Shown here: positions 1 through 64,000 of the stretch, piece by piece
How the letters are laid out: the number at the start of each line of letters is the position of its first letter
Position numbering within the stretch: the first letter of the stretch is position 1
DNA from: Bigelowiella natans CCMP2755
Taxonomy: Eukaryota; Protista; Cercozoa
DNA: 64,000 nt
Direction of reading: 5' to 3'
Assembly: GCA_000320545.1 (NCBI GenBank)
Contig: ADNK01002830.1
Location: 1 to 64,000 of the forward strand
Made by a program: the position numbers and the translations under genes
The notes under the pieces: model-generated
What the model was told of the DNA's origin: nothing
Databases searched by the model: none
What the model saw: only the letters and a program-made list of their open reading frames with translations

Positions 1-865
1 CGGGGGGGTGCACATCAACATATACACTTAAAAGAATAATTAAAACGAAAATCTTGTATAATGTTTGCTGTATATGTAAATAAGTATATACATATGAATA
101 CACATGATACTCAGTGTATATGTAGTAATTAATGCGGGCTCCTGCACAAAGCTGTATAAATTCAACAAGGACATACCTGGGGGGCCGAAAAGGAGTATTC
201 CTCGCCACGGTTTCAATTTTCCCACAAACAGATTCGGAAACCTCACTGGAAGTATTACTGCTTCTTGGAGAAGTTTTTTTGCAGTTTCCAGACCAGCCAC
301 ATCCTCCCAGTGGATATTTGGTTTTTCGGTTACAACAACACTCTCAATAGTTTCATCAGTGCTTTCGTCTCATCGTCGAGCCCATCATCACCTTCCTCTT
401 CCTTTCCTTCTTCATTTTCACCGCCTGTGCCTCCTTTCTTCTTCGCGGTCTTGGTTGTGCCACCTCCCGCATGAACCACTGTCTTTTGCTTTCCACCACC
501 TTCTAAGACTTCTTTAATCTCTTCAGCCCTTTTCATGTATTCGTTAATCTTTTCCCGAACAAGTTCCTTCGAGCGCCCCTTTTCATATTTCAGACCTGAT
601 GTTTAATAAAAACAATGATGGAAAAATTGAGAAGATAATGCACAACACTGGGGTGAATCGATTATAACTTCACACGTGTGAAGTAGGTTTTAGTAGTGTG
701 GCGAAACTTTCGGAGCAACAGAATGAATAGTTTAAATGAACCTGTGATGAAGTAGCGCAACGCTTTTTTGTAAAGTGCTAGAGCTTCCTTCATTCGGTCT
801 TCATTGTCGGCTTGCACGGCCGTTTTGACGATTTTGATTGCTTCCGGTATAAACTTGCTTTCCAT
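1..865 (-). CDS. VPS4: Vacuolar protein sorting 4 AAA-ATPase (5' part; runs off window start), multi-exon
   Basis: MIT domain ([36 protein letters not shown]...YMKRAEEIK) followed by [51 protein letters not shown], the start of the Walker A motif. GT-AG introns. Apparent 1-bp deletion at 351-353. Confidence 0.95.
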
Positions 866-1480
866 CTTTTTGTATTGATGTAGACGGGGATAAAGCAATC
901 GACTATGGACTGAGAGAAATACCGCGCTCTTTCAAATTTTCTAAGCTCTACGTCAATTGAAGAACTTGATGGTTCAAAGCGGGTGGCACCTACAAATCGA
1001 AGGTGGAGAAAATGGGACCAGATCAAGTAAAAAAGATTCTTTTCATATGTACGGAGTTATTCTTGTCGAATACACAAACAACCGATTCCAAAGGATGTAA
1101 TAATATAGACATAGTAAAAGTTCGTGTGAGGCTCCTAGATTGGAGTGATCAAAATATGCCGCTTCGCTCTGGCACAACCCCTCCTTCCTTTCCGTATCCA
1201 CCTACCTCTCGACTTCCAACCTCCCCAGTTCGGTTCTGCGTTCTTGTACACAGAGTAGTGAACGTCCTGCGTTCTTAAGGTGCGACAACATCTACTTGCA
1301 TTTTTCACTAGTTCAATTCATGTTGTCTCGAGTTTGACATTAGGGTGGAAGGTTCATTTCCTCACCCCAGGCCCACTGGAAATCAGCAAGCAGCTGATCC
1401 ACCGAGAAGATCACTTGAAGAAGCGCTCCAGTTTTAGACCAAGAATATCCATGGATATCTTAATATAAAAGGAGATCGTA

Positions 1481-1690
1481 ATGGATAAGGATCCAGAGAG
1501 GATTAAGATGGTTATCTTAAATAGGAAGCTGCTTCAGGCAGCACGGATTGGTGATACGTTCTTGGCCCGTAGTGTGCTGGCTCTAAAAGCGGATATCAAC
1601 GCAAAATATGCCTTCGGGGCACAGTTAAAGCTACATGCACGAAGCTTAGATGATGCGGGGAATACGATCTCCGCACAAAGTAGCAAATGA
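1481..1690 (+). CDS. Small ankyrin-repeat-like ORF/fragment (possibly with upstream exons, possibly a pseudogene)
   Basis: LNRKLLQAARIGDTFLARSVLALKADINAK resembles one ankyrin repeat (LxxAAxxGxxxxVxxLLxxGADIN). Full gene structure not resolved. Confidence 0.45.
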   Translation: MDKDPERIKMVILNRKLLQAARIGDTFLARSVLALKADINAKYAFGAQLKLHARSLDDAGNTISAQSSK

Positions 1691-1709
1691 TGAAAAATTA
1701 ACATGTGAA

Positions 1710-2102
1710 TGAATGAATTAAATCTTTTCAATGGCCATCCTCATGTAGCGCGTACCACTACGCGGGCACAAGTCACGTGCGACAACAAAGGGGTTGTCGC
1801 GGATATAGAATATAGATAACGTAGATATTAATACAGCATAGGCACGTGGGTTCCGGCGGGACTCATGGCAGCACACCGGAAGTGTGCTGCCCCACGTGCG
1901 GCGGCATTCGCGAAAGCTTCGCGAATGATTACGCAGTGCACGATTTAATAAAAATATAATCTTTAATAAAAATAAACACAACTCTTCAAAAGGAAGCAAA
2001 CGTGCCTTTCCCCCCCCCTGCCTACTTGTGCACGTAGCGCCTCGGCCTGTGAACACCTTACGCGCAACACTCATGTAGCTATGCAAAGCTACGGCTACAG
2101 CG
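1710..2102. repeat. Dispersed hairpin repeat, copy 1 (split by the 326-bp insertion)
   Basis: GAATTAAAT..TTCAATGGCCATCCTCA|TGTAGCTATGCAAAGCTACGGCTACAGCGC matches 30692-30750. Confidence 0.75.
1744..2069. mobile_element. 326-bp solo-LTR-like (or Ginger-type non-autonomous) element
   Basis: Starts TGTAGCGCGTA and ends TACGCGCAACA (10/11 inverted match, TG..CA termini). Flanked by CTCA at 1740-1743 and 2070-2073. Internal AATAAA motifs near 1947-1977. An uninterrupted version of the target is present at 30711-30730. Confidence 0.75.
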
Positions 2103-2244
2103 CAAAAATTGTGCCTGAATAAGCTTAGTACACATAGGCGCACAGTGCGTCGATCAGCTACAGCTAGACAGGGGTATTGAGCCAGCATGCTTGCGCGCCA
2201 TGCACTACACTAGCTAGGTGTGCGCATAGACACGTGTGACCACA

Positions 2245-2284
2245 TGCATTGCAAAGCTGCATCAGGATGACTATTGAAAAAAAA
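2245..2284. repeat. Dispersed hairpin repeat, inverted partial copy
   Basis: Reverse complement TTTTCAATAGTCATCCTGATGCAGCTTTGCAATGCA matches consensus TTCAATGGTCATCCTCATGTAGCTGTGCAATGCA. Confidence 0.65.
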
Positions 2285-2907
2285 TGATCTTTTTGCATTT
2301 TCATTGCATCCGTTATCACCGTCTCACATACATCGTGTCTAGCCGTAGTACGCGATGATCGATTATCCGTGCTAGACACGACACACTGTGTGCATTGCGA
2401 TGCTACGCGGCGCGCAAATTTGGGCAAATCTAATCCACAGCAAAACACATCCTGCCCATGTTGCAGCAGTGCAGACGACGGTGCTAGAACGAAGAGTGCC
2501 TATTTTTCGAAGAATTACGTACGAGAGCCATGCTAGCATGATAGACATGTAATACCATGCATACATACTATCTAGCTATATGTGATATTACTGTGTCTAT
2601 TATAGCCGTTGTATCGTTACTATACATGGTACACGCGCAACATGCAGCTCATGCGCACATCCATATACATGAGCGTTCCGTGATACGACTCGACATTAAT
2701 TTAGCAGCAACATTGCGCTGCGAACGGATGTGCCATTATACGACGATGTACGCTCTTAACCATGTGTACAACATCTGCACAAAAATTCAACAATTATTAC
2801 TGACTAACGGCGAGCAACAAAAAATGACCAAGTCAGCGAATGAAAGTGTCTCCGATCCCGTCCATTGTTCAACTCTCCGCCTTTCTTAGCCATTTGCTAT
2901 GATGCTT

Positions 2908-4618
2908 TCAATGATGCTCCTCCTCTCCAAGCAACATGTCTTTCGCCCAGCTCAAAATCATGTCTGCCGTTGGATTTCCGTCGATGAACTTTGATGTCTC
3001 ATCATGTCCGAGAGACTTGAATTTTTTGGCTGTGACTACTTGGTCATTTGCACCTTTGACCATCGCACCATCAGCTCCACCAGGTACATAAATCGTGTTG
3101 TGACCCACGACAAATCCGTCGTCAACTTGGGTGAAATCTGTGAGATCGGTCCCATCGATGTTGATATAAGCTTCGTTCGCATGGAGTATACATGTGTTGT
3201 TGACATAAGTTTCGGCATATCCCTTTGGAGGTGGTCCTTGTGTTGACACGCTGAAGCAGACCGGAAGATACCTTTGATAATAAGGACGAAAGCATAATAA
3301 CAGGATGAGCTTAGAAAAGGCTTACAGATCATCTCGTGATATTTCGTTATTCTAGATTTGAGATTTACAAAAAAAGAAGCAGCACTGATTTTTCATGAGA
3401 TTCTCGATTTATTTTGGACGTCGTACGTACACGAAAGGGAAAACGTGCAGGCTGTTGCGAGAGATCTTTGAATGGCCATCGAAATCGGACTTGTGCCCTC
3501 CATACACGCAGAAATTGTGATGCATCTGCACGAAAAATTATGGTTATTTTCCATTGCTGAATGGAATTCCTCAATCGCAAACTTATCATATCACGTTAAA
3601 GTTATTGGCTGTCAATATGCACTGTTTTGTTGGTACTTTGAAGCAACGGTACATTGTGGTGGTGAAGTAACAATTAATAAGAACTCACGTCATAGTAGGC
3701 CGAGCCGTCGTCGTGGTCGAAGCAGCCCCCATCTGCAGCATAATTGGCTACAATGAAGTTGTGGTGCATATCATTTTCTGCAGGAACAGTGCTTGGTTTT
3801 CCATTGCGAATCGAAGTAATGTAAGGCAGTCTGTCCCAAGAATTGAAAGCTCCATGATCCGAAGACTCACGACATGTATTAAAGAGCAAGTTATCCACCA
3901 TCTCACAACCGCCCCCAAACCTAATGAGTGCATGGATGATGAGTGATGGAGAGGATGCTGATAATGATGATCATGGTAGCGTGATGCTTGAGGAATTGGT
4001 GATGGTAATGGTATCAACGATGTACTTTAAACTTTATAGTTGTATCGCTTTGTGAGTGTATAATTTGACCCGTCGTTGAAATTGATTGCAGCACGTGGCA
4101 AATCGAAGGCAATGTTCTTGGCGAGGCGCGTCTGAGCACTAACAGCCTGGAAGAAACAACTGGACTGCTTCTGATACATGCCAATCTGATAGCAAAAGTT
4201 GCTTTCGAACGTTGTGAAACGTGGCTGCTCCCCGCCCGTGCCGTCGTTGCCATTTTTCACACGACCCCAAAGGGCAACACCACTCATTCCCAGCCATGCG
4301 AATCTAAAATATCAACAGCAGCAGCAATAGCCCATACAATGAGTTGATAAATCAACGTGAGGTAAGTAGCTACCATAACAACTTCTGTCAGTCAAAACAA
4401 ACAATACTGCTATTTATTATATACAAAGCATACTCGTTTTTCATGATCGAAGTCCTGCGGTTGTAACCAGAGAGAAATACTGCGTGTGTTTCCAGGCGCA
4501 CAAACGTATTGTTACTGATGCTGATATCCTCGGTGCCCTCCAGTAAGACTGCACCCAATCGCTGCAAAGCCCAGTCACCTCCGGATGGAACGCCATGAGA
4601 CTCCATGTATCTGTCGTA

Positions 4619-4655
<37 letters not shown>

Positions 4656-5286
4656 CAGTGATGTTAGGTGCTAATGCTGGAGGGTAGTTATAATGTGCGA
4701 GGAAACAGCAGTAGCAGTAGTAGTAGTTGTTTTTGTTGTTGTGGCAGGATTCATTACGTTGGCCTGTTTGCGGTGAAGACAAGGTTATCGATCGAGATAT
4801 TGCGAACGGGATGATCCATAGTGCCTCTGATTTCGAAGATGTTGGCGAGTTGAGGCACCACAACCTCAGTTGGAGGTGGAGATTCGGTATCGTTTGGGTA
4901 GAAATAAAGTTGGCTGGTCGCTTCGTCGAAGAAAAACTCGTTGGGAGCATCGAGTTCCTCCAACACATTCTCAATGTACCATTCTTGTGCAGTGTCTGCG
5001 CCCTCTCCCCCCTGATGACCTCCTGCTCCGAATCGGAATTCATCCGGATTCACATGTGGAGCACGTCCAGAAACCATGTCATCTTGAGGAGAAGGGTTCC
5101 ATTCATCGTAAACCTGTCAACCATATCATTTGAGTTCAGTGTCATGGTATAAGCTTGCAAAGCAAAATGTAGTGGTAGTGTATGAGTGCATCGTCTACTG
5201 AGTGAGAGAGAGAGAAAGAGAGAAACAGAGAAAAAGTATAAATGTTGCCCATACTCGTCATACGAAGAATTGCAACGATTCTTATT

Positions 5287-5318
<32 letters not shown>

Positions 5319-7433
5319 TTTGATTGTATATTACACGTCCATAGCATCCGAATGCCCAATCACCCAGCGTTGCTCCATGCCACGTCCAACCCATACACGG
5401 TGTAGTTTCATTGCATTTGGCCCAGCATTCGTCACTCGTGTTCATGTTGCCGAGAAACTTGATTGAATCGGTTGAATCCCCAGGATTATCCACTGCACCG
5501 GCGATGTTATTACTCTTCTCAGCAATGGTCCAGTGATCTACTTTGCGGCCTTTCACCTGGAGATAGATGATTACAATGACGATGACGATACAATGGAGAT
5601 GGTAGACGCGAATGAGGAGGTACTCACATCCACAACAAAGTATAACAATATAACTGCTATTCCATTATTACCGTATGGTCGATCTCGAACATCCACGAGA
5701 ACCAATGCCCAATCCGCCAAGTTCTGATCTCCGCACCCTTAATGTTCTTATAAGGATAATTGGGCAGCAATTTCGACCCAAATAGTGATGAAGGAGAGCG
5801 CGTGTGCATCTCAGGCACTTGCCGAAGTGTGTAGAAATCCTTAGAGCACCAAGGGCTTTGAGGAGGGTCATAGCGTTCGCACGCGCCGCCAAATCCCATA
5901 GTATAGTTCTGGTACATTCCGTGCCACGAATCCGTCACAGCTATATTCTTTGTGGTGCTAGTAGTGGAGTAACAACAATTTGTAAAAGCCATATACGCCG
6001 AAATTGATGACAGAAGAAAGTTTAGAGAGAGAGCGCGAGAGAGAGAGAACATACCTATTTCCGCAGAATGTGTTGGGGTCGCAAACCTTTCCATGATGCC
6101 TAATTATCATGTGATGTCAGCATGAATTCTAATACAATTTCCTTGCTGAAACACAGGTAACAATTTCTATGTGATAACTGTAGTTGCGTTGTTTGAAGTG
6201 GATATTGAAATGTTTTCACTATTCGGGGGCTTCATCATATAATAGTTTACTCTGGCGTGCCCCAAGCAGTGTCATTCATCACATATCCCATAGGAAATAT
6301 GTCAATCTCTGGGTTCGCATTAGGGTATCGGGCACGTGTGGCGCGCTTTGATCCAACCTTTGTAAGAGATGATGTGCAAATTCAAGAAGAGACGGTAGTC
6401 AAAAGCGGACTCATAGAACAAAAATATATATTTGGTTAAAGGAAATGATTGAAATAACAAGAGCTTCCTCCCTTTCCGATGCCCCTATTACATGGAGGGC
6501 TTTAATTCCAAATGGCAGTTTTTGCTGGATCTTGGCTACATAAATCGTGCCCTTGGATTCTTGGTTATCATTCGTGATTTTCTTGTACTCCTTCCATTCT
6601 AGATTTTTGAGTGCGATCCCGCCTGACACAATAGCTTCTGACCCCTCGCCTGTTATGCGTAACCCGTTGTCCTGAGGTCCCAAAACTAATGTGTCCAGCA
6701 CATGGTGCGTTCCGTCCTTGAGGATAATTTGCCCATTTCCCCTAAGAGGATAAAGATAGATTTATTCATTGGCAACAGGGCAAAATGTATTTAGAAAAAC
6801 CCTCCAAATTCTATAGGACCATCTCCCAGAAATATTTGGTGAAAAAACGAAAGTGTCGCTGAGATGTTTGAGGTTGAATGAAGCTCCTGCGAATTTGATT
6901 ACTTGCACTGTCGCGTGACTTCCAACGCCTCGTGCAATGATGAGACTGTGGATCTTCGGTGAAGTCCATGCTGCCGTGGTGGCAATGATGACGAAGCATC
7001 CACAATAACATCGCAGCTCGTTTCCATTATAGGAGCTCTACGTTCCTCCTCAAGAATTGCAAAGTCCATAGGTGAAGAGAACGATTTGTTGCATAAGGAT
7101 GCAAGCTACAAAGACAGATGGATTAGGTTTGAGAATTTCTTTCAAACAATGACTAGTGGTACCAATGACGAATCAATTTTCAGTTCTAAACAGGCATAAA
7201 ATGATGCTATTAACGTCAAGATTGACCTGCAGTGCGTCGTGTAGCATGGCCATTTTCCTAGTATCTCGAGCAATGAATGGCTGAATGTGTGTGGCATACT
7301 CTAACGCAGCCTCTCTCCACGCACATTCAAAAGTATGATTACGGACAGGCTCGGATACCGCCTGGGTTAGGCTGAGGAGGAGAGGGAGGATCAGAATCGA
7401 CCCCTCCCAAATGCACATGGCAAGCTTCGCCAT
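2908..7433 (-). CDS. Secreted right-handed beta-helix (pectin-lyase-like fold) protein with a PAN/apple-like insert, multi-exon
   Basis: Signal peptide (ILILPLLLSLTQA). Family-typical segments GGEGADTAQEWYIENVLEELDAPNEFFFD, HGVPSGGDWALQRLGAVLLEGTEDISISNNTF, NLLFNTCRESSDHGAFNSWDR and DHDDGSAYYD. Cys pattern ECWAKCNETTPCMGWTW...CYGR is PAN/apple-like. Confidence 0.75.
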
Positions 7434-7619
7434 TTGGCTTTCACTTTTGAGAGGAGATTCTTGCTAGATTCAAGGGCAATTTATATCTACGACATGTAAA
7501 GAATAAGCATGAAATCTAGAAAAAGGCTGTGCTCACATGTACATGTAACCGAATGTAGTGAGTTACGAGATGTGCACAAAGAGGGGGTATGCGAGCAGCA
7601 ACCGTAAAAATCTCACAAA

Positions 7620-10600
7620 ATGCCCTCGATTTTCCTGTATTTTGGGGTTGCAACAGTTACTTTTGAAGTACAGAATTCTGCTGTTCCCAGCTCGTTTGAG
7701 GAACGACAAACTCCTTCCTCAACGTGTGCCAGACTACTGCTCCTTCATCGCAAGACTGTTGAGACGGACAGGCTAATTACTGACAGACATCACCAGCAGT
7801 AGCAACAGTGTGATGGTGAAGAAGCTAATGATATTAAATTGAAGGGGTGCAGATAAGAAATTGGGAAAGCTTGTTCACAGTGGTGGTATTCGGTTCTCGA
7901 TGCAATTCAAGGTTGAACATGTACTTCCGACTGAAACACGATGTAGCTAATTTAAACTCTCAAAATTTAATGCTCCAAAGGTTTTCTCGAGACTCTGTGC
8001 ACTTGGGGTGGCCCTATTGTTATCTGTGGCAGATGCTGTAATGCAATACGAAAGATGATCAGATGTTCATGAATTGATTCAGTTGCCGATGTGAAACAAT
8101 CATGTGATTATTATCCAGGCATCCCTCGCCCCGACAATGTCTCCCTCACTTACTCCTACAGTTAATCCTAGCATTACGCCTTCTCTAAGTCCCGCAACTT
8201 CTAGTTCTAGTCTCACTATTACTCCAAGTCTTAGTCCAACATCCACCCCATCTACTTCTCCGTTGGCATCAAGTTCGGGCCCCACAATTGCTCCAAGTCT
8301 TAGTCCAACATCCACCCCATCTACTTCTCCGTTGGCATCAAGTTCGGCAAGCCCCACAATTACTCCAAGTCTTAGTCCAACATCCACCCCATCTACTTCT
8401 CCGTTGGCATCAAGTTCGGGCCCCACAATTGCTCCAAGTCTTAGTCCAACATCCACCCCATCTACTTCTCCGTTGGCATCAAGTTCGGCAAGCCCCACAA
8501 TTACTCCAAGTCTTAGTCCAACATCCACCCCATCTACTTCTCCGTTGGCATCAAGTTCGGCAAGCCCCACAATTGCTCCAAGTCTTAGTCCAACATCCAC
8601 CCCATCTACTTCTCCGTTGGCATCAAGTTCGGCAAGCCCCACAATTGCTCCAAGTCTTAGTCCAACATCCACCCCATCTACTTCTCCGTTGGCATCAAGT
8701 TCGGCAAGCCCCACAATTACTCCAAGTCTTAGTCCAACATCCACCCCATCTACTTCTCCGTTGGCATCAAGTTCGAGCCCCTCCATTGCTCCAAGTTTGA
8801 GCCCCTCCATTGCTCCAAGTTTGAGTCCCTCTGTTGCTCCGAGTATGGGCCCAAGCATCACTTCAACAGGCAGTAAATTATTGTAAATCTCGAGCAACCT
8901 GAAATACTAATAAAATTCTACTTTCGGGTATTATCACTTTACAGGATCGCCAACGTCATCTAAGGTAGCTAGCGGATTCTTTCGTATGGGTCCTGAAACA
9001 AGCACCTACTATGCTGAGCCAAGAGGCTACACATTTCAGGTAATGGCATCTAGTAGTAACATGGTGTTCGTAATTTGATGGTAAAAAATACTATTCTGAG
9101 CAGGCTCCATGCGGTCTCACTATTTCTTCTGTGTACGTCCATGGAAACGTCCTTCGTTCTCAATATGTCGTAATTTACCGATCCTCTGTCAACTATGAGG
9201 AGACTCCGGCAGAAACACAAAACCCGGTGGTGCTTTTTCAAAGTGGGGGGACGTTCTCCGGGTCAGATTGGATCCCTGTGAATATTGATATCAGCGCAGG
9301 TGATTTCATAGGAGTTCTTGGCTATCGACGCAGTGGCTCGAGTATCGAGGTCAGCTACACAACCCAGTCGCTGATTCGTGCAGAGCTGGGTTGCTCACAG
9401 AACTTCGCTATAGAGCGATTAGTCAGTTCCGAGCTACAAGTATTTCCACCTGCATCTGTCTCTCGGTGAGATACAACCATACCAACTAATTGTAGTATCA
9501 CAATGTTCGTTGGTTTTATCACAGAAATGGATGATGATGATGATGATAACGATGATGATGATAAAAACAACTGACTTACGCATTATCTGCTGTAAAGGGA
9601 ACCTTCAACCGATTTAATCTCTCGAATTGACATGAATTTCACCGCACCACCGTCTCCTGTGCCCGTTCTAGCTAGAATAGTAAACTCACTGGCCGGAATT
9701 GAGGTATCTTATTCGAGTCCGACGGCGCAACCATTGCTGCCGTGTTCTTCTTTTCTCACCCCCGCTTCACTTGCGTTGATTGGGACGATGCCATCATGCA
9801 CGTGGGCGCAACCCGATGTCCTATATATCCACTTCGGAGACTCAGCCACTGCAGTGGTTGGGAATGAGCTTGCCTTCGAAGGTAGTACTACATTTGCTAC
9901 TGATGCATACGTGCACATCAAGTGATTTTCTTTTATGGAAAGGACGCCTGGTTGTGGATCCGCACGGACGGTTCCTTGTATATAACCCAAGCGTGGAGAT
10001 TCAAGCACCTTTACAACCAAGAGCGCTCTCCCTTAACCTCATCGGCGCTCAATCTCTTGGTCCATGCCACGCAACAGCTACCTATGAGACTCAGTACAAC
10101 AGCAATCGGACCGTCAGTGTTCAATGGGAGCTTATCAAGCGCCCAAATGCTACGGGTATTGTTCCGTCGCCGTATGCCGCAATAAATGCTGTGCTCGCAG
10201 CTGCTACGACGGATTCAATAACAATTCCTATTGGAGCCTTACTGGCAGGAGATTACGTACTGAAAGCCAAAGCTACGACTTGGATCAACTCCACCGCTGA
10301 AGCGCTGCTCAATTTTACCCGATCAACAAATATCTTACTTACGTCCTCTGCTCCTGATTTCATAACAATAACACGTTCTACTCGCTATTCTGTACAAGTT
10401 CGCATAGCGGATTCTTCGTGCCTCTCCAATACAAATCTTGATAGTAGCACAAGCCTTTTAATACAGCAAACATTGTGGCGTCAGGCTCTTCCAGGAGAAT
10501 ATCTTCCTCAAATAGGTAACTCTCACCGAATTAAACTCTCTTTGAAGTGGTGATTACTTGCATGATATATGAAGCATGATCAACTTGTGTTGGCTACCAC

Positions 10601-11716
10601 TTCCATGATTGTTCGTCTTTCTATCGTCGCTAGGTTCAAGAAATTTGATTGGTGACGACGTCATAGAAATGGCCAACAAGAGCGTTTTGGCGCTATCTTT
10701 CAACCCATATACCTTGCCTGACAATGCGACTTATGGATTCGTTTTTAGCGTCAACCTGACAGATTCCTCAGGTACACCGCAATTTCGAATCAAATTATGC
10801 AGTTATTGTGCTGCTTCTCTGAGCTGGGTCTTTCTTGTGATCAAGACATTATCGTAACATCATTTCATTTCAGGAGTAACTTATCTTACGGAACACAAGA
10901 ATTTTTCCGTTGAAGTGGTTTCTAAGCGATTGGAAGCTGTAATCTTGGGGGGACATGCAATTCGTTTTGTACCAGAAGTGCCATCGTCGAGCGTAGTCTT
11001 TAATGCTTCACGAAGCTTCGATCCGAATGTGGATGTCCACAGCAGCAGCAGCTCATCAATCTCGTCCTCATCATCTCTAATATACTCGTGGAATGTCGCA
11101 GATACGGCAGATCCCACATGGAACCTTCCCGCAGGTTGAATGCTTCTCCATAGTAGTGTGTACTTTCATGGCCTTGTTCCACTAGAATGTAATGGAGCAG
11201 CTGCTTCACTTACGCTGAAAGAGTTGACTTATGAGCGAGAGAGAATTTGCTGCTAATATTGCCCTGTATGGTGGTTTGCTTGCACAATCTATGAAAATTG
11301 GTAAGAAGAATACACGTAGTTTATCCAATGACTTCTTCCCCGCTGAACTCGATTGGCGTTTGTTTGCGTTCTCTTTCCTCAGGTCCAGACGTGGCATCAA
11401 GTGCTCTCACACTACAAACGTCAACGTTGCAAGCAGGAAAGAGATACAAGGTCAACGTTAGCGTAGCAGAAGCATCGTCGTCGCCAAGCTCAAGTGATAG
11501 TGCAGCACAAATGCTGGAAATAGTGCCAGGAGTTGGTTTGACAGTTTCCATGGACAATGTGCCCTTTCAAGAACGCATAAATCCTACACAAAGTCTATCT
11601 CTCATTGCAAATGTGCAAGGCCAATATGAATTCCTCGAATACAACTGGTAATGATTGTGGATTCGAAACCTTATTGCATGTTTAAAACTATATGACGTAT
11701 AGATGTTATATATTAA

Positions 11717-11757
<41 letters not shown>

Positions 11758-14700
11758 TAATCGCTCTATATTATTGAAGAATATATTCGTTTGTCTCTTG
11801 TTGCATTTTTCTTTGTTTTTCTTAAACTGCTGTTTCCAGGACTGTCGCAAGGTCGAACAGTTCTTTCCCCTTCGAGCCAGTTGATGGTGCATCATCCGTA
11901 ACGAGTTACACTGGAAAGTATCTCGCAATCAGTGAGCTGAGTGCCCCTCCATTCATACCCGGAAGTAGCTATGTTTTCAGCGTCACAGCAACCGCCATGG
12001 GAAGTGGGGTGGGAGCGGGTGGATTAAGAGGGATGTCGACGATGACTTTGACACTTAATTCTCCACCACGACTTGGCACATGTTCCTGCACACCTTCAAC
12101 AGGTAGAGATACACGACCCCGATGAATGATACATTATGACGACAGGACAACGTAGCCACAAGCACATTCTTTTATGAGAAAGACTTAGTTTATAAATTGT
12201 ATCAAAATGAAAATGTTAGGAATGGTGGTCTCGACTGTCTTCAAGTTGAACTGCAGTGGTTGGATGGATGCGGAAAATGATTTTCCTTTGCAGTATTTGT
12301 TCCAGCTAGTAGCAAGCAACGGCAGCGAATCTGCCACTACCACGACTAATGTGCTAGATTTGTCCTCTCTTCAGCTCTCTAACGAACTCTACACAGTTTT
12401 GCCTCCTCCTCTATCAACAGGTTAAATTGATATAAAGCCCAGAAGCACATATTTAATGCAGAAACCAAAATATTTTGACTAACTTGAAGAATACTTGCAT
12501 CGTCGCCAATCATATTATTTCTCACTTATTATGTATGTGCACAGAAGGTAGCAATGCCAACGGTTTGATCACGCTGAGGACCCTCGTATCAGACAGTTTA
12601 GGTTTCTAGAAGCTTAGCAGCATATGAAATAATGAAGTAGTAAGTAGTAGTAGTTGTTATAGCAGTAGCAACATTTTGTCCACCACTTCTCCTCGATGAT
12701 ATAAGAATGAATCATCCTCAGGCTCTTCGAATCCAAGGGTGTTCACTGCTAATGTGCAAGGGACTATAGACGCATTTAATATTACAAAGATCCTACTGCA
12801 GCTTCAGGAGAAAAGTTAGTAAGTTTACTTGCTCCTTTGTGACAGAAGAAACAAATAAAGCAGAAGGACAAATCTTTATATGTTGTGGAACTTGATCGTT
12901 CCTACTCTTACTAACTAACATGAGAGCGAGTTCCTCTGCCTCCCATGTTTTTAACCCCTTTCCCTCCATCTATTGTCTCTTTCTCTCTTTCGTTCTTCTA
13001 AACCGACCCCAGTTGACCAGCGAGAGTTGGAGCAAGCAAACGTCTTGTTTGCTGTGGCCTTGAACTACACCGACACGGAGAGCTACTCCTCTTCGCATAT
13101 ACTTGAGCGTCAATATGTACGTCAGCGGCTGTCGGCTCTGATCCTGAGCTACGCACGTGCTGCAGAGCCTGTAGTTGAAACCCGGCCAGTGGAACTAGAC
13201 CCTTGGGCATCGACTGCACTGATACTCAAAGGAATAGCCAGCTTTCACGACATTCAAGAGTCTACAGAAACTATGCGAGATAATGTGCTGGACACCGCTA
13301 CCCTATTAATTGGATCACGCGTGTTGTCGTCCTCGGTATTGATGATGAGATGATGATGATGATGATGATGGAAACATGATGTCGCAAAGGGCTATATGAC
13401 TACATTTTGATCGAATTTGTTAGCGGTAATGCTTCTCTCTTCTCTCCACCTTAGGTTTTGCCAAACCTGCTCAATTCGGCGCTTGGCGTCCAGAATCAAG
13501 TATCACAACTAGGTTGACTACCTATGACATGCCTGCTCGTCTGTTGTTTGCATGTGCTTTTTGTAAAAATATCTCTTCCCATGCTATAACCAGGAACAGA
13601 CGCAGAGAAACGGATTGTGAGTGGTCGGACGGAGGCCATATGCATTGATGGCGCCCAACTTCTGTTGAGAGGGACTGTTCCAGGGGAAGAGTCCAAAGAA
13701 ATCATCCTAGGGCAAGGTGTGTTGTTACCTCTTATATTAGTAGTAGTAGCTGCTCCCTGTACAGCGACTGTGATTTCTCAAGAGTAGTACAATATTTCAT
13801 GGCTGATCAAACGTTGTGTGCTGTCGCATAACCAGAAACGGCCATCGTGGCGAAGAGATTTGGTAGTGCTGAGGCTGCTTCGGAGCGCAATAGCATGTCA
13901 TCGAGCGTGGGGGCAAATTTCAGCTTTCGTCTCCCAATGTATACTCTATCAATACGACGAATATACTATCTGCTGATTTTCTCACCTCTTAACCCCCAGT
14001 CGTGATTTTTTTCATCCACTCACTCCACCATGTTCTAACACACAATTCAGGCACCTCCCTGCCTCCACAGTAGATGCCTTGTGCTTTTATTCTCGCATTC
14101 CTACATACCCCGGAAGGCTAGCAACAGGTACCGTGTTAGTCAAGCACTCGGTCAGCTGGCAAACGCATCGACGAATGAAGACTATCCGATTCTGCATCTG
14201 ACAATACGTCGTTATCAGGAACTTTATCCATCGAATTGAGAGCGGAAGGACAAGTGATCGCACCTCTTGTGACGGAAAGCAATCCTTACGGTAAGAAATA
14301 AATGCTCATAATATATTAAATTACGCAGTGCAAGCAAATCACGATGATAAGGCCATGACGATACACACAATGATGTGCTACAAACTCCACATCAGAGTTG
14401 AATATTCCAGCAATCTTCACGAACGGAAGTTACTGCCAGTTTTATAACATCACAACACAGAATTGGGACAACAAAGGCATGACTTTCTCAGGGTATACGT
14501 TTTGCAACTTATGCTGAATATTCGCTCATTCATTGCTCATGATACTATGTTCCCATCCAGGTACACCGAAAACCCTGACGGAATTAGAACGATGCTGTGT
14601 CAAAGCACCCATTTGACTTCATTTAGCGGCAGCGATTATGCCATTAACATCAACGATGTAGGCCCCCTCAAAGCTGAAGTATTTGCGCTCGAGCAACCGG

Positions 14701-17700
14701 TAGTTCTCCCGATAGAATTGAAATGAGATTTGTTGATTTGATGCCCTTGTTTTTGTCTCTACAACCAGTCCTCTTCATCGCCCTTGTTCGCTACTTCATC
14801 ATTATTGATACGATGACAACTATGATAATGATGATATGGCTCGTAACTAGGTAATGATCTTCAACTTGGCATTATTTGCTCTGTACATTCTGGTGATAGT
14901 GGGTTGGTATTTGTGCTGCAACCCTCGTTGGTCAAAGCTGCCCGTCACCCAACTCGAGCAATCCAACAAATTCTGGATCAGGTATTATTCCGTTGCTTGT
15001 GTATTATAGTTCTTAGCAACATCTCCAAAAGACACCGCAGGACGAAACTAACTGCTGATGGACGAATTGGCACGGAGCATATAGATGAATGATATGTTTA
15101 ACATACGCTCTCTTTTTAAATTCATTCATATGCATAGGATGGTGTGGGCAAGCCATGCGAAGGTCTACGGAGAACGGAGCTGGCGGGCTTTAGGCAGAAT
15201 GGTAGGCACACCACTCGTCACGATGGGAAATTAGAGGGAAGGAGGGGGGGAGGGGGGGGGAGGAGAGACATAATGCGCAGAGCAAAGCGTTCATATTTAT
15301 GATTCTTCAGCTCTATTGGGGATTTCGAAACTACCATCCCTGGTTAGCGTGCATAATGCACGACAAAGCAGATTACATTGGCTTCATCAAAAGATGGACG
15401 GTAAGTTAAAAAAGAACATTATTAACTATTTTTCGGAGTGATGATGGACCGTCATCGTGACAGTCGTTCTACGTACATTTGCCTACCTACTAAACAGTTG
15501 CTCATGGTGATAATGTTCAATTCTGCGGCCATATCAACATTATTACTGGGAACTGAGCAACAACTCTTCGGCATGCCTCGGTACTTATGCTGCTGATTTT
15601 AATGAAAATAATTATAATGATAATAATGACGATGATGTTCAAATAGCAACGCTGACATGAAGAAGGGTAACGGAAAGAACATTTACTGCAATTATTGGTT
15701 TTGTGCTTAATGATGATTATGCTTTAGGTGGCTCGCTGCGTCAATTATTGGAACGATTCTGTCTTTCCCAATACCAATCATCATAAAGAAGGCATATGAC
15801 CGCAGAAGTACGTACTACCATTTTTACCTTTTCTCTTTCCTTTTTCTCGTTCTATTCTTGTTGTTGTTGTTGTTCCTCTTTTTCTCCTTGTCTTCGGTTT
15901 CATGTTGGTTGCTTTATTGCCATACATTTATCCGCTGCTAACAAACACTGTGCAAAAAGGTCCAGAGGAATACAGAGTGGCGATAAGCGATCGAAGGATT
16001 GGTTGCGTGCGCAGAATTCTAATTTTTATCTCTGGAATCATTGGAAAGGTGCTTGTCATATTTCAGCTTCCCTCCTGTTGCTGTCCAGAAACTGCCCTCT
16101 TCCTCCTCCTCCTCCTCCTCCTCCTCCTCCTCACAATGTTCTTCCTCTCTTTAGAAAGTGTTGAATGCATGGTTGCATACGACAGATACCTTTAACAATT
16201 GCACACCGTTAGACATCGATCGAGATTAGACGTTCTCAGCCCAGGGGTTCAAACAGAAACAGCAGCGTTAGTTCTGCCGGCTCCTACGAGAAAAATAACG
16301 CTCTTCGACGCCGCGACATAGAGATGATGGAGTCTCAGATGAGTAGGCAAAGCGACATCAAAGGTGGTTTTGTTAATCTCAAGAAGCTGTTACGGATTGT
16401 TTCATTTTCACGAACGAATATCAGAATGGTGGATGATGATGATGATGATGTGATCACATCATCATCATCATCATCATCTAGGCCCATTGAGCTATAGGCT
16501 GTCTATAATAGAAAGATTGACCATTTCATCTCCTGTTTATTTTCAGGATTGAAAGTGGAAATGAAGGACAATGCAAAGATTAGATCGATTCGTGTAGATT
16601 CTAAATTTGACAACATTCTGAAGCCGTACGATGACACGAAACGCACAGGCGATTCACGCACAAGCGATTCAAGAACAAGCGATTCAAGAACAAGCGATTC
16701 AAGAACTTCGCAGGGAAATCGATACGGGGACAACGTTCGGCTTTCAGTTCTGATGCCAGAAACTGCTTTGGGAGCGAATGGGGATGTATTAGGCACCATA
16801 ACAGAGGCGAATATACCTCCTAAAAAAACGAGTTGCTGCCGCTCCTTCTGCTGCTACCCAGATGATGACGGCAAGTTGGACAGTCATGATATCGGTCGAA
16901 ATAACTTCAAATACAACTTTTGGGACAGAGTGACACTTGCAGCGTCCATAATCATTATTCTCGGTTGCTGGCTTGTCATTGCTGGAATCACATACAACGC
17001 CGTTAAGGACCAAAGACTAGTCCTACCCGTGATACTCTTAACCTGGTTTGAGGACTTCTGTGTGCGCACGCTCATCATCACCATTTTGCATGTCATATTC
17101 TTCTGTCCTTTCTGCTGCTGCTGCACGGCCAAGATCGCCCCACGGACGAGAAAGAAGAAGAAGAAGAAAAACAAGAAGAAAAAGCTTGCTGTTGCAGAGG
17201 AATTCATAAAATCAGTGACTATGGATGAAGAAGATCCTGGTTTCGATACAACGGAACTGTATGTAACGAAGGTCTATCCTCGGATGCAAGGAGACCGTGT
17301 TGGCGTCTTGCCTGGATGGAGGGTGTGTATTGTATTACATCGCACTAGTCTTTGTTTTGGTTTGTGCTATCTATATGCCCAACAATTGTAACTCACATGA
17401 AGTGTTGCTGCTCCCAATTAGGTTGTTTCAGTGGACTCTCTCGAAGTCTACAGTGACCAGATGTTTATGGAAGTTCTTTCGGAGAAAAATCGCATTTACA
17501 AGGAATTTAAGATCACTTTTGAGGCGTACTATGGGAACTCGCACGTAGAGAGACAGTTGAAGAAACATGGCCACATTGCGCCAAAAAAGCAAACTACAGG
17601 GCAAAACATAAGGGTGGCTCCAGTCGACCCCATCCATTTCGCGGCAACAGATGTGATAATGGAAGAGCCATCAGATCAGAAATATCATGGAAATAATGCA

Positions 17701-17892
17701 AATCCACCGGTTCAGCTGCTCCGTCAATACTCTGGATCGCCTGTGTATGGAACATCTTCAAGCTCGGGCAAAGCACAGGGGAAGACTTCCTCCACGACGC
17801 CAAGTGTTACCCCGTCCATTAGAATCATGCCCATATCGTCTGATAGGAAAGGAATATCTGCGAAAAAGGCTGCAACTATTATGAGCTTATAG
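7620..17892 (+). CDS. Polycystin/PKD1-like REJ + GPS(GAIN) membrane receptor with mucin-like stalk and C-terminal PDZ-like domain, multi-exon; 5' end uncertain
   Basis: REJ hallmarks (FNASRSFDPN, LNSPPRLGTCSCTPSTG, FKLNCSGWMDAENDFPLQYLF). GPS motif CQFYNITTQNWDNKG...MLCQSTHLTSF with the HL|T cleavage consensus. About 5 hydrophobic segments; YHPWL motif; tail LYVTKVYPRMQGDRVGVLPGWRVVSVD. Confidence 0.8.
8218..8778 (+). repeat. Coding minisatellite, 8 x 69/72-bp units (S/T/P-rich stalk)
   Basis: Near-identical units encoding I(T/A)PSLSPTSTPSTSPLASSS(G/AS)PT. Confidence 0.95.
16651..16710 (+). repeat. 15-bp coding tandem repeat x4 (DSRTS)
   Basis: GATTCAAGAACAAGC units in a cytoplasmic loop exon of the PKD-like gene. 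Confidence 0.85.
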
Positions 17893-18632
17893 GTTCGTGA
17901 TCATCAGGGCCTTACTGCCTTCGGAAGAACAGAATGAAGTCGCGACCTTGTGTCCCATTATGATGTGTTGTTATGTTGAACGTAGAATTGTTGTACGACA
18001 AATGTCGACTGCTCATGCAAGCTCAAAATAAGCGATCAAGCGATTGGATATGATACAGCACGCACTGCATGTCGTGACAACAACAAAGCCACATTTCTAA
18101 AACTACTAGACTATGCTAATAATTTTTCGCGCGTTACACGCCTGCATTCGCGACCTTTGACTCCACACAGGTCAGAGTTAGACGACATCACTAAAAGCAC
18201 AATTCTTATGCCTCGGGTGGGCTTTTGTGGCAGTGCTCATGCACTTGTAGCAGCGCTGTGACAAATGACGCGAATTGAGCTGCATGTTGGATTGGTTGTG
18301 CTTCCCCCGCCCCCGCAACATACGAAGACTGTATGCTGCGTCAGCCACAATGAATTTTTCGCCACCGCAAGCATGCATAATGATAAGAGCTCACTGCAAT
18401 GCGCGCGTACAAGGTTGCATTTGCTACAGGACTAATCGGCCAAATCTTAAAGCAAAATTGTACATTCATTTGGGTGCACGTCATTCAATATTTTCGATGG
18501 CCAATGTGCATGCATGAACTGTGTGAGAATTAGCAGTAATCACAGCTCAAACGTTACAGTTTCTGTATCGTACTTCAATGTATAGCCTCTGATTCATCTC
18601 TGTTCTTCCTCTGTTCCCTTTCTCAGGCTGCT

Positions 18633-19693
18633 TCATTCTTCCCCCTCATTCTCCTCCTTTTCTTCTTCCATCAAGCCTAGCAACACCTTGGTCTTCTTAA
18701 AGTATCGCTCCGCAACATCCGACACATTGTTATGGTTGTTGTTATTGCCATTTCTATTTGCATTCGCCATCCTGTGATTGTAGCTTCTACTGCTACCATT
18801 GGGTCTATTCCAACCTTCCATTTTAGTCGAGGAAGAAGGCAGCGAGAGGCTATCAGTGTCACCCCTGATTTCGTTGACTCTCTGACGATGCCAGAGCATG
18901 CGCTCCTCCACAGTGCCTTTGCAGTACAACAGACGGCACTGAACTCTCCCTACTTGTCCGATTCGGTGGCACCTGTTAAGTGCTTGAGCCTCTTCACCCG
19001 CCTGATGGATGATGATGACGATGATGATGATGATGATGATGATATGATGCTGATCTTGATGATGACAATATCAACGACGATAAATGGAACAAGCAGCGGC
19101 GGTGCCGTCATCATCATCATCATCATCAATATTATAATCATCAAATGAATAGCGTTCGGAGGTGGTGATGATAGTGATGTGATGATGAAAGCTTGTAAAT
19201 GTGTAGTGACTGGAGGAGGGTTCAGCAGCAACTAAAGCATGATGACTACTTTCTCGAAAGGCTCGAGGAGAATCACGTGTCGTGCTACAGTCAACGTCAG
19301 CCCCGATGCTGCTGGACCTGTCCCATATAAAATGATGGTGAGAGAAATTCATCCAAAGGAAGGGAGGGAAGCTTGATGGTGGTAAATCATGATAACGAAC
19401 AACAGCCGATGATAACTCATCATCATCATCGTCATTGTTGTTGTTGTTGTTGTTGATGATGATGATGATATATGTATTCCAACAACCTGCATGTAGGAGC
19501 AAGACGGTGCATCCTCGGTCCACATTGAACGTCTGAACAGCCTCCTGCAATCTATCCGCTCGATCCCCTGCAACATAGTAGTAGCAGTAGTAGTGCTGAC
19601 CATTTCATTACCAAACAGTCATTGGATAGAGAGAAATATCATGGTAGGAGTAGTAGTAGTAGTAGTAGTAATAATAGTAGTATCAAGCAGCCC

Positions 19694-19724
<31 letters not shown>

Positions 19725-21197
19725 TGTAGGACAACTACTGCTACCTTTTACAATGCGGACGCATCTGATCCCCGCCGACTCGATGACCTGCGATGATCAT
19801 ATGATTGGTGGAGCAATTTCAAATGACCAACGAATGGGCTGATTAATAACTGATGATGCACAGCATGATAGCAGCTCTGAAGAGAGATAAGGTAGGACAG
19901 TGGCATTTAAAAGAGGGGAGGGGTAGAAGGAAAGAGAAGAAGCACACACTCACAATCATCATCATCATCATCATCACCATCACCACCATCACTACCACCA
20001 CACCTACAGCATCATTATCATCGTGACTAGACCTTGGCGGCATGTAGAATTGCGCTTTTATGCTGCGAAAATACGACAACTTTATTCCCTTTGAGAGCCC
20101 TCACCTCCTCGACAAGTGCTGCTAGCTTTGGGGACCACCATCTTTGAAGCATTCGTGATGACGACGATGATGACGATGACGATGACGACGACGACGATGA
20201 TGATGATGATGATGATGAGGCATCTTTCTTCTGCTTGTTCTTCTTCTTCGCCGTGGTCGCGGTTGTCCTTATAACCATCAGCAAATTCAATAATCCATCA
20301 AGATGGCACCAACAGTTATTGATAAAAAGCAAACGGATGATTCACTCGTTCCTTCGATAATAATCCGTCATGACAAATTTGGACAAATAGTTGTTCGATT
20401 ATCATCTAGGACACTGATGAGAGCAAGAATAACGGTCCAATAATTGGACATACTCTCTTCTTCCTCCTCTTCCTCGGAATTACTCGTGGTAATAAGTAAG
20501 TAAGTAAGTATACAAGTAAGTAGTACCCTGCTGTTGTTCTGTTTGCTGGTTGAGTGGAAAGGGGGGGCATGGTCTGGGCTTTTGCATGGAGGGAGATCCC
20601 TCCCGTTGCATTGTGAAAGTGTGTGACGAGCAGGTTAGAGAAGGCTGGAAATCTAGCCACACGAGATAGCAACCTACCCAATTCTCTTGGTGCTGCAAAG
20701 TACAACAGGGGGTAGAGGAGAACAAAGAATCAAGGCAGAGAAGGAAAATAGCAGCATATATCTTGGTTAATCCTCCTCGCTGCTGTATACTTACATTTAA
20801 CAAGTAGTAGTAGTAGCAGTAGTAGTAGTAGTAGTAGTACCAGGAATTTCTGCGAGAGTTTCCTTTGTTGCAGCAGGACTATATTCAAGGGTGTTGGACA
20901 ACGACGATGACGATGATGATGATGATGACAAAGAGGAAGGCCTTCGCTGCTGGCCCTTCTTGGAAGATGGCGATTGTAATGCTACTGATGATGCCGATGA
21001 TGCTGTGTTGACTTTGACTCGAATAAGAGACTGCAGTGTGTAAATCTGCCTGCATTGAGGGCAGCGTGCCTGATTAGCACTAAGATGTCGTCGTCTGATT
21101 GTAATAATAATAATCCAACAACAACAACAAAGAAGAATGAACGGTGCTATGCTCGTGATATATATATATGGTCAGTGTGAATATATCTTGCAAGTAT

Positions 21198-21230
<33 letters not shown>

Positions 21231-21451
21231 CGGTCTTTGTCGACGTAGTGGGAGGCCTTGAAACATCTAAGAATACACTTGGCGCAGAACATGTGCACAC
21301 ACCGCGTAAATGTAGGCTCCTTCACCTACGTCAAAGCGAATAGTAGTGAGAGAAAGACGATGAGAAGAAGACAGGAGATCAATGAAAATAATTTGCTCTG
21401 AGCAAAACTGGAAAGCAGAATTTGATCAGGTGTTATCATCATTTTGTCAAG

Positions 21452-21487
<36 letters not shown>

Positions 21488-21568
21488 CATCTCTTGCCAC
21501 CACCATCCTACAGATATCATATTCACAGCTTCCCGTAATCACCCTTATTTCATATGGTTGTATGGCTG

Positions 21569-21602
<34 letters not shown>

Positions 21603-21648
21603 GACATCTCGTACTACTCCTGCTACTACTGCTACTACACTACTACTC

Positions 21649-21680
<32 letters not shown>

Positions 21681-21845
21681 CTCTACCTCATCAAGACAAA
21701 TGGAGCAATTCCCACTTTTGCCTTCAACCAGGTCATTCAGCAGCTGAAACCCTGTCTGCCCTAGGTTGTGTGCAACATAGATATCTCCCTCCCCCCCCTT
21801 TGCTTCTTGTCCATCTTTTCCTACCCTTGCTGCCACCACCTAGTC

Positions 21846-21879
<34 letters not shown>

Positions 21880-22059
21880 CAGTAGAGGTAGTACCAGCGG
21901 GAATGATGACGAGAGGGGCGAATAGACAACAAAAACAAAAACAGAGGCGGAAAGAAGGCAATGTGGGAAAACAAGGATAAACAGCACCAACGAATAACAA
22001 CAAAGAATCAGCATCACGACAATAATATAGAGGTTACTTTACTACCTACCACCACGCAT

Positions 22060-22090
<31 letters not shown>

Positions 22091-22368
22091 CTTTTCTAGG
22101 AGCTTTTGATAAGGGAGAAGGTCAGTCAAGGCAATCTTTGACTTGGAAGCTTCTAAGACGATGTTGAACATGTCATCCTGCAATGCACGATAGTACCCGT
22201 CGTGGCTCACTATTCCGGGTATAGCGGTGTTGGGCCGCCATCCTACGATATCCTTACAATTGCGCAGCTTTTCACGTGCCTGCACCAGCTCCTCGCGCTT
22301 TCGCCAGCCCCTAATGGCGTTGTTGTTTCAATTTTATTGTTAGGTTTTAGAGGGGGAGGATGTATTAC

Positions 22369-22401
<33 letters not shown>

Positions 22402-22493
22402 AAGATACGATTAACAAAAACAACAATAAAAGGTTGAGGAAGCAGAAGAAGAATGACGCACAAAAATCGATTTGATAGAGGCAAGATGAGGAT

Positions 22494-22525
<32 letters not shown>

Positions 22526-22794
22526 GTGTTCATAATGACTAAAAGGACTACTGCTGCTGCTGCTGCTGCTGCTGCTACATTGTTGATTTAGTTCCTATTT
22601 TCCCTGTTTCCCCATCAGTAGTAGGTGCCGCAGCGTCCTCCTTGAGCTGCTGTATCTTGTTTGTTAGCCTTATGCGCCGAAATAGCCGACGTGAATGTCG
22701 CATGCTAAGATTTGGAAGCCAAATACGTCCTGAGAGAATAGTAATACAGACGGTGTAAATAATATAGATTACATGACGATGAGGCAGATGGTGA

Positions 22795-22830
<36 letters not shown>

Positions 22831-24077
22831 TTGCTTGCTTGTGCAATTTCTCCAAATCTATCATCACCATCTCTTCATTCTGGCTAGTCCAGATAAGATT
22901 TGACTGACGTTTGTTAGAATGTTTGTGGTAGCAACTAACGTAACTCTCTTTTATTGGAAACTAACAGCATGGAAGAGCAGCAGCAGCAGCAGCTGCAGCA
23001 GTCATGCAACGATTGTCATCGCTTAAGCAAATCTTCTATCCATCTATCTATGTATCATCAAGCAGGCAAAATTGTGGTGCTGAATGGGGATTAATTTTTG
23101 CTGTCTCATGCCCTGCAAGTACCCACCGCTCGTTATTCTCTCGACGGCCATTTGCCAACGCTTGAGGGGTAGGAGCCTGACAGGTCTGCGAATCCTCATT
23201 ATCACCTGCAGCCCCTTCTCCTGCAACAACTTACCCAATGCCTTCCTTTGCTCTATCTTGAGCTTTTTCTTCCTCTCCTCTAGATGCTTCTTCTCGGTTT
23301 TTAAGTCAGCAGCGGCTGATGCAACTTTTTTCTTTAAAGAGTCAATAACAGCTTCCCCTTGATTTCCTGGTCCGCCATTGTAGGATGATGATGATGACGA
23401 TTTACCACTGTTGCTTCTTCGTTTAGCCCTGGCCTCAGAGAGATCTTTCTGGATCTTCTTTCTTTCCTGGTCTAGCTTCTGGATACGAATCTGAGCCAAA
23501 GATATCTCGCCATCCAACTACGTATTCATTAAAAAACAAATGTTGTCGTTACTACTTTCTACGGGAAGAAGGCAAACGTGTCATCACTCTCATCTTCAAA
23601 ATAAATTTGATTATCACCACATTCTCATCATCGACATTATTCAATCCACAACCTCTCCTCCCCCTCCTATCCGTATAATAGTTGCTATCATCAACATTAT
23701 CATCATCATCATCATCATCATCGTCATTCATTCGTGATCTCACTACTACTTGTTTATGTGGCTCAGTCATCTGTGCCAACAACATCAGCAGCTCTTTCTT
23801 ATTGAATGGCCTCTCTCTGCTAGTGGAAGGGTCCAAGACCTGTGATAAATGAGGGTATGTATCATCCCTCACTTACTACTACTACTACTACTACTCCTCG
23901 GCATGTAAATTCAAATAGAAGTACAAAAGCTAAGTAGGAATCATGTTCCTATCATTATCAGTATTTGTTCCATATATTCAATGTCTTCCAACAACGAGCT
24001 TTTTGATCACTACTGTTGGCTTTCATCATCCCACATCATCGTTGTCGTCGATTGACATCATCATCATCATCACCATA

Positions 24078-24111
<34 letters not shown>

Positions 24112-24771
24112 ACTGCGGCTGCTTAATGGCTGATAGGTCTACTTACACACGAATCTAAACATCCTCCTACCGAGAGACGTGATACATGTTGCGAATGAAA
24201 CTCTCTGCCAGAGGACTTGGGGTACTCAGTGCCTTTGCGCTCGTCCACTGTCACGAGATCGAAGACCCACTTTGCAGCTGCTGCTGAAAGATTGATCGAT
24301 AGGAGGATGGCATTATTGACGGAATTCCGCACACACCAGAGAGCCAGAGGGAAACAGCATCATTCTCGTCATCACATATTCATCATCATCATCAGCAGCA
24401 GCAGCAGCATCATCGTTACTACACCTTGACTCTCATCACTGTCCAATTTGATTGCTTTGCCATTGGTACTGGAGGAGCTGCTGCTGCTGCTTTGATTCGC
24501 TACTACTCGACGTATAGCAAGGGGTGTAACGATAACCCAACTGCGACATTTTGACTGATTGACTCGACTCTGATGCTCTCTAACTTTACTCTCAACGTTC
24601 GTCAGCCTCTCCTTTATAGACTCCATTGCACGCCTCCTCTTAGCGTCATAGTTGCGTGCGACATTGTCCGAGTGCCTCACCTGGCAGTAGTAATGAGTGA
24701 TTATAGTGATGATGATGATGATGATGATGATGATGGTGATAATGGTGATCTCTCTTTGGGTTGTTGCTGTT

Positions 24772-24802
<31 letters not shown>

Positions 24803-25045
24803 CATTTTTGACTCGAAGTGCGCGAAAGCGTCAAACTTACGAGGACCCCTTTCTACCGCTATGGAGCTGCTGGTACTGGCAGCCTTGCTCTGGAAACGAT
24901 TTTCACTGATCAAGGCATTTAGTGCTGCTGCTGCGTCCATGACGGGAAAGTTGCCGATTTCATATTCTTCAGCTTGCTTATCATCCTCCACCGCAATCAA
25001 GGCATTGTCCCAGCGTATTCTTTCCCTGGATTGATTGAATGAATA

Positions 25046-25078
<33 letters not shown>

Positions 25079-25898
25079 AACATCATAACGACGACAACGA
25101 CGATGGAGCAAATTGGACAACAGGTAAGAGGACGATAGGACAGTAGACGCCTCCTTTCACAATCTTCTTCTTCTTCTTCTTCTTACTTCTTCTTCGTTTT
25201 CTTCGATTACCGGAGAATATGATGTAGAGCACCTATCTGTGGCTGACAGCCCACACCACCGTTTATCATATGAGTCGATATGCAAACCTGCAGCAGTGGA
25301 AGAAGGAGAAGAAGCAGAGCAACAACAACAACAACAAATAAGAAGAAGAAGCAGTATAATCACTACAAGGAAATGATCGCTCGCAATGTACCGATTCTCT
25401 GGGCCGTCATGATTACTTTTTGATGTTGCTGTTGTTTGTTGTTGTTGTTGGTAAAGCACGAAAGGAAGTACCCACCTCCCTGAGCATCCTTAGCAGCGAC
25501 TGAACCTGCGGCATAGAGGTGCTGCCATCAGCACCTAGATCATCACTCATTACGCGCCTCAAGCTAGCAGCAGCCATCTCCTCGATGAAGCGGTAGATAT
25601 ACAGGTGCGACAACGATGACGATGATGATGATGATGATGCAACGTCTGCTCCTTCTCTTACCTAAATGTCGTCATCAACGTTTACGCACGCATGCACGTT
25701 CACATGAACATAAAACACATCGCCAATAACAATGCCTCGAAAAACTTTTGCATTTGATTTATCTCATACAGTTTGGTCGCTATTGATCTATCTGTTTCCC
25801 GAGCAAGCAGCAATGCTTGTAGAAGGGTGTTAGAGAAAGACAGAGAGGGAGAGAAGAGAAACGTGCTTAGCTAGGTTATCCATTGCGATGATATACAT

Positions 25899-25935
<37 letters not shown>

Positions 25936-28586
25936 AGCTATTACGGGTCTCGAATCAAATTGGAAAGGTGGTAGTTCCAGGATGGAGCGATTATGAATAA
26001 TCGTGGTCTGTGACTTGCTGTGGCGTATCATCACGCCCTCCAACAACACATCGAGCAAATCACGAGCCCTCACGTCCTTGTCGGCCCACGGAACAGCGAT
26101 TCGGCGCCCCCAAAAGCCATCAACACGGTCATTGAGACAAAACGGCTGTACGCCAAGAAAGTTCAACTCCCCATTTAAATCGTTAATCGATGTATAGAAT
26201 GGAGTCCCAGATACCATCCACCGGAATGCCGCTTTGAGTTTGGCACAGGAGCGCGCCAGTTCAGTCGTAGAGGAGCGCACTTCTTGCATCTCGTCGAGTA
26301 CAACTCGTCGCCACCGAATCTTGAGGAGGACCTTGTTGCTGCGCTCCTTTGCCAAGGTGCGGTATGTCGCAATTACCACGTCACCACGGCGTGCCAGCAG
26401 GTTGATGCGTTTGAGCCTGCTATCCTTCCCATGAGTAGTACCTCCTCGACGAGATGTGCTGATTCGATCGGCCTCATCCTTAGGGTACGTGGTGACAGAT
26501 AGTAATCCACCGGCACACTTTTCGAGCTCCTGCCTCCACTGCTCGATGAGCGTGAGAGGGGCAATCACCAGTGTTGCATGGGAGGGAATCAGACCGTCAG
26601 AGTCTACGAATGGCTGCTGATGGTCCTCCTCCTCCTCCTCCGCACTTTTCGCTTTTTCCTTCCCTCCTTCATCTAACGGCGGGAACAATCGATAGTTAGG
26701 GAGGAGCATGATATGCGTGCAACACTACAAGGACATGAACAACAGGTAGTATTCATTCAATTAATCAAATGTTGTAGTATACATTTTGCACGCCTGCTCT
26801 TTGTTTAAACTAGTCGCACTCATATCCCGTCGTACCTTTTGTTATTGCTTCAGCAGATCTCTTCCTTTTTCTAACACGCATACTCCTATTCTTCTCCATC
26901 TTTGTCGTTACTATAGCGCCCCCCCCCTCCCGTTTCCCTGTTTCGTCGTCGTCGTCCCTCTTTAGCTTGGAAAGATCATTAGCAATAAGCGCTGCGATCT
27001 CCACCGTTTTCCCCAGACCCATTTCTTCACAAAGAAGACCTCCTCGTACAGTAGGAGGTCGCTCAAGGCGCAGTTCCCCAGCAGCAGGAAAATAGTAGAA
27101 ACTACTGTTGTTGCTGCTGCTGCCCTCTTCGTCGTCGTCTAACCAGCGGCGCTCCTCCCAAAATAAGGAATTGAGCCCCATGCCATCCAAGCTCTCACGA
27201 TCCATCATCCATGCTAAAGTTTGCAGCTGATAGTCCTTCAGTTTCAACTTGATTCTCTCTGGCTGTATAGCCTTTCGATAACCAGCATGTTCATGGGCCT
27301 TCAGCAACCCGCTTAGCGTAAAAGCATAATGAGGAGTTTGTGCCGCTTGACCCCCCTGCACTGAGTTGAATGTTCGAGGATATTTTGCCAGCTTTTGGAC
27401 TGGACTCGCAATTCTACCAGCAGGCTGCATATGACTCATTACGCCATGGAGTGCATCATCGGCGATGAGGTAAAACAGTGTGCGAGTAAAATAGACGAAA
27501 GCATTCAGTCGCAGACGTTGTCCTCCCTCTTCCGTCTCTTCCTTCACCTTATTTGTCTTTTTTTCAAGAATGGGGAGAGGTATCAGAACTCGCATAAGGG
27601 GTGATTTCCAAGGTGACGAAGATGGCCTGACATATGCTACGAGAGTATGGAGCACATCTATCACCCATGTTTCCATCGGAACTAAATTTCCTTTCAGGGT
27701 CTGTGTGCGGAGGGTATCCACAGTGGTGAGACTCGGCCATGCAACATCCTTGTTCGAAGGCTCTCCTTTTAAATTCCAGGTGCGAGGGTGCAAGAATCTT
27801 TTGCATTCTGCTGATGTTGGAGAGATTCGTTTTGTTAATGTCCTGTGGAGCTTCTTGAACCCAGTGCACACCTGGAAATCGAGAGGAATAGCACCAGCAA
27901 GACGAACACAGTCCATGTCGGGGTGGTTCTCAGCTGCCTTCTTTCCCATCTTTGCGGTGTGCCATCCCGGGGTAGGTAAACGAGGTATCCCTGCATATTT
28001 ATATATATATTTACAATAACGGACTGTTGACTACTTTTTCATCTATATGTTAGCAGGGATGCCGTTACCTGTGCTGAAGTAGATGGTGGGATAGGCTTCG
28101 AATCCTGTGTGGGGATCTTTCATTCTTACAACATCTGATAGATCTGTCTCCTTGGAATCCAAGATGAACGCAGCAGGGAGCGATTCTTCGGTCGATGACC
28201 TCCGAGATTTGCTGGATGGCTGCTCTTCACGTCTTCCCCTCTTCGAACCCTCCTTATTGCTTTCTACGTCGAAATAGTTAGGGAGCTCTCGCTTCCGTTT
28301 CTGCCTTGAGCTCTCCTTCCTTCTCAACGATGTCCGAGTCGCATAATTGTGTCTCCCTTCTCTTCCGCTATTGTCGTCATGAGTGAAGCGATCAGGGGGT
28401 GCCCGTCTCCGGGTAGATCTCAAGCTCGTCTTTGTTTCCCTTTCCACTTCCATAGCCTGCTCTCCCTGTCTATCATCTTCGTCAGTGTTGGAGAGCCTTG
28501 ACCTGAACATGATCTCGCACACCTGGTCTAGGGCAGCTCGCAGGCTCGTCGTCTGTCTCCCTTTCTCCTGATCTGCGCCAGGCCCT
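18633..28586 (-). CDS. SNF2-family helicase/ATPase with RING finger (Rad5/HLTF/SHPRH-like), multi-exon; 5' end uncertain
   Basis: LKDYQLQTLAWM; motif I GGLLCEEMGLGKT; TLVIAPLTLIEQWRQE; motif II WRRVVLDEMQE; motif III WMVSGTP. RING: CSICLD..KEPTFTRCVHMFCAKC..CPQCR. Helicase-C: SPKLAALVEEV..KVVVFSQ, AAGLTLTVARHVILLEP, RCHRIGQ, KGTVEERM. Confidence 0.9.
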
Positions 28587-28741
28587 ATAACTTTTACGTT
28601 AAACGATGAATCGATGTCGCAAGCATGAAACGTTAAGATATTCCTTCAAATACGTTAAAACCGAGGTGGGAAAGGGCCAAAAAAGTGGCAGAAAAACTCC
28701 AAAAAAGAAAAAGATACGCTGAGTGATATATACATATTATG

Positions 28742-28812
28742 GGGGGCAGCGGGGAATCGAACCCCGTTCACTTCGACCCGAACGAAGTATAATACCATTA
28801 TACCACTGCCCC
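28742..28812 (-). tRNA. tRNA-Pro (anticodon CGG)
   Basis: Cloverleaf: acceptor GGGGCAG/CTGCCCC, discriminator C, anticodon arm CTTCG-TT-CGG-GT-CGAAG, T arm CGGGG-TTCGATT-CCCCG. Downstream T-run at about 28701-28712 fits a Pol III terminator. Confidence 0.95.
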
Positions 28813-29158
28813 ATCTCGTACAAAAGGAAGAGAAGTGTTTTTAAAATAGGAAAATTTAAGCTACTCGTAGATCCAGTTCATAATATACATAATTTTTTAA
28901 GAATTTGGACGACAATACATATTTCATTGTCGCAGTTCGAAATACCACAACATTTAGATGCGATGCTTTGTCGGGAGTGGTTACTTACCCAGGAGAACGA
29001 CAATGGTGGCATCGGGCCCTTGTTGAAGGCAAGCACAAAGCCTTCCTTCTTTCCGTGAACTATCTCTCGAACCATCTCTCTAGCTTCTAAGGCATCACGT
29101 GATATCGTATTTTAGAGGGAAGTGAATATTTAGGTCGCTAGAAATAGAAGACGACCAC

Positions 29159-30290
29159 ATGAATGCCCGTGACGTCCCTGAAGAAGAACGGGAGCTCAAT
29201 GGGGAAGAAGCTCGCTTAGAAATGGAAATTGCACTTCTTCGCAGCAAAATGGAGAAGGTACGAATGAAGAAGCAAGCCATCGCTGAAAGGAAAAAGAGGG
29301 GGCAGGATAATCAAGCTGCGAAGACCCCGTCAGTTTCGTCGTCAATGGAGTCCAGTTCAAGAGAGGGAGGCAAGCTGATCAATAAGAAGATATCGCGTGG
29401 AATCCTGAAGGGGGGAGAAAGAATGGCAACGGATAGCAAGAAAATAGACCCCAAAGTATATAGACAACATTGTGGTGACAAAGCAGAACCTCCAAAGCCT
29501 ACAGAATCTGCTGAAAAAAAAATTGCAATGCTGTTGGAAAAAGGTGGCAATTGAGAAGCAGAAATTGACTCTATATATCATACATAGACTTCCCATCATG
29601 GTTTACATTTTGCTAGAACTAAAAATAATCTCATTGACCGTGATCATTTGACTGTTGTTTGCAGCGTCCGCAGAGGAAAGGCAGAGGATATTGGCAAATA
29701 AGAAAGCTCTTTCAGAGTGTGGCATACGCGCTGGGGGAGCTTCTGTGTGGAGGGACCCTCTGACACTGCTCGACGATATGCGAGGAATGCAGATGTTACA
29801 GGATGAACTTGTGAAAGGCAATCTTTCCTCGTTTATAAAGATCCGAAATGAAACTTCGAAAAGTGCATCCGACTTTATTATTCGGTCTGCCCTTAATCTT
29901 CATGTTGTGAACTACTTTGCATTCTAGAAGTACGTTACTTGCTTCAGTAGAAGAAGTATCTCTTTATATGAAAATCGACTACATAGGTCTGATACATGCT
30001 GTCTATCTCAGGGAATTGAAAAAGACAAAGAAACAAGGTGGAGTAGAGACCCCAAAAAGCTGCAGCAACTCCATACAACACGGAAAAGAAGAAGTTGACA
30101 GGACTGTCCTGGATAATCTTTTCAAGAGTAGAGACGCCTCCTCAAAAGTACAACTTAAGAATAACACTAGATATAAGATGGAGTTATGATTTTCTGTATT
30201 GTTCTCGTCGTTTGATTGATTACACCAGGATGCATCTACGTCTGTCGTTCTCATTGAAGATCTTGGGGAAGCTACACCAAAATAAAATTA
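29159..30290 (+). CDS. Hypothetical protein with N-terminal coiled coil, multi-exon
   Basis: ATG-initiated 131-aa charged ORF (EEARLEMEIALLRSKMEKVRMKKQ) plus downstream exon-like ORFs. No family recognised. Confidence 0.55.
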
Positions 30291-30413
30291 ACGACTCTCG
30301 ATAAAGTATTTTGATGTTACCGTGAGCTTTTATTCTCCGGAGATATAAAATGAATATCACAATAACACAGCTCAGAAACGGTTTGAGCCAAAGTTGAATA
30401 TATGAAGCCATAT

Positions 30414-30451
<38 letters not shown>

Positions 30452-30685
30452 TAGTAGATGAGAGTGCAGAGTGAAATGAACACGCAGAAATGACTAAATT
30501 TAGCAGCTCCTGTGCATGTGCTAATATTTACAGTGCATAGTTGTGTCTGGCTATATTATTGCACATGGCACTGGCCAGTGATGTGTGACATAGAGTGAGC
30601 CCCAAAAACAAGCAGTGCATAGTACTACGGCTACATTTGCTTCATGTCTGTGCCAGCGGTGAAAAGTTATGTGAGACGGATGTAA

Positions 30686-30760
30686 TGAATCGAATTAAAT
30701 TTGTTCAATGGTCATCCTCATGTAGCTGTGCAATGCAGCGGCTACAGCGCTAATGTTGAA
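30686..30760. repeat. Dispersed hairpin repeat, intact copy
   Basis: TTCAATGGTCATCCTCATGTAGCTGTGCAATGCAGCGGCTACAGCGC; stem TGTAGCTG/CGGCTACA. Confidence 0.75.
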
Positions 30761-30916
30761 TCTGTTGTGTGCCACTGCTATTTATTTGTATGTGCACAGC
30801 CTTTGTACGTAGTAGCGACGACTTTAAATTATTGTGTTCATCAAAACAAGGGTCCGATGATCGACTTGTAGGACTGCTACACGAGCATACAAATGTTAAC
30901 ATCTACGACATACATG

Positions 30917-33844
30917 CTACGCACGCATCATAAATGTTTCCTTCAGCCTCTCTCGCCATTCTTTATCGAACCCAATCTCGTCCAGGTAATTCGTAACTCC
31001 ACCATACCTAGGTAGTAGTAGGAGAAAAGTAGTAACGTTTGGAAGACGACATGAGTTTCACCATCATCCACCTATACACCTTCCGAATTTACGACAACAC
31101 CGGTGAAACAGTACAGCAGGCTACATTGATATTTTTACGAATGAAATACGATTGTTTGGAACATGCACCTTTTCTGCAGGAAGGCTTCCGTTTCTTCCAT
31201 GTAGACCTTGGGTGCACGCAGGGCATCTAGTAATGGGACGGTGGCTAAGCTCCGAAAAAGCTTTCCATGCCCTCCCGATATCTACGTTGATAGAACTTCA
31301 GTCGTCAATGGGTAAACTAAGAGGGGGAGCCAAGTCCCTGCCCATGTACGATATCATTATGTACACATATACATGTACGCATGTTGTAGTTAAGAAGAAG
31401 AGAGCTAGCATGGCTATCAAAACCTGATGAAAGTGCTCCTGCATCTGAGCCCATTCGTCCGACTTATGGTAGTCTTCGATACAAGTCTCTGAGGATACTC
31501 CACAGGCTCGAAGCAAAAGGTACGCCACTAGTCCTACACGTAGCAGTAGCAGTAGTAGTACTGTTAGTGAGTAGCAGAAAAGGGTACTAGAGGTCGTCGT
31601 TGGTTGTCAATATGGGTTGAGATGTGCCCCCCCCCTCTATCATTTCGATTCAAGCTCCACCACTCGAAAGCAGCACCTGCACGATCCTTCCCCGATGCAC
31701 AGTGGAATAAGACAGGTTGATTTTCCTAGCAGTAGTGCAGCAACAATGATGGATGGTGTTATTATATGTCAAGACGAAAGAAGGCAGTGGTCTCATCAGC
31801 ACCCTGCGACAACAACAATCCGATGTATTTAGTTCTGAATGTGCCATTGACCCTAACCACCCCACCTCTCGCTGCAGCCACTTGAAATTAACATATTACC
31901 TTTGTCGCACAAAATTTCAATGCTGCTGCAACTCTACCGCCCGCAAATTCGAGAACCATCTGGGTGGAGTGTGAGTGAATCAACCATTAAAGAAATTGTG
32001 TGAGTAGGAGGAGGAGGAGGAGGAGGAGGGACTGGGAGATATAAATGCCACTACGAGAGTAGAAATTTTGAACAGAATGACGATTTTGCCTACAACAATG
32101 TAGTCGTCACTCAAAGTTATAGAATTTAAAAAATGGTTCGTCCTTCATCCCCTCGCTCTTCTGTCCCGTCGTGTTTTCCCGAGTAATGCCCCTCTTGTGC
32201 TTATTGTCAAGCAGCAGTTTACTACTTGTCTATTCATCTGTCTGTCAATACGCGCGTTCTCATAGCTTGTGGCTGCCGCTGCTATTGCTGTTGTAGGTAC
32301 TACTACTACGACGACTACTACTTCTGCTACTGCTACTGCTACCACGACATTATTACTGTGTGCACCTTATACAAGTTTGCCATGTTGCCTATATTACTAA
32401 AAGCCACATCATATTGCCTCGTTTGTGCATAAACCTCAACGTGTACAAAGGGTTTTCTGAATCATCATATTCAAAGAAATAAACAAACATCCTGAGTAAC
32501 GACAACAACCGTATGTAGTGGTAGCGCCACGTTTTATAATAAACAAATGAAATCATTAATACACACAGAATCACACACAATCAATCACATTTAATTGTAA
32601 AAATGTGCGTGCGTTTGTGTTCAGGTTTAAAATAGAACTTTTTCGAGGAATTACTGTATGGTTTTGAGAATTTGAGGAGGGTTATTCTGAGGCGATCCTC
32701 GATTTAGCAGCCACATGGCAAGAGCGGATATGCAGTTCAGAGAACATATTAAAAGTCCAGTGAGTTTCCTGTGCACATCCAATCAACGCACGCAATCACA
32801 AACACACACACGCGCGCGCGCGCGCCCGTGGGAAAGAGAGCGAGAACAGAGGGGGCGGGAAGGAATGATTGCAGACAATTTTATATTGCAAGTTACAATC
32901 ATCACAGTCGTCGTCATCAATGATGCTGTCATCGTCGCTTATTATACAATTTTCCAAGAAGCTTACCCTATCACCAACCAGAAGACATATCGAGCAATTT
33001 CAATCTTTTTCCACCGTCCAATAATAAGATTACGCAGCTTTCTGCTTCCGATTTTGATGCGTTTGCGAACACCAGGGCCGCTCGCATTTTTAGTTCTCTT
33101 CTCATCACCCCCCTGCTTTTCGACGATGCCAGTGGCTGGCGATCGTATTTCTGGGTAATCTGAATCTAGTAGATTTGCTCCTCCGGATTGGCTCTTATCT
33201 TTACGACTGTGACAATGTTGGTGGCCAAAACGTATTATTTATTATTATTATTTTCTTTGTGGTGTGCTCTTAGATTATATGTAGAATCTTGAAAACGCGT
33301 ATCTCAAGCAAAGAAAGTTCCTTACTCCCGAAAGTCGAGGATAGACTTTATCTTGAACTTATCCGTTAGAACTTTCGCGTCCTTCTGTGTCGCGTAAGAT
33401 GTGTTCGCAGATCTGTCGCGTCGTAGATTCTCAGGAATTAGCAATACGGTAGCGGCAATAATTTTATATTAATAGCGTTGCTGCTGCCGGATACCGGAAT
33501 ATAACTCCTCGTCGTGTCTTGTGCCCCGACCCGCAAGGATAGCCTCCAAGATCCTATGGCGTAGAAATAGATCGTTCATGAGTTCAATGACAGGTGCACG
33601 TGTACAAAGAGCTACTGCCGCATTCGAATATGGGTTTCTTTTCGATCGTTCTCTTCCAGAATAGAGGCTGTGCGGAAGGGAGCATGTATACTGAAAAACT
33701 ATCCCCACTCCCGGTGGTTTCAACCCGTCCTCGCTAACAGTCACAGGACGCACCCACCCTGAAGTTGTAGATTTGCTCGAAGCTGTCGGTGCTCATTTCT
33801 CCCTGATCTGTTCGGTTGCTCTTTCCAGCAATACGATCCCTCAT
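30917..33844 (-). CDS. Protein tyrosine/lipid phosphatase of the Y_phosphatase3 (MptpB/IphP-like) family, multi-exon
   Basis: Spliced NFR|DLGGYPCGSGHKTRRGVIFR|SA; ILDFR; P-loop QPVLFHCASGKDRAG; LLRACGVSSETCIEDYHKS; YGGVTNYLDEIGFD. Confidence 0.88.
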
Positions 33845-34136
33845 TTTAGACACAAAATATACCCAAATATATCGACTGAAACAGTTCCCCGTAAACACAA
33901 GCTGCATCTCTCGACGCCTCTATCTCAATCTCCCAAATATTTTTAGGTAAAGTCTATAACCGACTACATCTTAAAAATCGTTCACTAGCTACCACCCAGT
34001 GTCTGTCGACGGAAAAGAACTCAAGATCATTGTGAGGGGAGGGGCACCGACCTCCACATACAATGCTCATGCCTTGTGTTATGTGTGCAGCACACAGTCG
34101 TGGTTAAGTCGAGAACGCATTCTAACAGCGTCTGAC

Positions 34137-35839
34137 ATGAAAGGACGAAGGCTTGATGGAGAGGGGGGGAGAATAGCGGGAGGAGGAAGAGAGCGCTCCT
34201 CCGTCGTCGGAACCTCTCGGAGGGGGAGGGACAAAGACGAAAACAAAGACTCAGATGAGGAATCTGGTGATAGCAACAAGGACGATTCGTTGTTGAAGGC
34301 GGAGGCATCGAACCGACTTGCCAAGTTCCAGGAGATGCTCATGCCCGAAGACAGATATGTAGACGTCACTCAACTTAGAGAGCAAGCTAGGTCGGAAGAG
34401 AACAAATCAAAACAACCCCATTCATTGTAGTTTAAAATATCGCTATTGAGTGGTGGATGTAGCTGATCTCTATGTATTATTACGAATGATGCTGTTGCGC
34501 TGCTCAGAATTGATTAGCTTTTTTTCCTCCTCCAGCATAACCGCACTTGCTTGTTCCCGTCTTCTCCTCCACCTCCTCCTCCTTCTCATCATTCGTTTTC
34601 GCTTAAGCATGATGGAATGCTGATAATTCAGGCATGGAATACCGAAACAGATGAGAGGGGAGGTTTGGAAGTACCTCATCGGTGTCGCCCCAAATGAAAG
34701 TAAGTAGGTGTAGTTGTAGTAGAGAAGAAGAAGAAGAAGATAATGATGATGATGATGATGATGATGATGGTGACCCTCATCTCCTAACTCATTGCCAAGA
34801 ATTTATGATGGTGGTAGTGCACTCATTATGTTCTGCTTGCTACTGCTGCTGCTGCTACTACTACTACTACTACTACGTCTGGCAGACAAGGAGAAACACT
34901 TTCAAAAGGACCTCAAACATAGCAGGGACGAAGATCCAGCTACATTCCAGGTTATTACGTTGATCTGAAAGATATCTCATTAACTGATGATGATGATAAT
35001 GATGATGATGGTGATGACTAACAACGTGGACATTTGCATGCGCCGTGCTCAATTAGATTCTGACAACGCAACATTACCTCCATTGATTCCTTAGAAAATA
35101 AGAAGGGATGTGACCAAGTTCATCGCCAAAAATCCAAAACTGAAGAGCAAGGTAATATACATCTCGTCTCGTCTCTATTCAACGTGTAATCGCATATTCG
35201 TACATGCATATCGAATCACGCACGCTCAGCCCTCCATTTCACTGTCGGTTGATCCCAAGACCTCATCTTTCTCATGCTGCACATCTCACCACCATCGTAA
35301 TTATGATTGATGAACGCACTCGTGCAGGTATTAGATTTGCAGCTAGGTCGTCTAGTAAGAGCCCATCTTCATTCAAGACCGTCGCTGGAATACCGATCTG
35401 GCCTTGTGCATATCATCGGTAGTAGCAGCAACCTAAAGACGCAATGCTGCTGGCTGCTGATGATAATTGTTTGCTTGTTAATGTAGGAATTTGCTCCGCT
35501 GTTGTGGATAAGCAGGTAGGAGGGAGGGAGGAAGAGAGAGAGAAGGAGGGGGGAGGGGAGAGGGAGATGGAGTATTGGAGGAAGGCAAGATAGCAAGAAC
35601 ATACCGAGAGGGCTGCGTTGTGCTAATTTGACATAATGGCTCATTTGTTCCAACAAACGGGCTCTTACCAACCACCGTCTTTGTCCTCCTCCTCCACCTC
35701 CTCCTTCTGTGTTATTATTATTATTATTATTATTACTATTACTGCAGTTCGAAGTATACGTGATGTTCCGACGGATTTTGGACCTAAATACCTACTACGA
35801 GTCAGTGTCAATGACGCTGCTGCTGCTACTGCTACTGCT

Positions 35840-35870
<31 letters not shown>

Positions 35871-36151
35871 ACGTCCTTCTTCTGATCCCAACAGCAGCTC
35901 TGATCATTATTATCGGCTCTCTCTCTCTCTTGCTTTCTCTCTTCTCTTTGTTGTAGAAATCCTGATGACCACGATGGGAAGCGCTTGTCAGTCTTTCTCG
36001 CCCTCCTCCGACGATTCTTACCCTCCCTGTCAGTTGCAGTAGTAGTAGCAGAAGGAGGAGGAGGAGGAGGAGGAACTAGTCAACGATTACTGAAGCATCA
36101 CTACTCTCCTCCTCTCCTCCTCTCCTCCTCCTCCTCCCCCCCCCTTTAAGC

Positions 36152-36187
<36 letters not shown>

Positions 36188-36254
36188 ATCATCTACAGCA
36201 ACACACGATGCTCCACTTAACAAGGCAATGTTCTTCCTCTTCTTGACTGCCATG

Positions 36255-36291
<37 letters not shown>

Positions 36292-36498
36292 ATCCTACTG
36301 CTTTGGAACAATCAGGGCAAACCTGTTCCTGAAAAAAGGGCTTTCGCCAAATCGATGGGCCCTCCTGGTGCACGAGAGAGAATATAATAGAGAAGAGGGG
36401 GAGGAGAAGGAGGGAGGAAAGAAGTAGAAGAAGAAATAAAACCACATACTACTAATGAATATTATCATTATGGCCACTACAGGAAATAAGCAGTAATC

Positions 36499-36535
<37 letters not shown>

Positions 36536-36704
36536 CGACAATATACTCTTCCTCCTCCTCTTCCTCATCCTCCTCCCCGAACAGTGGATTCAGGATCTTC
36601 TCGCATCAAGCCTCCCCCTCAAGTAAGAAGCTATACGATACGATAGCAGCAGCTAAGTTGTGTTTGTACTCGCTTCACATGGTAGAAGATGACTTCACTA
36701 CTAT

Positions 36705-36736
<32 letters not shown>

Positions 36737-36800
36737 TCACTACTACTACCACTACTGCTACAACTGCCACATTCACTGAACGGTTAGATTAATAACATGT

Positions 36801-36838
<38 letters not shown>

Positions 36839-37113
36839 CTCCTCCCCCTTCTTCTTCTCCTTGTTCTGGTTGCATATTTCTTCCTGCTCTCCATCACCAC
36901 CACCACCACCATAGATGCACGCTTCGCCTCTGGGACACATACCTAGCTGAAAAGGACGGGATGGGAGCTGCATCTCTACGTCTGCCTTGGTACTCGTGTA
37001 GTGTATTCTGTGTTTGTGTGTGGGTGGGTGGGTGGGTGGGTTTACAACAGCAGCATTCTTACGTCTGCTGCCTTGACAGTGTGTCTGGATTGCCTTCTCT
37101 AACACTACCACCG

Positions 37114-37144
<31 letters not shown>

Positions 37145-37372
37145 AACTGCGACTCTTTTACTGATGCAGTAGTGAATCGTGCATGCCAACACTTTTAGGA
37201 TGATGATGAAGATGAAGGTGATGCTGATGATGGTATTATTGTGTATGATGGTTGTTAGCGATCTTAGCCATGTGTGAAGAGGATCTTCAAGAGCTGGACG
37301 GCGAGGAGCTTACTTGTACGTTGTTTGTATGTTACTAGGGGGGTGGAGATGATTGCATGAATCAGTGTATAA

Positions 37373-37427
<55 letters not shown>

Positions 37428-37690
37428 CCGACCCTCATTGTTACTACTTGGAAGAGGTTTGCTATCATCCCGTCAACTAAATGTGAAGAGGATCTTTTCT
37501 AGAAGAAATTTTCCTTTTTTTGAGCGGACGAGAGCATGACGTACTTTTTTACGTGGCAGGGTATCTTCAGCATCTACCGTCCTTCGATATGGATTTGGTG
37601 CTACTGAGGGCACGGAATATGAGAAAAGAGGCATTGCTGGTACCAGGAAGAAGTCGTGCAGTTAAGAAGATGAAAAGACAAAAATCGTAG
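34137..37690 (+). CDS. TBC (Rab-GAP) domain protein, degenerate catalytic motifs, multi-exon
   Basis: RLAKFQEML..VDVTQLREQARHGIPKQMRGEVWKYLIG; WIQDLLASSLPLKCTLRLWDTYLAE..LHLYVCLAIL; YLQHLP. One apparent +1 G at about 36958-36965. Confidence 0.85.
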
Positions 37691-38490
37691 GAAGACTAAT
37701 TTTGGTCATGAGGGAGGTAATACGATCACAAACACTACCTACTTAGAATGATGTGCGATGCAACTAGAAATAGCAGATACAGTCACTAACGAGGCAGAAA
37801 GGGCATTTAACAATGACTACAACCTTTTGCACGGAATGTAACCGGTGTGAGTATATGAGCTACGCGTTGCGCTGGGGCATGGGCATTTACATGTAATTAT
37901 TATTTAGTTATCGTAGCAGCAGCATGGCTAAATTGTTGAGCGAACGAAACGCATGCATGTTGTATTATAAATAAGCCGACATTCCCGCCATGTGTGTTTA
38001 CACTGCTAGACTGCCTTGTGCATAGCCACTTGTATGCATGATATGATTATGTGCTAGAAGCAAATCAAAATGCTAATCTTACATACGAAGAATACTAGAA
38101 TGCTTCTCTGCGTTGGCATGCTATGCTTCGATTATATACAATGATCATGCATGCTGGATACCATACGCATGCAGCATGCAGCTGCTGATTGCGCGTCTAG
38201 ACGTATACGTAACACACAATGTATGCACGTGGGCGACCAATCGCTGACTTAGCTAGTTAGCCTCCTGCAGCGATACCTAGATACGTTCTGCATCAACTGT
38301 TGAGGCAATTATAACTAGATAAAGCCGCGCATGTACATGATGACCAAAGCGGTGTACAACTGAGGTATCATAGATCAGTCCCATCATGCACACGTGCGAT
38401 GAATTCATGCCTACATAAACGTGCAGAACGACCAATCTGCGGATTGCTTTGCAGAGAAACATCCTGTGTGATCATGATTGATACTATTCA

Positions 38491-39224
38491 TTAATCGTAT
38501 GCATCATCAAAATCATACACCAGCTCCAGGCACCGGGTTTCATTCGTTATTCTTCTCTAAATTAGCACACGTAACATTTGACATCAGAATACAGGAAGGA
38601 GTCAGAACAATGTAAGCAGCAGTAGCAGCAGCATATCTCCACGTGTCTCTGCATCCCTCCCACCCTCCATCTAGCTATCTTGAATAAAGTCTATGTATGA
38701 ACGCGTGGTTAGATATACTGTTTTGTACACTGTGAAGTAGTACCTGTCGTCTACATGCGACCGCAGCAGAAGGCTCGTGCTTCGAGAATCTCCGAATCTA
38801 ACCGTAGTATGTGTATTATGTGTCATTCAGCAGGCAACAACAGGCCATCGATCGATAAATCATCACTTTTTGCAGGTACGCGTGCAGGACATCTTTCTTG
38901 TGCGGTGTATCATCGCTACGGCCGTACTTTCCTTCCGACGGAGGGTAGAAAGATGGACGAGGACTCATATATATTACAGTCGCTTTCTTACTTAAAGAAC
39001 GTTCATTACCACTTGCGGTGTCTTCTTGTCATCGTAATAGAAGCTTATGCTGCTCATCGTGGTGGTGAGACAACGACGGGTGGTAAAGATGCATACCGCA
39101 AACAAACAACAAAAGACAATTCAGGAACATCGTCATTTTCGGGGATCTACCATGCATCATTATCATTAGTTGCAACTACAAATTCAAGAAGAAATATGGT
39201 TCGGAACATTGAGATACACACACA

Positions 39225-39263
<39 letters not shown>

Positions 39264-40905
39264 GGTGTTCAAAAGCGTCCTTATAAGCAAGCTCAGGGAT
39301 GTGGGCGCCATTCCATGCTCCTATATTATTTACAACCGAAAAGTCAGAATCCTTACCAGGTATTAAGTCAATATGTGCTATGGCAAACAGTGTCCTATGG
39401 CAAACAGTGTCCAAATTAACGAACATCTTACCGCTGTCACATGCGGTGTAATTGTCCCAAAACTCACGAAATCCATGAGCGTATCTGTTGGTTGTGGATG
39501 TAGTAGCATCAGAGGGACTGCTGGCTGCTTCTACTGAGTCAAATAAGTTATTTGCTGCTGCTGCTGCTGTATGTTGCATCTCATCATAGCTACTACGGCG
39601 ACCACGTGAGGTACTAGCGCATGTACTATGCACACGTGATTTCACAGCAGCAAAGGTGTTTTTGCTATATCGTTATTGGTTGTCTTTTGTCTACTGCCTA
39701 ATCTCCTCGCCTTATATATATCCTCTTTAGTTTAAGATACACGTCGTCGTCACATGTACGTCCTACCTACCTACCTACCTTCTAGGTGAAAAGATGAACT
39801 GATCCGTTAAATGTGTCACCTAGGTAGGAGGAGGAGGAGGAGGAGGAGGAGGAGGAGAGGAGGAGGAGGATGATGATGCAGGATAATCCGTGGGAGCATA
39901 ATAATTTATGTGCATCGAGATCGGTAGAATCGCTGCTTGATTTATTGGTCGTCGTGGACCGGGAGATGTAGCGACAGCATGCAATAGGATGTTCTTTTCT
40001 GTGTGTTTGCTACGTTGTACCAATGTTGGGCGATCATGAAGTAGCTCCATAGCCGTTTTCACGGGGAAGAACCAGGCCACATCAGGGCGCACCTTAACCA
40101 CCTAACACACGATATCCTTGTGTGTATTGTGTGCTGCTACTGCTGCTGTTTAATTAAGTGGAACGCCATCGAAGGGTGTGTGCGTGGGGAGGGGGGGGGA
40201 GGGGGGGGGCGGTATGGAGCTACTCTTCTTTGCCTGCTGCTGTTTTATTCTTTCTGTTATGAGGACTTAGTGATGGTGGTTCCTTGTTTTTACAATTGGC
40301 TATCATCGTCATCATCATCATCTCTCTGCGTATTCATACCGCATCAAACGTTGTATTGCTCGCTTGTTCGAAAGAAGTGACTTCTCGATAGCATTCGTGC
40401 CTGTGTATGTGTGTGTTTCCATGTTTGACGTAACGACGATATGCAAATAATACAAAAAAAATGATATTATGTAGCTTTACGTGTCGTCTCTGTTTGGACG
40501 TATACAACTTCCTCTCCCTTTAGCCCTCCCACTCTTTCTACAGTATGTTTGAACAGCTAGGATATCATCGTATGTGTCACGCAACAAGAACACATTTGAA
40601 GCTAACAAATTGACTCTTGGAAACAGCAAAAAGAAATTGCTTTAATGACTGTGCGGAGAAATCATCGCCGTTGCCGGGAGAATATTCATACATCGCTTTC
40701 ATCTGAGCAAGGAATCTCTCCTGGTATTTTCCCACATAAAATGCATCTTCCTTTCTCTTCTTTGCTGCCTGGAGAACAACAACACGATTCACAATAAATC
40801 ATCATAAAGTAGAAATTTTTGCAAGACGTATAAGGAATAAGACGTAGTGTCTTCGAACCTGTCAATATCAACCAACATACTAGCAGCGCTCCTCCCCCCC
40901 CCTCC

Positions 40906-40949
<44 letters not shown>

Positions 40950-41135
40950 TATATACACTCGCTCAACAACACTTCCGTGATGATATAGACATTACATCAG
41001 CAAAATACTACTACTACAACTAACACCTCTGCTGTGAGAGGGCATTTAGGGTTTGCAGATGGATTCTTGTCCTTCGGTCTCTTCGTTTCCAAATGCAACC
41101 ACACCGGTTTGAGTGTCCTGACGATGACAAAATAT

Positions 41136-41167
<32 letters not shown>

Positions 41168-41755
41168 CATCATCATTATCATCATCATCATCATCATCAT
41201 CAGAGCAATCGAAAGACAAACGAAGATGATGGTGGTGGTGATGATGATGATAATGATGATGGAGGGAAACAATAAAGAAGACATGCCACGAATGGCGGAA
41301 TCCCAAAACATTAGCGCCTCTCTCTCTGCTGAACAAACTATCACCTTTCAACTCGTTGGTACTTTCATCTATCATATCGCCACCATCAAGATTTCATCAT
41401 GTACAGCAGATCTTCTTAAAGGCAATCATTCATCCATTCTTATTAATAGTAGTAGTACCTTAACACCGGACCTAGTGCATTGGTTGTGACAGGTACAGGC
41501 CTATGGATCATCATCATCATCATCATCATCGAGAAGAATAATAATAATAATAATGATGAGAAAATAATAATGACAAGGAGAAGAGGAAGAAGAAGAAGAA
41601 GAAGAAGAAGAAGAAGAAGAAGAAGAAGAGAAATGGGAAAAGATCCAAAAATCCTTCGTGGTGTTGTTTTTGCAAGGATCATAACACTTTCTCGTCCTCA
41701 TCACTCAACCGACCTAAACCCCCCGTGCTTTCGCTGTTGTTTGGTTTCTGTATCC

Positions 41756-41793
<38 letters not shown>

Positions 41794-43000
41794 AAGTAAG
41801 TAGGCAAACCAGAAAACGAGAAATAGAAGGACGATAGGAGAAACAAAAGAGAAGTATAGAGGGAGCTTCTTGTAACGTTGCCATATATCTGTGCGCTGCT
41901 GGCAGGAGCGAGGTACCATGTCTTTAAGTGCATGAACAAAGCGACTCTACTTCGAACGGAGATTCGCTGCATAAAGTTGTCATCGAACCTCCTACTCGCA
42001 TAAATGATAGGAATCAACCCACGCAATATATACGTCGATACGAAAGCAAGTACTGGGAATTGGAAGATGATGATTTAACAACTGTGCACAGTTATTCATG
42101 CAGTACCGATACACCCCCTTTTCAACCAGAGTTCTAGAATTGCCAACCTTTTTCCGACGGAACAGGAATGGTGTTTCCATTTGAAGCCCATCATCAAAAT
42201 AAAAGAGTAAATACAGATATACATAAGCACATACATTCGAGCAAGTAGTGCTACTCGATTTATTGAAAAAACGAATACCATACAAACAGCTACGGTGGGA
42301 TACATCTCTTTCCGCCTTCCGCCCATCTCTCCAGAAGCTGTGAATGGATACCCAATGATGGCATGAATCATATTTAATAACCCCCAGCAATGCTAGTAAT
42401 CCTGCTCTAATTGAAACCTTTCCAAAATTCCTCCGCACACGTCTTCGTTCGCCCTTCCGAGGTCGCCCTCTCGATTAACTCACCTATTTAGTCCGTTTCT
42501 TCTCGTTAATTTGATTCGATGAGTGACTCGTCGGTAAGTATTCTACTGGTGGTTATTGTGTCCCAGCCTTGATAGCAGACATTTGCTCGATGATGATGCA
42601 ACCCAGCATCGATCCCGAGGCCGCCATCATCCCTCTCAGGAAGCGAGTGGTTTGTGCTGCTGATCCTGCTGCTATGCTTGATCTCCAGAGGTTCGAAAAC
42701 CAAAGCTGGCATATTTAGAAGTGGACAACAACATTGCAATAGGTGAACATCGTGCAAGTCAACGCTTCTGTTGTCTCGTTAATTGCATGTAGTAGACCCA
42801 CATCCGCTATTCGCCCGTTGAGGGTAGCAGACAAAGGAGTGCAAGTTTAGAGCTGTGAGGGAGAGGATAAGGATTATCACAGCCAGCAGGAGGAGAGGTC
42901 CACGCCCTAGCATGTGTTCATTCGTGTTGCTGCTTCGCTGGATGATCTTCCATTCCGAGTTGGAGTTGGGATTCGGTTGTGTATTTTCTCTCTGCGACAT
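38491..43000 (-). CDS. Type II membrane protein, putative glycosyltransferase-like, multi-exon
   Basis: N-terminal signal anchor (LLLLAVIILILSLTAL), later VVKVRPDVAWF (xRPD motif seen in uncharacterised GT-A-like proteins). Exons chained by GT-AG. Function is a weak inference. Confidence 0.5.
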
Positions 43001-43332
43001 ACTTCTAAGACATACTTCTGAGGATGTCGCAGATCCTAAATTGCCATTCATTCACACCAAATGCCGAACCGACGAACCGCTTGTGAGAGCGTCATTGTCA
43101 TCAGATGCATGGAATGGATAGACAAAATTTTGTAGCGACAACTGATAATGCACGTCGTAGCGAAAAAAAGTACACAAATCCATGGACCAAAAATCTCAAA
43201 AACAAGTGGCCTTTCCTCCCCTGCGACTTGGATCAATGCTGTGTTTTTTTCTTGTTCAGGTTCGAGCCGAGTTCCGAGTGAGCAGTCGGATTCGATTCCT
43301 ATTAAGGTGGCGGCAAGCACGCCTGCCTCTGC

Positions 43333-43688
43333 ATGATGTCTGCAGGCCCCGAGACATTTCCCCCCCCGCTCGATGAAGATAATCTAATCAAATGCCTGGA
43401 GGCCGTTAGTTCAGGTTCATTATTTGTGCTCATGTGGCAGCAAATTTCACATCACACTTGTTTCGACCTTGGTTTCCATAGATGTCACAGAGAGAGCGCA
43501 TAGAGCAATAAACGCCACTTACCTTGTGTTGAATCTGGATCTCTCTCCTAGTGTCCCCTAGCGTTAGAAAGCAGGCCGAGGAAAAATTGCACCAAATGCA
43601 GAATTGTTACCCGGTATGTTGATATATAAATATGAATGAAAGTGTACATGTATACATTTGTATAAATATGCATGCATGGACACACACT

Positions 43689-43769
<81 letters not shown>

Positions 43770-45376
43770 GTAAGAACGTGTGTGTGTGTGTGTGTGTGTG
43801 TGCATACACCTTCACCCAAATGAATCGGAAAATGAATAATGAAGATTCTGACAACCAAAAATTAAGGTAAAGTTTCTTCAAATCCTTGTGGGTATTACGG
43901 ATTACAGGGCAAGCCCCTACAACAATTACGATGCTTGCTGGCATCTTAATAAGAAATTTTATGAGAGATAAGGTACATCCGCTGTCTATCTTCACACTTT
44001 CACTCCTCTAAATTGTTGCGCATAACATTTTGGAATTAGAAAGCGGATTTCTGGAAGAAAATAGGAGAAGAGTCCAGGCATTCTATGCTTCATACGGTTC
44101 CACAAATACAAATATCTCTTAAAATGGTGCAATCTTGAGCAACACAGTTGTGCAACCTATAAATATCAGTTTCTGAACAAAATTAAAGCATCGGATTCCA
44201 AGAGTTCCACATTGAATTATCTGATCCAGGTTTATAAGCTATTTCCATACTCCCACCATGAATTTTACGTCAGTAACCCTTAACCCTAATTTTCAGCCCT
44301 TCTCCGCGCTCTTTGAAAAGGAATTGGAGGCATTCAGTGCGCCGCAATCCATCTTGAGATCTATCATCACAATCGAGGATCCCCTCTTCCCGAAGCCTAA
44401 TCGATTCTTTTTAATAGCTCAGATATTTGACACAGTAAACCATTCCCACGACCTGTTCGTTGCTGTTGAATCGTTTTCTCATCTCCTCCTCACAGAATTT
44501 AAGACTTTGGTAATTTCTTCTGTCTCCTCCAACGAAAATCAGGAATGTGCCAAGCATTTGGGGCCATATGTCGATGATATCTTCAAGCAAGTCATGGTTT
44601 CCATTGGGGATGATGAGACGGAAACTGTGAGAACTTCTGCCACAAAAGCATTAGCTTCCATGTCTTGCTATGTTCAAGATATTATGGTGAACAAGCCGCA
44701 ATTTCCTTTAATTCGAGAAGCACTAAAGATGACACAGATGGTTTATGCCATGGCAGGCCCTCCGAGCTAAAGATGTGTTAGCGAAGGTGCTCAAAAGTTT
44801 TAGCCAACAGCATCATGAACTAAAGGAAATCGACCAGAACTTGCTGGATTTCCTCACCGGATGTATTCGGTCAAATTTTAAGACGCTGCGGCCATTTCTA
44901 GGCGACATAGTGAAGCTGATTTCAAAGGACCTGTTTCCCTGTGATAACGTCGCGCCTCTAGAAGTCCTGCTGGATATAATCGAGAAAGAACAGTGGATCA
45001 AAGAAGATCGTCAAGTATGCATTAGATGGACATTTCGCATACTGTTGTTGAATCCGTCCTTCTGCATTGCTTATCAGCATGTTTTTTATTAAAATTAATT
45101 AAGTATGATAAAGATGAAGATGGTAAAGTCTCGTTGCAGCTAAAGGTCTCTGGTCCTGCGATCGTCTTAAAGTTTATCAAATTTATTTTGGACGCAGAGA
45201 GTGATATGGTTCTCTCTCTCTCTCTATCTTTCTATCTCTCTTTCTCTTACCCTCTCTTCTTCGTCTTCCCTATGTTCTGTTGTCTCCTGCCATACCTCTA
45301 CCAACCATCTAGACCAAATCGAACTTGTACGGTGTATCCATTCTCGCAGTTCTCGTCATCATATAAATATGTGTAC

Positions 45377-45410
<34 letters not shown>

Positions 45411-45948
45411 ATATATCTATATATATTAGTTTGAACTGGACGATTGGAACACCGTCAGTGCGGCGACAGCATGCGTCAGTTCCATCTTGAAGCTGCTGGA
45501 AGATTCTGCTCAATATAAGACAGCCGTCAAGCTTGCAAGCGAGGCGTTAGGGAAGGGAAACCTGGTAGGCGGCGCCTACCTCCTGCAAAGCATTTTGCTC
45601 GAGGTGACTGAGAAGGTTACGAATTTGTGGAGATCGGACGTAGAAATGGGCAAAATAGGCCGGGGATCCCTTCAAATCCTTCTTGAAGGGCTGAAGAAGG
45701 GTGCTAGTGACCAAAAAGGGGGGGAGGATGCTATGGCAGCCGTGGTGAATGCCATCCCCCAGGCGGTGAACCAGGTGATGGTCGCGGACATTCGCCAATA
45801 TCTGAAGCAAACGTTGTTAGAGGTTTCTTTTGACGGAGATAAAGGGGAGATGGACAAGGGTGGCAGCGACGACGGCGTGAAGGAAAAACCAAGCATCTAC
45901 GAAGTTGCGCTGGCAACACTGGACAAGGAATTCCCTGGAGCTACTTGA
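43333..45948 (+). CDS. Importin-beta/karyopherin-like HEAT-repeat protein (short), multi-exon
   Basis: Spliced start MMSAGPETFPPPLDEDNLIKCLEAVSS|VSPSVRKQAEEKLHQM and AGILIRNFM resemble IBN_N. HEAT-like DDETETVRTSATKALASM. Apparent +1 C at 44758-44760. Confidence 0.65.
43681..43802. repeat. Compound (CA)n-(TA)n-(TG)n microsatellite in an intron
   Basis: Directly visible; largely self-complementary. Confidence 0.95.
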
Positions 45949-46652
45949 GCGCATGGCGCAGTGCAGCTTCTCTGACTGTGCGATTCCAAGTTTACGATGT
46001 GCGTTAGCTTTATTTGCTAGCTGGACATTGTGACTTGCGCATCTGCGCGCGATACCTATGCAACAAAAGATGATTCTAGACGTGAGGGCCTGTGGTTGCG
46101 CAGATGCAACATTGTGATCAAGCTGCGTCATGTTTGCAAATGAATCTGAAAAGCACAAGCTCATGTCTTCTTGCTGCCACAAGATGCATGCCCTTTCATG
46201 TCTATATGTTAGATCAATATCTGTTTACAGTCGTAAGCTCGATATACATGCACAGCCAAAAACTAGAAAGCAATGTAGCCATACCATGTGTCTAGGCTGT
46301 GTGCATGGCTAGATGGTGGCAAACCACGACATTTGTGCAACACTACTGTGGACATATTGCATGAAAGGAGGTAACTAGATTTGGCAACGTTGTCAGTAAT
46401 GTAAAACTTCACAACAGTATATTATATGCATAAATTACTCAGGACTACGAACTACTTAGCCTTTCAGCAGCACAACAGCTGGCTAATTTTAAAGTTAATT
46501 TGCTCTGTATGTGTCTTGAATCGAATCACAAAAAACTACGATCATTTTCCCTTTGTATGTATCGCACTTCATACATTCTAATAAAACAGCATATTTGTAC
46601 TAATAAATTGCTGCTATGTGATAAAGAGATCTTTCTGTTCAAACGATCATAT

Positions 46653-47591
46653 TTAGACTGCTACTGCAACAGCTGCCATGACACCGAATCCGACAATAAA
46701 TGCAAGATAGTCCACGATATGGCATCTTTGTCTGGGATGCTTGTGATGATGAAGGAGAGACCGATGATCCTCACCCCCCTCTTCCTTATTGGGCTCTTTT
46801 CTGTCGCTCCCAAAGACCAGAAGCATATTATTTTTAGTTCTTTGATCGCCTTTATCACTTACATTTTGAAGTTTAAAACCCAAGGCCATGGCTGCCCAAA
46901 GCTTGTGAAACGCAATAGCAAGGCAAAGAACCCATGTTTTTTCATCGCTGTCTCCACCAGTTGCCACGACCAATCCATCAAGGACCGAATGTGCCGATAA
47001 GAACGCGAAGCAAAAAAGCGCCTTGCCTATAGAGGATGTGTCCATAGCATGATCATGACCTTGCTCGCCCTTTATAGATCCCATCGATTCACATCCGAGA
47101 AACAAGAATGTCCCAGCCGCGGCCCCTTGGACACATGTTACAGCCAGGTCGTTGTTGGAAGCATCCAGAACAGCAGCAATGAGAAGAGCAAGGGGAGTGA
47201 TGATTGCGAAGATTACGCCTAGGGTAAGAGCAAACCACTTTGGAATTCCTTGAGAATTTGATTTCCCATCATCATCCCAAGTCGACATCAAGTAACTTTG
47301 CAAAAGATCGAGTGATAGAAGGAGAACGAACGTCAACCCAGCCATTAATTCCGGATATGGATAATCGTCTCCAATGTTGTGAGAATCTTTGTAGTTGTCC
47401 CAACTTTCAATTGCATCCGCAAGCATGTGCAGAAGGGCTAAACCGACGAAAAGTCCGGCGGAATGAGCCTCTCCTGCACGTTGAACATCTGGCCTGTCTC
47501 GAGCAAACGGAAGGAATGGGAACATAATCCCAGCCATGCCAGCGATCAGGATGATGACCGAGGCGAGGATATCTGTGGTGTTAATGGTCAT
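46653..47591 (-). CDS. ZIP (SLC39/Zrt-Irt) divalent metal transporter, intronless, permuted helix order
   Basis: 312 aa, 8 hydrophobic segments. SAGLFVGLALLHML (TM2), YPYPEL (TM3), FAIITPL (TM6), QGAAAGTFLF (TM7), AHSVLDG (TM4), AIAFHK (TM5), GFGVMA (TM8). His-rich loops. Confidence 0.92.
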   Translation of the reverse strand: MTINTTDILASVIILIAGMAGIMFPFLPFARDRPDVQRAGEAHSAGLFVGLALLHMLADAIESWDNYKDSHNIGDDYPYPELMAGLTFVLLLSLDLLQSYLMSTWDDDGKSNSQGIPKWFALTLGVIFAIITPLALLIAAVLDASNNDLAVTCVQGAAAGTFLFLGCESMGSIKGEQGHDHAMDTSSIGKALFCFAFLSAHSVLDGLVVATGGDSDEKTWVLCLAIAFHKLWAAMALGFKLQNVSDKGDQRTKNNMLLVFGSDRKEPNKEEGGEDHRSLLHHHKHPRQRCHIVDYLAFIVGFGVMAAVAVAV

Positions 47592-48069
47592 GCTGCGTCC
47601 GGGTCAGCAAAGGAGATGAGAGAATTATGGGATGATCGCAGTCGAAGTGCGATTATTATCCCTCGGTGTATGTCCGACCCGATGATCGGAGCAGGCAGCC
47701 GGCTCTCTCTGTCTTAATGTTTGGTTTGTGTGGCCGCTCATATCTTCTAACACGGGAAAAATGATTCAAAATTTCCACTCTAGCTTTGTCGTCACCGATA
47801 AATCAAATCAGGTTCGGAAAGTATTTTAGTCATAAAATAGAAGGAGAATTAGCATATGCGTCAACATTTATTAGATTGTCGCTTTGTCATAAATAGACCT
47901 CGTTCTCCGTCCTTCTGCAGTTTCCGTTGTCCGTCTCTCTCGTCATCCCCCAACGACGATTTCAATCAGTAAAACCGTTGCCCTTCACATGCACTTTCCT
48001 TTCGGAACCTCCAATCCATAGAAAGCATCGTGGGTGTACTTACGTCTTGTTGTTTATTTACTGAAAGTA

Positions 48070-48846
48070 ATGGAGGGTAAGAAGGAAGCTGCCGACTCGA
48101 AAGCGGATAACAACTCGATGCCGGCTAGCAAGGGATCGATACCTCCGAAACAGGACTCTACCCCTGGAGAAACACCTCAACTACGAAAGTCGCTCAGAAA
48201 TAAACTGCCAGGTACCCTATTTCTCTTCTCAAATACATTTCAATCGTATTAGTTTTTAATCTTTCCGTGGAACAATATATGTACTTCTTGTTACTGAATT
48301 ACTTATCATTGATCACGCAGCACTCAAGACCTCAAAAGAACCTGAGATCCCAAAAAAGCGCCTAACTAAGAGGAACTACAACTCGAACATTTCGGTATTG
48401 TGATCCGCTAGCTCGTGATTTTGTTTGCATGCTGCTCTAATTAAGGATGTTCTTCTCTATAAATGATGTCGTGCATAAGGGGAACCGCCTAACCCGCTCT
48501 CGAATGCGAAGCTCCCAGAAGAATGTAACCAAATAATCAAGGAGAGAGGGTGAAAGAGAGATGGGGTTGGGGTTGGGGGGGGGTCTGTGAACAGCATAAC
48601 TTATTCTCAAATGACACCATTCTCGAAAGACCTGAGGGAATACAATATGATGATTTCCAGGATGGGAGTACCCAGCAAAAGTTAACGAAAGCGCAAGGAT
48701 ATCCATCTAAAGAGCCGCAACCGTCTGTTTCTACCTCATTTGCTCATCGTCTTAGGTATTGCTTAGATTGTTTTACGTTGCTGGTGATTCACAAGATTCT
48801 GATAACCTGTTTTCATATGATACATTTTTTCTGTCTGTCTTTTATG

Positions 48847-48884
<38 letters not shown>

Positions 48885-49386
48885 TGTTATGACCATTTTC
48901 TAGATTCAATGACTTCACGTTGATAACAGGATCAGCAGAGATAAAAAAGATAACAGTTTTGCGGTGAATCGTCCTTCACGCCCGATCTCAGCGAAGCCTT
49001 CGGTATATAACGACGATCAGTCTATGATGAATTCGGCACATATTGAGTATGTGTTCTTGGTGTAGTTTCCTCAGGAAACAGACATGGACGGTTTGCAAAT
49101 TGTTCCTGGTGATATAGAGCAGGTTCAGAACAAAGACGGATATCTTCCTGCTTCTCGTGACACGAACAAGTGCTTTTGATTCCCACACTGAATTGTTTTC
49201 AATTTTGACAATTTTTTTAGACCATCTACGAAAATAGAGTGGATATGGCACACGTTCATGCTTTACGAGCAAGTTCCTCTGGCCATACCATGCAACATGA
49301 TGGGCTACGTGCACAGAGGCCGACGAATGGGAATGGTGTGATAGCACAATTAATGCCTGAGTGTGTGTGTGTGCGCGCGCGCGCAC

Positions 49387-49423
<37 letters not shown>

Positions 49424-51237
49424 TGTGTGTGTTTGTGTGTAGGCGCGCATTCATCTATGAAAAAAACTTGCACTATAAAGCACCAATGGAGTGAATCTAA
49501 TTGACAGGATTAAAAGAATATAATTGTCATTCCTCAGGCATACCAAACAGCGTCTTGTCTCCCAATCCCGATGTTGACTTCAACAACAACAACAACAACG
49601 GTGTGCCAGAGGTTGTTACAGCTAACCTTAGCCTCTCTACCTCCTCCAAATTCAGAATGAAATTAATCTGAGCTTTTTCCCCATGTGCTACCCAGAATGG
49701 TCAGGTAGCGACGTTTGTCGAGAGCAGAGCAACAGGAGGCTTTTCTAGAAGTGCTAAAAGTAGATATCATCCCAGTAGCGGTTTCCAGAAGAATTCATCT
49801 GCTGGATCAAGGATAATGATGAATAGTCCTGCTGCTGTCATGGAGAGAGAGGGAAAGGACTACGTATCTCCAGCTACTCAATCAAATGTTCTCTCCCGAA
49901 AGGAGGCAGAACTCCGACATGGCGTGCGCACGTACGTACGTGTTTCATGTGACATTATTGCTACGGGGCGTCAGAATGATGAAGGGAAATTATTGTTTGA
50001 GATTTGATTATCATTTTTAATTATCCACAGGTTGTTGAAGACAGTCATCTTTGCCATGGCGTCTGCGTCTGGTTTGCTCGCGTGAGTCCCCCCCCCCCCA
50101 ACCCTCCTCTCTCTTTTTCACATAAGAGGAGAAACGAAAAGTGAGAATGTGCAATGCGTTCAAGGTTTTTATCATTATCAATGTCATCATCGTCATTTCT
50201 GTTTTCAAATTTATCGTAATTTTTTGTAAATTGAGTCACATCTTCTTAGGGGAATCACAACTTGCAACCTTATGAGCTACACTACACAGCAGTCTACTGA
50301 GACGTTTCTCAGTTTTTATCCTTACATGGCCACCGAGTTCAGTATTCTAGAAGTTTCACTGTCGACAGCCCTTGCCGCTTGTGCATCATCGTTAATTGCA
50401 AAGGTCAATCTACAAAAGTTAGAAAAAAGACCAACGTTGGAAAGTAGATTCCTCGAAACATAAAATCCTTTTTCATGTTCCTCGGAAGCCTCAACCGCCT
50501 TTTCACTTTGTAATACTTTGGGCATTGAAATGTAGGAATTTGCAGAAGATGGAGCTTGGCAACAGAGAGAGCAAGCTGCAAAAGCGAGAATTCTACTCAT
50601 TTTCTTTGGATACTTCACTTCAATGATATGCTCCCTCATCAATGTAACTTGTTCGACCCCGAACCTTTTGATAACAGCACTTTAGACTTTTGGACTGCTG
50701 ATGCACTAAAATACAATCCATAGGTGCAAATCGTGGAGCGCATGGTGTATGAAGAGAATGAGGACAGTGAATGGTATAAGAATGCTGACAAGGTGCGTCG
50801 TGTATTGGAAAAGCCTTGCTTGTCGGGGACATATGTTATGAGATGAGATGTCTATTCCTTTCCATAACTCTCCAAAAACCTGCCATCTGTACCATTTCAG
50901 AGAGATGATATCGCTCTCAACTCATGGGTTTCCCTGGCCGTTTGTAGGTTGATATTGAATCTGGTAGTAAAACTATTTGAAATCCTCGTAATTTGTTGAG
51001 TCTCTCTGAGACCTCAGACTTGTCACCTACTCGCAGAGTTGTTGGATGGTATCAATTAACGAATTTGGTCAATTTGCGAAAGATCGATATCGAGTAGAGG
51101 TAAGAGAGAAAGCAGTGATTCAGTTCTTTAATTGAATAAACAAAAAGTATGAATGCCTGGATGGGTATTTTTTTGGTCAGAGATCGGACGGGTTGCGGAT
51201 TGCATGGAATGCGAATCGTCGTGGAGACATAAGATAG
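48070..51237 (+). CDS. Hypothetical protein with disordered N-terminus and C-terminal hydrophobic segments, multi-exon
   Basis: ATG ORF MEGKKEAADSK followed by GT-AG-bounded exon-like segments, including ILLIFFGYFTSMICSLIN. No family recognised. Confidence 0.45.
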
Positions 51238-52112
51238 AGTATAATAAATTTGGAAGAACTGTATAACTATCCAATGGAACGCGTAATGTCAATGCATAGC
51301 TTCCGATACGATTGTGTCGAAATTGTATCACGCAGGGTGCTGAAGATCCAGCCACACATGGGATCTTCGGTTTCATCTAGTCATGCGTGTGTCGATCACA
51401 CTCGGCAACGCGTTAGGCCCAGCACTAGCTAGCTAGAGCAGGCAGCTGTGGCGTAGCTACATGCCAGATGTGATGTCTTCTGCTTCACTGCGAGGCTGTT
51501 GATTGACATGCATGTCGATCTGCTGAGAAACGCATACGAGGTGCTATATATAGACAAGCGATCACGTGTCTGCTAGTCAGGAATTAGGATAGGAGCAAGA
51601 TGCAATAAATATTGGCGCACTTCACTAGCTAGCTAGCAGAGCTAGTTGAACTATAGAGAACGATGCACATGACGAGATAGATGACTACATGGTATCTCAT
51701 AGTCATGTGGTGCGTACGCGTCGCTAAGATCGTAGCATCGTAGCACTCAACGTCTACGTAAATTTGCTAGGCTACATCTCATAGCTTTGATGCAATGTTG
51801 CCATTAATAATGTGATGACAATGTTGAGCATATGTTAACATGCAATTAAGCATGCTTACATAATAATGACAATTCATATGGAGCGCGATGAGCGATATTA
51901 GCTACTATGATAGATGTGCATTGAGTGTGTGGCTTGTTACGCTTATGATGTAAACGTATGTAAAGTATCGTGGCATAAGCAGAAGCATCTAACTTAATTA
52001 TGTGCCGTTCACAAGCTGTGATGCTGTGCGTCATCTTGATTCGAGTCGATTCGCAAATAAATAACTTGAAGGACTAAAAAGATGTGGAAAAGATCCAAAG
52101 CCAATGAAATTA

Positions 52113-52784
52113 CTACAGAGTTTCATCTTCTTTCTCAGGCTCAAAGAATAGTTGTACAGTGAAAGTTAATTTTTCTGAGTCCCAATGGGTGAAGAATTTG
52201 CCTTCTCCTCTATCAAGTTTCTTGTTGGGGATCTTAAAACCGATAGTCTCGTAAGGTTCGGCAGCGAAAAGTATGTATTGAAAGTTGTTATTCTTCGGCT
52301 CAACGTTTTGCTCGAAAGCAGACATGAATCTGTGACGTGGTTGCACCCCATCCTCGATCTTCGGATACGATATCTGGAAGAGCAAGCATCTTTGTTGAGT
52401 TTCTGGATCTAGCTGTTTGACAACTTTATAACCGGGACGTCCTATTTTGATTGATTTGCGAGTAACAGTCTTTTTCTTTTCCTGGAAAGATGCAAGATCC
52501 TGGGTCTTCGCGATCTTTGCGGCACGGCGTGCTAGGTTCTGTTGGTGCCTCTTACCTTGCGTGTGAGCTAAGTATGACCCTTCATTTGTGTGGAGAGTTA
52601 AACAAAGTTTACACTCGTATTTTCCAATGTGATTTTTCATGAAATAAGGATCTTTCTTGAGGTCAATGGTTTCAAGAGCGAGCTGGCGCAGTCGCTCTCG
52701 TCGTTGCGCATTTGCCTGCGAGGCTGAAGCAACGCCAGCAGATCCTGTTTTACTTCCAACTCCTTGAGACGAATAATCACGCAT
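52113..52784 (-). CDS. SF3A2: Splicing factor 3A subunit 2 (SAP62/Prp11), intronless
   Basis: RRERLRQLALETIDLKKDPYFMKNHIGKYECKLCLTLHTNEGSYLAHTQGKRH (matrin-type zinc finger); KIGRPGYKV; PRHRFMSAFEQ; FAAEPYETIGFKIP. Confidence 0.98.
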   Translation of the reverse strand: MRDYSSQGVGSKTGSAGVASASQANAQRRERLRQLALETIDLKKDPYFMKNHIGKYECKLCLTLHTNEGSYLAHTQGKRHQQNLARRAAKIAKTQDLASFQEKKKTVTRKSIKIGRPGYKVVKQLDPETQQRCLLFQISYPKIEDGVQPRHRFMSAFEQNVEPKNNNFQYILFAAEPYETIGFKIPNKKLDRGEGKFFTHWDSEKLTFTVQLFFEPEKEDETL

Positions 52785-53112
52785 GATTTATGAAAGGGTC
52801 TTGCCTAGGGACAAGGAGATGGTGGAAAAGATGGAGGAGGAGAGGAGTTTTGCCGTGTGAATTGCGGGGTGCTTATCAGATGTGGTCCTGGAGATAGCGA
52901 CATGACTTTATTGATGTCGTTTGAAAGAGATGCTCGACAATTTTATGAAAAATTATTATGATCGATCGAGAATCTCATGAGACTCTCTGGAAGCGTTCTC
53001 GTCTTCCTTCACTATTCATGGCAACTAATCCTAATGAAAGACAAAGCGTGCATTCTAGTCCCAGGTCGGTAAGTGGATATATCATTGAGATAGCATGTAA
53101 TACTCATGGTTC

Positions 53113-54394
53113 ATGGAGACTGATGCGTTCGTTGCAGGTACTCTGGGATTGGGCCTGGTGCTGTATCTATATCATCGATATTTTAGGGAAAATCGGAAGA
53201 ATGCCCACGGCGATGTTATTGAGGAACGCAACTCTCCCAATGGCACATTTAAGGGTAGACGGGACTCAGAGCTACGCATAGAAAGTTTGAAACCGGAAGC
53301 CATTCGAATTTTCAAGTCTATTGCCCCACCTCTGGATTTCAAATCCCACAAGGGCCAAGGAGGTCGCATAGCTATTGTCGGTGGCTCGAAGGATTACACG
53401 GGAGCTCCTTATTATGCTGGGATGGCAGCGCTTAAGACTGGAGCCGAACTGCTATATATGTTTGCATCAGCGGAGGCGTCACCTGCTTTGAAAGTGTATA
53501 GTCCAGAACTCATGGTAACTCCATTTTACGGAACAAGCTTATGTTCAGGAACTAACGAGTGGGTTAGTCGGACAGCATCGATCATAACTGAGAGGATGAA
53601 ACGATTCCATGCTATTGTCATCGGTCCTGGCATGGTAATATGATAGACTCTTGTCCATTTATCTGATACCCCTTAATCCTTAATCTAACTACTAATCAAT
53701 TTCAACTACAGCCGTCCTCCCCATACTCAAACCAAACACCAACTGATTCATCATCTCTTGAATTTTCTTCTCCAACCTTTTTCTTTAGGGAAGGAATAAG
53801 CATCTAGTACCAGTAATAAGAAATGTCCTTCACGAAGCCGCGCGCGCCAAAATTCCGACTGTTCTCGACGCAGATGGGGTATGGGCCGTGTGCCAAGACC
53901 CAGAAATGCTGAATCAAGCTGGGATGGTTGTACTGACGCCGAACAAGGTGGAATTCGAGAAGCTGTACACATCAGTTATGCAGGTCGAGCGTAAACTAGA
54001 CGGAGATCTCAAGGCTGACGTCGAGTCGCTTTGCCGCAAGCTGAACAATGCGGTCATCATTCGAAAGGGACGTTCAGATTTCATTTCTAATGGTATCATT
54101 AGTCTTGAGTGTGTGGAAATGGGCGCCCCAAAGAGGAGTGGAGGCATTGGGGATGTACTTGCAGGCGTCACAGCTACATGCGTTGCGTGGGCTCAGATGA
54201 AGAGCTCGCTTAGCCCGAAGCAAGATTTCAAAGAATCACAAAAAAATATTGTCTACGCAGCGCATTGCGCTTGCTCTATCGTCAGAAAAGCATGGGAAAT
54301 TACCTTTTCAGACTGTGGAAGAGGAAGTTGCGTTCCTGATTTACTAGACAAGCTCAGAAGTGTCATTAATTCAATTGAGGCTGCGGCATGCTAA
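53113..54394 (+). CDS. NAXD: ATP-dependent (S)-NAD(P)H-hydrate dehydratase; one intron at about 53635-53788
   Basis: HKGQGGRIAIVGGSKDYTGAPYYAG; YSPELMV; VIGPGMGR; VLDADG; VLTPNKVEF; KRSGGIGDVLAG. Confidence 0.95.
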
Positions 54395-54519
54395 TGAAAC
54401 AGCAATAGCTGCATAGATATATAGATATGTGGAGTCAAGTAGTCGCCAGCTGACGACGCTGATTGCTCTGCTTGTGATAAATGACAACATGCGAGACAGA
54501 TTTAATTATAACAATGACC

Positions 54520-54598
54520 GATTAAATTACATTCTATCAATGGTCATCCTAATCTAGTAATGTAGCTGTCTAGCTGTGTAAAGCTGCAACTACAGCTC
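54520..54598. repeat. Dispersed hairpin repeat, diverged copy
   Basis: TCAATGGTCATCCT..TGTAGCTG..AAAGCTGCAACTACAGC. Confidence 0.6.
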
Positions 54599-54816
54599 TT
54601 ATTAAATTGTATGAATGTAGCTAACTAGCGCATTAGATCACGTAAGCCTGCCTAATGATGCGAGTCATCACATCTACAATGATGATTTATCAAATAGATA
54701 TGCATCAAGTGTCTATGGGAGCCTCGATCCTTCATGTGCACATAACTTGTGGTCAGCATCGATTTAACATGCAATTTAGATATTCCGGTGATGCGAAATT
54801 AGCAGGCGCGCTCCAG

Positions 54817-55187
54817 TTATTGGTGTGATGTACAATTTAAAAGGAATTTATAATCATTTATCTTGACCAAATATCCGCCACAAAAGAATGCGATCGTATA
54901 CATGATAAGTGCCCAGGTCAAAGTATATACCGTGGCTACAATGAGCATATGGCTAACATGCGATCATGGATTCTTTCCCTCTTGCTTAACCTCGTCGACC
55001 CTCGGCAAGGAGCTGAACTTTGTCAAGTTCACTACCATCACTATCGAGTTCCTCGTCCCCATCACGCAAACTATGGGACTCAGCAACTTTCCGTGCTCGG
55101 CGGATTGTTTTCTCCACGTCGGATTCATACCTACGACAGAAATTTATATATTACCTCGGAGGTCAGAAAAGGCTTCACAGACGTGGA

Positions 55188-55219
<32 letters not shown>

Positions 55220-55368
55220 GTTCGAGTCATGAATCCGTAAGCTATAAATGTTAAGGTCCACGGGACGAGAGTCATGATGGTGAGTGAATAGGTCAGAGCG
55301 TTGACATTGCGGTTCCGTTCCTGAAAGTAATAGGAGGAGGAGGAGGAGAAGGAGGAGGCTTATTTTTC

Positions 55369-55440
<72 letters not shown>

Positions 55441-57624
55441 ATTATGATGATGAGATTTTGTGGGCGTCGAATTGATGATAATGATGATAATTCACGACAT
55501 GCGATTAGACTAACCGCATCGTCCATGCCATTGATATTTGGTCTCCCGTGCGGCCCTCCCGTTTTAAACCCAAACATTTTTTCTGCCAAGTATGACACGA
55601 CATATCCACCGAAAGCAGATGGCACATTTTCCATCATGGAGAAATAGCTGTAGATAGACGCTCTTGACCATTCTGGCACCACATCCGCAATTAAAGGACG
55701 ATTTGTGGCGTTCCCGGACCATGTTGCCTGGGATTTTAGTTGCATGTAAGTTTTCAGGCTTTCATGTATATGACATTCGCGGCAGAACCTCAACAAGGGC
55801 GGGGGGGAAATCGCAAGTTAACAAACAGATCCATTAAAATCAGCATGCTGCACAACATATCGTACAATCACTTACCGTAAGGTTGAATAAAACAATGATG
55901 AAACAGAACAGCATCATATGAGCAGTATCTTTGGGGAGAACCAAGAACAGAAAGAACACCAAAACCATTCCAACCTATTCAACACACATACATTCCAAAC
56001 GGTTGTTCAGGGAGGCTGCAATTAAATTCCTGTAATTATCAATAGGAGCGCTGCAATGGAAACATTCTAATTCTACTTTGGATTTGTGGGTACATGAGGA
56101 TCGCTATCAACCTGTTGCATCGCATGCGTCTATTCATTAACAATCTTCTTTCAACTTACCGCGACGGAAAATTGGGCAGTGTATACGCGCCCTCTGTAGG
56201 GAATTACGGAATGAGCGTAGTCTCCGATGTAACCGGCCATCAGATGCCCAATAGCACTTGCTATCATACCCACTCCTCCAATAATAGCCACCTTAAATCA
56301 TTATTGCATGGTTTGTGACGACTACGTTCGAGAATGATCAAGAGGACCAATTTTTATTCAATAAATAGGCGCTGCTGCTCCTATGCTCACGTAATACCTG
56401 GAACGAGGAGTAGCCAATAAGCTCAAGCCAAAGAATGGAAAACATTCCAAAAGCTCTCCAGGGGATGCAACCGAAGACTCCTTGCAGGACTAGCAGCCAA
56501 AAGGATGCTAATTGGAGAGACGGCCAATCAATACCAAGAAATTTATTGCGTGACTGCTCACGAGCGAGCTCAGCAGCTCTCCGCCTTCTCGGTTCGACCA
56601 TCAAGAACGCCATTGCGAATGGGAACAAGACTATCATGTGAGAGGAAAAGACTATAAGATTAACACCGTTCATTGAAATTCTACATAATTGCAATGGATT
56701 CTCTCTCAAGCTAATCTACTCATCATTACTTGAGAGAATGCCGACGACTCCTAAACACAGACGCCATCCGCGAATACCCAGAGGATGTTTTTCAGCAAGT
56801 GCTGTAGACATGAACTGCCCCAGGAATGCACCGATTAATGCAACAAAACCAATTTGTCCAAAGAGGCTTCCACGAGTCTCAGAGGGAGCAAGATCCGCAA
56901 CCACACTCTACAAGAGAAAAATTCATTAAGGCATACCTCAAGCTCACACAAATATATCAGATGTGAAACCTGTGCGATAGGAGAGACAAGTGACATAAAA
57001 ACTGCTGCCAAGGTTCGAAACATCTGAGTAGACAAATTTGTATGATTAATGTCGAGCGCAAACTTTGAGCAAAAACTTGTTTTTTTTTACCGTAAACTGC
57101 ATGAAGGTGGTTGATGCAGCGCAACCCATTGTAAGAAGCCCCCAAGCGAAGCATCCAATACACAACAACCATTTTCTTGACATGCGATCGCCAAGTCCAC
57201 CCCTAATGGTTTCGTGCAACAAATGAAAACACTTCGATGTACTCCTCTAATTTATCATTGCTACTTACCATGCTGGCATCGCGAAAGATCCCACCAAGCA
57301 CTGAAGCAAGTACCTGGTAAATAAATATATATATATTTTTTTCTGATATAAGTCAACCATGTAAAAGACCGAGAAAGTTCCTCACATGAATCCAATATCC
57401 GATAGATCCGTTCCAAAGTCGGTTTGGAAAGCTCTGAACATCCCTGCGTGGATCGCAATGCGTTGTAATGTTGAGCCAACATAGACCCATCGATCATACA
57501 AAATCATCTTTGCAATGTAGTGCTTACCTGGGAGCATGACGAAATCGGCTGCGTCAAGGGCAGCGCAGAAGCATAATGACCCAAGAGTCCTCAAGGCCGG
57601 CTTGGGGAGAGGTTGATCCGACAT
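54817..57624 (-). CDS. Major facilitator superfamily transporter (spinster-like), multi-exon
   Basis: CAALDAADFVMLPG; VVADLAPSETRGSLFG; GWRLCLGVVG; SFWLLVLQGVFGCIPW; ATNRPLIADVVPEWSRASIY. Confidence 0.88.
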
Positions 57625-58716
57625 GATTCCCCTGGCTTTGGACGTGTAACACCGATGGCAAAAAATGGAAAATCCAATCTATAGAATTTATACGACAATA
57701 ATAATAATCAGTCGTATTTAAAATTTATGGGATTGGTTTTCCAGCGAAGATGGAAGATAGTGAAACATGTAATGATGGTGATTACTGACAGTGCGACAAA
57801 AATTATTTCAGACTTATATGTAAAGAAAATGTATATTTCTAATGAGTGTCTGATAAATACGACAAGTCGTTACTCATAATTATATCGTAAAATTACCACA
57901 CTCTTGAAAATTTATACCCTTCTAGGGATACGTTCCAAATATTACAGAGGATTCTCAATCTTCGTATCTTTCCCGAATCGCTCTCTCTTACAAACAATAC
58001 TTAGAAATTAAGAAGGATTCAGGTATCAAACGAAAACAATATATATCCTGTATTGATTTTACTACCATCCTATATTTGAGAAAGAATGTATCCATATTGA
58101 AATATTTGGTCGAATTGGGGTATAAAAAATGACTTGTCTCAAATTGTGATATCTGATATATGTGTAATTTTTCATCAAATATAACAAGTATAAGTAAATT
58201 ATTCACTGAAATATAAGCTCTTTTTGATGAAAATAAAAATAATTGTTGTGAAGAAAGAGAGTTGGAAACCTCGCAGACGTAGGCGTAACATAGCAAGGTA
58301 CCAACGCTGGAAAAATGTATGACTGGCCTGGTGCAGATGTCTGAAAATGTAGGGGAATTCTATAGAATTTGCATCTATTTTCAATTAGCAGATATCGGAA
58401 AAAGGAAAAGAGGTTTTTTGACAAGTCGTAAACTTATTTCATAGTTGATTTTTGAAGTTGTAAATGGAAAATGGCAAACCATTTTCTAAACGTGTGGACT
58501 TCAGATAGAAAAGATTGCCTAATTGCAGCTTATCTTTGTGCCTTAATTCATAATTGGTACATTTTGTATGTCGTTATAATGAATTACAACTAAAATAACG
58601 ATAAAAGACTTTTTTTGAAGACTTTCCAAATCTTCCACTTTTTGGACATTACGGTCAAAAGTCGCGAGGTGAGTTTCCTCATCTTCGTGATTGGCCCCTA
58701 GGCAACCCTAGGCAAG

Positions 58717-61226
58717 ATGCTTCACATCCTTTTCCTGGTTGGGTCCGCCCATGCGCTTATGCGCTCCCCACAGAAAGGGTAAGTTTATCAAATCGAATTG
58801 CCTCGGTAAAAAAAGTGAGGATTTTGTTGTTTTCGAAGGATGACTTACAATGAGGTGCAAGGATGCAGCCTAGGCTCTCAGGCGGATATGCTCCAGGCGA
58901 TCAACGGGAAAACAGACGGACAAACGGTTGAAGATTTCAAAGATTGATTGTCAATTCGTTTTAAAGTCGACATATTGGTAAATAGGATGCATGCGAAGAC
59001 TTTTACCAGCATGCCTGCGGAGGTTGGATGAGTGCACCTGAGAATGCAATTCCCAGTGACCGCTCAAGCTGGGGGACTTTCCATGCGTTGGTAACTGATA
59101 TACCACATTTGTGAATATATCTCTTGCTGATTCATCAAATTTAACATTAGGGAAAGAAAAATCAGTTAGTTGTGCAGGAGATTCTCAGTGAGAAATCTAT
59201 GGGCGCTCCACACATGTATTACAGATCTTGCATGGACGCTGAGGGTATTGCATATTTCCACACTACAAAATTGGCAGTATTTTAATTTCAATCTATTATT
59301 TAAAGCAATTGATAAAGCCGATAAAGCGCCCATGGAAATGCTATTGAGGAATGTTGGCCTCTCCTTTGGGACGGCAGATGATTCTACGGGGAGTTGGACA
59401 GCGGGCGATTATAAGCTTTTGCAGAAGGACATGTGCTCCATGTACATGGTAGGTACAGCCGCCTTCTGGTCTGTTGGGGTTGGAACTGTACCTGATGATC
59501 CAAAGAAAAAAGAGGTCGGGCTTAGCCAAGGGGGCTTATCGCTGCCACGGTCTATGCTTGCCAAAGGATCAAGCAGTACCAAGCACGAAAAACTTAAGAA
59601 GCACATTGCTGATTCTTTCCAGCTTTTGGAGGGCGGAAATTCCGATATGAAGATGGCGGCGGACATAGTGAAGCTAGAGATGGATATCGCTGATGTAATG
59701 TTGGATGAAGTTTCTTTGAGGGACCCGAAGAAAACTTTCAATCCGATGTCAGTTGCCTCGTTTCAGGAAGGAGGGCCTGAGAAAAAATATCAGATGAAGT
59801 TTCCTTGGCAAGACCACTTGGACTGTATCTATGGAAAAGGGAAAGTGAAGAATGTCGATGTCGCTACCCCAAGCTACTTTAACAAAATTGAATCTGTTCT
59901 AGAATCTCACAGCAAAAAGACTGTTGCGAAGTATCTGAAGTGGAAAGTGTTCTCTGCACACTACACCCACCTCTCTAAAAGATTTTATGATGAAGCTTTT
60001 AGCATGTCTAAGGCCCTTGGCGGCGCTGAGGAAGAGCCAAAAAGAGAGGAAGTCTGTGCATCTCGAACTGAAGGAGCGTGGGGGGACTACGTTTCAAGAG
60101 CTTTTGTAGAGAAGATCGGGTTCGATGAACAGGATCGTACAACTGCGAAAAAGATGATACATCACATTAAGAATGCGTTCATAAAAAATCTTGCAACGAA
60201 TGAATGGATGACTCCAGAGACAAAGGCTAAGGCAAAGAAGAAGTGTTTAGCCATTAAGGAGAAGATAGGGTATCCAGACTACATTAATAATGTCACGTAC
60301 CTCGAGGAGAAATACCAGGGAGTTACGTCTGAAGGTGCATACTTTGACAACCACATGTCTTCAGTGAGAGCAGGTGTTCAACGGGGTATAAAAGATCTCG
60401 ACAAACCTGTAAGTCAGGAATGGGACATGGATATGTCCACTGTAAATGCGTACTATGATCCAAGCAGAAACGAGGTGAGTTTTTAAACATATATTCGTTT
60501 GCACTTTGTTCTAATTCTCAACAATACATAATATAGATCGTTTTCCCGAGCGGCATTTTACAAGCGCCATTCTTCAACAAGGAATATCATATGGCCTATA
60601 ACTTTGGTGCAATCGGTGTGGTTATGGGGCACGAAATGTCACACGGTTTCGACGATCAGGGTCGTCTATTTGACGAAACTGGAAAGATGGTTGACTGGTG
60701 GGACAAGAAAGATGAAGTAAATTTTAAAGCCCGTGCAGGATGCATATCAGAGCAGTACGGAAGTTACAAAGTGAAGGGGTAAGCAAAGAACATACCTGTC
60801 ATCCTTGATCGCTGAGTAATTTTGATTGTGAATACGACTCTCAGGGAAACTCAAGATTGCAGTGTGAATGGAAACTTGACCCTTGGTGAAAATATCGCTG
60901 ATAATGGTGGTGTGCATCTCGCCTTCCAAGCATATACGGCCATGACAACAAACAAGAATTCATTCGATGCTTGTACTCCTCAACTGAGCCTCATTCAGAT
61001 GGAAAACAGCACCATCACTAACGAGATTACTCCCGAAAAACTATACTTTTATGGATTCGCCCAGGTATGGTGTTCTAAGACAAAACCAAGTGCCGCTGAG
61101 ATGCAGGTCAAGACAGATCCCCACTCTCCTGCTGAATGGAGAGTCAAAGGAACAACCCACAACTCAGAGGTGTTTGAACAATCCTTTGGCTGTTCACCTA
61201 ACAAAGATAAGTGTGCTGTGTGGTGA
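58717..61226 (+). CDS. M13 family zinc metallopeptidase (neprilysin/ECE-like), secreted, multi-exon
   Basis: Signal peptide MLHILFLVGSAHA; CEDFYQHACGGW; VNAYY; VMGHEMSHGFDDQG (HExxH); TLGENIADNGG; DPHSPAEWRV. Confidence 0.95.
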
Positions 61227-61537
61227 TTGTTGTACAAAATTGTTACTTTTAATCCCTGGATTTGTGAATGATAGCATGCATGCATGTGCATGGTGCGCGC
61301 ATGCTCGTGGAGTTGTCGATCGCGCACATGGCTGGCATGTCACGCGTTCGTCCTCTACACTAGCTAGTTAGCTAGACCTCGCGACGTCTGTGACGGTTCG
61401 AAAAGTGCTTCGCTCATTGTTGTGCCCGCTCATGGCTTGAATGGTGGCGCGGTCTGACTCTGAAATGTAGCATCATCCGGCCGCGAACAATGGGACTCGT
61501 CATTGTGTGAACGAAATGCATGATCTAGCAATGAGCG

Positions 61538-63531
61538 ATGAGAGAGTTCTGCCGCGCCAATGATCTGTGGATCGCCGAGGTACAAGTTCCGCCTGACTTT
61601 CTGACGTAGTGCCCCATCGTCCGGAGATGCTGTCGTGGCTCCTTGCAGCTGAGGGTGGTCACAACAACAATTTCGGCACGGTTGGGTACCTCATGCGCCG
61701 CAATTCGTTCGCGATCTTCGATTCCGGTTTCCCGGTGCAGTTGGAGGAGGACCTCGGCTAGTCGGGTTGTGTTCGTGTGGGGCAAAGGACCAGCTAGCCA
61801 GTGTCGATCCCGGCACTTTCCATTTCTCAGACCATTTGAGATTGAATCGCAACAGGCCACCATCTACGTCTCTGCTCACGTTCTGGCGGCGAACGAGTGC
61901 TTCTCCGAGGGCACCAATTGCAAGCCATCACGTCTTCTGCTAGTCTGGTGGATGGTCACATCGACCTTCAGTCCGTCCATTTTGATGAAAAAGTGCATGA
62001 CCAGGGGCGACTGTTTTAGGTCCTGTTGGTTCGTGCGTCCCTACAACATCGGCAATTATCACTGGCGATGGATGGGGGAGGAGGAGGGAAGGTTCTCGCT
62101 CACGGTCGATTGAGAATTGCCGTTTCAACGGCACAGAGCGCTGCAGAAAGATTTCGTTGCAGAAAGACCGTGCAATTTAAACTTGTGCGACAAAGATGAT
62201 ATGATGTCGCAGGTCATTTCCACTGCAGGTTTTCGACCAGCACAGAAGCTTCCACAATCGCTTCAGAGAAGAAATTTGTGAAGCGAACCTCCCATGGCGC
62301 ACATCATATTCACCTTCACGAATGAGAGCGACCAGTCCGAAGTCTTGATGCAGCTGCGCGGGCCATCGACCAAATGTTCGGGAACATGGGGCCTTCCCGG
62401 AGGAAGCTGGGAGATGCATGAGAAGGAGGTAAGCTTCTGACTTTTTGTGCTACCATGTACCCATGTGTCGTTCGATGTATACAGGCGATTAAGAACGCTA
62501 GCAACTTTCCGATGAAGTTCTATCACAGACGGTGCGCAGCAGTGCGCGAGGCATACGAAGAAAGTGGCGGGGGCGAGGGTACATACACAAAACTTTAGGC
62601 ATCAACGGAGACTACTATCGTCGTTTGCATTTTTAGGCCTTCCCGCAATCCTTCAATCGCGCTTTCATAATGGTGCAGTGCTTCCTAAAATGACCAGGCT
62701 TATGGTACGTTCGAAGCTCTTAGGAATACCAAGATCAATATGTATGCTATGCGACGGACTTGTGTACGCCTTGGAATGAGATATATGTTGAACAACCTGA
62801 TTGTATCAGGTCTCTACAGACTGCAAGTATCCTCGTGAGGCCTCGATACGAAGCAGGAGGAAGAATGTACGAAATTTCAGTCGCATTTTCGCTGGAATTA
62901 CTATGAGCGCTCCAACCACATCGCATGGCATGCGCACCGATAAATGACACGTAAAACCAGTAAGAATATGTGTAGCCACCAGCAGATTCCAGAAAACAAA
63001 AATCAATATCAACCTATTTATCGTAGCTGGAAATCCATTGTTGGTGCACGTGACATGTATTTCTAATTACTTTCAACCATGCACCGCTTTAGGGAGATTA
63101 CGAAAACACATACTTCTTCATCTGCCCTGTAACGAAGGCTGAGGTCGTAAAAAAATCACAGTAGCGATAACTTTCTCAATTTGTTACGTCTGCATGCAGG
63201 CGTGATTCATCATGCCTTGTATCAATAGATAAATATTCTCTCTAAGTTGAGATAAATTTACTCTAAAACCGCAGAAGGAGTCGTGGAAACCGGCAACTGC
63301 GAAGGGATTCGAGTAGGAATAGTGCGCGACGATGACGATGACGATACGACGACGGCGATGATGATGATGTTAGATAGTGAGTACTCTTCATAAGCAGACG
63401 TTAAGTAACAATGGTATTTGCACGGCCATTATGAAAATCATAATCATTATCTTTTTGATAAGAGAGGAAGTGGACAAGAGCAAGTGGGTTAAATTGGATG
63501 ATCTCCTTCCTCGGTACTACCACGTATTCAC
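61538..63531 (+). CDS. Nudix hydrolase, multi-exon; both ends uncertain
   Basis: EVLMQLRGPSTKCSGTWGLPGGSWEMHE...AAVREAYEESG; later exons YFFICPV and EEVDKSKWVKLDDLLP. Confidence 0.75.
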
Positions 63532-63829
63532 CGCTAGATTTAACTTCTGACCGCCGCTAGATTTAACCAATGACCAAGAAAATAAGCAATCGTCATAGCT
63601 TAGCAAGGGAGCATCGTTATCATCATCATCATCATCATCAGTCATCATTATCATTTCCATTGCAGCAAACAATAACTAGTTTCTCTTCAATATGACAAAT
63701 ATTCAATAACATAGACGCTACCACAGAGAAGAGAAAGGAGGAACCTCTCAATTGATTGAGGGAAAGCAACTTGTACCATGGATCAAGATGCTGTTCGACG
63801 TACAGGGCAATTTGGTACTAAAGATGACG

Positions 63830-63880
<51 letters not shown>

Positions 63881-64000
63881 CTATCTCTCTCTCTCTCTGT
63901 GTGTGTGTATGTGTGTATGTGCGCGCGCGCGCGCCCTATCCGCCTCCATGCTGCGGTGAGTGTGCTTTCACTCTTCCACATACTTACTACTACATTCTCG

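What the first reader, a model, noticed from the sequence alone, without database searches (positions are those of the whole stretch)
46653..47591. ZIP metal transporter with internally permuted helices (TM order 1-2-3-6-7-4-5-8)
Established: in characterised ZIPs (ZIP1-3, Zrt1, IRT1, BbZIP) the metal-binding TM4 (HS/NxxE/DG) and TM5 (HE/HK) precede TM6 (F..TP.G) and TM7 (..AGTFLY). Seen: in one uninterrupted 312-aa ORF, TM3 (YPYPEL, aa~77-97) is followed by TM6-like FAIITPLALLIA (aa~116-142, nt 47246-47166) and TM7-like VQGAAAGTFLFLG (aa~149-169). Only then come TM4-like FLSAHSVLDGL (aa~191-212, nt 47021-46956), TM5-like LAIAFHKLW (aa~220-241) and TM8. The longest His-rich loop (DHRSLLHHHKH) sits before TM8 rather than between TM3 and TM4, with a short GHDH before TM4. 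Inference: swapping two whole hairpins keeps every helix in its in/out orientation and keeps these linkers cytoplasmic, so the fold and ligands (H201, D205, H229) could be intact. That would be a natural non-circular permutation of a transporter, possibly from TM4-7 duplication with reciprocal loss. I do not know of a described case.
Basis: partly seen in the sequence, partly recalled or inferred. Interest (0 to 1): 0.9.

Follow-up and report, generated by a model that had tools for sequence, protein, structure and literature searches.

The report
ZIP metal transporter with swapped helix pairs
This alga's expressed, intron-free gene encodes a zinc/iron-type (ZIP) membrane transporter in which two pairs of membrane helices have traded places along the chain (1-2-3-6-7-4-5-8), a rewiring shared by all its chlorarachniophyte relatives and, as far as I could find, not described in the literature.

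Summary
The 312-aa ORF at 46653-47591(-) is a ZIP protein (Pfam Zip 78.5 bits). Its matches are out of order: aa 115-166 match the TM6-7 part of the profile and aa 191-242 the TM4-5 part.

It is not an assembly artefact. One RNA contig and two DNA contigs span all three junctions without a difference. Ten full-length relatives carry the same order. They come from Lotharella, Norrisiella, Gymnochlora, Chlorarachnion, a spliced Bigelowiella paralogue and environmental eukaryotes, at 30-65% identity.

At least 85 canonical ZIPs hit the family profile in the reverse block order; none outside the family is collinear with it. Reordering the blocks in silico gives one end-to-end match to a canonical ZIP profile for 8 of 10 members, 15-28 bits higher for all ten. 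The family is one clade (100/100), so one old origin.

This scan had already noted the same swap at the paralogue locus (s1-738973).

The parts
46653..47591 (-). Complete intron-free ORF of 312 codons plus stop (46653-46655): permuted ZIP transporter
   Evidence: only 4 open codons lie upstream of the ATG (open frame 316 aa)
46394..47731 (-). Extent of the unspliced transcript seen in an RNA run (two overlapping contigs, 46394-47337 and 47308-47731)
   Evidence: run X15 shows GT..AG-spliced joints in both neighbouring genes but none here. The 944-nt contig bridges all three block junctions. A 1334-nt contig in the protein's cluster fits this length.
47256..47591 (-). Block A, aa 1-112: TM1 (aa 7-27), TM2 (44-64, with H55), TM3 (79-100) and the first part of the cytoplasmic loop
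   Evidence: Pfam profile 5-100; canonical profile 4-113; hydropathy
47076..47255 (-). Block B, aa 113-172: TM6-type helix (aa 119-142, with P133) and TM7-type helix (aa 149-169, AAGTF 158-162, E168), moved ahead of TM4-5
   Evidence: Pfam profile 231-286, E 3.4e-5; canonical profile 221-288, 41 bits; A158, G160, T161 and F162 invariant in alignment A3 and nearly invariant in A4
46860..47075 (-). Block C, aa 173-244: conserved tail of the cytoplasmic loop (GHDH...DTSS, aa 178-187), then the metal-binding TM4-type helix (aa 191-212; H201 at 46989-46991, D205 at 46977-46979) and TM5-type helix (aa 220-241; H229 at 46905-46907, K230 at 46902-46904)
   Evidence: Pfam profile 177-228; canonical profile 154-224, 50 bits; invariant residues; codons checked
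46656..46859 (-). Block D, aa 245-312: long, variable, His/Lys-rich cytoplasmic loop (aa 242-292, modelled as disordered) and TM8 (aa 293-312)
   Evidence: canonical profile 283-313; pLDDT below 50 for aa 253-287; lowest conservation of any segment

Best explanation
The gene encodes a working ZIP-family divalent-metal importer, probably for Zn2+ and possibly Fe2+ or Mn2+, of the eukaryotic ZIP1-3/Zrt/Irt-like 'HK' type. Along its chain two adjacent blocks have been exchanged. One block is the tail of the cytoplasmic loop plus TM4-TM5; the other is TM6-TM7. The resulting order is 1-2-3-6-7-4-5-8.

Each moved block is a helical hairpin that starts and ends on the cytoplasmic side. Every helix therefore keeps its in/out direction, and only cytoplasmic connections change: loops of 18, 21 and 51 residues. 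The helices are inferred to pack as in a normal ZIP. That places H201 and D205 (TM4), H229 (TM5) and perhaps E168 (TM7) around one metal ion. K230 would supply the charge that replaces the second metal site, as in human ZIP2.

The swap arose once, before the chlorarachniophytes diversified and before a gene duplication that left two paralogues in Bigelowiella. The simplest route is a tandem duplication of the TM4-7 segment followed by loss of the first TM4-5 and the last TM6-7.

Shown: the block order, its conservation, expression, single origin and ligand conservation. Inferred: the fold, the transport activity, the metal and the route of origin.
For: - Out-of-order Pfam hits.
- Reciprocal profile tests: at least 85 canonical ZIPs hit the family profile as A, C, B and none as A, B, C. 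Reordering the blocks restores a single end-to-end match in 8 of 10 members and adds 15-28 bits in all ten.
- One RNA contig and two DNA contigs from separate runs cross all junctions with 0 differences.
- The same order is found in transcriptome proteins of Lotharella, Norrisiella, Gymnochlora and Chlorarachnion, and in the spliced Bigelowiella paralogue at C1590, whose exons lie in the order A, B, C, D on the DNA.
- The family is one clade with 100/100 support, split into two subclades that each hold a Bigelowiella gene.
- H201, D205, G206, H229 and K230 are invariant. In 82 canonical relatives the same columns read H 82/82, E/A/D, G 82/82, H 82/82 and K 81/82.
- In human ZIP2 the equivalent H175, E179 and H202 are needed for transport, and K203 variants lose most or all activity (PMC6527156).
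- There are 8 hydrophobic spans, and the positive-inside count is 17 against 2.
- In an environmental relative the gene lies between two cobW genes. That family includes zinc chaperones (my own knowledge).
Against: - No coordinates were available. I could not show that the unaligned hairpin fills the vacated positions or that the ligands meet.
- The model rests on only 13 sequences.
- In BbZIP the transport domain is helices 1/4/5/6 and the scaffold is 2/3/7/8 (PMC9873690). The new order raises chain crossings between the two domains from 3 to 5, which could hamper an elevator movement.
- D205 replaces the more usual E.
- No transport data exist for any member.
- No 12-TM or 10-TM intermediate and no relic of the lost helices was detected.
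Confidence: 0.8

Rival explanations
1. The permutation is real, but the protein no longer works as an ordinary ZIP elevator transporter. The extra inter-domain connections would lock the two domains, so that it acts as a channel-like pore, a metal sensor or a regulator of other ZIPs.
For: - Domain crossings rise from 3 to 5, given the BbZIP domain assignment (PMC9873690).
- The family sits on a long stem branch of about 0.6-0.7 substitutions per site.
- The new TM7-TM4 linker carries a conserved H-x-H...DTSS motif.
- The same genome keeps a canonical-order ZIP at C2989 that could do the ordinary job.
Against: - All the transport-site residues and the TM6/TM7 motifs are conserved as in active ZIPs.
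- The new linkers are 18-51 residues long, and the longest is disordered, which gives ample slack for a shift of about 8 Å.
- The H-x-H...D..S motif before TM4 is also present in canonical relatives, so it was inherited rather than newly evolved.
Confidence: 0.14
2. The protein is really collinear. The apparent TM6-7 and TM4-5 similarities would be chance matches between hydrophobic helices, or cross-matches caused by the internal pseudo-symmetry of ZIPs (TM1~6, 2~7, 3~8, 4~5).
For: - ZIP repeats do cross-match: PMC13192868 describes the symmetry.
- A weak hit of this possible kind was seen at another locus (L015).
Against: - Each block matches its own canonical region at 18-56 bits in all 10 family members, and never the symmetric partner region.
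- At least 85 independent canonical ZIPs give the same reversed order against the family profile.
- The family-specific signatures sit in the displaced blocks: HS..DG, HK, the TM6 proline and AGTF.
- Reordering yields one full-length domain in 8 of 10 members and a higher score in all.
Confidence: 0.03
3. It is an artefact or a dead gene: a misassembly, a chimeric gene model, or a recent scrambled pseudogene.
For: The gene has no introns in an intron-rich neighbourhood, which can mark retrocopies.
Against: - DNA contigs of 2591 and 3460 nt from two runs, and a 944-nt RNA contig, cross every junction with no differences. The DNA runs may share the source strain.
- The frame is intact and the gene is transcribed.
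- Orthologues at 50-65% identity from other genera's transcriptomes keep the order and the ligands.
- An identical 227-nt piece occurs in a marine metatranscriptome.
Confidence: 0.02

Closest known systems
Eukaryotic ZIPI/ZIPII-type transporters (human ZIP1-3, yeast Zrt1/2, plant IRT1); nearest database relatives are canonical ZIPs of Perkinsus, choanoflagellates, oomycetes, a diplonemid and a mollusc ZIP1
   Same: - Pfam Zip membership, eight helices and a short N-terminus.
- TM4 motif H-S-x-x-[ED]-G and TM5 motif H-K, implying a single metal site with a lysine in place of the second site, as studied in human ZIP2 (PMC6527156).
- TM6 proline, TM7 AGTF motif, and a His-containing cytoplasmic loop before TM4.
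   Different: The chain order is 1-2-3-6-7-4-5-8 instead of 1-8. The short TM5-TM6 and TM7-TM8 loops are replaced by three cytoplasmic linkers, and the longest His-rich loop now precedes TM8.
BbZIP (Bordetella bronchiseptica ZIP; PDB 5TSA, 5TSB, 7Z6M, 8GHT)
   Different: - About 55 fewer residues align collinearly than for a canonical control model (176 against 230 of 233 for 5tsa). Foldseek TM-score by target is 0.43 against 0.64-0.66.
- BbZIP has a binuclear site. This family has K230 at the second site.
- There is no sequence-level PDB hit.
Proposed ancient circular permutation in the origin of the ZIP fold (4-TM ancestor duplicated, rearranged and fused; PMC13192868)
   Same: Both involve re-wiring of ZIP helices with the packing kept. 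The present case shows that the fold tolerates such re-wiring.
   Different: That event is deep, hypothetical and circular within one repeat. This one is recent enough to be plain at sequence level, is internal (the termini are unchanged), and does not restore the ancestral repeat order.
Other permuted membrane proteins: CysZ/YihY against the mitochondrial ADP/ATP carrier (bioRxiv 10.64898/2026.03.31.715626); from my own knowledge, DsbB against VKOR and split or permuted transhydrogenase
   Same: Helix order differs along the chain while the spatial arrangement is similar.
   Different: Those cases are circular permutations or subunit reshuffles between distant families, inferred mainly from structure. 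Here an internal block swap lies inside one Pfam family, with clear sequence homology of every block and canonical paralogues in the same genome.

Membership tests
[quoted passage not shown] | Significant match to the Zip profile above the curated cut-off | tested here: met
   78.5 bits against a cut-off of 35.1, E 6.8e-22; the ESM Atlas feature search also returns only Zip clusters
[quoted passage not shown] | Eight transmembrane helices with both termini outside the cytoplasm | tested here: met
   8 hydrophobic spans; K+R 17 on loops assigned to the cytoplasm against 2 on the others; the model has the corresponding long helices. The orientation itself is inferred, not measured.
[quoted passage not shown] | Metal-binding motifs on TM4 (H-[SN]-x-x-[ED]-G) and TM5 (H-[KE]) | tested here: met
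   H201, S202, D205, G206 and H229, K230. H201, D205, G206, H229 and K230 are invariant in 12-13 family members and match the columns of 82 canonical ZIPs.
[quoted passage not shown] | Collinear helix order TM1 to TM8 | tested here: not met
   The order is 1-2-3-6-7-4-5-8. This is a difference in connectivity; every block is still homologous to ZIP.
[quoted passage not shown] | BbZIP-like three-dimensional packing | tested here: inconclusive
[quoted passage not shown] | Transport of divalent metal into the cytoplasm | not testable with these tools
   Needs complementation or flux assays
Circularly permuted protein | N- and C-termini moved to a new place, with the old termini joined | tested here: not met
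   TM1 is still first and TM8 still last. Only the internal segment TM4-7 is rotated, so the protein as a whole is a non-circular permutation.

The most novel reading that the evidence does not exclude
A whole clade of eukaryotic ZIP transporters has worked for hundreds of millions of years with two helical hairpins exchanged along the chain. This would be a natural, sequence-evident, non-circular permutation of a polytopic transporter. [quoted passage not shown] If these proteins transport normally, helix connectivity is largely dispensable for the ZIP fold and its elevator movement. They would also be a living precedent for the re-wiring proposed at the origin of the ZIP fold.
Probability: 0.7. 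Interest if true: 0.85.

Novelty: new variant of a known kind. Interest (0 to 1): 0.78.

Why it matters
- Natural permutations of polytopic membrane proteins are rare and usually inferred only from distant structural likeness. In this family every block is recognisably homologous to its canonical counterpart, and canonical and permuted genes sit in one genome. The rearrangement can therefore be studied directly.
- It tests how far membrane-protein folding depends on helix order and on the pairwise insertion of neighbouring helices.
- It tests whether the proposed elevator mechanism of ZIPs tolerates extra tethers between the transport and scaffold domains.
- It gives a precedent for the duplication-and-rearrangement route proposed for the origin of the ZIP fold.
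- It is a warning for annotation. Collinear profile searches report these proteins as fragmentary Zip hits, and sequential structure searches almost miss them (Foldseek TM 0.34-0.43; the ESM Atlas structure search found no ZIP).

Tried and rejected
- **Misassembly or chimeric model:** rejected from RNA and DNA contigs.
- **Splicing that would restore canonical order:** rejected. No joints lie inside 46394-47731, while both neighbours are spliced.
- **Bacterial origin as the reason for having no introns:** not supported. The nearest canonical relatives are eukaryotic.
- **Exon shuffling:** no support. In the spliced paralogue the A/B and B/C junctions lie inside one exon.
- **Intermediates or relics of lost helices:** none among the 150 best hits or in the loops.
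- **Sequence search of the PDB with the family profile:** no hit.
- **Metagenome contig scan with the family alignment:** nothing confirmed.
- **Word-index search with the family alignment:** added only one new member, P0161.
- **ESM Atlas structure neighbours:** no ZIP, all TM 0.34 or less by query.
- **cobW neighbours as a conserved context:** seen at one environmental locus. Not at a second one, and none of the genome's cobW matches lies on this contig.
- **A5, a mixed family-plus-canonical alignment:** made but not used for folding, because canonical loop residues misalign onto the TM7-type helix.
- **Non-sequential superposition and a check of ligand distances:** could not be done, because model coordinates are not exposed.

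Full report
**What is there**

The minus strand of 46653-47591 carries one uninterrupted 312-codon ORF. Only four open codons precede its ATG. The protein matches Pfam Zip (PF02535) at 78.5 bits, E 6.8e-22, against a cut-off of 35.1, in three separate stretches.

Scanning the protein in pieces shows why:

| Protein residues | Profile positions | Canonical helices | E-value |
|---|---|---|---|
| 8-103 | 5-100 | TM1-3 | 2.1e-9 |
| 115-166 | 231-286 | TM6-7 | 3.4e-5 |
| 189-238 | 177-224 | TM4-5 | 5.4e-6 |

The last 72 residues give no Pfam hit on their own. A profile of canonical relatives places TM8 at aa 281-311.

**The out-of-order match is not chance or symmetry cross-talk**

A profile of four family members was run against 1.84 billion representative proteins. 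It found eight further relatives below E 1e-28 and then a gap to E 1e-13.

- The near relatives align collinearly with the family profile, in one to three stretches.
- From E 1e-13 down the hits are canonical ZIPs, which match in pieces.
- Of the 140 hits outside the family, 85 or more match in the block order A (TM1-3), C (TM4-5), B (TM6-7). The rest show only one or two blocks. None shows A, B, C.

The reverse test used a profile built from 82 canonical ZIPs. It hits all ten full-length family members as profile positions 4-113, then about 221-288, then about 154-224. I then reordered the blocks inside a script. Eight of the ten became a single domain covering positions about 4-313, and all ten gained 15-28 bits.

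The residue-level alignments show the block edges. Block B starts at the canonical TM5/TM6 boundary (the 'PKW' motif). Block C starts in the tail of the cytoplasmic loop, at an H-x-H...D..S motif that canonical relatives also carry just before TM4.

**It is real DNA and real mRNA**

- Run X15 is an RNA run: it shows GT..AG-spliced joints in both neighbouring plus-strand genes.
- X15 covers 46394-47337 and 47308-47731 with no joint and no difference.
- Its 944-nt contig bridges all three block junctions (about 47255, 47075 and 46859).
- DNA contigs of 2591 nt (X1) and 3460 nt (X3) span the whole gene without a difference. They may come from the source strain.
- A marine metatranscriptome holds an identical 227-nt piece (all).

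The gene therefore has no introns, in a neighbourhood with many.

**It is conserved**

The genome is 91.4 Mb. Its proteins carry Bigelowiella natans labels in public sets. The same helix order is found in these relatives:

| Protein | Source |
|---|---|
| P0002, P0003 | Lotharella, 64% and 62% identity |
| P0004 | Norrisiella, 50% identity |
| P0008 | Gymnochlora |
| P0012 | Chlorarachnion reptans |
| P0010 | Second Bigelowiella gene, contig C1590 |
| P0007, P0161, P0157 | Environmental eukaryotes |

The five exons of P0010 lie on the DNA in the order A, B, C, D. The same genome also has a canonical-order ZIP at C2989.

A maximum-likelihood tree of the reordered family plus 82 canonical ZIPs puts the family in one clade. 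Support is 100/100, and all 200 bootstrap trees need only one change of state. Two subclades each contain a Bigelowiella gene. The swap therefore happened once, before that duplication and before the sampled genera diverged. Its canonical sister group is unresolved. The nearest named canonical relatives are eukaryotic: Perkinsus, choanoflagellates, an oomycete, a diplonemid and a mollusc ZIP1.

**Function-bearing residues**

- H201, D205, G206, H229 and K230 are invariant across the family, down to 30% identity.
- The TM7 AGTF motif is invariant in one alignment and nearly so in the other.
- H55 and the TM6 proline are nearly invariant.
- In 82 canonical relatives the same columns read H 82/82, E48/A19/D11, G 82/82, H 82/82 and K 81/82.
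- In human ZIP2, changes to the equivalent H175, E179 and H202 abolished transport. Changes to K203 abolished or strongly reduced it, and the lysine's charge stands in for the second metal site (PMC6527156).
- Both moved hairpins are about as conserved as TM1-3 and TM8, and the new loops are the least conserved parts.

**Topology and fold**

Eight hydrophobic spans are present. The loops that should face the cytoplasm hold 17 Lys+Arg and the others hold 2. Each moved block is a hairpin that begins and ends on the cytoplasmic side, so all helix directions are kept. This step is an inference from topology.

As a control I modelled a canonical relative, P0024, in the same way (pLDDT 88.6). The table compares residues aligned on the same BbZIP chains.

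| BbZIP chain (length) | Permuted model | Canonical control |
|---|---|---|
| 7z6m (238) | 181 | 234 |
| 5tsb (224) | 168 | 221 |

The control's Foldseek TM-score by target is 0.64-0.66. The deficit of 53-54 residues is the size of one helical hairpin. That is what a sequential aligner must drop if the packing is kept and the order is changed.

This result is consistent with fold retention but is not proof.

**Mechanism**

In BbZIP the transport domain is helices 1/4/5/6 and the scaffold is 2/3/7/8 (PMC9873690).

- The canonical chain crosses between the two domains three times.
- The permuted chain crosses five times.
- The swap opens the short intradomain TM5-6 and TM7-8 loops.
- It creates cytoplasmic linkers of 18, 21 and 51 residues.
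- These look long enough for the roughly 8 Å elevator shift, though that is an inference.

My best reading (0.8) is a working ZIP importer with a single ZIP2-like metal site. The main rival (0.14) is a real permutation with an altered mode of action.

**Origin**

Swapping two adjacent blocks equals a circular permutation of the internal segment TM4-7. The classical route applies: tandem duplication to 1-2-3-4-5-6-7-4-5-6-7-8, then loss of the first 4-5 and the last 6-7. Each step adds or removes an even number of helices, so every intermediate keeps its topology. The second subclade keeps a long His-rich loop after TM3, as canonical ZIPs do, which fits this route. No intermediate or relic was found, and the paralogue's introns do not mark the junctions.

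**Comparison with what is known**

Nine full-text searches found no description of a ZIP with a changed helix order. The closest idea is the proposed ancient duplication, circular permutation and fusion at the origin of the ZIP fold (PMC13192868). A 2026 preprint infers a one-helix circular permutation between CysZ/YihY and the mitochondrial carrier from structure alone.

This scan had already reported the same swap at the paralogue locus (s1-738973). My tests were made independently on this locus and agree with it.

**Verdict**

I class it as a new variant of a known kind. The pieces still missing are a direct structural superposition and a transport assay.

Noticed in passing
window 46394-47731 against 44800-45104 and 47968-49537: The ZIP gene has no introns, while both flanking plus-strand genes are densely spliced (nine GT..AG joints of 63-202 nt in 5 kb). 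Its paralogue at C1590 has four introns. This suggests intron loss or a retrocopy origin of this copy.
   Followed up: partly
L005:4579-8709 (environmental eukaryote contig; also L006-L008): The permuted ZIP P0007 lies between two divergently oriented cobW genes (a family that includes zinc chaperones, from my own knowledge). One of them is 75% identical to a Bigelowiella gene at C1997. This may be a zinc-related gene cluster. It is not conserved at a second environmental locus (L017).
   Followed up: partly
G000, many contigs: The genome gives 34 cobW (PF02492) matches on more than 15 contigs, an apparently large expansion of this metallochaperone family.
   Followed up: no
L015:3570-3869 and 4529-4945 (G000 C1220): Another ZIP-like locus. 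A weak match to the TM7-8 part of the Zip profile (E 0.014) lies about 700 nt upstream, on the same strand, of a good match to the TM5-6 part (38.9 bits). It could be a symmetry cross-match of TM2-3, the end of a tandem ZIP gene, or another rearrangement.
   Followed up: partly
protein P0005 (Lotharella globosa, UniRef A0A7S4DGF1): A 56-residue Cys-rich insertion sits between the TM4-type and TM5-type helices. It begins with Val and ends with Gln, which fits GT...AG. It looks like a retained intron in the transcript assembly.
   Followed up: no
window 28741-28812 (-): tRNA-Pro (CGG), the only Rfam or ARAGORN hit in the window.
   Followed up: yes
window 46610-46836: A marine metatranscriptome run (X17) holds a 227-nt contig identical to the 3' end of the ORF, so this or a very close strain is transcribing the gene in the sea.
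   Followed up: no
window 45203-45427, 48825-48892, 49239-49442: (TA)n and (CA/GT)n microsatellites flank the gene. Short-read contigs break at them.
   Followed up: no
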